In this document: positions 1-64,000 of the stretch, piece by piece
How the letters are laid out: each line of letters starts with the position of its first letter
Numbering within the stretch: the stretch's first letter is position 1
Assembly (NCBI GenBank): GCA_965367815.1
Contig: CBDUKN010000008.1
Coordinates: 28,237-92,236, forward strand
Length of the DNA stretch: 64,000 nucleotides
Direction of reading: 5' to 3'
Source of the DNA: an uncultured Thermoprotei archaeon
GTDB lineage: Archaea; Thermoproteota; Thermoprotei; Thermofilales; B15-G2
Program-made: the position numbers and the translations under genes
The notes under the pieces: generated by a model
The model's database searches: none
The model's input: the letters and a program-made list of their open reading frames with translations, nothing else
Told to the model about the DNA's origin: nothing

Positions 1-7860: not shown

Positions 7861-8550
7861 CTATTCTTCGTACTTCCTCTTTCTCTCGCTTACATATCGT
7901 CCTCGCATTCTAATTTCCTTGATCTTCGATTGTATTTTTTTAGCTATATTTTCGCCTCTAGCTTTACTGTATCCTTTAATAAAGTGCTTAAAAGCTTCGT
8001 ATGCGATGGAATAATGTGTACTTTCAAGTGATCGAAGGAATAAGTGTAGGTCTACGCTCTGATCTTCATAGTCTTTCGAAAATGCGCCTAAGCCGAAGTC
8101 GATAAAAGTTATGTCACCAGCGGGTTCTCTTATCATAATATTTGATGTAGTTAGATCTCCGTGAACTATACCTGCTTCATGAAGCAAACCTGTATAGTAA
8201 CCTGATTTCTCCAAGAAAACTGCTACGCTGCTTAGATCTTTCCCGCTGATGACTTCTTTTAAGAGTTTTCCTTCAATATACTCCATGACAATAGTTGTAT
8301 TTACCAAATCTATGAAATATACTACAGGTGTAGGCACTCCATTTTTAATACTATAAAACATGAGTTTTGCCTCGAGTAGTGTTCTACGTTTTCTTAGAGA
8401 AATATCTAGTTCTCTACATCTATAGCTCTTGGGAACTCTTATTTTTTTGACCGCGGGTAATTCCATAAAAGCTGTTTTCACGATAATCGCTTCAGCGCCC
8501 CAGCTTAACACTTCTTCATTGTTCGTCGAACCATGGTACATCGACTTCAT
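7861..8550 (-). CDS. bud32: Bud32/PRPK-type atypical kinase (KEOPS)
   Basis: GAEAIIV..., IVHGDLTTSNIM and FIDFGL. The 5' end overlaps the kae1 3' end. Confidence 0.85.
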   Translation of the reverse strand: MKSMYHGSTNNEEVLSWGAEAIIVKTAFMELPAVKKIRVPKSYRCRELDISLRKRRTLLEAKLMFYSIKNGVPTPVVYFIDLVNTTIVMEYIEGKLLKEVISGKDLSSVAVFLEKSGYYTGLLHEAGIVHGDLTTSNIMIREPAGDITFIDFGLGAFSKDYEDQSVDLHLFLRSLESTHYSIAYEAFKHFIKGYSKARGENIAKKIQSKIKEIRMRGRYVSERKRKYEE

Positions 8551-9523
8551 CTAGTCTCCACCTAGGCTTTATATAACTTTTTTCTATAGGAACTGTAATA
8601 TCATGTTTGATACACAAATACCCCGTGTAAGCTATCATGCCTCCATTATCTCCTGCATATTCTTTTGGAACTGTTTTGAATTCAACTGAGTGAGATGAAC
8701 ACATTTCTTTAAGTTTTCTTTGAAGTAGCTTGCTTCTAGCAACGCCGCCTGTTAGAACTACTACTTTTTTCCTTGTGTGGGCTAAGGCTCTTTCAGTTAC
8801 TTCAACTACCATATCATATGCCGTCTCGACAAAACTGAAGCAAAGGTCTTCTAAAGGCACACCGCCTGACGCCAGTTCGAGCCCTTTTGTTAAAAGGCCT
8901 GAAAGCGATAAATCTTGACCCTTTACTACGTAAGGTAACTCTATGTATCGCTTTCCTTTTTCGGCATATTTCTCTAAAATCGGCGGACCGGGAAAATTAA
9001 GGCCTATTTCTCTAGCGAAAACGTCTAGACAATTTCCTAGAGCTATGTCTAAAGTCTCTCCGAATACCCTATATCTCCCATCGCTGTAAGCCGCAATAAT
9101 AGTGTTTCCTCCCGAAACATATACAACAAGCGGATCTTTTACTTTGAGCAAGTATCGTGCTATTTCTATGTGTGCAACACAGTGATTTACAGGTACAAGT
9201 GGTTTTTCGAAGTAGGCGGCTAACGCCCGCGCAACGCTACAGCCTACTCTAAGGCAGGGACCTAGACCTGGACCAAATGATGCCGCTATAGCCGAAATAT
9301 CTTGAATAGATAACCCGGCTGTTGAAAGCGCTTTAGCTAGAACTTCGTGTGCTACTGATGCATGATGCTCAGCCGCTTCTCTTGGATGAATACCTCCTTC
9401 TGGAGGAATATAACTATCGTTAATGTTTGCTAACAAACCTCGTTTATTCGAAAAAATACCTACCCCAAAGGTATGGGCTGTAGTCTCTATTCCTAAGACT
9501 ACGACCTCGCTAGATTTTCTCAT
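8516..9523 (-). CDS. kae1: Kae1, tRNA N6-adenosine threonylcarbamoyltransferase (KEOPS)
   Basis: GIETTAHTFGVGI, NHCVAHIE and GGVARSKLLQ. Confidence 0.93.
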   Translation of the reverse strand: MRKSSEVVVLGIETTAHTFGVGIFSNKRGLLANINDSYIPPEGGIHPREAAEHHASVAHEVLAKALSTAGLSIQDISAIAASFGPGLGPCLRVGCSVARALAAYFEKPLVPVNHCVAHIEIARYLLKVKDPLVVYVSGGNTIIAAYSDGRYRVFGETLDIALGNCLDVFAREIGLNFPGPPILEKYAEKGKRYIELPYVVKGQDLSLSGLLTKGLELASGGVPLEDLCFSFVETAYDMVVEVTERALAHTRKKVVVLTGGVARSKLLQRKLKEMCSSHSVEFKTVPKEYAGDNGGMIAYTGYLCIKHDITVPIEKSYIKPRWRLDEVDVPWFDEQ

Positions 9524-9551
9524 TAGTTTAGTCCCACTTAGGTAGGCTGAA

Positions 9552-9722
9552 TTACTTGCGCTTAGTTAAGAAAATAGTGTAGCCACATCTGCCACAGTGA
9601 TACCGCTCAACAGGCTGCAGATGATGCCCCATTATCGACCCACATCTAGGGCACTTTTTATTTTTCAACCTAATATATCCCTTTTCGTAATCGTACTCAT
9701 ACAACTTATGTACATGAGCCAT
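9552..9722 (-). CDS. rps27ae: Ribosomal protein S27ae (eS31); 56 aa, below the ORF-track cutoff
   Basis: My own translation is MAHVHKLYEYDYEKGYIRLKNKKCPRCGSIMGHHLQPVERYHCGRCGYTIFLTKRK. It has a CxxC...CxxC zinc ribbon and the canonical position next to S24e. Confidence 0.8.
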   Translation of the reverse strand: MAHVHKLYEYDYEKGYIRLKNKKCPRCGSIMGHHLQPVERYHCGRCGYTIFLTKRK

Positions 9723-9731
9723 AGGAATCCC

Positions 9732-10082
9732 CTATGTTTTACTTCGTCTAAGCTCCTCTAATTTCTTTTTTCTTTCCTCTGGAGGAAGATTTTTAAGTAT
9801 TATGTGCAGAGGCTCTACTTTTCTAGCTCTTTCGGGAGATCTGTATATATGTACTTCAGCACGACTTCTACCTACGCCGAACTCTGTTATCATTTTACGT
9901 ATATACACAGTATTTATGTCGACTTTGAACTGTGACGCTAGATACTGCCTTACGTCGTATACCCTTGGGGTCCCCCTTGCAAAGTGGTGTACTATTAGTT
10001 CTAACTCCTTTCTTTCGAGCAGTTGGTTATCTCTTTCTTTAAGTATTTCTATCTTGAACTCTGTTTTAACGGCTTCTGCCAT
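9732..10082 (-). CDS. rps24e: Ribosomal protein S24e (eS24)
   Basis: LLERKELELIVHHFARGTPRVYDVRQYLA... The start is taken at the internal Met (MAEAVKTEF); the track ORF extends to 10130. Confidence 0.9.
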   Translation of the reverse strand: MAEAVKTEFKIEILKERDNQLLERKELELIVHHFARGTPRVYDVRQYLASQFKVDINTVYIRKMITEFGVGRSRAEVHIYRSPERARKVEPLHIILKNLPPEERKKKLEELRRSKT

Positions 10083-10209
10083 AGCTATTCCTCTAGTTTC
10101 ACGTCTGAAATTATATAAGTTTAATGCCATTTTGTATACCCTGATCTTCAGCTTCTATTGCTCCTAAAAGCAATTTATTAGAAAATAATTAATATTGTCT
10201 GTGCAGACG

Positions 10210-10416
10210 TTATCTTACTCGAAGTGCGTATCTTCCTGGCTTGCTTATACCTAGTTTATTAGCTACTATGGACTTGGCAGGATCAGTAACTATAATTATT
10301 CCGCTCCATTCTGTTGAGAATTCCTTTGAACCACATATTGGACACTCTTCTACTTTAATGTCTACTAGAGCTTTACACTTTTTACAAGCCTTCCAAGAAG
10401 ATAATCTTCGAGGCAT
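10210..10416 (-). CDS. spt4: Transcription elongation factor Spt4 (RpoE'')
   Basis: 68 aa with zinc ribbon CKKC...CPICGS. It lies downstream of rpoE'. Confidence 0.85.
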   Translation of the reverse strand: MPRRLSSWKACKKCKALVDIKVEECPICGSKEFSTEWSGIIIVTDPAKSIVANKLGISKPGRYALRVR

Positions 10417-10422
10417 TTATTT

Positions 10423-10998
10423 TCACCTCTTTTCTTTCTTCTTGGGCTTAGTTTCCTCTTCAATCCACTCGAGTTTACCTAAAGCATGTTGCCGCATAGT
10501 CATATGAACTCTAAATGTTTTAAGTTCTCCTGTTCCATAGCTTACAGAAGTTATTCTAGCTCTAACAATATCTCCTTTCTTTACAATGCGCTGCTTCTTT
10601 TTACCAATTAGTGCTTGTTGAGCTCTATCATATGTGAATTCTTCTTCTTCCTCTATTTGAGACACATGAATAAAGCCATCAATAGGTCCTAGTCTAACAA
10701 AAATTCCGTACTTTTCAACAGTCTCTACGTCTCCTTCAACTATTTCATTCTGAATCGGCGAAAAAACGAGAGCATCAAAATACACTTTATGATACAAGGC
10801 TCCGTCACCAGGTATTATTTTACCTACATCAGAAACTTTAACATTTATAACTGCAATAACTATACCTAAATTGGGTATCGTTCTACCTTCATAGCTTTCT
10901 TTAACTAACTCAAGTGCCGCCTCTTCAATAGGCTTTCTAAAATAACTAGGCGGTATTCTAAGCACATCTTCGATAGAGACTACTTGATACATCGCCAA
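10423..10998 (-). CDS. rpoE: DNA-directed RNA polymerase subunit E' (Rpo7)
   Basis: N-terminal MYQVVSIEDVLRIPPSYF and a C-terminal S1 domain (GDIVRARITSVS). Confidence 0.9.
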   Translation of the reverse strand: MAMYQVVSIEDVLRIPPSYFRKPIEEAALELVKESYEGRTIPNLGIVIAVINVKVSDVGKIIPGDGALYHKVYFDALVFSPIQNEIVEGDVETVEKYGIFVRLGPIDGFIHVSQIEEEEEFTYDRAQQALIGKKKQRIVKKGDIVRARITSVSYGTGELKTFRVHMTMRQHALGKLEWIEEETKPKKKEKR

Positions 10999-11141
10999 AA
11001 CTTAACGCGATCGATATATATTTTTAGCTACTATACCTCTTATTCGGCTAGATACTTTACACCACTTATCTCGTAGGCTGCCTGCGTATTTCTATGAAAA
11101 ATATGCTCTATTAAGGTCAATTAGGCGATAGATTGCTCGAA

Positions 11142-11549
11142 CTAAATTTCTCCAATCACTTCTATTCTCTTCTTTCTTATATTAACATAAATAACGGGAA
11201 TATTTTTGTAGAGAAGCATTTTCATCAAATACTTGTCATTTGTAGCTACAATACAGTCATTTGTACTCGCATAGCGTAGTATTTTCATATCTACAGATAT
11301 TTTTTCGGTCGGAAGATAGTCGACTACTTCACAGTATTTCTTTACAAAATCTACGATCAACTTAAATGTCTTTAGAATATTAGGCTTCTTGCGGATAAGA
11401 GCTTCTTCAAGCTCAATTAGAGAATCTTTCAACACAATAAGCTTAATTCTCTCTCCGAGCTCCTTTCTTACAAAATCTACAATATCTATTTTGTTGGAAA
11501 ACGATGCTACAAGGAAACTTAAATCGAAGAGTATCGCCTTTTTACGCAC
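11142..11549 (-). CDS. PIN-domain protein (Fcf1/COG1412-like)
   Basis: 135 aa. The acidic PIN-like pattern (FDLSFL..., IVATNDKYL) and the conserved position upstream of rpoE' support the call. Confidence 0.6.
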   Translation of the reverse strand: MRKKAILFDLSFLVASFSNKIDIVDFVRKELGERIKLIVLKDSLIELEEALIRKKPNILKTFKLIVDFVKKYCEVVDYLPTEKISVDMKILRYASTNDCIVATNDKYLMKMLLYKNIPVIYVNIRKKRIEVIGEI

Positions 11550-11673
11550 AGTATGAAGTCAGCTTTCCTCTATTTTAATTATAGCTAATTTTACGCTTAT
11601 TAAATTCTATTTTCTCGAGCGAAATTTTAACAACTATTTAATAAAACTTTTTTACCTGCAAATAAAACGGTTA

Positions 11674-13008
11674 GTGATGCGAAAAAGAAGAGTTATAATA
11701 ATGGGTGCTGGCGGACGAGATTTTCATAATTTTAATGTCTTTTTCCGAGATAATGAACAATACGAGGTTGTAGCCTTTACAGCAGCACAAATACCCAATA
11801 TTGCTGACAGAATTTATCCGCCAGAACTAGCGGGTAAATTATATCCTAAGGGAATACCAATATATCCTGAAGAAAACTTACCCGAGTTAATAGAAAAATA
11901 TCAGGTCGACGAAGTAGTCTTAGCTTATAGTGACCTTCTATTCGATGATGTAATGAATAAAGCTTCTTTAGTTTTAGCTAAAGGAGCTAGTTTCAGAATT
12001 CTTGGACCGAAGGACACTATGCTTCAGGCACAGAAGCCAGTAATAGCAATATGTGCCGTAAGAACTGGTGCTGGGAAAAGTACTACGACTAGATACGTCG
12101 TAAATGTGCTAAGAAAAAGAGGAATTAAAGTAGGTGTTGTTAGACACCCTATGCCTTATGGAGACTTAAAGCAACAAATAGTTCAGAAATTTACTAAGCT
12201 TAAAGATTTAGACAAATATAACTGTACTATCGAGGAACGAGAAGAGTATGAACCCTTAATAAATTTAGGAGTCACAGTATACGCAGGCGTAGACTACGAG
12301 AAAGTGCTTAAGCTAGTAGAATCAGAAAACGACATAATTATATGGGATGGAGGAAACAACGATTTTCCGTTTTTCAAACCCGACATAATAATAACTGTTG
12401 CTGATCCAACGCGGCCGGGACAAGAAGTATTCTCTTATCCAGGTCAAGTAAACGTCAGATTGGCCGATATTATTTTAATAAATAAAGTAAACGTCGCAGA
12501 CACAGCATCAGCGGAAAAAGTAGAAAGAAACGTGAGATCTTTGAATCCAAAAGCAGTAATTCTGAAAGCTCACTCTATAATAAAAGTAGATAAACCTGAG
12601 CTTATCAAGGGAAAAAGAGTACTAGTTATAGAAGATGGCCCCTCAGTAACTCACGGTCATTTAGGCTATGGAGCAGGATACCAGGCTGCCCTCAAGTATG
12701 GTGCATCAGAAATTATTGACCCAAAGCCCTATGCTGTTGGCTCGATTAAAGAAGCTTACGAGAAATACAAGCATTTACGTAAAGTTTTACCAGCACTTGG
12801 CTATGGATACAAGCAAGTAAAAGAACTTGAAGAAGTAATAAGCAAAATTGACTGCGACACGATAATTCTAGGAACTCCCACAGATTTACGAAGAATAATT
12901 AAAATAGATAAACCGGTAGTAAGAGTATATTACGAATTATACTTTCCTCAAAAACCAGATTTAGAAGACATTTTAGTAGAAAGGTTAAGTAGACTGGGCA
13001 TTCTCTAG
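11674..13008 (+). CDS. P-loop protein of the COG2403 / cyclic-2,3-diphosphoglycerate-synthetase-like family
   Basis: N-terminal Rossmann-like IIMGAGGRDFHNFN and Walker A RTGAGKSTT. Family assigned by recall. Confidence 0.5.
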   Translation: MMRKRRVIIMGAGGRDFHNFNVFFRDNEQYEVVAFTAAQIPNIADRIYPPELAGKLYPKGIPIYPEENLPELIEKYQVDEVVLAYSDLLFDDVMNKASLVLAKGASFRILGPKDTMLQAQKPVIAICAVRTGAGKSTTTRYVVNVLRKRGIKVGVVRHPMPYGDLKQQIVQKFTKLKDLDKYNCTIEEREEYEPLINLGVTVYAGVDYEKVLKLVESENDIIIWDGGNNDFPFFKPDIIITVADPTRPGQEVFSYPGQVNVRLADIILINKVNVADTASAEKVERNVRSLNPKAVILKAHSIIKVDKPELIKGKRVLVIEDGPSVTHGHLGYGAGYQAALKYGASEIIDPKPYAVGSIKEAYEKYKHLRKVLPALGYGYKQVKELEEVISKIDCDTIILGTPTDLRRIIKIDKPVVRVYYELYFPQKPDLEDILVERLSRLGIL

Positions 13009-13827
13009 CATACGCTTTATTTTCTCCGATATCTCTCTGCTGATTTTTCTTCCTAGTTCTGCACAGTACATTATTTCATCTGCAGTAAACATTCCTCTTC
13101 CACCTTTCTGAATAGCACATATTTTCCCCTCTTCATTGAACGATATTGTCAGTCTAGCATCCATTATCAGCTCTTCTTCATAACACGGATCTACTACAAT
13201 TTTTTCACCTATTTTCGCAAATGTTACAGGTATGGCTTCATGCTGTATGGGCAGTTCTTCTTTTTCTTCAAGTATTTTGACGTTCTCGTTTTCAACAGCA
13301 TGCTTAGGGATTTTAGTGCATACTAGTGCACAGTAGGCTGCTAGCCCTGAAGCATCCATTAAATTCCCGTCGTGGTTTAGCGCATATATGTCTATGTAGA
13401 GAGCCCAGACAGATTTTCCAGGCACAATACACAGCTTCTTGAGATCAACTACCTTAGCGCTTCTTATGCCTCTGTCTACTACTCTAGCTATCTCAATGTC
13501 ATCCTCGCCTGGAGGCCCTGGCTCAAAAGTAGGTGATGCTAGGGGAATTAGTTCAGTATTCACTATCAATACTCCTTCGTCCGGTGTATCGGGGAACGGT
13601 TTGCCTAATACTGATTTTACTCCAGCTATGACCATGGTATTGCCTATATTCACTATTGCCGAGCCTTCGGCCTTTTCTATTACATTAAATTCAACTGAAA
13701 TTTCCCTGTATTCATCTAATTTTCTTCCATCTATGCGCGTGTTCTTTCCCAATAAGGCCTCGATAGTCTTTTTCTTGATAATAGGTATTATTTCCTCAGA
13801 TTTAGCCAAGTTCCTCACCACTCCCAA
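12985..13827 (-). CDS. rrp42: Exosome subunit Rrp42
   Basis: RNase PH fold ([15 protein letters not shown]...) immediately downstream of rrp41. Confidence 0.88.
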
Positions 13828-14533
13828 TATACTTTGATTTAAGAGCCTCTTTCTGCTTCTTATATATTTGCATAATCCCGGCTTTAGCTAGCTCGAGAAC
13901 CTCTTTTAGTTCCTCTATTGTTATGAGTCCGTCGGCTTGAAGCAAAGTTATTTGGTTAAGTCCAGGCATCATTGCCACGGGGATATCTGCCTCTCCGTAC
14001 TGGTCTTCTAAGTGATTCAAATCCAATGCGATTTTTCCATCAATTTTTCCAACTGCTACTGCTGCGACTAAATCTCTCATAGGTATTCCTGCATCGGCTA
14101 GCGCCACAGCTGCTGCTGTTATAGATGCGCATCTAGTTCCCCCATCTGCCTGTAGAACTTCTATGAAAACATCTATGGATGTTCTAGGGAACATCTCTAA
14201 AAAAAGAGCTGGTTCCAGTGCCTGCCTTATTACTTTGGATAATTCTACTTCTCTGCGTGAAGGAGCTGGACTTTTTCTCTCAGGTACAGAGAATGGTGCC
14301 ATGTGATATCGACACCTAAGTACAGCTCTATCGGGTAGAGATAGATGTCTTGGATGTAGCTCTCTAGGCCCATAGACTGCAACCATTATTTTATTTTTCC
14401 CTTGAACAATATAGGCTGATCCATCAGCATTCTTCAATACTCCTACCTTTATCTCAATAGATCTCAGTTCATCTAGTTTTCGTCCATCTACTCTGAGCCC
14501 CTCTTCATTGAGTAAAATCGGTTTCTCTTTCAT
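13802..14533 (-). CDS. rrp41: Exosome catalytic subunit Rrp41
   Basis: [30 protein letters not shown]..., RNase PH family. Confidence 0.92.
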
Positions 14534-15234
14534 TAGATAACCCCCTCCTTTTTTGCTTTAATAATTATATTTTTAATTTTGTCGGTTAATCCAGTCACAT
14601 GCGCCTCTTTTTCGATCATTTTAATAAGCCTCACGGCAAATAGCTCTCTTGCTTTGTTCTTCCCAGTTACAAGTATTCTTCCATTTTGCCCTACTATTAT
14701 CTCACAGTCGAGCTCTCTTTCGAGCATAGAAATCATAGACCCTCTTTTGCCTATTACACGAGGAACTTTAACAGGCGATATTTCTACGAGAGACCCACGC
14801 TCAACTTTTCCTAGCTTCGATTCTTTAATTGTTAATTGAGGGTCTCTCATTAGATCGAAGGCTATTACTTTCGCTACTATTATATCACCTATATCGAGGA
14901 ATTTTCTTAACTGAATTTTAGTTATGTCTACGGGTTTAGAAAGAGCATCTGTTACTTGAAGATACCCTGTATACGGAGAATTTATATCTATTAGCCAGCT
15001 AGCTATACCCACATCAACTACCTTGCCTATAACTATGTCATTTACTTTTGGTATATAACATCCCTTAAGCGGTATTACTGTAATAATTCTACCTTCACGT
15101 ATTTCAGCCAACCCTAACACACTTGAATATATCTTTCCGTCTATAGAGTACACATTGTTTCCTAAATTGTAGTTTCCTTCAGCTAGTAAGTCTCCAGGAG
15201 CTACTATCTGTCTCTGGGTGAAGAAAACAGGCAT
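14533..15234 (-). CDS. rrp4: Exosome RNA-binding subunit Rrp4 (S1 + KH)
   Basis: IVAPGDLL..., an S1 segment ([11 protein letters not shown]) and a KH motif (VIGKRGSMI). Confidence 0.9.
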
Positions 15235-15244
15235 ATTATCCCCA

Positions 15245-15952
15245 TTATCTTCCGGTCTTACTAATAATCTTTACTTCAGCAGACCCTTTCGTCAAGCTCG
15301 CTATCTTGTCTATTAAAGATGTCTGTATTCCTGCAGGAATTTCTATTTCTACAATCCATGTACCATCACTCTGATACTCACTTCGTATGAGCTTCCCTAC
15401 TTTTAGAATATAGCCTTGGGCTCTGCCTATGTACTGTGGAGGAATCTTTATTCCAACTAGCACTTTTTCCATTTTCAGAGGAAGCACTTTACGTAGTTCT
15501 TTTAGTATTTCTGTAACCTGAACCTCAACTGGCTTGAATGGATCTATACCAACCTTGACCTTCTCTAGAACTAATTCTATGCGTTTAGGGGGTATTGGGA
15601 GCCCTGTGCGTGCATCAACGCAGTTTCTGGCAATATACTCTATAATTTGCTTCTTTTTAGACTCAATAAGCTCTCTTCTTTGCTCAGCTGTTAACTGAAG
15701 CTCTCCTTCTTTAAGTATTCTCTCGGCTACTTTATAGAAGTCTGTTGTACCGAATATTTTCCTAATATCTTCCTCGGATGCTTTAAGTCCTTTTCTTGCA
15801 TCTGCGTAAATAATGTCTCCTTCAACTATCTCATAAATATCTATCTTTTTCCCGCTACGGTACTTCCATGCTTTTTCAGCGTCTACTATTATTTCGAAAC
15901 GAAGCTTTCCTCTAGTTAATCTAGCTATTACTTTCTGCCTTTTACCGCTCAT
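15245..15952 (-). CDS. SBDS/Sdo1 ribosome maturation protein
   Basis: [28 protein letters not shown]...[23 protein letters not shown]. Confidence 0.9.
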
Positions 15953-16673
15953 GATATACCTCCCTCATTTTTTGCAAATATTTTTCAAGTTCATTAATAG
16001 TTAGTTTTCTGAACCTTTTAGTTTTTACGTCAACATATCCTGCTTCAACAACGTCTTTTTTGGCTCCCCCCTCAATAGTTTTGTCTAGTACATGAAGCGC
16101 CAATAGGAGTGCTTCTTCTAGAGACATATCTTCACGGTACATTCTTTCAAGCATACTTAGTGCTGTTTCTCCGCCAGATCCTATTGCATGAGCATATAAG
16201 CTGAGATACGATCCTTGAGGGTCTGTCTGCATTAACTTAGGTTCTGTTGCGTCTACTCCTGCTATGAGGAATGCTACTCCGAACGGTCTTACACCGCCAT
16301 GCTGAGTAAACGCCTGCTTTATGTCGCATATTCTTCTGGCTAAAGTTTCTACGGGAATAGGTTCATCGTAAATAAGTCTATGAATCTGCGCGTATTCTCT
16401 TGCTTTATCGATTAGCACACGCGCATCAGAAGCAAGGCCCGCGAAAGTCAGCCCTATATGCTCGTCTATCTTCTGTATTTTATCAAAAGGCTCTGCTAAA
16501 GGAAACTGCTTTTTATTTTCTACTGCTAAAACTACGCCTTCTTTACACCTAATACCTATAGAGGTGTAGCCTCTGCGGACTGCTTCGAAAGCATACTCTA
16601 CTTGATATAGTCTGCCATCTGGCGAGAAAATAGTTATTGCCCGGTCATATCCCATCGACGGAGCAGTCATCAT
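15942..16673 (-). CDS. psmA: Proteasome alpha subunit
   Basis: [20 protein letters not shown] signature. Confidence 0.95.
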
Positions 16674-16794
16674 TAAGCCTCACCAGCATTCTTTCTACAC
16701 TTCTAGCTATAAAAATATTGTCGTAATATAACTTCAAAGTATATATAACATTAATTATCACACAAACTAAATATTTCAAACAATATTATTTAGT

Positions 16795-17253
16795 TTAAAT
16801 TAAACCTATCGATTTCAAGTATTTTCTAGCTTCTTGTATGTCACATCTAGCTAGCGGCAAAAGGATCTTCATTTTAATTATATCATCTGAAAATGGAGCC
16901 AGCCTTATGTGGCCATGATATGCTTCCTGTTTATCCAATCTTAAGTAAAGATTACCAGAACCATCAATACGTAAGTCAAGAGTATCGTTTATTACTTGTT
17001 TATCGTCTTCACCGAGCCTTTCTACAAGATATTTGACTACGAGGCTTGCCTTGCTAGAATCGCCTATGTCCGCTCTAATGATTGTTATTGGGTTTCCGAA
17101 GTATCCCTTGAGATTTTCTGTTGTTAATTTAATTTTGTCTCTTATTTCTGGTGGAATAGTGTTTAGTAAAGCCTGCTTTACTTTACTTATATCTTCGGTT
17201 GCGTGACAGAAAGCTTCTATTACTACTCTATTGCTTAGTTTCTTGAGACTCAT
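16795..17253 (-). CDS. COG1325/DUF54-type RNA-binding protein (exosome-superoperon associated)
   Basis: 152 aa with N-terminal [16 protein letters not shown]. Its conserved neighbourhood is beside L15e and the exosome/proteasome genes. Confidence 0.5.
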
Positions 17254-17770
17254 TATTTTGCCTCAACTTTTCTACTATCTTCTTAATCACGTGCTTATAC
17301 TTCTTTTTCTTCTTGTAACCTATTAGCCAGTTGTAATGAGGATCGTTTCTAATTACTGGATGGAATGGGTCTACGAGTATCACTTCGAACCATTTGTATT
17401 CTCCGTCTTCGCCAACCCAGTAGGATCCTAAAACTTCCATATTTGGATACTTTCGGGCAGCCTTTTCTTCTGCTATTAGCTGTAGACTCTTCTTAGGGGT
17501 ATGACCATAGATACCCATTCTTTTAGGTCTTCTGCCAGCTCTTGGTCTGGGTTTATTCATGGCACCTTTTCTTACACGTACTCTGACAACTATTATTCCC
17601 TGCTTGGCCTTATATCCTAGCGCTCTAGCTCTATTGAGTCTAGTGGGCTTAGGTATGCGAACTACAGTTGGTTCACGGCGCCACTTTATTAGTCTTTTTT
17701 TGAGTATTTCCCCTAAGGGTCCATCATATGGTCTCTTCCATGCCTTAGCTAAGTATTTGTAGAGCGACAT
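17228..17770 (-). CDS. rpl15e: Ribosomal protein L15e (eL15)
   Basis: [11 protein letters not shown]...[21 protein letters not shown]. Confidence 0.93.
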
Positions 17771-17803
17771 TGTTACCTCGTCTTCTTAAAATAGGGAAGT
17801 ATA

Positions 17804-18751
17804 TTAGTTTTCTGTTGCCTGTTCAAGTATGCTTATAATCTTCTGGACTACAGTCACTCCTGTGCGTCTTTGAGCTTCCCTAGTCATGGACCCTATATGT
17901 GGAGTTGCTATGACTTTAGGGTGATTTACTAGCTTTATTTCCCAGTCTTCTACAGGAGGCTCCTTAGTAAATACGTCTAATGCAGCACCCGCCACAATGC
18001 CTTCATCTAATGCTCTTAGCAAGGCTTTTCCATCAATTATTTCAGCTCTCGATGTATTTATTATATATACTCCTCTTTTCATAATTTTGAACATATTTTC
18101 ATCTATTAAGTGGTAAGTCTCTTTAGTTAAAGGTACGTGCAAAGTTATTATGTCGCTTTGCTTAATTAAGTCCTCTATGTTTTTTGCAGGTTCTATTCCC
18201 AGAGCCCTGCATGTCTCTTCTAAGCGATGTCTTCTGTACCCTATAACCTTCATTTGAAAACCTTTAGCTATTCTGCATACTTCACTGCCTACACTACCCA
18301 GCCCTATTACACCTAGAGTCTTCCCCTTTAACTCCATGCCTAAAAGCTTCTTCTTAAGCCACTTTCCTTCACAAAGCCCTTTCCAACCAAGGTGTATTCC
18401 TCTAACAAGACATATCATTAGCCCAAATACTAGTTCTGCAACAGCTGTCGCGAGTGCTTCAGGTGAGTTGACCACTATTATCCCTTTACTCTTAGCATAC
18501 TCTACATCAATATTATCTAGACCAGACCCCGCTCTTGCTATAATCTTAAGGTTGTTCGCTTGATCTATGACTTCGCGCGTAACTTTCGTAGCACTTCTTA
18601 CTATAATGACATGATATTCTCCGATTATTTTTGCCAGTTCTTGCGGAGAAGGTGACTCTACAAAGCTAACCTCAAACCCATGTTTTTTAAGAAGATCAAT
18701 AGCTTCACTTGCTATTGGGTCACAAATAAGTACTTTATATTTCGCAGCCAT
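17804..18751 (-). CDS. D-isomer-specific 2-hydroxyacid dehydrogenase (phosphoglycerate dehydrogenase / glyoxylate reductase type)
   Basis: NAD motif GVIGLGSVGSEV and catalytic-region ATPHIGSMT. The start is taken at the internal MAAKYKVLICD; the track ORF extends to 18799. Confidence 0.85.
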   Translation of the reverse strand: MAAKYKVLICDPIASEAIDLLKKHGFEVSFVESPSPQELAKIIGEYHVIIVRSATKVTREVIDQANNLKIIARAGSGLDNIDVEYAKSKGIIVVNSPEALATAVAELVFGLMICLVRGIHLGWKGLCEGKWLKKKLLGMELKGKTLGVIGLGSVGSEVCRIAKGFQMKVIGYRRHRLEETCRALGIEPAKNIEDLIKQSDIITLHVPLTKETYHLIDENMFKIMKRGVYIINTSRAEIIDGKALLRALDEGIVAGAALDVFTKEPPVEDWEIKLVNHPKVIATPHIGSMTREAQRRTGVTVVQKIISILEQATEN

Positions 18752-18858
18752 CTCGATTACTAGTCTTTTCTGCTTAATTAAACCTTTGTTATGCGACAAA
18801 AGTTTTTATTGAAGCATAGTCTTGTGATAGGGAGCACCACTATCCGAGGCTGAGATGA

Positions 18859-19728
18859 TTGACAGAACCGCTAATACTCCTCGATAAAGTATCGTTTAAA
18901 TACAGAGGGTCTCCAGACTACGCTATTAAAGATATTTCGCTAAAAATTCATGAAGGAGATTCTGTTTTAATAGCAGGACCCTCAGGATGTGGAAAAACCA
19001 CTCTCTGTAGAATTTTCAATGGTCTAATACCAAATTTCTACGAAGGAACTTTTGAGGGGAAAGCAGTTGTATGCGGCCATGATGTTACTAAAACTCCCAC
19101 ATATATTTTGGCAAGGTACGTTGGCATGGTTTTCCAAGAACCTGAAAACCAGCTCTTTTTCTCTACTGTAGAAAAAGAAATAGTTTTCGGACTAGAAAAC
19201 TTGGGTTTAAGTAGAGAAGAAATAGCAATAAGGCTGAAAGAAGTAGTAGATTACTTTAATCTACACAGTATCCTAAATAAAGCTCCATTCGAGCTATCGG
19301 GCGGTGAACAGCAGAAAGTCGCTATTGCTGCATGTATTGCAATGAAACCTAAAATACTAGTTTTAGATGAACCTACCGCAAATTTAGACCCTGTATCCGC
19401 TAAAGAAGTAATTCATCTACTTCATGATCTTAACCGAACATTGAAAATAACTATAGTAATTGTCGAACATCGTCTTGAACTAATAGCGCCTATAGCAACA
19501 AGACTCATAGTAATGTATAAGGGCAGAATAATCTTTGATGGTCCTACCCGAGAAGTTCTCTCGAGAAAAGATCTTGAAACTTATGGAGTGGCACCACCAA
19601 AAACTGTTGAATTATACAATAAACTTTGTGAAAAAGGAGTAAAACTCACTAAAATACCTCTATCACCACAAGAATTAAGGGAAGAAATAACAGGTGTTGT
19701 TTATGCCAAAGGCAGTCGAAGTACGTAG
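18859..19728 (+). CDS. ecfA: ECF-transporter ATPase (EcfA/CbiO-type ABC ATPase)
   Basis: Walker A GPSGCGKTT, signature LSGGEQQKV, Walker B LVLDEPT. Confidence 0.88.
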   Translation: MTEPLILLDKVSFKYRGSPDYAIKDISLKIHEGDSVLIAGPSGCGKTTLCRIFNGLIPNFYEGTFEGKAVVCGHDVTKTPTYILARYVGMVFQEPENQLFFSTVEKEIVFGLENLGLSREEIAIRLKEVVDYFNLHSILNKAPFELSGGEQQKVAIAACIAMKPKILVLDEPTANLDPVSAKEVIHLLHDLNRTLKITIVIVEHRLELIAPIATRLIVMYKGRIIFDGPTREVLSRKDLETYGVAPPKTVELYNKLCEKGVKLTKIPLSPQELREEITGVVYAKGSRST

Positions 19729-20542
19729 TTTGTACTTTAAGTATGAAGATTCAGACAAATACGCTTTAGAAGACATTAATCTCGAAATAAAGTCTGGAGA
19801 AAAAGTAGCCATAGTAGGTGAAAACGGCGCTGGAAAAACTACTCTCATAAAGCACTTCAATGGACTACTCAAACCGACGAAAGGCTATGTCAAAATCTTC
19901 GGTGTAGATACTAAGCAAACAACTGTAGCGAGTCTAGCTAGAAAAGTAGGCCTTGTTTTTCAGAATCCTGATCATCAATTTTTCGCAGAATCTGTTGAGA
20001 AAGAAATAGAGTTTGCACTAAGAAACTTCGGATTTAGTGACACAGAAATAAAAGACATTATTGATAAAATGCTGAAATTCTTTGGTCTTGAAAAATATAG
20101 AAAATCATCACCATTTACCTTAAGTGGAGGAGAAAAGAAACGACTAGCTATAGCTTCAGCTCTATGCTATAATCCCGATATAGTAGTTTTAGATGAGCCG
20201 ACAGTAGGTCAAGACATTATCCAGAAAAGAAAACTATCACTTCTTCTAGAGAAAATATCTGAAATGAACAAAACTATAGTAGTTGTAACACATGACATAG
20301 ACTTTGTTGCAGAAAATTTTAAAAGAGTAATAGTTATGGCACAAGGTCGAGTGATAGCTGACGGCGAAGTAAATGAAATTTTAACAAATAAAGATATCTT
20401 AAGAAAAGCAAGGCTTCTCCCTCCGCAAGTGACCTTATGTGCGTGGTATTTATCCGACCTAGGAATTTCTGAAAAAATAATTAAATTAGATGAACTTTTG
20501 GAGGAAATATTAGATCTTATCAAAGGGGCCAGATTATGTTGA
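19694..20542 (+). CDS. ecfA: ECF-transporter ATPase, second copy (EcfA')
   Basis: GENGAGKTT, LSGGEKKRL, VVLDEPT. Confidence 0.88.
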   Translation: MLFMPKAVEVRSLYFKYEDSDKYALEDINLEIKSGEKVAIVGENGAGKTTLIKHFNGLLKPTKGYVKIFGVDTKQTTVASLARKVGLVFQNPDHQFFAESVEKEIEFALRNFGFSDTEIKDIIDKMLKFFGLEKYRKSSPFTLSGGEKKRLAIASALCYNPDIVVLDEPTVGQDIIQKRKLSLLLEKISEMNKTIVVVTHDIDFVAENFKRVIVMAQGRVIADGEVNEILTNKDILRKARLLPPQVTLCAWYLSDLGISEKIIKLDELLEEILDLIKGARLC

Positions 20543-21273
20543 GATCACTTCAGTCATTTAGATATCTTAAGAAAAACACTATTATTCATAATCTAGACCC
20601 TAGAAGCAAAATGTTATTTGTCATTTTATTATCATTTCTTATATTTATATCAAACAACATCATAACACTTAGTTTAATAATGTTTTTAGTTATAATTACT
20701 GCATACGCAGCTAAGTCTATTTCACAGCTATTAAAGATGCTTAAAGGAATTTTGCCGTGGATTATATTTATATTCGTAGTTAATTACTTTACGTCAGAAA
20801 AAGGAATTTTGATAGCCACTATAATGTCATTAAAGTTTACAGCCTTAGCCACAGTATTTACTCTCTTCTTTATTACAACTTCGCCCGAAGACTTTATGCT
20901 GGCTCTCAATAAACTCGGTTTACCTTATGAATATACATTAGCCTTCACTATGGCTATGAGATTTGTCCCTTCGCTAGCCAGAGATCTTCAAATAATAATC
21001 GATGCACAAAAAAGTAGAGGCCTTGAATTAGAAAAAGGCAATTTTATAGAAAGAATAAGAAGGTACATACCAATACTAGTACCGCTAATAGTATACGAGA
21101 TTAGGCGGAGTTTTATGATAGCAGAAGCGCTTGAATCGAGAGCTTTTGGATCTACTAAAAGAACATTCTATTATGAATTGAAGATAACTAAAAATGACAT
21201 TCTTTTCATTATTTTCTCATGTATTATTGCAATGGTACTATATTTGATAGAAGTATTCTTTAAGTTATTCTAA
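20536..21273 (+). CDS. ecfT: ECF-transporter transmembrane component (EcfT/CbiQ)
   Basis: Polytopic membrane protein with ...FVPSLARDLQIIIDAQKSRG..., downstream of the two ATPases. Confidence 0.8.
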   Translation: MLRSLQSFRYLKKNTIIHNLDPRSKMLFVILLSFLIFISNNIITLSLIMFLVIITAYAAKSISQLLKMLKGILPWIIFIFVVNYFTSEKGILIATIMSLKFTALATVFTLFFITTSPEDFMLALNKLGLPYEYTLAFTMAMRFVPSLARDLQIIIDAQKSRGLELEKGNFIERIRRYIPILVPLIVYEIRRSFMIAEALESRAFGSTKRTFYYELKITKNDILFIIFSCIIAMVLYLIEVFFKLF

Positions 21274-21819
21274 TCCTCTTTTTCTTAATACTTCAATCCA
21301 TGGATTTTCTCTAAGATAACTTGGAAGAGTTTCCTCTTCGGGAGTATAGCTTGCTACAATTTCTTCACGAGTGGGCAACTCGCTTATTTTTATCATATAC
21401 CTTAGCGATCTTAGATTCTTGTTTAACTCCTTTATCTGCTCAGCTAAATTAGCTATTTCTTTGATTAGAGCTGAAAGTAATTCTGCATTTGCTGGCTGGG
21501 CAGTAGGCTTCTCTACTGTAATCGAAGGTTTTGTTTGTATTTCTTTAAATGCTTCCGCCAATATTTTGGCGAGAACCTTTAGTAAAGCCTCTTCACTAAT
21601 GGACGCTTCTGCTGTGACAGTAGAAGGTGTTGAAGTAGCTGCTACTTGAGTTTGTGTCCGTAAGCCTTTTTCGCGTTGAAGTTTGCGGTATTTGGATAAA
21701 GCCTTGTATACTGTTTTTATAGAAACTTTAAGTTTCTCAGCTATCTCTCGTGGAGAGAGTCCATTAAGATATTCTTTTACAATAGCTTTTTCAGTATCAG
21801 TAAGCCTTATGGACGACAA
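21265..21819 (-). CDS. Hypothetical HTH-domain protein
   Basis: N-terminal LSPREIAEKLKVSIKTVYKALSKY (LuxR/sigma-r4-like helix-turn-helix), then a low-complexity linker and a coiled-coil-like tail. Confidence 0.45.
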   Translation of the reverse strand: MSSIRLTDTEKAIVKEYLNGLSPREIAEKLKVSIKTVYKALSKYRKLQREKGLRTQTQVAATSTPSTVTAEASISEEALLKVLAKILAEAFKEIQTKPSITVEKPTAQPANAELLSALIKEIANLAEQIKELNKNLRSLRYMIKISELPTREEIVASYTPEEETLPSYLRENPWIEVLRKRGLE

Positions 21820-21879
21820 TGTTTAAACCCTAGTGTAAAGTTGATATAGAAAAGTATTTTAACGTTATGTTTAGAGACT

Positions 21880-24084
21880 TTAAGGCTTAATGAAGTCTTC
21901 GGGTTTTGGTATTTCTTTTGGAAGTCCCTTACGCTCTCTTATCTTCAGAATAAGGTCTGCTAGCATTGATTCAGGTACTGGAGCCCACTTGTAGAACTGT
22001 GTAGACCAGAAAGCTCTTCCTGCTGTAGCGCTTCTAAGCTCATCTGCTAAATCAAATGTTTCTGATACTGGAATTTCTCCTTTTACATGCATCAACATAC
22101 CGCTTTTTTCTAAGCTCACTATTTTTCCTCGCTTGCGTGTAATTACGTTGAGTACTCCGCCTAAGTAGTTTTCAGGTACTTTTACTTCAATCTTGTAAAT
22201 TGGCTCTAGTAGCGTTGGTTTAGCTGAAAGGAAGCCTGCAAATATTGCGTTCTTAGTAGCTGGCATTATCTGGGCAGGTCCTCTGTGTGCCGGATCTTCG
22301 TGTATTATAGCGTCATGAAGAATTACTTTTATTCCACGGACTGGTTCGTGGCATAGAGGCCCTTCAGCTAGAGCCCATCTAAAGCCCATTATTATAGTGT
22401 CTCTAACTTCTCTTAGGTGCTGGACACCTTTTGTTAAGTCGACTAAAATGTTTAGATTATCGTCTATAGCCCATATTCCTCTAGCTTCGTCTGCGTCCCA
22501 ACCTGCTTGTTCTCTTAGTATTTTAGCTCTTGTTCTCCAATCCTGGTCATCGTATACAATACCTTTCTGTAACAGCTCTAGTGTTTCTTCATTTAATGGC
22601 TCTACGCTTATATATAGTTTGTTGTGCTTGTTAGGTGACTTGCCCTCAAACGGTCCTGCTACTTTACGTATTGTCTCTCTGTATCTGATTACAGGCGGCG
22701 ATGTAACCACTTCTATTCCTGACCTCTGTTTCAAGTCCCATAGTGCGATTTCTAGGTGAAGTGTACCCATTCCGCTTAGTAGATACTCTCCGGTCTCCTC
22801 GTTAATGTAAACGTGCAATGTCGGGTCTTCAATAGCCATCTTTCTGAGTATTTCTACAAGTTTAGGTAAGTCGCTGCTGTTCTTAGGTTCTATAGCTATT
22901 GTAACTACGGGCTCGCTTATGTATCTGAGTCTTTCGAACGGCGCTGCCACGTCCTTATATTTAACATCAACTATTGTCTCTCCTGCTCTCGCTTTTTCTA
23001 GACCTAAGAGAGCTGCAATATTACCAGCAGTGATTTCATTTGCCACTTCTCTGACAGGACCCATGTAGAGACCTACTTGAAGTATTCTCTCTGTGGTCTT
23101 AGCTCCTATAAGGTATACTTCTTCGCCTGTATAAACGGTTCCTGAGAATACTCTACCTGTAGTAACTAATCCAGCATGAGGATCTGCTACTACTTTAGTT
23201 GCACATATAACTGTTGGTCCATCGGGATCACACTCTAACATAGCTTTACCTATTTCCGAGTTAAGGTCTCCTTTCCATAGCTTGGGTATTCTGTATTTCT
23301 GAGCTTCTGCAGGGTTAGGTATATGCTCGATAACCATGTCGAGCACGGCTACGTATAACGGAGCCTCCTTAGCTAGTTCTTCGTAATATCCTCTCGTGTA
23401 TGCGTCAATTATATTTGAGAACTTGAATCCGAGTTTCTTTGCTAAAGGTATGGTCAAACCCCATTTATGAAGCGCCGCACCAAAAGCTACCTGTCCTTTA
23501 GCTGGGTCGACTTTCCACTTATCTCTGTACTCGGGTTCTGCATATAGGTCTATTAACATGTTGAACTCTTTTATAATCTGGACGAAGCGTTGCTGAATCT
23601 CGCTTGCAGATAATTTAAGTTCTCTTATGAGCCTGTCGACCTTGTTTATGAAAAGAAGTGGTCTAACTCTTTCTTCGAGAGCCTGTCTTACTACAGTTTC
23701 AGTCTGGGTCATTACTCCTTCTACAGCGTCGACAACTACTATTGCTCCGTCCATTGCTCTCAGAGATCTAGTTACGTGGCCTGTGAAGTCGACGTGGCCT
23801 GGTGTATCTATTAGGTTTATTACGTATCCTTTGCCTTCCCATTCATGGTATAGGCTTACGTTAGCTGCCTTTACAGTCATTTGTCTTAACTGCTCTATTT
23901 CTACGTAGTCTAAGGCGAGAGCTTTTCCTGCAACTTTAGGTGAGATAAGGCCTGCTCCCATTAGCAAGCTGTCTGAGAGAGTTGTTTTTCCGTGGTCTAC
24001 GTGGGCTAAGGTACCTATATTTCGTACTCTTTCAACGTCTCTCATTAACTTTAATACTTCCTCGGTCTGTTTGTATTTAGGCAT
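21880..24084 (-). CDS. fusA: Translation elongation factor 2 (aEF-2)
   Basis: [25 protein letters not shown] and the diphthamide-region HEDPAHRG. Confidence 0.97.
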
Positions 24085-24205
24085 ACAATCACCTTTACAT
24101 TACTCCTTTGGTATCGCAATATAAATCTGTCTCCTAAATAAATTTACTCTCCAATAGAGGAATTTAATTATAGAAGAAGACGTACAATTAATTTCTAAAA
24201 ACGGC

Positions 24206-24631
24206 TTAGACTATCATTGTAGCCATTGAAGCTATTCTAGGCCAACGGTCTGCCGCTTCTTTTGCTACAGGTCCTCTTATTTCGCTTCCTTTAGGATCAC
24301 CTTCGGGAGACACTATCACTATGGCGTTGTCTTCAAACGCTATCCATGTACCGTCAGGTCTTCTGTAAGGTCTTTTCTGTCTTATTACTATACCCCTCAT
24401 TATTTGCTTTCTGAGCTCAGGTCTACCCTCCCTAATAGACACTATAACCATGTCTCCTACTGCTGCTCCAGGTATTCTTCTCCAGACTGTTTTTGCTCTA
24501 ATTACACCTATTATTTTTGCCAGCTGTGCTCCTGAATTATCGCTAACTTTTACTAAAGACCCTACGAATATTCCCGGGGTGATATGTAGCCTATACGATA
24601 CTCCAGAGACTTTAGCTCCTCTCTTTGCCAT
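24206..24631 (-). CDS. rpl14: Ribosomal protein L14 (uL14)
   Basis: [17 protein letters not shown]...[11 protein letters not shown]... Confidence 0.93.
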
Positions 24632-24698
24632 TAGCTCTCCCTCTTCTCAAAATGAAGAACTCCTCTTAAAATCTTTCGCCTGTATATCCTCACTACCG

Positions 24699-25031
24699 TC
24701 AGCTCTTCTTTTTGCCTAAAACTACAAACGAAACTGTTTTCGCTATAGGTCTGCATTCTCCAATAACTACTTTATCTCCAACCTCTACTTCAACGCAAGG
24801 CGGTAAATGAGCATGTATTTTTCTTCTTCTGCGCTCGTATCTCTTGTATTTTGGAATATATACAAGGTACTCGTGAAGAATTACAGCAGTTTTATTCATC
24901 TTTTTCTTAATTAAAGTTCCCTCTAACAGAATTCCTCTAACAGATAGTGTACCGTGAAATGGGCAGTTTTTATCATTGCATGTTTTTTCAGGCTCCTCTA
25001 TCCAACTTATACCTACACTTCTTTTAGCCAT
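24699..25031 (-). CDS. rps17: Ribosomal protein S17 (uS17)
   Basis: CNDKNCPFHGTLSVRG...HAHLPPC..VEVGDKVVIGECRPIAKT. Confidence 0.9.
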   Translation of the reverse strand: MAKRSVGISWIEEPEKTCNDKNCPFHGTLSVRGILLEGTLIKKKMNKTAVILHEYLVYIPKYKRYERRRRKIHAHLPPCVEVEVGDKVVIGECRPIAKTVSFVVLGKKKS

Positions 25032-25258
25032 TACTTACCACCCCTTTCTCTCTTCAATTCTTCCTCCCTCTCTATTGTAAGGACCCTAGCTATATTTTTT
25101 CTCAAGATTCTTATTCTAGCCGGATTATCTAGCACTCCTCTGCTTTCCTGCATAGCTCTTAGCCTCATTAACTCAGTTTTAAGCTCTATTAGTAGCTTAC
25201 GTCGTTCTTCAGGAGTCATTTTTCTTATATCATCAGGCTTTAGCGCCATATATCTCAC
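25031..25258 (-). CDS. rpl29: Ribosomal protein L29 (uL29)
   Basis: 75 aa, LKTELMRLRAM..., located between S3 and S17. Confidence 0.88.
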   Translation of the reverse strand: MRYMALKPDDIRKMTPEERRKLLIELKTELMRLRAMQESRGVLDNPARIRILRKNIARVLTIEREEELKRERGGK

Positions 25259-25890
25259 CTAGCTGCTACTTGTTCAGGAGTCTTTATTTTAATATCTTCT
25301 GGAGTCTCTACAGGAGGCATTATCCTTACTTCAATTCCATACATTCCGGGTTTTAAAAGGACTTCTACTATAGCTTCATCTACGTAAACATCTTTTAACT
25401 GTCCGACTTTATATATCACTCCAGCAGTATACTTCTCGTATCTGGCTCTTTCAGATGTAAGCTTACCGCTAATAACTATTTCTGCTCCTCTAGCCCCAGC
25501 CTCCATAATTCTTCTTAAGGCGATAAATGCGGCTCGCCTAAACTTTACTCCTCGCGCTAATGCATTAGCTATGTGATATGCCACTATTTTTGCATTGAGA
25601 TAGGGGTTCGGTATTTCCATGACCTCTATTTGAGGATTATCTAGTCCGAATTTTGTTTGAAGTATTCTAGCCAGTTGCTTAATGTTTGCTCCGCGTCTAC
25701 CAATTACCATAAATGGTCTCTCTGCATAAATTATAACTCTTGTACCCAAGGGTGTACGCATTAAGTCTACTTTAACATATCCAGCTCTACAGAGAACTCT
25801 TCTCAAATACTCGTTAATTTCCATTCTGCGTAAACCGCGTATAATAAATCTCTTCTCGACATCAACCTTTTTCTCCAAACCAAAGCTCAT
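25255..25890 (-). CDS. rps3: Ribosomal protein S3 (uS3)
   Basis: KH motif VIGRRGANIKQL and synteny. Confidence 0.93.
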   Translation of the reverse strand: MSFGLEKKVDVEKRFIIRGLRRMEINEYLRRVLCRAGYVKVDLMRTPLGTRVIIYAERPFMVIGRRGANIKQLARILQTKFGLDNPQIEVMEIPNPYLNAKIVAYHIANALARGVKFRRAAFIALRRIMEAGARGAEIVISGKLTSERARYEKYTAGVIYKVGQLKDVYVDEAIVEVLLKPGMYGIEVRIMPPVETPEDIKIKTPEQVAAR

Positions 25891-25895
25891 ACTAC

Positions 25896-26357
25896 CTACC
25901 TCTCTTCAAGAGCTATTTCTACATGAACTAACTGCTGGAAATAGGGTGTTGCTCTACCAAACGCTCTCGGAATATATTTTCTAATTTTAATACTTTTGTG
26001 AGCAGCTGCATGAACTACGTAGAGATTCGATGTGTCTAGACCTTTATAGGCAGCATTTGCTTCAGCATTCTTAAGTACTTCGAGTATCGCTTTAGCTGCC
26101 TTAACGGGCCATCGAACAGCAGGCCATTTATCTACAGCTTTATGATGCGGCACCTTCTTTTTGTATGTTCTGAACGGTATTGCTTGCTTCATTTTAATTA
26201 CGTCTACAAGTATCTTCTTAGCTTCCTCCAATTTTCGGTTTCTTATGAAATGACATATTTCTACTGCGTGCTTATATGATATTCTTAAGTCTCTACCAGC
26301 TGCGATTGCAGTTCTCACGGGATCCAAGTCCTGTCGTGAAAAGTGCCATCTCGTCAT
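25896..26357 (-). CDS. rpl22: Ribosomal protein L22 (uL22)
   Basis: ...ISYKHAVEICHFIRNRKLEEAKKIL...PRAFGRATPY... Confidence 0.92.
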   Translation of the reverse strand: MTRWHFSRQDLDPVRTAIAAGRDLRISYKHAVEICHFIRNRKLEEAKKILVDVIKMKQAIPFRTYKKKVPHHKAVDKWPAVRWPVKAAKAILEVLKNAEANAAYKGLDTSNLYVVHAAAHKSIKIRKYIPRAFGRATPYFQQLVHVEIALEER

Positions 26358-26433
26358 AATATACGGGAGAAAAAAATAATGGTAAATTTAAATTTTTCTA
26401 TCTCTAGTTAGCTAATACCGGGAGGGGACCCTA

Positions 26434-27294
26434 ATGTCTCTTAAAGCATATGTTAAGTTAACCCGTCTGGACCACGGCGTACTAAGCGTTATTGGGGTTC
26501 TCGCAGGACTCCTAACAAATTGTTCAAGCAATGTATCGGTACTAAAGATCACTATCGCAGTAGTAGTTCCTCTCTTCATTGAAATGGGGCTTTTTGCGTT
26601 AAATGACTATTTTAACATCGAAGAAGACAAAATAAATGCACCCGACAGGCCTCTTGTTCGAGGAGATATCTCGCCAAAAGCTGCACTTACTCTAGGAATA
26701 GCTGCTTTGCTTATAGGCTACACAGCAGCTCTATTAGCTATATTAGAAGGCAGAATGCTTTCTATAGTTTTGATAACATTGATCATCATAATAGGAGTAC
26801 TGTACGACGCAAGAATAAAGACTCTAGGGCTTATCGGCAACCTGATAGTATCATTCTCTACAGCGTCCACGTTTATTTATGGAGCATTATTAGCCAAAAG
26901 TATTGTGGACATAAATATGGCTACTTGGATAATCTTCATTACGGCATTCCTATCGTGCCTTGGAAGAGAGATACTTAAAGGCGTTAGAGACTACTTGGGA
27001 GACAAAAAAGCTGGAGTATTAACTCTTGCAGTAAAGTATGGCACTCAACGAGCAGTGGCAATATCGAGTATTTTGATAGTATCCGCAATAGTAGCCGCGT
27101 TATCAAATATCATTTATGTGAAAAAACCAGCAGTTTATACAGTTTTATTAATTCCTGCAGTAATGCTTTTCGCTGTAGCAATAGCGATATCCTTCAAAAA
27201 TCCAGATGATGTCAAGCTCGCAGAAAAAGCCAGAAAATATACACTATATGCTATGGGTTTAGGGCTAATAGCCTTTTTAGCAGGAATGATCTAA
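26434..27294 (+). CDS. UbiA-family prenyltransferase (DGGGP-synthase-like)
   Basis: Polytopic membrane protein with NDYFNIEEDKINAPDRPL (Asp-rich motif 1). The specific substrate is inferred only. Confidence 0.8.
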   Translation: MSLKAYVKLTRLDHGVLSVIGVLAGLLTNCSSNVSVLKITIAVVVPLFIEMGLFALNDYFNIEEDKINAPDRPLVRGDISPKAALTLGIAALLIGYTAALLAILEGRMLSIVLITLIIIIGVLYDARIKTLGLIGNLIVSFSTASTFIYGALLAKSIVDINMATWIIFITAFLSCLGREILKGVRDYLGDKKAGVLTLAVKYGTQRAVAISSILIVSAIVAALSNIIYVKKPAVYTVLLIPAVMLFAVAIAISFKNPDDVKLAEKARKYTLYAMGLGLIAFLAGMI

Positions 27295-27332
27295 ATTAAT
27301 TTGGGTAAATATCTTAGAAAGTATAGAGAACT

Positions 27333-27740
27333 TCACTTAAGTGGAACATACATGCTTGACCTTGTTGCTTTAAGTCCAGGCTCTCCGTGTTCTACTTTCT
27401 TTGTTGTTAAAGCGAATTCTCCAAGGTAATGGCCGATCATCTCAGGCGTTATTGTGACAGGGACAAATTCTTTTCCATTATACACTCCTATAGTGACACC
27501 TACCATTTCCGGCAATATGATCATATCCCTTTCGTGTGTTTTTATGAATACTTTCTTCCCTTCTTTCATTAGCTTCTTTGCCTTTCTTATTTTTTCGAGC
27601 AATCTTCGCTTTTCGTAAGACAACCCTCGCAGTAAGCTTCTGCGCTGCCTTGCTGGGAGCAGTTTAATGAATTCATCCATTGGCATTTTTAATAGTTCTT
27701 CGAAGGTATATCCCCTGTATCTAAATTCCTTATAGCTCAT
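27333..27740 (-). CDS. rps19: Ribosomal protein S19 (uS19)
   Basis: ...[30 protein letters not shown]. Confidence 0.93.
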
Positions 27741-27813
27741 AGTCTTTCTCCCTATTACACTCTATGTTATAAATCTTACTCATTTTAACCAAGCGATACT
27801 ACGTAACAGCATG

Positions 27814-28536
27814 CTAGCCTTTTCTTCTGCCTGTTCTTCTTGGTGCTATGTGACCCACTTTCTGACCTGGAGGCGCTGTACGCGGTACAGGTGTACCTCC
27901 TTTGGGGTGTGCTCCTCCGCCGTGTGGATGCGCGTAAGCACCCATGGCTTTTCCTCTAACTGTTGGATACTTCCATGCCTTAGATCTAGATAAGTGGTAC
28001 TTTTTGCCAGCCTTGAGGAATGGTTTTTCTACGCGTCCTCCTCCGGCGACCACACCTATTGTGGCTCTGCACCTAATGTTTATTTCCTTAGTTTTTCCCG
28101 AAGGTAACTGTACAAGTGCTTTACTTCCGCTTTTTGCGAGAAGAATAGCATATGTTCCGCTAGACCTAGCTATTTTTCCTCCGTCTCCAGGCTTAAGCTC
28201 TACGTTACATATCTTAGTACCTTCAGGTATTGAATACAGAGGAAGTATGTTTCCATTTCTAGGCGCGGCGTTCTCACCATACTCGATTATTTGACCTACA
28301 TAGAGGCCTTCAACAGCTACAGTAAGCATTTCTGTTTTATCTTCGAAAACTATTTTTACCAATGGTGCCCCTCTGCCGGGGTCATGAAGTAGCTCAACTA
28401 CCTTACCTTTAAGCCCTCTTTTTATCTCCTCTTCATTAAATACCCTATATTTGGCTGGTCCTACTTTCTTCCATCTAGGAGACCTAAATACAGACCCTCC
28501 GCGCCCTCTCCTTTGTACTATTAGTCGTTTACCCAT
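27814..28536 (-). CDS. rpl2: Ribosomal protein L2 (uL2)
   Basis: ...GGGRVEKPFLKAG...VRGKAMGAYAHPHGGG. Confidence 0.96.
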   Translation of the reverse strand: MGKRLIVQRRGRGGSVFRSPRWKKVGPAKYRVFNEEEIKRGLKGKVVELLHDPGRGAPLVKIVFEDKTEMLTVAVEGLYVGQIIEYGENAAPRNGNILPLYSIPEGTKICNVELKPGDGGKIARSSGTYAILLAKSGSKALVQLPSGKTKEINIRCRATIGVVAGGGRVEKPFLKAGKKYHLSRSKAWKYPTVRGKAMGAYAHPHGGGAHPKGGTPVPRTAPPGQKVGHIAPRRTGRRKG

Positions 28537-28547
28537 TTTTCACCACC

Positions 28548-28838
28548 TTACAGTAATCCTAATCTAGATGCTACTTCCTCAGCCTTATACTCAGGAGCTA
28601 GCTTTACATAAGCTTTTTTCTCGCCTTCAGGCGTTATAAGTGTATTGACTTTAACTACCTTTACTCCAAATAGCTTCTCTACTGTCTCTCTTATTTGATG
28701 CTTAGTAGCTTTGCGATGAACAATAAATACTAAAGTATTCTCTTTTTCAATTTTAGTCAAAGCTTTTTCAGTCATTAGCGGCCTTATAATTATAGAGTAA
28801 TAATCAATACCCATAATTATCCCCCTACATAGTTTCAA
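28548..28838 (-). CDS. rpl23: Ribosomal protein L23 (uL23)
   Basis: [11 protein letters not shown]...[14 protein letters not shown]. The likely start is the internal Met at 28814. Confidence 0.9.
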
Positions 28839-29622
28839 ACACTAGCTGCATAATTCTGTCTTCATATTTCTTCTCGAGAATTTTAAGAGCAGATTTTGTC
28901 CATAATGTAAGTCTACCGGGATGCCCGCCGGGAGCAAGATGCATTGTGCTTAGCTGGTCTACTGTGACTACGTCTACACCTGGAAGATTTCTCGCAGCTT
29001 TAATTATAGGTGCTGGAGACGGTATTACTATGAGCACGCTTTTCGGCTTCTTATAACGCCGCCCTCTCATTTTACCTTTACCTGCTCTTACTTTTCGGCC
29101 TTTTTTAGCTCTTTCAACATCTTCCCACAAGCCTAGCTTCATGAAAAGTTCTCTGACTTCTCTTGTTTTCTCTAATTTAAGTATGTCGTCTACAACTATA
29201 AGTGGAATATGAGGCACTTTATCTACTACATGGCCTCTTTTTGCAACAATATCCTTATTTGCTGTAGCTGCAATAGCTGAGAGTATAGCCAGTTGTCTTT
29301 CCTTTTTGTTTACTTCTTCATGAATTACTTTTTCAACTACTGGTGGGTGAGCTCTTCTTCCTTTAACGGTCATTGGTGCAAATGCTGCTCTCGAAGACCC
29401 CTTAATTCTCGGTACACGAGCTACTCCGTAGCCTACTCCCCAGCTTTCTGCTGTTGTTCTTTTACCTGCCATAGGGTCTCTTCCCTGCGGCTGTACTCTA
29501 GCAGTAAAAGCTGACAAAAAGTCTCTTCTTATGACATCTATTCTCAGTGGAATATCGAAGATCTTAGGTCTTTCTATTTCCTCTACAACTTTTCCTTCAA
29601 GGTCATATACTGGGATCTTCAC
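28825..29622 (-). CDS. rpl4: Ribosomal protein L4 (uL4)
   Basis: ...[29 protein letters not shown]... Confidence 0.92.
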
Positions 29623-30707
29623 TTAACCTCACCTTTTATAACAGCATTATGAACATACACTATTTTAGGTGCCTCCTTTACCGGAGGCGGAACTACAGGT
29701 CTTATTGGGTATCTAAGCTTTATTAGTCTCTTTACAGGTCCTGGTACAGATCCTTCCATTAATATGAAATCGTTTCGTATAACACCATAGTGTTTAAGAC
29801 CTCCTTTTGGCACAACATTGAACTCCTCTATTTTCTCTTTGGGAACGATCTTAAGTATGCGTTTGTTATACTCTGTTCTCTGGTGGAAGCCCATTTGTCC
29901 GGCTCTCGGTATCATGAACATTACTCCTGGTTTTTGAGGACCTATGCTTCCTGTACGTCTGTGTCCCTTTCTATGTTTGTGCCACCGCGGCAGTATTTTT
30001 ACTCCAAATCGCTTGACTACACCTTGTGTACCTTTACCTTTCGTTATGGCTATAACATCTACAAGCTGTCCCTCCTTGAAAACTTCGGTTACTCTGAGCT
30101 CTTTTCCGAGTTTTGAGAGAGCGTATTCTAATGCTTTCTGCGGATCCCCTCCTATGGCTATTTCAAAAACTTCAGGCTTCTTTTTCCCTATAGTAGTTAA
30201 CCTTGGCTGAGTACACACAACTAGCCGGACGCTGCTTATTTTTTCTTTAACACTCCCTATTTTCTTGAGCTGTTTTTCGAAACGCTCTTCTGCTTTCTTT
30301 TTCTGTTCGCCATCTTCGCTAGTTTTCTTATCTTTAAGAGAATAGAATACAGCTGCTTTTGTTACGGTAAATTTGCGCTTAATGTCCTCTGGAAGCTCTT
30401 TTGCCCAGACCTCTCCCAGACACTTGTATCCGTAGGGAGTCTTCTCATAAACTCTTATAGCACAAACTATGAGCGGAGGGCATTCGATTATAGTAGCGGC
30501 TTTAGCCACTTCTTTTCCATAGAAAGGATGATTAGGGTTGTTCTCGATGTATATTAAGTGGGTCATGCCTGCCTTATATCCTGCAAATGCGAGAGGTACT
30601 GTTTGATCTACTTTAGGCCAGCGTCTGATTCTGGCAACTATACTTTTGGCCCTTACTCTTGGATAAACTCCCATTGATCCTCTGCGAGGCCTATGATCTT
30701 TAACCAT
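29619..30707 (-). CDS. rpl3: Ribosomal protein L3 (uL3)
   Basis: [13 protein letters not shown]...[15 protein letters not shown]...[10 protein letters not shown]. Confidence 0.94.
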
Positions 30708-30764
30708 TTTGATCCCCCAGAGCTGAAGTGAGAGTAGGAAAGGACGGTAATAAATATTTTGCCT

Positions 30765-31604
30765 TTAAATAGCGTTGAGTATCGATAATACTATCAACAC
30801 AGCCTCTTCAGTTCTCACAGTTTTTGTACCTTGGTAAGGTACAAAATTTACAATTAAATCACAAACACTTTCTGGATCTACTCCCTCTTCCTTTAGTATC
30901 TCACATATACCTTTATGAGGCCCGCCAAAAATAATTAGAACTTTTCTGGTGCGGCTAAACAGTTTTGTTTTTAGGTCTTCTTCCACCTCTCCTATCATAA
31001 CTCCGTAGCGAGAAGTCCCTAAAACAAAGTCAGCATTGCTTATCTTAATTGCATTAAGTAGAGACTCCGCCTTAATTACATCATAACCCCAATAGACAGG
31101 AACTTCCTCTTTTGAAAGTATACGACAACAGTCAACGTCTACGGTAACTCTTGAAAAAAGAGGCCTAGCAGGGCTACAAGTAATCGGCTTATCTAAACCA
31201 ATGTAGACAGTAGACTTATTTTTCACAGGATCGTTTTCGATAACTACACCTTCTCTATACTCGTGTCCTTTAACAATAATTCTTTCAGACTTTAACGGGT
31301 GATGAGGAGTGCGGAGAGGTGGCAATACTCCTGCATACTTCAACTGCTTTATTCTAGGAAATAAATACTTTCTTAAATATTGGGGACATTCCATATACTT
31401 TAGTATACTGTAAATAATTTCTTGGTAATAGCTGGCTTTTTCACCTTCTTTATAAACATAAATTTCATCTACCCTAAAAATGGCAGCTGCTCTCCCTACT
31501 ATTCCTACTTTAGTTGTTTGTTCTCTTAGATCTCTGCATTCACTAATTAAAGAAGATGGAATAGCAATTGCCCACTCGACTTTACGTTTAGGAGGATGCT
31601 GCAT
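30765..31604 (-). CDS. Putative SPOUT-superfamily RNA methyltransferase (DUF171/COG2106-like)
   Basis: 279 aa. This family conservatively sits upstream of L3 in archaea. The N-terminal sequence is WAIAIPSSLISE...TKVGIVGRAAAIFRVDEIYVY. Family assigned by recall. Confidence 0.5.
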   Translation of the reverse strand: MQHPPKRKVEWAIAIPSSLISECRDLREQTTKVGIVGRAAAIFRVDEIYVYKEGEKASYYQEIIYSILKYMECPQYLRKYLFPRIKQLKYAGVLPPLRTPHHPLKSERIIVKGHEYREGVVIENDPVKNKSTVYIGLDKPITCSPARPLFSRVTVDVDCCRILSKEEVPVYWGYDVIKAESLLNAIKISNADFVLGTSRYGVMIGEVEEDLKTKLFSRTRKVLIIFGGPHKGICEILKEEGVDPESVCDLIVNFVPYQGTKTVRTEEAVLIVLSILNAI

Positions 31605-31784
31605 TGCTAGTTATTTTATACTATTTATTTCTTTTTCTTCTTTTTCTTTTCTTTTTCTTTACTCTTCCCCTTCTTTCTTGACTCCTCTTTACCCTCCGAT
31701 TTTTCTACATCAAAGAATATTGATGTCCTCTGTCTTCCGCCCATATTCTCGTTTCTTAGTTAATCTAGTCCTTAATTAACTTTC

Positions 31785-32009
31785 TTATTCCTTTATCCTC
31801 CAGTAAGCTACTTTTCCACGCTTAATTTCCTCAATTAACCCTTCTTTTTCGAGTATTCTTAATACATAGAATACTTGTGAATGGGTTAAGCCTGATCTTT
31901 TAACTATTTCCGATGTTGGTAATTCTTTTTCGCTTTTAATTAGCTCGTAAATCGTTTTTTTCCTTTCTTTTACTGCTTCTGTAGTTCTGCGAGGCATGTT
32001 GTATATCAC
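31785..32009 (-). CDS. Small winged-helix DNA-binding protein
   Basis: 74 aa with LPTSEIVKRSGLTHSQVFYVLRILEKEGLIEEIKRGKVAYWRI (HTH plus wing). Confidence 0.5.
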   Translation of the reverse strand: MIYNMPRRTTEAVKERKKTIYELIKSEKELPTSEIVKRSGLTHSQVFYVLRILEKEGLIEEIKRGKVAYWRIKE

Positions 32010-32099
32010 GCGGAGACATAATTTATATTTTATGTTTTCACTTACGCTATATTTTCAGTATTAGCTAGAGAATTTTAGAAAAGGATTCTTTAAAATATT

Positions 32100-33542
32100 T
32101 TAGCTTTTGACTAGTCTTCTGAGTAATGGATATGCCTCTAGAGCTCTTTCTTGAGCTATCATTGCCTGATACTGGACTAATATGCCTGCTAAAAGCAGTA
32201 TACCTATGCCAGAACCTATAACGCCTAGAATGTCGCCTATAACGCTTATTATGGCTACTATGATCGAACTGAGTACTGTTAGTATAGGTATGTATTTTCG
32301 CAGTAGATATGCTATTATTTTAGGTGAATGCCTAAATCCGGGTATCTGCATTCCAGCGCTAACTAATTGCTCTGCCTGAGACTTGGGATCCATTCCAGTA
32401 AGTTCTACCCACAGTATTCCGAAGAGAATACAGAGCCCTATTGTTATTAGTGAATACAGCAGTACGTGAATAGGGTCTTCTAACACTGAAGTTAATCCAC
32501 GTGGCGGAGTTATGTAATATATTAGGCAGCCGGGTAGAGGAACTAGTCTTCCTTCTTTAACTTCAAATTTAGCTATTAAGTTAAGCCATGTATTGCTATT
32601 GTCCCTATTGAATCGAGACCATAGTACTTGTGAAAACATATAGATATCGGTGTACAGTATGCTAGCAAAGATTAATGGGATTATTGACACATAAAGGAAT
32701 TTAAGCGGTATTTTAGCTTTAAGGCCCCTGTATTTTGAGAGAGAAACTCCTACTTCGACCTGCATGCTTTCCATGTAAATTACTAGTATGAAGAAAACTA
32801 TCATCGTAGCGAAGCCGACTATGTCTGGCAGCCCTTTTCTTACTAATACAGTCGAGACAACAGACCAATTTCCTGTATTTGTAGCATTTAATATGGCAAC
32901 TGTTAACGCTGGAATTACTCCTAGAGGCAATCCGTCAGCAAAGGGACCTATGGGCGAGAATATTTGCCAGAATATTTGCTGAGCAATTCCGGCTGCAATG
33001 AATAAGTTTACTCCGCTTCCTATACCCCATCCTTTCTGTATCATCTCGTCCATCAGAATAACTGCAAGGGATGCCATCATTAGTTGGGCAAATATGAGCG
33101 CAGCTGATGTAATTGCTAGCACTCCGTAAGCTCCTCCTAGAATGAAAGCTAAAGCCTCTACTGCGGCAAAGACTATTGCTAAAAGTTTCTGCGCCCCGCT
33201 AAAGAACGCTCTATCCTCGGGTTTGCTAAGATCTAGTTCCAGAATCTTGCTTCCAACTAGAAGTTCCAATATAATACCGCTTGTAACTATAGGTCCTATG
33301 CCGAGTTCTGCTAGTGTTCCTTTTCTAGAAGCTAGTATTATTCTGAAAAAGAATAATTCCTCGTAGCCTCTAGTTCCATAAGGTATTCCGTACAGAGGTA
33401 CTTCACACATTATTAAGTACACTATCACTACTATGGCTGTCCAGAATAGCTTCTCTCTAAGCGTAACAGGTCTTCGTGGCCTTGGAACTTCAGGCAGAAT
33501 ACTGAATGCTGACCTAATAACGTCTTTTACAGATACAGACAT
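32100..33542 (-). CDS. secY: Preprotein translocase subunit SecY
   Basis: 480-aa polytopic protein with ...SRKGTLAELGIGPIVTSGIILELL..., downstream of L15. Confidence 0.95.
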   Translation of the reverse strand: MSVSVKDVIRSAFSILPEVPRPRRPVTLREKLFWTAIVVIVYLIMCEVPLYGIPYGTRGYEELFFFRIILASRKGTLAELGIGPIVTSGIILELLVGSKILELDLSKPEDRAFFSGAQKLLAIVFAAVEALAFILGGAYGVLAITSAALIFAQLMMASLAVILMDEMIQKGWGIGSGVNLFIAAGIAQQIFWQIFSPIGPFADGLPLGVIPALTVAILNATNTGNWSVVSTVLVRKGLPDIVGFATMIVFFILVIYMESMQVEVGVSLSKYRGLKAKIPLKFLYVSIIPLIFASILYTDIYMFSQVLWSRFNRDNSNTWLNLIAKFEVKEGRLVPLPGCLIYYITPPRGLTSVLEDPIHVLLYSLITIGLCILFGILWVELTGMDPKSQAEQLVSAGMQIPGFRHSPKIIAYLLRKYIPILTVLSSIIVAIISVIGDILGVIGSGIGILLLAGILVQYQAMIAQERALEAYPLLRRLVKS

Positions 33543-33552
33543 GATATCACCT

Positions 33553-33996
33553 TTAGCTCGCTGTAATAACTTTGCCTCCAGCTGCTTTAACTTTCTCTAT
33601 AGCTTTCTCTGACGCCATTCTAACAGATATTACCACAGGTTTGGATATTTTTCCTCCCCCTAGAAGCTTGTTGTATCCTAATTTTCCTAGGTCTACATAG
33701 TACTTGTTTTCTTTCATTTCAGCCAACCCCTTTTCCATGAGTGCATCTAGCATAGAGTCTAAGTCCTTGAGATTTATTGCCTTAACTTGAGGTTTTATAG
33801 CAGGAGGCTGAGTAAATCCATGTTTACCATACCAGTCTGGCGCATATTTGATAACCCATGTCCACATGTGTTTATGATATCCTGCGTGTCCTCTTCCTCC
33901 TCTGCTTCCACTTTTTCTGTGCTGACCTACTCTCCCCCAACCATGAGTTCTCCATCCTCTGAGACTTCTAGATTTTTTCTCCCTTCTGACTACCAT
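33553..33996 (-). CDS. rpl15: Ribosomal protein L15 (uL15)
   Basis: ...GWGRVGQHRKSGSRGGRGHAG... Confidence 0.92.
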   Translation of the reverse strand: MVVRREKKSRSLRGWRTHGWGRVGQHRKSGSRGGRGHAGYHKHMWTWVIKYAPDWYGKHGFTQPPAIKPQVKAINLKDLDSMLDALMEKGLAEMKENKYYVDLGKLGYNKLLGGGKISKPVVISVRMASEKAIEKVKAAGGKVITAS

Positions 33997-34106
33997 TAAA
34001 TCACCACTAGATTAGGTCTGAAAGTAAGGCTTCATCGGTGCTATATAGCTTTTTCGTAATGTTCACCTTCAGCAGTCAACCTATTTCTCTAAGACATAGC
34101 GGAAAA

Positions 34107-34114
34107 TTTATAAA
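34107..34114 (+). promoter_or_regulatory. Candidate TATA box (TTTATAAA) for the inverted S5-L30 unit
   Basis: An AT-rich octamer sits ~50 nt upstream of the S5 ATG, and GGTGG lies just before the ATG. Based on position only. Confidence 0.3.
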
Positions 34115-34164
34115 GCTTAACCATAATGTGCCTTAGCTGAGAGTATTTAAGGAAAGGTGGTATT

Positions 34165-34803
34165 ATGAGTGTACTAGACACATGGGTACCTAAAACAAGA
34201 GTAGGGAGACTGGTAAAGGAAGGAAAAATAACTTCAATAGACGAGATATTCGAGAGAAACTGGCCCATTAAAGAGGTCGAGATAGTTGATATACTCTTAC
34301 CAGACCTTAAACATGAAGTACTCAACATAAACTTGGTGCAGCGCCAGACGGATAGCCCGCTTTAAGCGGGCCCGTAAGCTGGCGAAATAAGTAGATTTCA
34401 GGCAGTTGTAGCTGTCGGAAACGAGGATGGTTACGTAGGAGTGGGTGTAGGCAAAGCTAAACAAGTAAGACAGGCAATTGAAAAAGCTATCATAGATGCT
34501 AAATTAAACATCATTCCTGTAAGAAGAGGATGCGGAAGCTGGGAATGCTTATGCAATACTCCTCACAGCGTGCCCTTTAAAGTCAAAGGAAAATGCGGAA
34601 GCGTTGAAATAATTCTAATTCCAGCACCCAAAGGCGTTGGTTTGGTGGCAGGCGAGACTGCAAAAACAGTACTGCGATTAGCTGGAATTAAGGATGTTTG
34701 GACACGAACTCGAGGCGAAACGAGAACAACTATTAACTTCGCTAAAGCCACATACGAAGCCTTAAAGAAGACATATGCTATAAAGACCCCAGATAGGTGG
34801 TAA
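34165..34803 (+). CDS. rps5: Ribosomal protein S5 (uS5), two exons: 34165..34353 + 34378..34803 (204 aa after removing a 24-nt BHB intron)
   Basis: Exon 1 ends ...NLVQRQTD. Exon 2 begins [30 protein letters not shown]... and is in frame only after the intron is removed. The unspliced frame stops at 34363-34365. Confidence 0.9.
34354..34377 (+). other. Bulge-helix-bulge (hBHBh') intron in the S5 pre-mRNA
   Basis: Outer helix CGCCAG/CTGGCG, central helix ACGG/CCGT, 3-nt bulges ATA and AAG, inner hairpin GCCCGC-TTTAA-GCGGGC. Canonical cut positions restore the uS5 frame. Confidence 0.8.
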
Positions 34804-34806
34804 ACT

Positions 34807-35277
34807 TTGGGTAAAAGACTAGCTGTTATACGTATAAGGGGAACAGTAGGTGTAAGAAAAGACATAGAGTATACACTAAGGTTACTTAGGCTAGTAAGAA
34901 AATTTCACGCAGTAGTAATCGACGATAGACCGGACTACCTTGGTATGCTACAGAAGGTAAAAGACTATGTTACATGGGGAGAAATAGATGCAGAAACACT
35001 AGCCGAACTTTTAAGAAAAAGAGGTCGTCTCGTAGGAAATAGAAGACCTACAGACGAAGATGTCAAAAAGTTAGGATATAGCAGTATAGAAGAGTTTGCC
35101 GAAGCAGTAATAGAGTTTAAAGCAGAACTGAGCGACATACCTGGACTAAAACCTGTATTTAGGCTACATCCTCCTAAAGGAGGATTTAAGGGAACAATAA
35201 AGAGAATGTACGGCGACGGTGGAGAAACAGGGTATAGAGGCAAAGATATTAACGAGCTACTACGAAGAATGATTTAA
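34807..35277 (+). CDS. rpl30: Ribosomal protein L30 (uL30)
   Basis: TTG start. [25 protein letters not shown]...[10 protein letters not shown]. Confidence 0.9.
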
Positions 35278-35891
35278 GAGCTCTTCTTGCTTAATAAACT
35301 TTCGTATTTTGAAACAATTTTACTTTTAACCTCTGTAAAGTGACTCACTATATTTTCTGGCCGTAGTCCTCTTTTCAGATACTGAGAAAACTGTCTTTCA
35401 TATAAGCTAAGATCTTTCTCCAGCAAGTATTTCGCGTAATCTTCTATGTGTTTCCCTGATATTCTATCTTCCGATGGAAGTACTTCAGGAGAACATGGAA
35501 CTTTAAGTCCGGCATCGAGAGCTCCCTTTATTACAGCAAATACTTTAGACCCCTTTGTCGGTCTATGTAATCCTATATCGGGTATAGCTTCTTCTATTCC
35601 TTTAAGTCTAGCCTTATATCCTATTATCAACCCCGTTAAGTATGCTGCAGCAGTATTTGAGCAGTCGCCTAGCCAGCCATATTTTTTAGCTAGTACTTTG
35701 GAAGATATACCTACTATTGTCTCATCTCCTTCTGGTTTCGCTTTAACTATTTGTGCTATAATGTATTTGAGAGTTTTTCTTATAACTAATCTTGGTTTGT
35801 CGGAGAGTATCATTTTTCTTCTCTTGTAGTAGTTTGTTAGACCTAGTCTTCTTCTGCGGAAGGGTACTTTATAGCGCCCGTTTCGCGCCAT
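35274..35891 (-). CDS. rpl18: Ribosomal protein L18 (uL18)
   Basis: [22 protein letters not shown]...[15 protein letters not shown]. Confidence 0.92.
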
Positions 35892-35896
35892 AGCTA

Positions 35897-36337
35897 CTAC
35901 CTCTCAAGCAATTTGTGTTCCTCAATATAAGCTTTTAAGTGAGATAGACTTCTAAAGTATCCTCCTTTAGCTAGACGATAAAGTCTCCTGTAAGTTCTTG
36001 GACTAATTTTTCTTCTAGCTCTAAGTTCCTTTAGGTATCGTCTCATAGCTCTGATTTTAGCGACCCATATCTCTTTTTCATCAAATCTAGGTCCTTTTCT
36101 CTTTCCTGGTCCTCTTCTCCTGCCTTTTTTCTTCTTTAGGTGCCTGATTCTTGCTCTTACTCTAGAATTACCTTTTTTAGGCTTGACTCTAATAACTCCT
36201 TCTTTAATAAGCTTTTTAACTTCTTCTCTTGTGATTACTGTGACTAGCTCATTATGTTTAGTAGGGTCAATCCATATTCTTGATACACCTACTCCCAATA
36301 TTTCTGACGCTAACCTTTTTAGATGATCAACAGACAC
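35897..36337 (-). CDS. rpl19e: Ribosomal protein L19e (eL19)
   Basis: [20 protein letters not shown]...[12 protein letters not shown]. Confidence 0.92.
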
Positions 36338-36348
36338 TACTCCTCACC

Positions 36349-36786
36349 TCATAACTGAGGATTTAATATTTTTATATTTCGTTTTTTAGCCTCTTCAATT
36401 ATTTCCATTCTTTTTCTTTTACCAACAGTAGACGCTATTCTAATAGCTTCTCTATCAGGATCTATGTAGTCCAAATCTTTAACGTTATATACAATGACAT
36501 CCCTGAAGCCCGAAGGATGATATCCTCTAACCCTTTTAGGTCCTCTGTATCCGATTTTTACTCTCGGCGGATAACCTTTAACTTGTAATCGTATTTTGTT
36601 GTCTAAGCCTTTAGGTCTCCTCCAAGAGTCTCCTATACGCTTAAATCTCCATGCATCCATACGCATGAATCGAGGTAGTTTATTCTTGAGCTGCCTGCGG
36701 ATAATTAGCATTTTCTTTTCTAACGGTGTAAGCTTAGGTTTCACCTTTACTAACTCCTCAACGTTTTCACTCATTTTCTCCACCAC
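36349..36786 (-). CDS. rpl32e: Ribosomal protein L32e (eL32)
   Basis: ...FMRMDAWRFKRIGDSWRRPKGLDNKIRL...GYRGPKRVRGYHPSG. Confidence 0.9.
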   Translation of the reverse strand: MVEKMSENVEELVKVKPKLTPLEKKMLIIRRQLKNKLPRFMRMDAWRFKRIGDSWRRPKGLDNKIRLQVKGYPPRVKIGYRGPKRVRGYHPSGFRDVIVYNVKDLDYIDPDREAIRIASTVGKRKRMEIIEEAKKRNIKILNPQL

Positions 36787-36791
36787 CTATA

Positions 36792-37184
36792 TTAATAAAC
36801 ATAAGCTACTAAGACTCCACCAATACCTAACTTTTTAGCCTCTTTGTGAGTCATTACGCCTTTAGACGTCGACACTATAAGTACTCCCATGTTTCTTGCA
36901 GGGAGATACTTTTCTTCCCATTCTTCAAATTCATTTTTCTTTACAGGAAATCTTGGTTTAATAACTCCGCACTTATTAATTCGACCTAAAAGTTGTACTC
37001 TTAGCTTACCAGACCTACCATCATCTATGTATTCTATTTCGCCGATATATCCTTCTTTCTGCATTACTCTTAGTACCTGAGCTATGAACTTTGAAGCCGG
37101 ATATATTATACACTCCTTATGCCCTCTTGCTTCATTGTTCACTATTGTTGCCAACGCATTTGCGAGAGTATCCATGAGCACCAT
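36792..37184 (-). CDS. rps8: Ribosomal protein S8 (uS8)
   Basis: [22 protein letters not shown]...GVLVAYVY. Confidence 0.93.
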
Positions 37185-37227
37185 TGTTCTTCCTCCTCAA
37201 TCACCATCATGTCCTCTATAAATTTTT

Positions 37228-37392
37228 CTACATATACTTCTTGAAACCTATTTGCTCGGCTACTTCTCTAAAACATCTTCTACATAGGTTTAAGCCATAC
37301 ATTCTAATTAAAGCTTCATGAGTCCCGCAGCGCCTACATCTTCTTGAACCTTTTCCATATTTTCTTATTTTAGGTGAACGAATTTTACCCAT
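37228..37392 (-). CDS. rps14: Ribosomal protein S14 (uS14, zinc form); 54 aa, below the ORF-track cutoff
   Basis: My own translation is [54 protein letters not shown]. It has CxxC...CxxC motifs and lies between L5 and S8. Confidence 0.88.
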
Positions 37393-37398
37393 ATTTCC

Positions 37399-37965
37399 TC
37401 ACCTCTTACGAGATCTTACAACAGTAACTCCTAACACCTTTTCTAAAAACTCTATTGCTTCTTCTTTTGCTACATAGTGATTCTTTCCTATCGAAGATTT
37501 TCTCCTTTTTCTTCTAGCAACTCTGAAGCCCGGTCTTTCAAGCGAAATACAGACGTCAAATCCGAAGATTCCTACCATAGGATCATACTTTACTCCTGGT
37601 AGAAGTATATGTTCTTTGACTCCAAAGCATATATTGCCTCTGTCGTCTATGCTACTCTCCTTTATTTTGTAGTCGATTACAGGAAGTACTTTCTCTAAGA
37701 ATTTTAGTGCTTTTTCTCCTCTTAGTGTGACTACACAAGCTATATTTTCTCCCTTCTTTATTCCGAATTCCTTTATTGTTCTTTTAGCTTTTCGAAGAGA
37801 CGGCTTTTGACCTGTAATCTCTTCTAACACCATTGCTGCCTTCATTAGTCGTTCTCCAGATTCCCCTACGGCCATGTTTACTACAACCTTACTTAGAATG
37901 ATACTTCTCATCACAGGTTCTTTTGCAAGAACCCAAGGTTTGTTTAGCATATAGCTTTGCGCCAT
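37399..37965 (-). CDS. rpl5: Ribosomal protein L5 (uL5)
   Basis: ...KVVVNMAVGESGERL...FGFDVCISLERPGFRVARR. Confidence 0.93.
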   Translation of the reverse strand: MAQSYMLNKPWVLAKEPVMRSIILSKVVVNMAVGESGERLMKAAMVLEEITGQKPSLRKAKRTIKEFGIKKGENIACVVTLRGEKALKFLEKVLPVIDYKIKESSIDDRGNICFGVKEHILLPGVKYDPMVGIFGFDVCISLERPGFRVARRKRRKSSIGKNHYVAKEEAIEFLEKVLGVTVVRSRKR

Positions 37966-37966
37966 A

Positions 37967-38710
37967 TTACTTCACCTCGAAAACGCTTATTTCTGGTTTT
38001 TCATCACCTATTAAAAATACATAGTCCATTATAGTTCTTAATTCCTCTCCATTATCTGTTTCAAGTGAAACAATAGCCCTTGACTTCTTAAAGACTTGAA
38101 TTACTTCCTTTATTCTTCCCACTCTTCCTACGTTGTTGCCTCCTATAATTATCGCGTACTTACCTTTCTCGAACTTGAAGTGTCCAAGTAGTTCTTGTCT
38201 AGGTATACTTATCTTAATTGTGTCGTACGTCTTATAGACATCTTCTTCAGGATTTCTTGGATTAGATACTCTAATTAAATGGTTCCTACCATCATGAAGA
38301 TTTAGCTGAATGTGCCCTCCTTTAACTGTTGTTTTATTTTCTATTCTGCATAGTTTAAAGCCGGCTTTCTCTTTAGATATTGGTAGTAAGTCGAGGAATT
38401 TAACAGGATGGGGCATTACTCTGAAGTATTCTTCCGTGGGAACTATTTCAATCACATCCATTAATCCTATGGGGAACTTGTAGTCTCTACGTACCTTTCC
38501 ATCGACTTTAACTTTGCCTTCTCCTAGAATCATTCTTGCTTCACGCATAGTTTTGGCATACTTTAAGTAGTCTCGGATTACTATTCCAAGTGGAATACAG
38601 CGATCTATGGGGTGAGGGCCTGGACTAGGCTTTACTGTCCAGTGATACTCTTTCCTAAGTATCTTCCAGAACCATGGAGCTGCATGACGGGTTAAATGCC
38701 TAGAGGTCAT
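37967..38710 (-). CDS. rps4e: Ribosomal protein S4e (eS4)
   Basis: HLTRHAAPWFWKI..KEYHWTVKPSPGPH... Confidence 0.93.
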   Translation of the reverse strand: MTSRHLTRHAAPWFWKILRKEYHWTVKPSPGPHPIDRCIPLGIVIRDYLKYAKTMREARMILGEGKVKVDGKVRRDYKFPIGLMDVIEIVPTEEYFRVMPHPVKFLDLLPISKEKAGFKLCRIENKTTVKGGHIQLNLHDGRNHLIRVSNPRNPEEDVYKTYDTIKISIPRQELLGHFKFEKGKYAIIIGGNNVGRVGRIKEVIQVFKKSRAIVSLETDNGEELRTIMDYVFLIGDEKPEISVFEVK

Positions 38711-39078
38711 ACTCCCACCTTCTTTCTTTCAATTATTCTTTTTCTGTAGGAATCCGATAAATCAAGTTTTGTTATCATGACTTTAGATGGATGAATAGGT
38801 ACATGCACTGTAGTTCCGTCTGCTTTCTGTCTAGTTGCTCCCTCTACGTAAATTCTTCTTTTCTTTAAGCTTACTCTGATAACTTTGCCTTCATGGCCAG
38901 CGTAGTCTCCTCTTAGTATTAAGACAGCATCTCCTTTTCTAACAGGAAGTCTTTTGATACCTAGTTCTTTTCGTAGAGGCTCAGCTAGCTTTGCTGTCAT
39001 GTCTTTTTGCCTTTTGTGAAGTGGTGCATTGAAGTAAAGATATCTCTGTTTACGAGGTTGCTTAGGTGAGCGCCCCAT
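38707..39078 (-). CDS. rpl24: Ribosomal protein L24 (uL24)
   Basis: The KOW region is VRKGDAVLILRGDYAGHEGKVIRV. The start is taken at the internal MGRSPKQ, which is preceded by GGAGGT; the track ORF extends to 39138. Confidence 0.9.
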   Translation of the reverse strand: MGRSPKQPRKQRYLYFNAPLHKRQKDMTAKLAEPLRKELGIKRLPVRKGDAVLILRGDYAGHEGKVIRVSLKKRRIYVEGATRQKADGTTVHVPIHPSKVMITKLDLSDSYRKRIIERKKVGV

Positions 39079-39229
39079 AACGTAACCTCCTTTCAAAGGA
39101 TAAAAGCTAGTTAATAAGGTTTGCCGTGTATAAAACATTCATTAAGATAAATTACCATAGATACATCTAGTTATACTACATGCTTTACAATATTATGTAA
39201 TAAAATATCAAAAATACTTAAATTAGCGT

Positions 39230-39604
39230 TTATTCTCCTTTTTCTGCCAGTCTCTTCTTATAATCCTCTTTTATTTTATTCCAATCTATATGTTTCTGGA
39301 CTATTGTTTTTAAGTGCTCTCTGAGTATCTTCAATGCTTTCTCTCGTCCGAGCCTAGCTGCATTCCATGTAACAAATGGCGGGTAAAAGGTTGCAGACTC
39401 TATCTTAACATTGTCGTCCTCCACTTTGAACTTAATGTAGCCTAGTTCTCTTAAATAGCATGTATCGTTTGGACATAGTATATCTATTTCATTTAGCTCT
39501 TTCTTTAAGAAAAGCAGTTTATAGTCAGACGGTTGCTCTATAATTCTACCACATGGACACTGTATTTTTTCTTCCTGAGGCTCGTTCGTGCTCAAACGTA
39601 CCAC
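39230..39604 (-). CDS. Hypothetical protein with Cys pairs (possible zinc ribbon)
   Basis: 124 aa with CPCG...CPNDTC. No family recognised. Confidence 0.4.
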   Translation of the reverse strand: MVRLSTNEPQEEKIQCPCGRIIEQPSDYKLLFLKKELNEIDILCPNDTCYLRELGYIKFKVEDDNVKIESATFYPPFVTWNAARLGREKALKILREHLKTIVQKHIDWNKIKEDYKKRLAEKGE

Positions 39605-39798
39605 CTAACCATTTTTACTACTCACCACCTATAATTTTAACTTTTTCGCTTATCTAATCTTACACATTAATAGCATACAATAACTTAGGTAACTGTCTCT
39701 GCTTTTTTACATTAATATTCGAAAATTTCATTATATTAATTTCCAAACAATACATTTTTACAAGAAAAATAAAATACTTGTTTAAAAGTTCTAGAAAG

Positions 39799-39893
39799 TG
39801 CGCCGGCCGGGATTCGAACCCGGGTTCGCCGGCTTTCTTCACGCATTATAGCGTGTGGGAGGCCGGCATCCTACCAGGCTAGACCACCGGCGC
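39799..39893 (-). tRNA. tRNA-Gly(CCC) with a ~21-nt intron after position 37 (intron ~39835..39855)
   Basis: Manual cloverleaf: acceptor GCGCCGG/CCGGCGC, anticodon stem CCGGC/GCCGG, loop CTCCCA|intron|A, T arm CCGGG-TTCGAAT-CCCGG. The intron has an ACGC..GCGT hairpin. Confidence 0.85.
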
Positions 39894-39956
39894 AATTTAT
39901 CATTACTCAATTGAAGATATATATTTGTCGCCTTTCACGAACAGCAATAGAAATAA

Positions 39957-40475
39957 ATGTTCTTAAACCATATCTATGAAGTGGTACTTCAAAAGAAAAA
40001 ACGCTGTGCTGCTCTACTTACTGTTAAACCGGGTAAGGAAAATAGAGCACTACAAGACATAAAGGATCTCGTGTTTCCTTATGATCCCTCTATTCAGTTA
40101 ATTAAAACAAAGTACAGCGGACTATTGCTGCTTTTTACCGACCTTGAGAAAGAGGAAATACTACGTCTTTTGTCTTCTGTACCGCTACCGTTTCTAATTA
40201 AAACTACTGTATTCGATAAATATGCTCTCGATTCAAAAGAATACAATGATATAATATTATATGTAAAAGAGAGATTATTAAAATTTAAGTCAGATGAATA
40301 TGTTGTATTAACTAAATTAAATATTAGAGGAAATAATAATAAAATATTAGCTTTAACTAGAACCGTTAACTCTATTCTAAATATACCGCACAAAAAGGAA
40401 AATATACGTAAAACAATAGTAGTAAAAATAGATGTTATAGACAACTTTGTAGGTTTAAATATTGATATGACTTAG
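39957..40475 (+). CDS. Hypothetical protein
   Basis: 172-aa ORF with coding-like composition. No motif recognised. Confidence 0.35.
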   Translation: MFLNHIYEVVLQKKKRCAALLTVKPGKENRALQDIKDLVFPYDPSIQLIKTKYSGLLLLFTDLEKEEILRLLSSVPLPFLIKTTVFDKYALDSKEYNDIILYVKERLLKFKSDEYVVLTKLNIRGNNNKILALTRTVNSILNIPHKKENIRKTIVVKIDVIDNFVGLNIDMT

Positions 40476-40530
40476 CGATTGCTTAATTTTATTATCTATA
40501 GTGTTCCCGCCCTAGTTAGCGATAGGAATA

Positions 40531-40551
40531 AATACTTTCAATAAAAGTATT
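40531..40551. promoter_or_regulatory. Palindrome AATACTTT-CAATA-AAAGTATT just upstream of orc1/cdc6 (possible operator/promoter element)
   Basis: A perfect 8-bp inverted repeat with a 5-nt spacer, ending 19 nt before the start codon at 40570. Confidence 0.3.
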
Positions 40552-40569
40552 GAGGTAGAGTGAAAGTAA

Positions 40570-41808
40570 ATGTCGCTGGAAAAAATACTCTTTGGTGAGG
40601 GAAAAATAATTAGACGCGAAGAGGCTTTAATACCTTCGTCAAAATTTATTCCACGTAGACTTCCGTGTAGAGAAAAGCAGCTAGAAAAAATAGGAATATT
40701 GTTTAGAGACATTCTACGAACTAAGGGCTCTGTGTATGTTAGATGTGTCCTAGAAGGTCCTGTGGGTACAGGAAAAACCATTGTTTCACAATATTTTGGA
40801 AAGAAAATAGAGGAAGCAGCCAAGAAGTATGGAATGAACTTACGTTACGTACATGTTAACTGTCCTAATAATCCCTCTCTCTTTAAAATAATGAAAAAGA
40901 TTGCAGAAAAATTAGGACTTTCAGTACCCAAACGCGGCTTATCAGCTCAAGAAATTATGCATCATGTATGGGAAACTTTAGTAGAACAAAATACTTACAT
41001 AATAGTAGCTCTCGACGATGCAGATTTATTAATTAAAAGAAATAGAGCCAGCAGCAGAGAAATTTTCTACAATTTACTCAGAATATCAGATGAATACTTT
41101 GATACAAAACAGCATGTAAATTATATAATTATAGTAAAAGAAATAAGCACACTATATTCTTTTGACGAAAGTATAACAAGTATGCTTTTACACAATATTA
41201 TCAAGTTTCCTCCATATAGTAGTGAAGAAATAAAAGAAATTTTAGCCGAAAGAGTCTATGAAGAAAAAGCTGTTGTTGAAAATAGTGTTTCAGAAGAGAT
41301 TTTAGATATGATAAGCGAATACATAGGTTACGATAGAGGGGGAACTGGAAACGCTAGACATGCATTAGAAATATTGTATTTAGCTTGTAAAAATGCTGAA
41401 ATGCGGGGCGATACAAAAGTAACAGTAAATGATGTTAGACACGCCGCAAGTAAAGTGTGTTTAAGTCTCTCTATAGACGATATAAGAGGCTTAACATTAC
41501 ACGAAATACTTCTCTTGCTAGCTATTACGCGTATTTTTAAATACTCCGACAAGGAGTATGTAAAAATAGGTGATGTTGAAAAAATGTATCACGTAGTATG
41601 CGAAGAATATTCAGAGAAACCTAGAGGTCATACACAAGTATGGGAATATGTTAAAAGATTAAGTAATATGAGGTTAATAAATGCAAGATTATCGGGTGTG
41701 GGTGTAAGAGGAAAAACTACTCTGATATCGCTAGTATACCCTCCTGAAGACCTTGAGCATATTTTGGTCGAATATCTTAAAAATAGGCGCTTGTACGAGG
41801 AATACTAG
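40570..41808 (+). CDS. cdc6: Orc1/Cdc6 replication initiator
   Basis: N-terminal ...LPCREKQLEKI..., Walker A GPVGTGKT, Walker B ALDDAD, and a C-terminal winged helix. Confidence 0.93.
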   Translation: MSLEKILFGEGKIIRREEALIPSSKFIPRRLPCREKQLEKIGILFRDILRTKGSVYVRCVLEGPVGTGKTIVSQYFGKKIEEAAKKYGMNLRYVHVNCPNNPSLFKIMKKIAEKLGLSVPKRGLSAQEIMHHVWETLVEQNTYIIVALDDADLLIKRNRASSREIFYNLLRISDEYFDTKQHVNYIIIVKEISTLYSFDESITSMLLHNIIKFPPYSSEEIKEILAERVYEEKAVVENSVSEEILDMISEYIGYDRGGTGNARHALEILYLACKNAEMRGDTKVTVNDVRHAASKVCLSLSIDDIRGLTLHEILLLLAITRIFKYSDKEYVKIGDVEKMYHVVCEEYSEKPRGHTQVWEYVKRLSNMRLINARLSGVGVRGKTTLISLVYPPEDLEHILVEYLKNRRLYEEY

Positions 41809-43043
41809 CTTGCATGCATTCTGATTATTTCTCTAAATGTTCTTTCGCTTATTCCGAGCCACTTTAGTATTTTTCGGCCCTGCTCTTTATTTGCCTCGTA
41901 GATGACTATTATATAGGGCAATATCTCTATATTTGCTTTAGATCTTGATACATGACACTTATTTCTAATTGTATCTAGTACTGCATTTAATTTTTCTCTA
42001 TATTCCTTTGATTTAGACAATATTTTCAGTTTTTCGGGAAATGAGTATTTAACAAACTTTAGCCGCGGCTTACTGCGGATTAAAGAAACTCCCATAGTCA
42101 TTAATTCTAGAGCATAAGGCAAAAGCGACCAATTTTGCGTTTTCTTGATTCTACCCATTATCATATCTGCTTTAGACAACCTATCATAGGCTTCTGCTAA
42201 AGCTTCGAGAGTTGTATACTGATACGGCAAATTTTCGTGAATATACTGGATGAACATTTCATAGTCGAATGAAGGGTTAAGTGTAACAGCTTTTGCGTCA
42301 ATGCACTTCTTAGCGAAAAAGACCTGTCTTACCATGTCGAACATCGACACTTGATGACTTCTTTCTCCAAGTAGCTTTATATCTTCTAGGGTTACTACTT
42401 TCTTGCCCTGAGCGATTGCCTGTAAATCATTGATACACGCCCTAAGATCCCCCTTATTTCTCTTAATAATTGCTTTTAATACTTCATCACTAACTTTTAC
42501 CCCTTCTTTTTCACATATTTTTCTAAGGACTCTTATTTGCAAGTATGCCGGAATAGGCTTAAATTCTATTAAAATACATTTGCCTCTTAAAGATTTGAGC
42601 TTGGGGTCCCATGGATCATTTGCAGTAAGAACTACAGGAACTTTAGTTTCGTTTAATAGTGATTCTATTGCACTAAGTGCTCCAATGTCTTCTCTAAGAT
42701 TTATGCCGTCTACTTCGTCTAGAAGAACTATTTTTCCGCGATAACCGAAAAGACTTTTTTCCTTAATAGAGGTTTTTATTATTCTGTTTAAAGCTTTCGC
42801 TGTTCTTACATCACTTGCATTCATTTCTATTACTTCTAAATTAAATTCTTCAGCAGCCGCATGCACCAATGTAGTTTTACCGCAACCTGGGGGACCATAA
42901 AACAGCGCTCCTCTTTTTTCGGGTATTTTTCCACTGAGCCATATTTTTAGCCATTTAATGAACTTTTCTTTAGCTTCGTTATTACCTACTACTTCACTAA
43001 CTCTTCGTGGCCTGTATTTTTCAGTCCATAAAGTCTGCGCCAT
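41805..43043 (-). CDS. rfcL: Replication factor C large subunit
   Basis: WTEKYRPRRVSEVVGN and GPPGCGKTT. Confidence 0.9.
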   Translation of the reverse strand: MAQTLWTEKYRPRRVSEVVGNNEAKEKFIKWLKIWLSGKIPEKRGALFYGPPGCGKTTLVHAAAEEFNLEVIEMNASDVRTAKALNRIIKTSIKEKSLFGYRGKIVLLDEVDGINLREDIGALSAIESLLNETKVPVVLTANDPWDPKLKSLRGKCILIEFKPIPAYLQIRVLRKICEKEGVKVSDEVLKAIIKRNKGDLRACINDLQAIAQGKKVVTLEDIKLLGERSHQVSMFDMVRQVFFAKKCIDAKAVTLNPSFDYEMFIQYIHENLPYQYTTLEALAEAYDRLSKADMIMGRIKKTQNWSLLPYALELMTMGVSLIRSKPRLKFVKYSFPEKLKILSKSKEYREKLNAVLDTIRNKCHVSRSKANIEILPYIIVIYEANKEQGRKILKWLGISERTFREIIRMHAS

Positions 43044-43078
43044 TAGTCATCCCCGAATCGTGTTCACTTAGACTTTGT

Positions 43079-44083
43079 TTACAGATACTTTTTCCCGAGT
43101 AGCGCCATCTTAGCTAAGAACGCGCTAAGCTGTATCTCTTCATCAGCTCCTTCTACTAGTCTAAAATTAATTTCGCCGGCCAGATCTACTAGCTCTACTT
43201 TAGCTTCTTCAGGTAAGCCTAATTCAGATCTAGGATTAAGTATTTCTCGGTGAATTAGCTTAAGTATATCTAGCCCTGATAAGCCATAGTAGGCCATAAG
43301 TTCTCTTAGCTTACCTCTAGCCTTAATGAAATTGCCCGTCAGTGCTAGCTTAATAAGTTCTCTGATTTCTTTAGGTGACACTTTTCCTACAACTTTGTAT
43401 ACGGCTTGCTCATCTACAACATCTCCTAAGGCGGCCGCTGCCTGAAGAGTATTAATAGCTCTTCTCAGATCCCCACCACTTACTTCCCATATTGCCTCTA
43501 ATCCATCTTCGGTTATCTTCACGCCTTCTTGCTCACAAATATGCTTTATTCTAGCAAGCACATCCTCCTTTTTGAGTGGCTGAAATCTGAAAATAGCGCA
43601 TCGTGACTGAATAGGCTCAATTATTTTCGACGGGTAGTTAGCAATTAAACAGAATCTAGCTGTACGAGAGTACATTTCCATCATTCTTCTGAGTGCCTGC
43701 TGGGCATCACTGGTCATGTTGTCTGCTTCATCGAGTATTATTAGCTTAAACGGAACTTCTCCTAAAGCCACTGTACGCGCATAATCCTTTACTCTCTCTC
43801 TAATAACTTGTATTCCTCTTTCATCAGACGCGTTAAGCTCTAAGACATTCGCTCTCCAGTTTTCTCCGTAAAGCTCTCTTGCTAAACACAAAGCTGCTGT
43901 AGTTTTTCCTGTACCGGGTGGTCCAGCAAAGAGTAAGTGAGGTAAGCTTTTTTCTCGAACAAACTTCTTAAGTCTTTCAACTACTTCCTTCTGGTTAATC
44001 ATTTCATCTAGTCTCTTAGGACGATACTTTTCAACCCATAATTCTAGCTTATCTTCTGTGCTCAAGTTAACCCCTTTTAACAC
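43079..44083 (-). CDS. rfcS: Replication factor C small subunit
   Basis: WVEKYRPKRLDEM, GPPGTGKTT, DEADNMT and SRC. Confidence 0.95.
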   Translation of the reverse strand: MLKGVNLSTEDKLELWVEKYRPKRLDEMINQKEVVERLKKFVREKSLPHLLFAGPPGTGKTTAALCLARELYGENWRANVLELNASDERGIQVIRERVKDYARTVALGEVPFKLIILDEADNMTSDAQQALRRMMEMYSRTARFCLIANYPSKIIEPIQSRCAIFRFQPLKKEDVLARIKHICEQEGVKITEDGLEAIWEVSGGDLRRAINTLQAAAALGDVVDEQAVYKVVGKVSPKEIRELIKLALTGNFIKARGKLRELMAYYGLSGLDILKLIHREILNPRSELGLPEEAKVELVDLAGEINFRLVEGADEEIQLSAFLAKMALLGKKYL

Positions 44084-44183
44084 ATTTATACTGACGTATA
44101 TACTTTTGCCGCTAAAAACAACGTGATAATACAGAAATAATATTATTAGACTCTCAAAGAAACTAGATAACTACTAAAAACTG

Positions 44184-44771
44184 TTATCTAGATGCTAATG
44201 CTATACGCTCTATTTCTTCCTTCTTTCTTACTGCATAACTTGATGGATCATTATTAGCTGCATTAATTATTTCGTCTGCTAGACACTCTTCTATAGTTTT
44301 GGGATTGTTAAATGCAGCTAGTCTAGCTCCTTCACTTATAAATCTTAGAGCCAAGTCTACTCTTCTTTGAGGCGCCACATCAACAGATACATGGTAAAGT
44401 ATTCCTCCGTAAATAATTCTTGTTGTTTCTTCTCTTGGTGCAGCGTTTTCTATAGCTCTTACAAGGACTTGTATTGGATTCTCTCCCGTTTTTAAGTATA
44501 TGATATCAAATGCTCTTTTAACAATGTTTACTGCCATATGTTTCTTTCCAGCATTTCTTCCAGGCCTCATTAACTGGTTTACTAGTCGTTCCACTATGTT
44601 TACTTTAGACTTAGCGAACCTCCTTTTAGCATGTCTGCCTTCGCTGTGAGGTATGAATACTGGGTCTAAGCATATATACTGCTTTAAGCCTGGGTCTCTT
44701 ACTTCGATGTTCTTGAATGACCATTTTCCAAACAATTTGATTTCTTTTCCATCGAGAGTTTGCTCAACCAT
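44184..44771 (-). CDS. rps7: Ribosomal protein S7 (uS7)
   Basis: ...[29 protein letters not shown]... Confidence 0.93.
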
Positions 44772-44806
44772 ATTCTTACAGCCTTTCTTTTCGTGACTTA
44801 AAAGTT

Positions 44807-46270
44807 TTATCCCTTAGTCACAGCTATAGGTACTAATCGAACCACTTTTGTGGCTATTCCAACTCTATGACTTACTTCAGCAACTCTGTCAACATCCTTG
44901 TAAGCTCCTGGTGCTTCTTCAGCAACCACTCTGATGTTTGCTGCTCTTACTAGAATTCCCCGCTTTTCTAGCTCCGCCTTAACTTTAGAGCCCCAGTAAC
45001 GCCTTATTGCTGCCTGTCTGCTTAAGAATCTTCCAGCACCATGAGCAGTACTTCCGAAAGTTATTTCCATGGCACGTGGAGTTCCTACGAGAGCATATGA
45101 TGCTGTACCCATCGATCCTGGTATCAAGACAGGCTGCCCAATGTTTTTGTACTTTGCTGGAATATCAGGGTGTCCAGGAGGAAACGCCCTTGTCGCACCC
45201 TTTCTATGAACTATTACTTTTTTAGTAGCACCGTCGATTTTATGGTATTCTATTTTAGCAATATTGTGAGCAACATCATAAACTAGCTGCAGTCCGAGTT
45301 CGTCTGCTTTTTTCTTAAATACTTTCTCGAAAGCCTGTCTAGTCCAGTGAAGTATGCACTGTCTATTAGCCCAAGCGAAGTTACAGGCGCAGCTCATTGC
45401 TGCAAAATAGTCCTCTGCTTCCTTGCTTTTTACAGGAGCGCAAGCAAGCTCTCTATCGGGAGGCCTTATTCCATACTTTCTCATAGCGTGCTCCATCACT
45501 CTCAAATAGTCGCTACATACTTGATGCCCGAAACCTCTACTTCCAGTATGTATCATTACTGTTACTTGTCCTTCTTCATATATTCCCATTTCTTTAGCTG
45601 CTTTAGGATCGTATATTTTGTCTACCACCTGTATCTCAAGGAAATGATTTCCGCTTCCTAGCGTTCCTAGTTGTCCTGAACCTCTCTGCTTAGCGCGCTC
45701 TGAAACTTTATCGGGGTTTGCTGTCTTCATACATCCTTTTTCTTCGCAGAATTCCGCGTCTTCTGGCCATCCATAGCCATGTTTAATAGCCCAACCTACT
45801 CCTTCGCTCAGAACATTATCTAATTCACTTGTCGAAAGCCTTATTTTACCTCTTACACCTACACCTGAAGGTACTAAGGAGAAAATAGTGTCTATAAGCT
45901 CTTTTAGTACAGGTTTTACATCTTTTATCGTTAGGTCTGTTCGCACAAGTCTTACTCCGCAGTTAATATCGTATCCAACTCCTCCTGGACTAATTACACC
46001 TTCTTCAGCATCTATTGCAGCGACTCCACCTATTGGAAAACCGTATCCCTGATGAGCATCTGGTAGAGCTATAGCATATTTATAGATTCCAGGTAAGTGA
46101 GCAACGTTTGCACATTGTACTAACGTGAGGTCACTCTTCATTTTCTGTAGAAGATAATCATCTGCGAAGATCCTTCCAGGAACTCTCATTCCAGGCTTAT
46201 ATGACTTAGGAATTTCCCATACGTAGTCTCCTAGCTTAATTAAAGGAACATTAACAGACATTATCTTCAC
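44807..46270 (-). CDS. rtcB: RNA-splicing ligase RtcB
   Basis: [30 protein letters not shown] and TAHGAGR. Confidence 0.95.
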
Positions 46271-46362
46271 CCTCTAGCACATTTCTTAGAAGTCTTATTT
46301 ATAAAAACTTTACTTGTCCTAAACAACTACAGAAGAACTTTCTATGCCATAGATCTGGCGCA

Positions 46363-46821
46363 CTATATATCTAAGACAAACTTGACCACATACTTTCCAT
46401 TTTCTTCACTAATTTCCATTAATGAATAAGTAACTGCCTTTACTAGAGTTCTTTGTTCGTGTTTTTGCGGATCAAAGGGTTCTCCCCAAGCTTCAGCTGT
46501 GAGTATAAAGGTATCGTTCTTCTTAGATATGCTTTGAACACGTATTTTTGAAAAAACTAAATTCTTTACTTCAAAAAGATAGAGCAATTCTTCAAGCCAA
46601 TTATATAGAAGAGACTGCTTATCAAAGCCCTCAACTTCAATTTTTTCACATACCTTAGAGTCAACTTTGCTTGTATCTGTCATCACTTCAAAAAGAGCTA
46701 CTCCCGCATTAGCGTATGCCTCTTCAAGTGTTCTTCCATAAGCCGCTATATATACGTCGGCAGTATGCTCAAGAAACTTAAATCTCTTAAAATTCTCATT
46801 TTTAGTCATTGTCTCCCCCAT
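46363..46821 (-). CDS. Archease (RtcB activator)
   Basis: FKFLEHTADVYIAAYG signature. The start is set at an internal Met because the track ORF N-terminus (to 46914) reads through the tRNA-Ser gene. Confidence 0.85.
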   Translation of the reverse strand: MGETMTKNENFKRFKFLEHTADVYIAAYGRTLEEAYANAGVALFEVMTDTSKVDSKVCEKIEVEGFDKQSLLYNWLEELLYLFEVKNLVFSKIRVQSISKKNDTFILTAEAWGEPFDPQKHEQRTLVKAVTYSLMEISEENGKYVVKFVLDI

Positions 46822-46835
46822 GTAACAAATATTGG

Positions 46836-46920
46836 CGCCGGGGGTGGGATTTGAACCCACGCGGCCCATAGGGCCATCGGCTCTCCAGGCCGACGCCTTA
46901 GACCACTCGGCCACCCCGGC
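46836..46920 (-). tRNA. tRNA-Ser(GGA), intron-less
   Basis: Manual cloverleaf: GCCGGGG acceptor, long variable arm TGGCCCTATGGGCCGC, anticodon loop CTGGAGA, T arm GTGGG-TTCAAAT-CCCAC. CCA follows in the DNA. Confidence 0.9.
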
Positions 46921-47068
46921 ATCCTAAACCTATATTATCTGACACTTAAATCTTTCTCTTAAAAGGCAGTAAACACTTACCATAGTGTCAGCTTACAAAG
47001 CTAAGAAAAAATCGAATACAAGAATAGTAAATTTAAAAGACGGAGTACCCAGAGTTGGATAAATAATA

Positions 47069-47377
47069 CTATCTCATTTCAAGTTCTACGTGCACTGACT
47101 CTGGTATTTTTATTCTCATTAATTGACGTATTGCACGCTCGTCAGCATCCATATCAATTATTCTTTTATGGATTCTCATCTCCCACTTATCGAAAGTATG
47201 AGTGCCCTGACCCGATGGAGCTCTTCTAACGGTAACTACAAGTCTTTTTGTAGGTAGCGGTATAGGCCCTCGTATTCTTACGCCTGTTTTCTGGGCAACT
47301 CTCTTGATTTCTTCGCAGACTTCATTTAAGTCTCTAGGCGAAGTTCCGTACAGTTTTATTCTAACTATTCTGGGCAC
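47069..47377 (-). CDS. rps10: Ribosomal protein S10 (uS10)
   Basis: [20 protein letters not shown]...[13 protein letters not shown]. Confidence 0.93.
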
Positions 47378-47405
47378 TGAATAACCCCCGGTAGGATATT
47401 TTATG

Positions 47406-48716
47406 TTACTTTCCTATTTTAGCTGGTTTTACATCGATGACTGTTCCTGCAGCTACTGTTCTACCAGAGTCTCTTATAGCGAACCTGCCTAATGGTGGGA
47501 ACTCAGAGTATTTTTCTACTACCACTGGTTTTAGTGGCTTTAGCTTAACGATAGCAGCATCTCCTTGCCTTAGGTAAGATGGATGATCCTCTACAGTGGC
47601 GCCTGTTCTGGGATCTAGCTTCTTAACTAATTCGGCAAATCTTACAGGTACAGTGGCTGTGTGTATGTGTAATACTGGTGTATAGCCTGCGCCTATTGCT
47701 GTCGGGTGGTATAGTACGAAGATTCTTGCTACAAACTCTTCTGCTACCGTAGGCGATGAAGTTGGATGACCGCATACGTCGCCTCTTCTTAATTCGTCTC
47801 TCGCAATACCTTTAACGTTGAATCCTATGTTGTCACCGGGCATTGCTTTCTCGATTCTTACGTGGTGTGTTTCTATAGACTTTACTTCACCCTTCTTGTT
47901 TGGTGGCATGAAGACCACTACATCACCTACCTTAAGTATTCCTGTCTCAACACGTCCAACAGGAACTGTGCCTACTCCTGTAATTGAATATACATCCTGG
48001 ATTGGTATTCTTAGAGGCTTGTCTACTGGTCGTGGAGGAACTTCGAATGTGTCAAGTGCTTCGATTAGTGTAGGTCCCTTGTACCATGGCATGTTGGGGC
48101 TTGGTTTAATTAAGTTGTCTCCATAGTAAGCGGAGACTGGTACAAATGGTATTTTATCTACTTTGTATCCGACCATTCTGAGAAGCTTACTTACTCCTTG
48201 TTTTACTTCTTCGTAGCGCTCTTGGCTCCAGTTCACTGTGTCCATCTTGTTGATTGCTACAACTAGCTGGTTAATACCCATCGTTTTAGCTAAGAATATG
48301 TGCTCTCTAGTTTGTCCTGCAGGACCTGTACCGGCTTCATATTCTCCTTGCTTAGCTGAAACTACTAATATGGCACAGTCTGCCTGAGAAGCTCCAGTTA
48401 CCATGTTTTTAACAAAGTCTCTATGGCCTGGACAATCAATTAATGTGAAGAAGAATTTCTTTGTCTCGAACTTGAAAAATGATAAGTCAATGGTCATGTC
48501 ACGCTCTCTTTCCTCCTTGTATGTATCTAGAATCCATGCCCACTTAGCAAACTCTTTTCCAGATTTTTTAGCTAGCTCCTCTAGTTCTTTGATTTTTCTT
48601 TCGTCAACGTGTCCTGTTAGGAAGAGTAGGTGACCTGTTAGTGTAGACTTACCGTGGTCTACGTGACCTATTATTACTAAGTTTAAGTGAGGTTTTTCAG
48701 AGGACATACTTCTCAC
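47406..48716 (-). CDS. tuf: Translation elongation factor 1-alpha (aEF-1alpha)
   Basis: [17 protein letters not shown] and NKMD, with S10 immediately downstream. Switch I reads ERERDMTI (see findings). Confidence 0.95.
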
Positions 48717-48835
48717 CCACTGCGAACAGACATTACCTTAGCTCCTATTTAAACTTTCCCCATGAGATTAAAGCTTAAAAAGAAAATCTCGATAGTTACG
48801 ATTAGACAACTAAGCAATTAAGAGAGGTGTAGACA

Positions 48836-49354
48836 ATGGATATCTGGTCTCTCTACTTCGCAATAATAGAAGCTCTCAGAAACATGCTCCTGCCTCTGTA
48901 TACTTCATCGTATCCATTATTCTTACTTGCATTAACACTTTTCATGACAACATTTATACTATTAACAATAATACTAAATATATTACTAGTCAACTATAAG
49001 AAAATATCATATTTAACACAAGAGATAATTGCTTGGGAAAAAGCAAAGGAAAGGGCTATAAAAACAAAAAATAGAAAGCTTTATAATAAGATTATGAGAC
49101 AAAAAACTAGAATAAGTAATATTAAAACCGAAATGGAAAAAGAAAAAATGAAAGGCTATATAATAAGCGCAATAGTATGGATTATTTCATTTAAAATACT
49201 AACAGATATATTTACTAACGTAAACATTATATATGCACCATTTCTAGGACGCCCAATAAATGTAACTTACTACTTTATATTAATAAGCATATGGCTATAC
49301 CCTATGATAACATATTTAATGCAGAGTAAAATATTAAAGATAAAACTATTATAA
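48836..49354 (+). CDS. DUF106/COG1422-type membrane protein (archaeal Oxa1/YidC-like)
   Basis: Three hydrophobic segments with a basic coiled-coil loop (KAKERAIKTKNRKLYNKIMRQK). It sits in the conserved neighbourhood with L34e-cmk-L14e. Confidence 0.45.
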   Translation: MDIWSLYFAIIEALRNMLLPLYTSSYPLFLLALTLFMTTFILLTIILNILLVNYKKISYLTQEIIAWEKAKERAIKTKNRKLYNKIMRQKTRISNIKTEMEKEKMKGYIISAIVWIISFKILTDIFTNVNIIYAPFLGRPINVTYYFILISIWLYPMITYLMQSKILKIKLL

Positions 49355-49439
49355 ACTATTCATCGTCCTTTTACACAATAGACACATAAGCCGGAGAGAA
49401 ATATTTAAAATATAGTACCTATATCCTCTTTGAAGACCC

Positions 49440-59251: not shown

Positions 59252-59689
59252 TCACTCTATGATTACTTTATCTATTCCAAAGTATCTTTTTGCAAGAATA
59301 CTTGCCCTACTTATATTTCGGGCATGCTTGCCTATTGCTAGACCCTTCTCCTGCGGAGGAACAGTAACCCTCGCAACTATTCTTCCGTCACGGTATCTTG
59401 TTAGCTCGACGTTTGTTACTTTAGCAGGATATAAGCAATTTTTGATAAGCTCTTTAGGGGTGTCCGCGTACTCAATTACTTCGATATTTTTGCCTGTAAG
59501 CTGCTGTAGTAGTTTTACATTTCGACCTTCCTTTCCTACTGCTGCACCTACTTGTCCTTTTTCAACAACAAAAATTATTCTGTTTCGCTCGTGATCTATT
59601 ACACAATCCTTAACTACTACTCTAGTCAGCGTTTCGAAAAATGCTATATATTTCATTTCTTCTTCAGTTAGCTTAATTACTTTATTCAT
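59252..59689 (-). CDS. nusA: Archaeal NusA-like protein (two KH domains)
   Basis: GAAVGKEGRNVKLL and LAIGKHARNISR. The start is taken at the internal MNKVIKL just after the L30e stop; the track ORF extends to 59755. Confidence 0.85.
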   Translation of the reverse strand: MNKVIKLTEEEMKYIAFFETLTRVVVKDCVIDHERNRIIFVVEKGQVGAAVGKEGRNVKLLQQLTGKNIEVIEYADTPKELIKNCLYPAKVTNVELTRYRDGRIVARVTVPPQEKGLAIGKHARNISRASILAKRYFGIDKVIIE

Positions 59690-59693
59690 ATTC

Positions 59694-63847
<4,154 letters not shown>

Positions 63848-63848
63848 T

Positions 63849-64000
63849 TTACTCCACCCTATCAACAAGCTTCAACCTAGGGGCAATACACATACTCATT
63901 AATTCCTGAAGTAATAGCTTAAATGCATAAGACATTACTACAGGATGTAGTGACCCCTTATCTTTACATAGCGGACATACAGGTCTGCCTCTCTTTACGT
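63849..64000 (-). CDS. rpoB: DNA-directed RNA polymerase subunit B, C-terminal end (rest outside the window)
   Basis: My own translation is ...[45 protein letters not shown]. It matches the RpoB C-terminus and sits upstream of rpoA1. Confidence 0.85.

Follow-up and report, generated by a model that had tools for sequence, protein, structure and literature searches.

In the analyzed window (the whole stretch of 64,000 nucleotides), two ribosomal protein genes, S5 and L30, are oriented oppositely to their neighbours L18 and L15. Very probably this arrangement is an inherited ancestral two-breakpoint inversion of the pair, with the cluster now divided into three transcription units. The inversion is old, inherited and common to many related lineages. 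As a rearrangement it is ordinary and modest, and the intron in the S5 gene is the more notable feature of the locus.

Gene Map of the Ribosomal Protein Cluster

The gene order L18-S5-L30-L15-SecY serves as a synteny anchor that is regarded as nearly universal. In the window this canonical one-strand order is broken at S5 and L30, which are located on the opposite strand. Pfam matches placed the families uL24, eS4, uL5, uS14, uS8, eL32, eL19, uL18, uS5, uL30, uL15 and SecY next to each other, and, together with the ORFs, confirmed the map given in the preliminary description, namely, L24-S4e-L5-S14-S8-L32e-L19e-L18 and L15-SecY on the minus strand with S5-L30 intervening on the plus strand (Table 1). 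The L30 gene starts with TTG 3 nt past the S5 stop codon, is preceded by the Shine–Dalgarno sequence AGGTGG and is read together with S5; its product showed 100% identity to a "Thermoprotei archaeon" protein annotated as 50S ribosomal protein L30. The L18 gene ends in TAA, read from the minus strand at 35274–35276, and the overlap of the L30 and L18 stop codons on TTAA, also described previously, was found in the sequence as reported.

Table 1. Features of the ribosomal protein locus in the window
Feature	Coordinates	Strand	Basis
L24	38707–39138	-	ORF listing, Pfam
S4e	37967–38710	-	ORF listing, Pfam
L5	37399–37965	-	ORF listing, Pfam
S14	37228–37392	-	ORF listing, Pfam
S8	36792–37184	-	ORF listing, Pfam
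L32e	36349–36786	-	ORF listing, Pfam
L19e	35897–36337	-	ORF listing, Pfam
L24 to L19e, upstream part of the spc-type cluster	35897–39138	-	ORFs, Pfam
L18 (uL18), at the end of the upstream minus-strand unit	35274–35891	-	Pfam PF17144, PF00861
TTAA holding both the L30 and L18 stop codons (converging genes)	35274–35277		sequence
L30 (uL30)	34807–35277	+	Pfam PF00327
S5 (uS5), two in-frame pieces	within 34165–34803	+	ORF listing, Pfam
S5 exon 1, 63 codons, ending in VQRQTD	34165–34353	+	ORFs, alignment
Bulge-helix-bulge (BHB) intron, 24 nt	34354–34377	+	RNA fold, comparison
S5 exon 2, from AGEISRFQ to the stop codon	34378–34803	+	Pfam, alignment
Divergent spacer separating the start codons of L15 and S5, 168 bp	33997–34164		sequence
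Predicted S5-L30 promoter: BRE-like GGAAAA, then TATA-like TTTATAAA	34101–34114	+	layout, conservation
Predicted L15-SecY promoter: BRE-like CGAAAAAG, then TATA-like CTATATAG	34041–34056	-	layout, conservation
L15 (uL15)	33553–33996	-	Pfam PF00828
SecY	32100–33542	-	Pfam PF00344, PF10559; ORF

Several rearrangements mark the ribosomal clusters of this lineage. According to ORFs and Pfam, the cluster lacked L6 (canonically between S8 and L32e) and L14 (canonically before L24), and the S10 block (L3 to S17) was found downstream of SecY, neither of which is mentioned in the preliminary description; a UbiA gene on the opposite strand was found between S19 and L22. The source of the window is an uncultured archaeon from hot sediment.

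Distribution and History of the Inversion

The scenario in which the 1.1-kb segment had been set in the wrong orientation by an assembler, raised in the preliminary description, is contradicted by independent data. The source is a metagenome-assembled genome and its contig carries no recorded S5 protein product, both of which speak for an artefact; the probability of this explanation is nevertheless negligible. The same S5-L30 orientation was present in two independent assemblies of the same organism, GenBank entry QMRV01000004.1 and a Logan contig, it was reproduced across GenBank, Logan, ENA and JGI assemblies, and it occurred in lineages with L30 proteins 89% and 83–84% identical, which came from other samples and other assemblers. 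In all, no fewer than 11 other lineages, from different projects and assemblers, share the arrangement, the borders of the segment contain no inverted repeats able to mislead an assembler, and the junctions have evolved as genuine ones do (overlapping stop codons, conserved divergent promoter blocks). Independent assemblies, together with the inheritance of the arrangement, effectively rule out a misassembled inversion.

The comparison of synteny with relatives, suggested as a check in the preliminary description, revealed both orientations among related genomes. Inverted S5-L30 was found in 11 or more related lineages, some of them Infirmifilum-like Thermofilaceae; S5 was intact in lineages L023, L018, L075, L064, L071, L091/L092, L094 and L095 and contained an intron in the window clade (the window, L003 and L005/L008). 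The pair was collinear in lineages L006, L010 and L096, in Thermofilum pendens Hrk5 (closed genome, CP000505.1), in another Thermofilum, in the nearest outgroups and in nearly all other GTDB species representatives from many archaeal phyla. It should be noted that in L006 and T. pendens Hrk5 the collinear pair lies within the same unusual context (without L6 and L14; SecY-HTH-methyltransferase-L3). Of the precise 1.1-kb inversion proposed previously, the two-breakpoint flip of exactly S5-L30 stood, as seen from the canonical order in L006, L010, L096 and T. pendens. The event is neither recent nor particular to the window genome: at least 11 lineages, and several clades with good support, have it in common.

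The neighbour-joining tree constructed from 11 proteins with bootstrap gave 100% for the window clade, for the group of L023, L095 and L094, and for a Thermofilaceae clade containing both orientations, whereas the bootstrap of the backbone was only 15–64%. Since both states are present in one clade with 100% bootstrap, and T. pendens and the nearest outgroups are collinear, more than one event is indicated, and we infer either one old inversion later reversed in Thermofilum or 3–4 independent inversions of the same cassette. A simple trait shared by Thermofilaceae was ruled out, as T. pendens and another Thermofilum are collinear, and the single inverted clade of the first six-protein tree was revised after the collinear Thermofilum genomes and the 11-protein tree. 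The 12-nt spacer match GTGGCCGCGCTC between L023 and L091 was dropped as a sign of common origin, for it was lacking in L092, the sister of L091. A separate flip of L30 alone was observed in another lineage.

Junctions and Possible Mechanisms of Inversion

Very probably, the pair was flipped in an ancestor by a simple inversion, with one breakpoint between L18 and S5 and the other between L30 and L15, and the new orientation has been inherited since. The TTAA overlap of stop codons, viewed as a footprint of a "precise" inversion, lost this meaning because the junction varies: the overlap was also present in L003, L094 and L095, while a 6-nt gap was found in L005 (the sister with 83% identity), about 320 bp in L075 and an 18-nt overlap in L091. 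The overlap is secondary compaction and not a scar of the inversion.

The presence of both orientations inside one family, Thermofilaceae, would be compatible with a programmed switch, in which a site-specific recombinase flips the S5-L30 segment within populations. Such a switch is, however, highly improbable: flanking inverted repeats were not found (the search for inversion-mediating repeats at 33997–34164 and about 35277 matched only similar SecY/S5 ribosome-binding regions), gene calls gave no recombinase within approximately 10 kb on either side, each species had a single orientation in every group of assembled contigs read, and the junction sequences vary from lineage to lineage. Xenologous replacement, i.e., reversed insertion of a foreign S5-L30 with loss of the native copy, deserves just as little credence; nothing specific favours it, although it would be another way to arrive at this map. 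The S5 and L30 identities to each relative track those of L18, L19e, L15 and SecY, the well-supported clades of the concatenated trees stay the same whether or not the extra genes are included, and S5-L30 and L15-SecY agree in GC content (41.6% and 41.0%, respectively).

Divergent Spacer and Predicted Promoters

In archaeal promoters, a purine-rich BRE directly precedes an A/T box of 8 nt located approximately 22–27 nt before the transcription start. The spacer between L15 and S5 had been described as AT-rich and 168 bp long; its length proved correct, whereas its composition is only mildly AT-rich (36.3% GC versus 38.7% in the whole window). TATA-like boxes in both directions, TTTATAAA at 34107–34114 and CTATATAG at 34041–34048, were found as reported. 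At 36% GC, octamers made up only of A and T will commonly arise in a spacer by chance, and the boxes count only through their conservation.

For the S5-L30 pair, the TATA-like box ends 50 nt before the S5 ATG, which is preceded by GGTG, and the predicted transcription start is at about 34137; for L15-SecY, the box ends 44 nt before the L15 ATG, which is preceded by GGTGA, and the predicted start is at about 34018 on the minus strand. Both predicted promoters share the layout of a BRE and an 8-nt AT box with three tRNA promoters of the window. The spacers were compared by anchoring them on the start codons, instead of aligning the whole spacer with MAFFT; the L005 spacer is 324 bp, that is, 156 bases longer than that of the window. 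This comparison of three lineages revealed two conserved flanks and a fast-evolving middle: the 62 nt adjoining S5 were 71–87% identical and the 62 nt adjoining L15 were 73–90% identical, whereas identity was 16–47% in the middle of the spacer and 36–58% at 4-fold synonymous sites. Between lineages with saturated synonymous sites (36% identity), the promoter blocks were still 71–78% conserved.

The conserved BRE/TATA-like blocks predicted to face S5 and L15 agree with the earlier proposal that the flipped pair needs its own promoter, and the promoter blocks support three predicted transcription units. The first would comprise L24 to L18 on the minus strand; the second, S5-L30 on the plus strand, would be transcribed from the predicted promoter at 34101–34114; and the third, L15-SecY on the minus strand, from that at 34041–34056, the two promoters standing back to back in the 168-bp spacer. 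The L30 and L18 transcripts would converge, and their 3′ ends would have to overlap. The arrangement of the genes, its inheritance and distribution, and the conservation of the promoter-like blocks are thus direct observations, whereas promoter function and transcript boundaries, like the number and direction of the inversion events, are deduced. The conserved back-to-back blocks predict specific start sites that can be tested experimentally.

No good oligo-T tract was found after the L18 stop codon, where there is one T4 run at +123, so antisense read-through from L18 over L30-S5 into L15-SecY is possible. An improbable, although not negligible, extension of this is that L15-SecY is expressed largely by read-through from L24 to L18, antisense across L30-S5, with the TATA-like boxes being incidental. 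The weak termination signals after L18 and the chance expectation of AT-rich octamers fit this explanation; however, the block adjoining L15 is conserved while the neighbouring spacer and synonymous sites are randomized, its layout matches that of tRNA promoters of the genome, and head-on transcription through the highly expressed S5-L30 would presumably be costly.

TATA-like boxes also precede S5 and L15 in collinear relatives, and for this reason S5-L30 was probably a self-sufficient unit already before it was flipped. Its orientation would then be nearly neutral, which would explain the presence of both orientations among close relatives. A broader reading, plausible but slightly less likely than not, is that in Thermofilales-like archaea S5-L30 is an orientation-free, self-promoted cassette that has been flipped more than once, either with exact reversion in Thermofilum sensu stricto or by several independent inversions at the same two boundaries.

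Intron in the S5 Gene

The hBHBh′ motif consists of two 3-nt bulges on opposite strands with a 4-bp helix between them, flanked by an outer and an inner helix, and splicing cuts after the second nucleotide of each bulge and joins the ends. The S5 element has this structure: an outer helix of 6 bp (34342–34347 paired with 34379–34384), a central helix of 4 bp (34348–34351 paired with 34372–34375), 3-nt bulges at 34352–34354 (AUA) and 34376–34378 (AAG), and an inner hairpin at 34355–34371 with an inner helix of 7 bp (fold energy −33.6 kcal/mol, z = −2.66). Its excision restores the predicted functional product. The spliced ORF encodes 204 aa, matches PF00333 over positions 1–65 of 65 (96 bits) and aligns without gaps to homologues, and, measured against 11 lineages in which the intron is lacking, the insertion is exact. 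The same BHB fold was found in L003 and L005; in the sister lineage L005/L008 the intron is a 23-nt version, which causes a frameshift unless spliced. Judging from fold and comparison, the S5 intron is a real, canonical BHB element of 24 nt, the splicing of which is predicted. BHB introns are cleaved by the splicing endonuclease EndA and the ends ligated by RtcB; the contig of the window carries an RtcB gene.

Among 5.8 billion database proteins, none was a full-length S5 with identity above 82%, and the records of the source contig list no S5 product; S5 was missed by gene callers because the intron hides it. S5 is a standard marker gene, and completeness estimates and marker-gene phylogenies of the intron clade would lose it. 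A possible second S5 intron, suggested by neighbouring "partial S5" entries in one protein cluster of Thermofilaceae, was rejected, since the two pieces overlap in sequence, which indicates an assembly gap.

The intron is confined to the window clade, whereas the inversion is far wider. The suggestion that the two events are linked, for example, that one created or selected for the other, draws on their joint presence in the window, L003 and L005/L008; it is contradicted by all inverted lineages outside the window clade, eight in number, in which S5 is uninterrupted, and by the closest intact S5 (82% identity, L094), which itself sits in an inverted locus, so that a causal link is very unlikely. 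Because eight inverted lineages, L094 among them, carry an uninterrupted S5, the inversion predates the intron and is much wider.

Comparison with Known Systems and Significance

No published description of the S5-L30 inversion or of an S5 intron was found in a literature search that covered few subscription journals. In the canonical archaeal arrangement, reported for a DPANN genome and other archaea, the S10 part (L3-L4-L23-L2-S19-L22-S3-L29 and further genes to S17) is followed by the spc genes L14-L24-S4e-L5-S14-S8-L6-L32e-L19e-L18-S5-L30-L15-SecY (PMC10833476). The window retains the relative order of L24 to L18 and of L15-SecY, with L30 directly after S5, and differs in the strand of S5-L30, in the absence of L6 and L14, in the position of the S10 block downstream of SecY and not upstream of L24, and in the opposite-strand UbiA between S19 and L22. 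T. pendens Hrk5 shares L24-S4e-L5-S14-S8-L32e-L19e-L18 and L15-SecY-HTH-methyltransferase-L3, as well as TATA-like boxes before S5 and L15; however, its S5-L30 is collinear, its S5 is intron-less, and its L30 lies 130 bp from L15, in place of the divergent spacer common to L15 and S5 in the window. Split and dispersed spc clusters are known in Heimdallarchaeota, with segments such as L32e-L19e-uL18-uS5-uL30-uL15 (PMC10833476). There, too, the "universal" cluster is breakable into separately located and separately transcribed pieces, but those breaks are translocations at other junctions, with S5-L30 still joined to L18 and L15, whereas the pair in the window was inverted in place.

The near-universal L18-S5-L30-L15-SecY order is heritably broken in a whole group of Thermoproteota, with both states in one family, and collinearity is not to be assumed there in synteny-based orthology, binning checks and operon predictions. 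The group also offers a natural test of how far co-transcription of these ribosomal genes matters. If S5-L30 is indeed an orientation-free cassette, the "most conserved operon" would consist of three autonomous transcription units in this archaeal branch. In one sub-clade, the cassette would moreover bring to three the protein-coding genes of archaea that depend on tRNA-type (BHB) splicing, with S5 as the first among them to encode a ribosomal protein.

Pre-mRNA introns of cbf5 in Crenarchaeota are 22–31 nt long, form a BHB and are cut by the tRNA splicing endonuclease (PMC2738675, PMC10485636). The S5 intron is similar to them as a short BHB element (23–24 nt) in a protein-coding gene of Thermoproteota that needs exact excision for the reading frame to be restored; it differs in its host gene, which encodes a ribosomal protein, in its strict hBHBh′ structure compared with the relaxed cbf5 motif, and in that its splicing is predicted.

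Organization of the ribosomal protein cluster

The list of open reading frames and the Pfam scans upheld the map in the preliminary description, in which S5 and L30 lie on the plus strand inside a minus-strand ribosomal protein cluster (Table), along with TTAA at 35274-35277, which contains the L30 and L18 stop codons, a distance of 168 bp between the S5 and L15 start codons, and the TATA-like boxes TTTATAAA (34107-34114) and CTATATAG (34041-34048). The spacer, described as AT-rich, was AT-richer than the window, although only slightly (36.3% vs. 38.7% GC).

Table. Positions of the features in the window (L001 is the locus covering this region; its position 1 corresponds to approximately 24807).
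Feature	Window position	Strand	Remarks
S10 block (L3, L4, L23, L2, S19, L22, S3, L29, S17)	~24807-31604 (L001 1-6798)		Downstream of SecY
UbiA-family prenyltransferase gene	~26434-27294 (L001 1628-2488)	+	Between S19 and L22
L15, SecY	33996 down to 32100	-	ORF list and Pfam
L15-facing predicted promoter, CGAAAAAG + CTATATAG	34056-34041	-	44 nt before ATG
S5-facing predicted promoter, GGAAAA + TTTATAAA	34101-34114	+	50 nt before ATG
S5, two in-frame pieces	34165-34803	+	ORF list and Pfam
Predicted S5 intron	34354-34377	+	24 nt, in frame, two stop codons inside
L30	34807-35277	+	ORF list and Pfam
L24, S4e, L5, S14, S8, L32e, L19e, L18	39138 down to 35274	-	ORF list and Pfam
RtcB RNA ligase gene	~44807 onward (L001 20001-20471)	-	~10 kb from S5
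100-nt tRNA gene	51812-51911	+	Found by Rfam, absent from ARAGORN output

The usual places of uL6, between S8 and L32e (36786-36792), and of uL14, upstream of L24 (39138-39230), were empty, as in Thermofilum pendens and other relatives. The S10 block followed SecY, from which it was separated by a small HTH gene and a Methyltrn_RNA_3 gene, instead of lying upstream of L24 as usual; this order is common to T. pendens, the related locus L006 and Vulcanisaeta. Thus, these gaps, the moved S10 block and the UbiA gene indicate that the ribosomal clusters of the lineage were rearranged in several ways. With the UbiA gene, the ribosomal array is broken a second time by an opposite-strand element. In the region 39078-39138, the longest ORF of L24 begins 20 codons upstream of a GGAGG-preceded ATG at 39078; L24 is 123 aa long in the gene calls of relatives, and this downstream ATG is probably the true start.

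An assembly inversion, the scenario that the preliminary description set against its reading, is effectively excluded, since the arrangement was repeated in independent assemblies and the segment borders contained no inverted repeats when searched for them. The window sequence matched GenBank contig QMRV01000004.1 (72.9 kb, assembly GCA_003649445.1), the L30 of which is named as from 'Thermoprotei archaeon', and the same arrangement was found in an independently assembled Logan contig of run SRR7051322. It was also present, in other samples and with other assemblers, where L30 was 89% identical (ENA ERZ584659, Logan SRR6823442), as well as where L30 was 83-84% identical (Logan SRR7051321 and GenBank QMSB01000002.1, isolate B15_G2). 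A programmed invertible switch is unlikely, given the lack of flanking repeats, of a recombinase gene within about 10 kb on either side and of mixed orientations among the contigs. Insertion of a foreign S5-L30 pair backwards is unlikely, because the identities of S5 and L30 to each relative follow those of the flanking genes and their GC content matches that of the neighbours. The S5-L30 inversion is real, inherited and lineage-level, and concerns a two-gene cassette preceded by a conserved promoter-like block of its own; the kind of rearrangement is ordinary, while its place is unusually conserved.

Distribution and phylogeny of the inverted pair

The L30 alignment was searched against one genome per GTDB species, and L19e, L18, S5, L30, L15 and SecY were placed by tblastn in the best 80 loci, most of which were collinear (all genes on one strand) and spread over many archaeal phyla. 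The synteny comparison proposed in the preliminary description revealed inversion of S5-L30 relative to L18 and L15 in the window clade (the window, L003 and the sister lineage L005/L008) and in eight other lineages, namely, L023, L018 ('Thermofilum sp. ex4484_15'), L075, L064 and L071 ('Infirmifilum sp.'), the loci of the last two being short, and, from further look-ups, L091/L092 (an Infirmifilum-like group), L094 and L095. Collinear relatives included L006/L007, L010, L096, another Thermofilum and, contrary to expectation, the closed genome of T. pendens Hrk5 (CP000505.1). The reduced context of the window (L6 and L14 absent; SecY-HTH-methyltransferase-L3) recurs in these relatives, which are thus true close comparators. 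A separate event was seen in L038 and L060, two sister loci from a distant lineage of archaea, where only L30 was inverted and S5 was collinear with L18. The L060 contig carries a bacterial name (Candidatus Deferrimicrobium) and is therefore probably mis-binned.

The distance-based neighbour-joining tree of 11 concatenated proteins (2,105-2,225 columns) contained the window clade (bootstrap 100%), the groups L023, L095 and L094 (100%) and L075 and L018 (97-100%), and a Thermofilaceae clade (100%) in which inverted L091 (and L071) was sister to the collinear Thermofilum pair; the backbone joining the clades was weak (15-64%). Thermofilum and Infirmifilum belong to one family in the NCBI taxonomy. 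Since both orientations occur inside the Thermofilaceae clade, at least two events are required: either a single old inversion that was later exactly reversed in Thermofilum, or three to four independent inversions of the same two-gene unit. Under both counts, the window inherited its inversion from an old event. In the collinear Thermofilum loci, the L30-to-L15 spacers were unusually long (L088 6087-6216, 130 bp; L093 6086-6343, 258 bp), each with a TATA-like box resembling that before L15 in inverted L091 (CGCCGC..TAAxTTTTTAA), which might have been left behind by a re-inversion or might be an internal promoter that was there beforehand.

The preliminary description called the inversion precise. 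The L30 and L18 stop codons overlap by 4 nt in the window as well as in L003, L094 and L095, whereas the junction was a 6-nt gap in L005/L008, a gap of a few nt in L023, about 320 bp in L075 and an 18-nt overlap in L091. The overlap reflects later compaction and is neither a scar nor evidence of a precise event. No published description of the S5-L30 inversion was found in the searchable literature, although it is visible in public genomes. The inversion itself is of modest interest; the parts worth following are the mixed orientations within Thermofilaceae and the S5 intron.

Predicted promoters of the S5-L15 spacer

The promoter layout was calibrated on the three tRNA genes of the window, in which a purine-rich BRE is directly followed by an 8-nt A/T box ending 21-24 nt upstream of the mature 5' end. 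A BRE and box arranged in this way face S5 and, on the other strand, L15 (Table), and transcription is predicted to start near 34137 (+) and 34018 (-); a GGTG-type Shine-Dalgarno sequence precedes both start codons. In sequence of this composition, A/T octamers often arise by chance, so the boxes have to be judged by their conservation. Between the window and L005, identity was 36% at 4-fold synonymous sites (saturated), 78% and 71% in the 62 nt adjoining L15 and S5, respectively, and 16% in the spacer middle (36-58%, 73-90%, 71-87% and 16-47% over three lineage pairs), with spacer lengths of 168, 167 and 324 bp in the three lineages. Conserved flanks with a variable middle and length are what two working promoters placed back to back would be expected to show, and we infer such promoters here.

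Among the collinear loci, L006, L010 and Thermofilum also had TATA-like boxes in their short spacer between L18 and S5, as did Thermofilum and L010 before L15, and in many collinear lineages L30 and L15 were 0.2-1.3 kb further apart through inserted sequence (L010, L096, L013, L019, L036, L039, L049, L025 and others), where a recurrent soft spot appears to exist. These features of collinear relatives suggest that the L18/S5 and L30/L15 junctions were transcription-unit boundaries before the flip, in which case flipping the cassette would be nearly neutral. The L096 insert comprised two minus-strand genes, of 114 and 183 aa, neither of which matched a Pfam family.

Five T4 runs occur within 100 nt after the L30 stop codon and the sole T4 run after that of L18 is at +123; some antisense read-through is possible. 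Genes for Cdc6/Orc1 and for two RFC subunits lie near the RtcB gene, and a replication origin may be close by; S5-L30 may then be transcribed head-on to replication.

Intron of the S5 gene

The S5 interruption folds as a textbook bulge-helix-bulge (BHB) motif (-33.6 kcal/mol, z = -2.66), with an outer helix of 6 bp (CGCCAG/CUGGCG), a central helix of 4 bp (ACGG/CCGU), two 3-nt bulges on opposite strands (AUA, AAG) and an inner hairpin of 7 bp. BHB motifs are usually cut after the second bulge nucleotide, as in tRNA introns at position 37/38. Applied to S5, this rule removes 34354-34377, with the predicted junction ...VQRQTD/AGEISRF.... The predicted spliced protein (204 aa) matched the S5 N-terminal Pfam domain over 65/65 positions (96 bits; exon 2 alone, a partial match of 34.6 bits) and aligned with the S5 of relatives without gaps. 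The L005/L008 element, 23 nt long, puts exon 2 out of frame, and the same junction is regained only by excision at the BHB-predicted sites. At the nucleotide level, GAY GCN GGN GAR is unbroken exactly at the insertion point in 11 other lineages. True splicing of S5 is thus supported by the Pfam match, the gapless alignment, the frameshifting 23-nt version and the uninterrupted lineages. A collection of 5.8 billion proteins contained no full-length S5 more than 82% identical, so the S5 of the window clade has never been called intact.

The preliminary description raised a possible link between the inversion and the intron. This is contradicted by the distribution of the intron, which was found in the window, L003, L005 and L008 and was absent from the eight other inverted lineages; the closest intact S5 (L094, 82%) sits in an inverted locus without it. 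The inversion is older and much wider than the intron, and their co-occurrence in the window is a coincidence of descent.

Archaeal mRNA splicing is established for two genes only, cbf5, the introns of which measure 22-31 nt, and HVO_1309 (PMC2738675; PMC10485636, a 2023 review). An intron in S5 was not described in the literature searched, and S5 would be the third archaeal protein-coding splicing target. The window also carries a gene for RtcB (Table), the ligase that would be expected to seal the exons once a BHB motif is cut. Besides the 100-nt tRNA gene, the window has tRNA genes of 88 and 96 nt; the length of all three suggests intron-bearing tRNAs, possibly with an intron at a non-canonical position, which fits an intron-rich lineage.

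Follow-up and report, generated by a model that had tools for sequence, protein, structure and literature searches.

A candidate bulge-helix-bulge intron inside the coding sequence of ribosomal protein uS5 in uncultured archaea

We describe a short insert in the gene for ribosomal protein uS5 that, with a probability of about 90%, is a genuine archaeal bulge-helix-bulge (BHB) intron in the pre-mRNA of a single-copy, essential gene. It was found in the window, by which we mean the whole 64,000-nt stretch of DNA analysed here, from an uncultured Thermoprotei archaeon. The intron site lies between Asp63 and Ala64 of uS5, and the identical nucleotide is the site of an intron in no fewer than 23 distinct uS5 genes recovered from metagenomes and MAGs.

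A BHB motif at a frame break in uS5

The reading frame that opens uS5 extends from 34165 to 34365 and ends at a TAA (34363-65), and the frame of uS5 resumes at 34378 (Table 1). Within the intron a further TAA lies in the exon-1 frame, at 34375-77. The 5' end of exon 2 has no start codon; its earliest in-frame start is a GTG at 34441, 21 codons in. The initial annotation had described the frame break at the first TAA and a resumption without a start codon, and both were verified. It had also drawn an hBHBh' motif around the insert, with an outer helix, a central helix, two bulges and an inner hairpin, and this drawing proved base-exact in its helices, bulges and coordinates, the minimum free energy (MFE) and centroid structures from RNAfold being the same.

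The final 12 nt of exon 1, CGCCAG ACGG AU, supply the 5' halves of the outer helix and the central helix and then the first two nucleotides of bulge 1, and the inner hairpin reads GCCCGC-UUUAA-GCGGGC (34355-71). Two 3-nt bulges on opposite strands, AUA and AAG, lie exactly 4 bp apart around ACGG/CCGU. The flanking helices that characterize the strict form of the motif are both present in the window's uS5, h with 6 bp and h' with 6-7 bp. For this site RNAfold returned the exact hBHBh' fold as both MFE and centroid structure, at -29.9 kcal/mol (z = -3.7), and an equally stable fold was obtained in 1 of 200 shuffles. The strands run h-H-bulge-h' (5' strand) and h'-H-bulge-h (3' strand), the layout of real archaeal and eukaryal tRNA introns as it follows from the canonical 37/38 intron architecture.

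We further scanned both strands of the window (128 kb) for strict Watson-Crick BHB motifs, with settings of h >= 6, H = 4, h' >= 6 and intron <= 100. The uS5 site was the sole match, compared with none in 12 dinucleotide shuffles; a looser scan, with h and h' of at least 5, gave one site where 0.17 were expected. Taken alone, the motif is only moderately improbable, and suggestive. Chance is excluded by the comparative data given below and by the exact register of the motif with an insert that breaks the frame of a conserved gene.

In archaeal BHB introns the cut in each bulge falls between residues 2 and 3 (PMC2738675). When this rule is applied to uS5, it removes 34354-34377 and joins GAU|GCU to give ...QRQTD|AGEISRF... 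in a protein of 204 aa, the predicted spliced junction being CAGACGGAU|GCUGGCGAA. All positions of the Pfam domain Ribosomal_S5 are matched by this protein (1-65/65, residues 48-112), unbroken across the junction at residues 63/64, and Ribosomal_S5_C is matched as well. Forty intronless uS5 homologues read QTDAGE or QTDSGE without an indel, in agreement with the predicted junction, and moving the junction by 1 nt in either direction gives a different sequence when read from the uS5 DNA. Cuts after the second bulge nucleotide would thus yield a functional mature RNA, with QTD|AGE joined and the Pfam S5_N domain intact. The initial annotation had arrived at the same conserved 204-aa protein by the same rule, and the unbroken S5_N match and the 40 intronless homologues bear it out. 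For ten carrier lineages the exact spliced uS5 protein was looked up in a collection of 15 billion proteins that includes assemblies of public sequencing runs, and in no case was it there.

Upstream of the gene, a TATA-like box (Table 1) is kept with its flanks in the 85%-identical relative L027, described below, and is likely the promoter of an inverted uS5-uL30 unit. A link between this inversion and the intron was considered and rejected: two intronless relatives (L001 and L002) have the inversion too.

Table 1. Features of the window discussed in the text, with coordinates counted from its first nucleotide
Feature	Position	Strand	Description
TATA-like box	34109..34116	+	TTTATAAA; ~50 nt 5' of uS5 start; read from sequence
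uS5 exon 1	34165..34353	+	63 codons, ends ...LVQRQTD
Complete hBHBh' motif	34342..34384	+	43 nt; MFE and centroid structure
Outer helix h	34342-47 with 34379-84		6 bp; CGCCAG with CTGGCG
Central helix H	34348-51 with 34372-75		4 bp; ACGG with CCGT
Bulge 1	34352-54		AUA; predicted cut after 34353
uS5 BHB intron (predicted)	34354..34377	+	24 nt; AGCCCGCTTTAAGCGGGCCCGTAA = AGCCCGCUUUAAGCGGGCCCGUAA
Inner hairpin h'	34355-61 / loop 34362-64 / 34365-71		GCCCGC(U)/(A)GCGGGC, 6-7 bp
Bulge 2	34376-78		AAG; predicted cut after 34377
uS5 exon 2	34378..34803	+	141 codons + stop, AGEISRF...DRW*
RtcB, 3'-phosphate/5'-OH RNA ligase	44807..46270	-	Pfam RtcB 1-426/426, E = 4e-183
Archease, RtcB activator	46363..46914	-	Pfam Archease 1-136/136, residues 45-183
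tRNA-Ser	46833-46920		Overlaps start of listed archease ORF
cbf5	50748..51762	+	Exon 1 50748-50961, intron 50962-50983, exon 2 50984-51762

Same-site introns and their conserved structure

The nearest full-length uS5 proteins in a database of 5.8 billion clusters were at best 82% identical to that of the window, and all were uninterrupted. A scan of genomes returned one close relative with extra length, Thermoprotei archaeon B15_G2 from the Guaymas Basin (L027), whose uS5 exons have about 80-84% nucleotide identity with those of the window. Its insert lies at the same position and is 23 nt long, with the loop AGUA in place of UUUAA and bulge 2 AGG in place of AAG, and all intron helices of the window are unchanged in it. 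An insert of this length could not be tolerated by translation. A second relative (L119) carries a 24-nt intron at the same site that is identical to that of the window at 23 of 24 positions, the one change falling in the loop. When the 66-aa exon-1 ORF was used as the query, eleven clusters of 65-77-aa proteins were recovered that end just past QRQTD or QKQTD, and the DNA of four of these clusters has, at the same nucleotide, inserts 19, 19, 32 and 29 nt long, which shift the frame by +1 or +2.

Metagenome DNA was also searched with the pattern CAGACGGAYA-N(8-38)-CCGTARGCTGG, which yielded further uS5 genes with the intron. Approximately 40 of the 71 matches were not uS5 and were judged to be chance, their number being near expectation for 21 specified bases. 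Four such loci, from three recurring groups, were inspected and, where the frame is clear, lie inside uninterrupted ORFs, for example a RibD-like ORF from soil.

Across 23 distinct regions the uS5 introns measure 19-32 nt, sister lineages having 19, 20, 23 and 28-32 nt at the same nucleotide; apart from the introns of 24 and 30 nt, none has a length divisible by three. Since most of these lengths are not multiples of three and would shift the frame if kept, removal at the RNA level is predicted to be obligatory.

In a neighbour-joining tree of uS5 proteins, which has low resolution with about 200 residues, the carriers fall into three clusters with intronless lineages interspersed. Clade A comprises the window, L027 and L119, with introns of 23-24 nt and the hairpin GCCCGC. 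The introns of clade B measure 19-23 nt and have the hairpin GCCC or ACCCC, and those of clade C measure 29-32 nt and have the hairpin CCGCCUAGC or UCGCCUAGC. The tree leaves off three carrier loci with introns of 24-31 nt (L101, L107 and L116). Carriers include Thermofilaceae-like Thermoprotei and Ca. Nezhaarchaeales, an order that the NCBI taxonomy places in a phylum separate from Thermoproteota; clade C contains proteins labelled at NCBI as 'hypothetical protein [Candidatus Nezhaarchaeales archaeon]'. The initial annotation had proposed an alignment of related uS5 genes as a check on whether the insert is lineage-specific, and the outcome is that it is common to at least three uS5 clades, including Ca. 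Nezhaarchaeales, and not peculiar to the source genome. Either a single ancient gain with later losses or several insertions at the same site could account for this distribution. The former has been argued for the cbf5 intron (PMC2738675). The uS5 intron was probably overlooked because all of its carriers are uncultured.

We further investigated how the structure varies among the homologues. All 23 homologous uS5 sites show the geometry of two bulges 4 bp apart, and the 4-bp helix, the inner hairpin and the 5' bulge are all part of the MFE structure that RNAfold gives for each variant. After alignment with length normalisation, 100% of the inner helix is paired, without a single unpaired cell, even though the identity of its pairs changes: over the 23 regions, pair 1 is G:C in 7, C:G in 8, U:A in 7 and A:U in 1, and pair 3 is C:G in 8, G:C in 14 and A:U in 1. 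Compensatory double changes occur at three of the four proximal pairs of h', with 24 cells altered on both sides. The covariation score of h' is 0.207 compared with 0.047 for shuffles, a value reached by none of 500, and slid controls gave no compensatory changes. From twelve native sequences RNAalifold independently derived the consensus h (3 bp)-H (4 bp)-3-nt bulge-h' (6 bp)-3-nt bulge, with compensatory changes at 5 of its 13 pairs and no broken pair. Compensatory substitution across homologues, which is expected of a real BHB, is thus seen for h'.

Neither the central helix ACGG/CCGU nor the CAG/CUG part of h ever varies, so that covariation says nothing about them; for loci found by the DNA pattern this invariance was imposed by the search, and it is an independent observation only in the six lineages found by protein search. 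Outside the clade of the window, h has only 3 bp (CAG/CUG) and h' has 4-11 bp, and RNAfold sometimes favours a 2x2 internal loop there. All carriers found by the protein route have CAG ACG GAY|GCU GG, with Thr ACG and Ala GCU fixed, while among 40 intronless genes for the same peptide Thr-ACG occurs in 5 and Ala-GCU in 6. These codon choices show that the pairing exon nucleotides are constrained at synonymous sites in carriers.

Predicted splicing pathway and competing explanations

The window carries a second BHB intron, in cbf5. It is 22 nt long (AGCCCCUUUAGGGGGCGGGGAU), and the 237-aa cbf5 ORF matches the Pfam domain TruB_N only from position 70. Its motif consists of a central helix CCCU/GGGG with one G-U pair, the bulges AGA and AUA and the hairpin GCCCC-UUUAG-GGGGC; it is relaxed, that is, without the outer helix. 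The BHB rule gives GTL|DPKV and splits the codon of the catalytic Asp, as described for cbf5 (PMC2738675). This is the established crenarchaeal cbf5 mRNA intron, and it serves as an internal positive control for BHB processing of mRNA in the source organism. A relaxed BHB scan of the window combined with an ORF-joining test gave 67 matches, of which the only compact GC-rich candidates were uS5 and cbf5. The same relaxed scan on 1.06 Mb of retrieved loci was too noisy to nominate new cases, above all on GC-rich bacterial contigs. For a second BHB-like element in the window (4250-4960), Rfam returned only a sub-threshold match to sRNA162, at 25.7 bits against a gathering score of 78.

The cbf5 hairpin GCCCC-UUUAG-GGGGC resembles the uS5 hairpin GCCCGC-UUUAA-GCGGGC, a single observation with no statistical weight. 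We searched the retrieved loci for cbf5 in order to compare the two hairpins across lineages, and cbf5 was absent from all of them.

Both rtcB and the archease gene, which the initial annotation had placed in the window, were recognized there by Pfam (Table 1). RtcB is presumed to be the exon-joining enzyme. The tRNA-Ser gene overlaps the start of the listed archease ORF, whose true start is probably internal. A Pfam scan of 31 ORFs of the window found no splicing endonuclease EndA, which must therefore be encoded elsewhere in the genome. Its existence is implied by two tRNA genes of the window that are long enough to contain introns and by the intron in cbf5.

From the established pathway we infer cleavage, ligation and the enzymes that perform them. 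The 43 nt from 34342 to 34384 would fold co-transcriptionally into the hBHBh' motif, which EndA would cut after 34353 and 34377, leaving a 2',3'-cyclic phosphate and a 5'-OH. Archease-activated RtcB, with both genes located 10-12 kb away, would then join ...CAG ACG GAU|GCU GGC GAA... (QTD|AGE), and would probably also circularise the 24-nt intron. The 204-aa uS5 would be made from spliced mRNA only, since translation of unspliced RNA would stop at the intron TAA after 66 residues.

Other explanations for the interrupted frame are improbable even when ribosomal bypass, a two-piece protein, a pseudogene and an artefact are added together. Translational recoding, in which ribosomes would hop over the insert in the style of T4 gene 60 or read through its stops without any RNA splicing, draws on the fact that some bypass elements are likewise short inserts with a stable hairpin. 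It would nevertheless need a different frame change in each lineage for inserts of 19-32 nt, and the take-off and landing codons do not match, GAU or GAC preceding the insert and GCU following it. What is conserved and covaries is moreover the geometry recognized by EndA, two 3-nt bulges 4 bp apart with flanking helices, and the pairing constrains synonymous sites of the exons; we therefore consider recoding very unlikely. We give equally little weight to a split gene, in which the BHB would be cut and the halves left unjoined, or two separately translated ORFs would assemble on the ribosome. Gene callers do report two ORFs, and split protein genes exist in some archaea, for example Nanoarchaeum. 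Against this, exon 2 has no start at the junction and its first 21 codons belong to an exon under strong purifying selection, the break falls inside the conserved S5 N-domain, and the window encodes RtcB and archease, which could reseal RNA cut at a BHB, as for cbf5.

A decaying uS5 copy, with a functional one elsewhere in the genome, would account for a frame that is formally broken, but is more improbable still. Relative to L119 and L027, dN/dS is 0.014-0.048 for exon 1 and 0.004-0.018 for exon 2, at a dS of about 1-2, which is saturating. With dN/dS thus at 0.004-0.05 in both exons, despite saturating dS, and the intron helices intact, uS5 is taken to be functional and the structure of its intron constrained. 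In addition, the same interruption occurs in three uS5 clades and two NCBI phyla, the gene is located in its normal ribosomal-protein cluster, and the window holds no second uS5. Least likely of all, to the point of being negligible, is an insertion of 24 nt by sequencing or assembly, for which only its prior possibility speaks. The initial annotation had named such an artefact as a way in which its reading could fail. More than 21 contigs in ENA, JGI, Logan and NCBI assemblies contain the exon-1 ORF, and all ten independent contigs examined, from different samples, assemblers and archives, carry the identical 24-nt intron, which refutes the artefact; diverged introns at the same uS5 site are found in many other metagenomes. 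Altogether, same-site introns in relatives, covariation in h' and purifying selection on both exons support the initial proposal that the insert is a BHB intron that EndA plus RtcB would splice out, and it has every feature of such an intron that sequence can show.

As to what such a BHB intron does, it is most simply viewed, by analogy with the cbf5 intron, as a tolerated, inherited element, a regulatory role being no more than a conceivable alternative. A bolder and rather doubtful idea is that it is an ancient, actively retained element that either predates the split of Thermoprotei and Ca. Nezhaarchaeota or, as its cbf5-like hairpin might hint, moves between genes and lineages through reverse splicing by EndA and RtcB, and that it acts as a checkpoint coupling ribosome production to RNA-processing capacity. 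If this were true, synthesis of an essential 30S protein would depend on the tRNA-splicing machinery, and BHB introns in mRNA would be far commoner in uncultured archaea than annotation suggests.

Significance and comparison with known systems

The protein uS5 is a standard phylogenomic and completeness marker. In carriers, gene callers give a 'hypothetical protein' of 59-77 aa and a truncated S5 of 52-133 aa; because the gene is fragmented in this way, Ca. Nezhaarchaeales and several Thermoprotei lineages are systematically misannotated, and markers are wrongly extracted from them. The intron is of interest to archaeal RNA biologists and has a practical bearing on annotation and on the extraction of marker genes. 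Its patchy distribution at one identical site informs the gain and loss of BHB introns, and the uS5 motif, a natural strict hBHBh' inside an ORF, is useful for studying the competition of splicing with coupled transcription and translation.

BHB introns in pre-mRNA are known from cbf5, the gene of the H/ACA pseudouridine synthase, in Crenarchaeota (Yokobori et al. 2009, PMC2738675). The same gene has, for over 20 years, been named as the only coding sequence with such an intron (PMC7714728, 2020), and a paper of 2025 cites the cbf5 papers only (PMC12397907). Our searches of the freely accessible literature returned no ribosomal protein gene, uS5 included, with a described BHB intron. This agrees with the initial annotation, which knew of cbf5 alone and of no case in a ribosomal protein gene, and uS5 is apparently the second protein-coding gene known with a BHB intron. 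A conserved second case in an essential ribosomal protein would mean that cbf5 is no one-off, and the extent of mRNA splicing in archaea becomes testable. The cbf5 pre-mRNA intron was also the subject of Watanabe et al. 2002 and Yoshinari et al. 2006.

Among mRNA introns, a BHB intron has been described in the 5'UTR of HVO_1309 from Haloferax volcanii (Schwarz et al. 2020, PMC7714728). It resembles the predicted uS5 intron in being an mRNA substrate of the archaeal splicing endonuclease, but lies in the untranslated leader of a euryarchaeal transcript, where its removal is not needed to restore a frame. The unconventional splicing of HAC1 and XBP1 by Ire1 and tRNA ligase or RTCB offers a more distant parallel. 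There, too, a short mRNA intron defined by stem-loops is spliced independently of the spliceosome, a tRNA ligase seals the exons (RtcB in metazoa) and the reading frame is changed or restored; in contrast to uS5, however, the endonuclease is Ire1, the motif is another one, splicing belongs to a regulated stress response and the systems are non-homologous.

The BHB introns and processing stems of archaeal tRNA and rRNA, handled by EndA and RtcB, share the motif, the cleavage rule and the presumed enzymes with uS5, whose intron also lies within the length range of tRNA introns, 11-175 nt (PMC2738675). They differ in that the uS5 substrate is an mRNA ORF, so that the exon halves of the motif are under both coding and pairing constraint and splicing competes with translation.

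The cbf5 intron is the closest relative in kind. In both cases a short BHB intron (16-44 nt in cbf5, 19-32 nt in uS5) interrupts a protein gene of the RNA machinery, the cut falls between bulge nucleotides 2 and 3, intron lengths are often not multiples of three, the phylogenetic distribution is patchy in a way that suggests gain and loss, and mis-annotation follows. While cbf5 splicing has been demonstrated by cDNA and in vitro cleavage, uS5 splicing is predicted here from sequence. Most cbf5 introns, that of the window included, are relaxed and need the heterotetrameric crenarchaeal enzyme, whereas the clade A uS5 motif is a strict hBHBh' that any type of EndA should accept. Members of the cbf5 family lie in cbf5 and split the Asp codon of GTLD; the uS5 intron does neither, its host being an essential structural ribosomal protein and its site a different one. 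The uS5 intron thus appears to work like the cbf5 and tRNA introns, yet to stand outside the cbf5 intron family because host gene and site differ.

Orientation and annotation of the split uS5 gene

We found that uS5 and uL30 are encoded on the plus strand, and that their neighbors in the ribosomal-protein cluster lie on the minus strand on both sides. This inversion is common to the closest intron carriers (loci L027 and L119), to the homologous locus L155 and to the intronless relatives L001 and L002, and a comparison of gene order showed it to be absent from L082 and L086, two carriers of the intron with a 3-bp outer helix. The inversion is thus either older than the uS5 intron or independent of it.

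The split uS5 gene is mishandled in public annotation at the loci that we looked at (L088/L089 with the P0130 cluster, L082-L087 and L161-L170). In Ca. Nezhaarchaeales MAGs, NCBI labels exon 1 as "hypothetical protein" (e.g., MEM2214118.1), and gene callers output C-terminal S5 fragments of 52-133 aa.

Window features, with position and strand
Feature	Position	Strand	Remark
477-aa ORF	2505-3938	-	Cas12f1-like TNB domain (TnpB/IS200-IS605 OrfB-type)
GC-rich, structured-looking stretch	4270-4700	+/-	rest of window 39% GC
Second hBHBh', canonical-looking	4709-4814	+	intergenic
Its predicted excised segment	4725-4803	+	79 nt
uS8, eL32, eL19, uL18	32100-33996	-	flank uS5-uL30 on one side
uS5, uL30	34165-35277	+
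uL15, SecY	35274-37184	-	flank uL30 on other side
tRNA gene	39798-39893	-	96 nt; intron-compatible length
Archease, longest ORF	46363-46914	-
tRNA-Ser	46833-46920	-
cbf5 gene	50748-51762	+	interrupted by relaxed BHB intron
cbf5 intron	50962-50983	+	22 nt
tRNA gene	51812-51911	+	100 nt; Rfam match; missed by ARAGORN

A second BHB-like element and its surroundings

The second hBHBh' is the minimum free energy (MFE) structure of its region (z = -3.8), with an outer helix of 10 bp including G-U pairs, a central helix of 4 bp, an inner helix of 8 bp and UUA in both bulges. The predicted fold could correspond to a BHB-processed or circularized small RNA. An Rfam search of positions 4250-4960 returned no family matching the element and no significant match for the GC-rich stretch, which sits between it and the TnpB-like ORF. 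This ORF, which adjoins the eS1 gene and also has CxxC zinc-finger motifs, is a probable insertion-sequence remnant.

tRNA genes and the archease start

The lengths of these two tRNA genes, 96 and 100 nt, leave room for introns. The longest ORF of archease, the activator of RtcB, overlaps tRNA-Ser by ∼80 nt, and its Archease domain does not start until residue 45, so that translation probably initiates at a codon within this ORF.

The cbf5 intron

The cbf5 intron (AGCCCCUUUAGGGGGCGGGGAU) interrupts the codon of the catalytic Asp of GTLD. Its hairpin, GCCCC-UUUAG-GGGGC, is similar to that of the uS5 intron, a single observation from one window. Truncated Cbf5 N-terminal ORFs are very frequent in the protein database, where they form 135 clusters, Ca. 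Caldarchaeum and Zestosphaera being among them. The intron in the cbf5 gene of the window is the already known crenarchaeal cbf5 intron.
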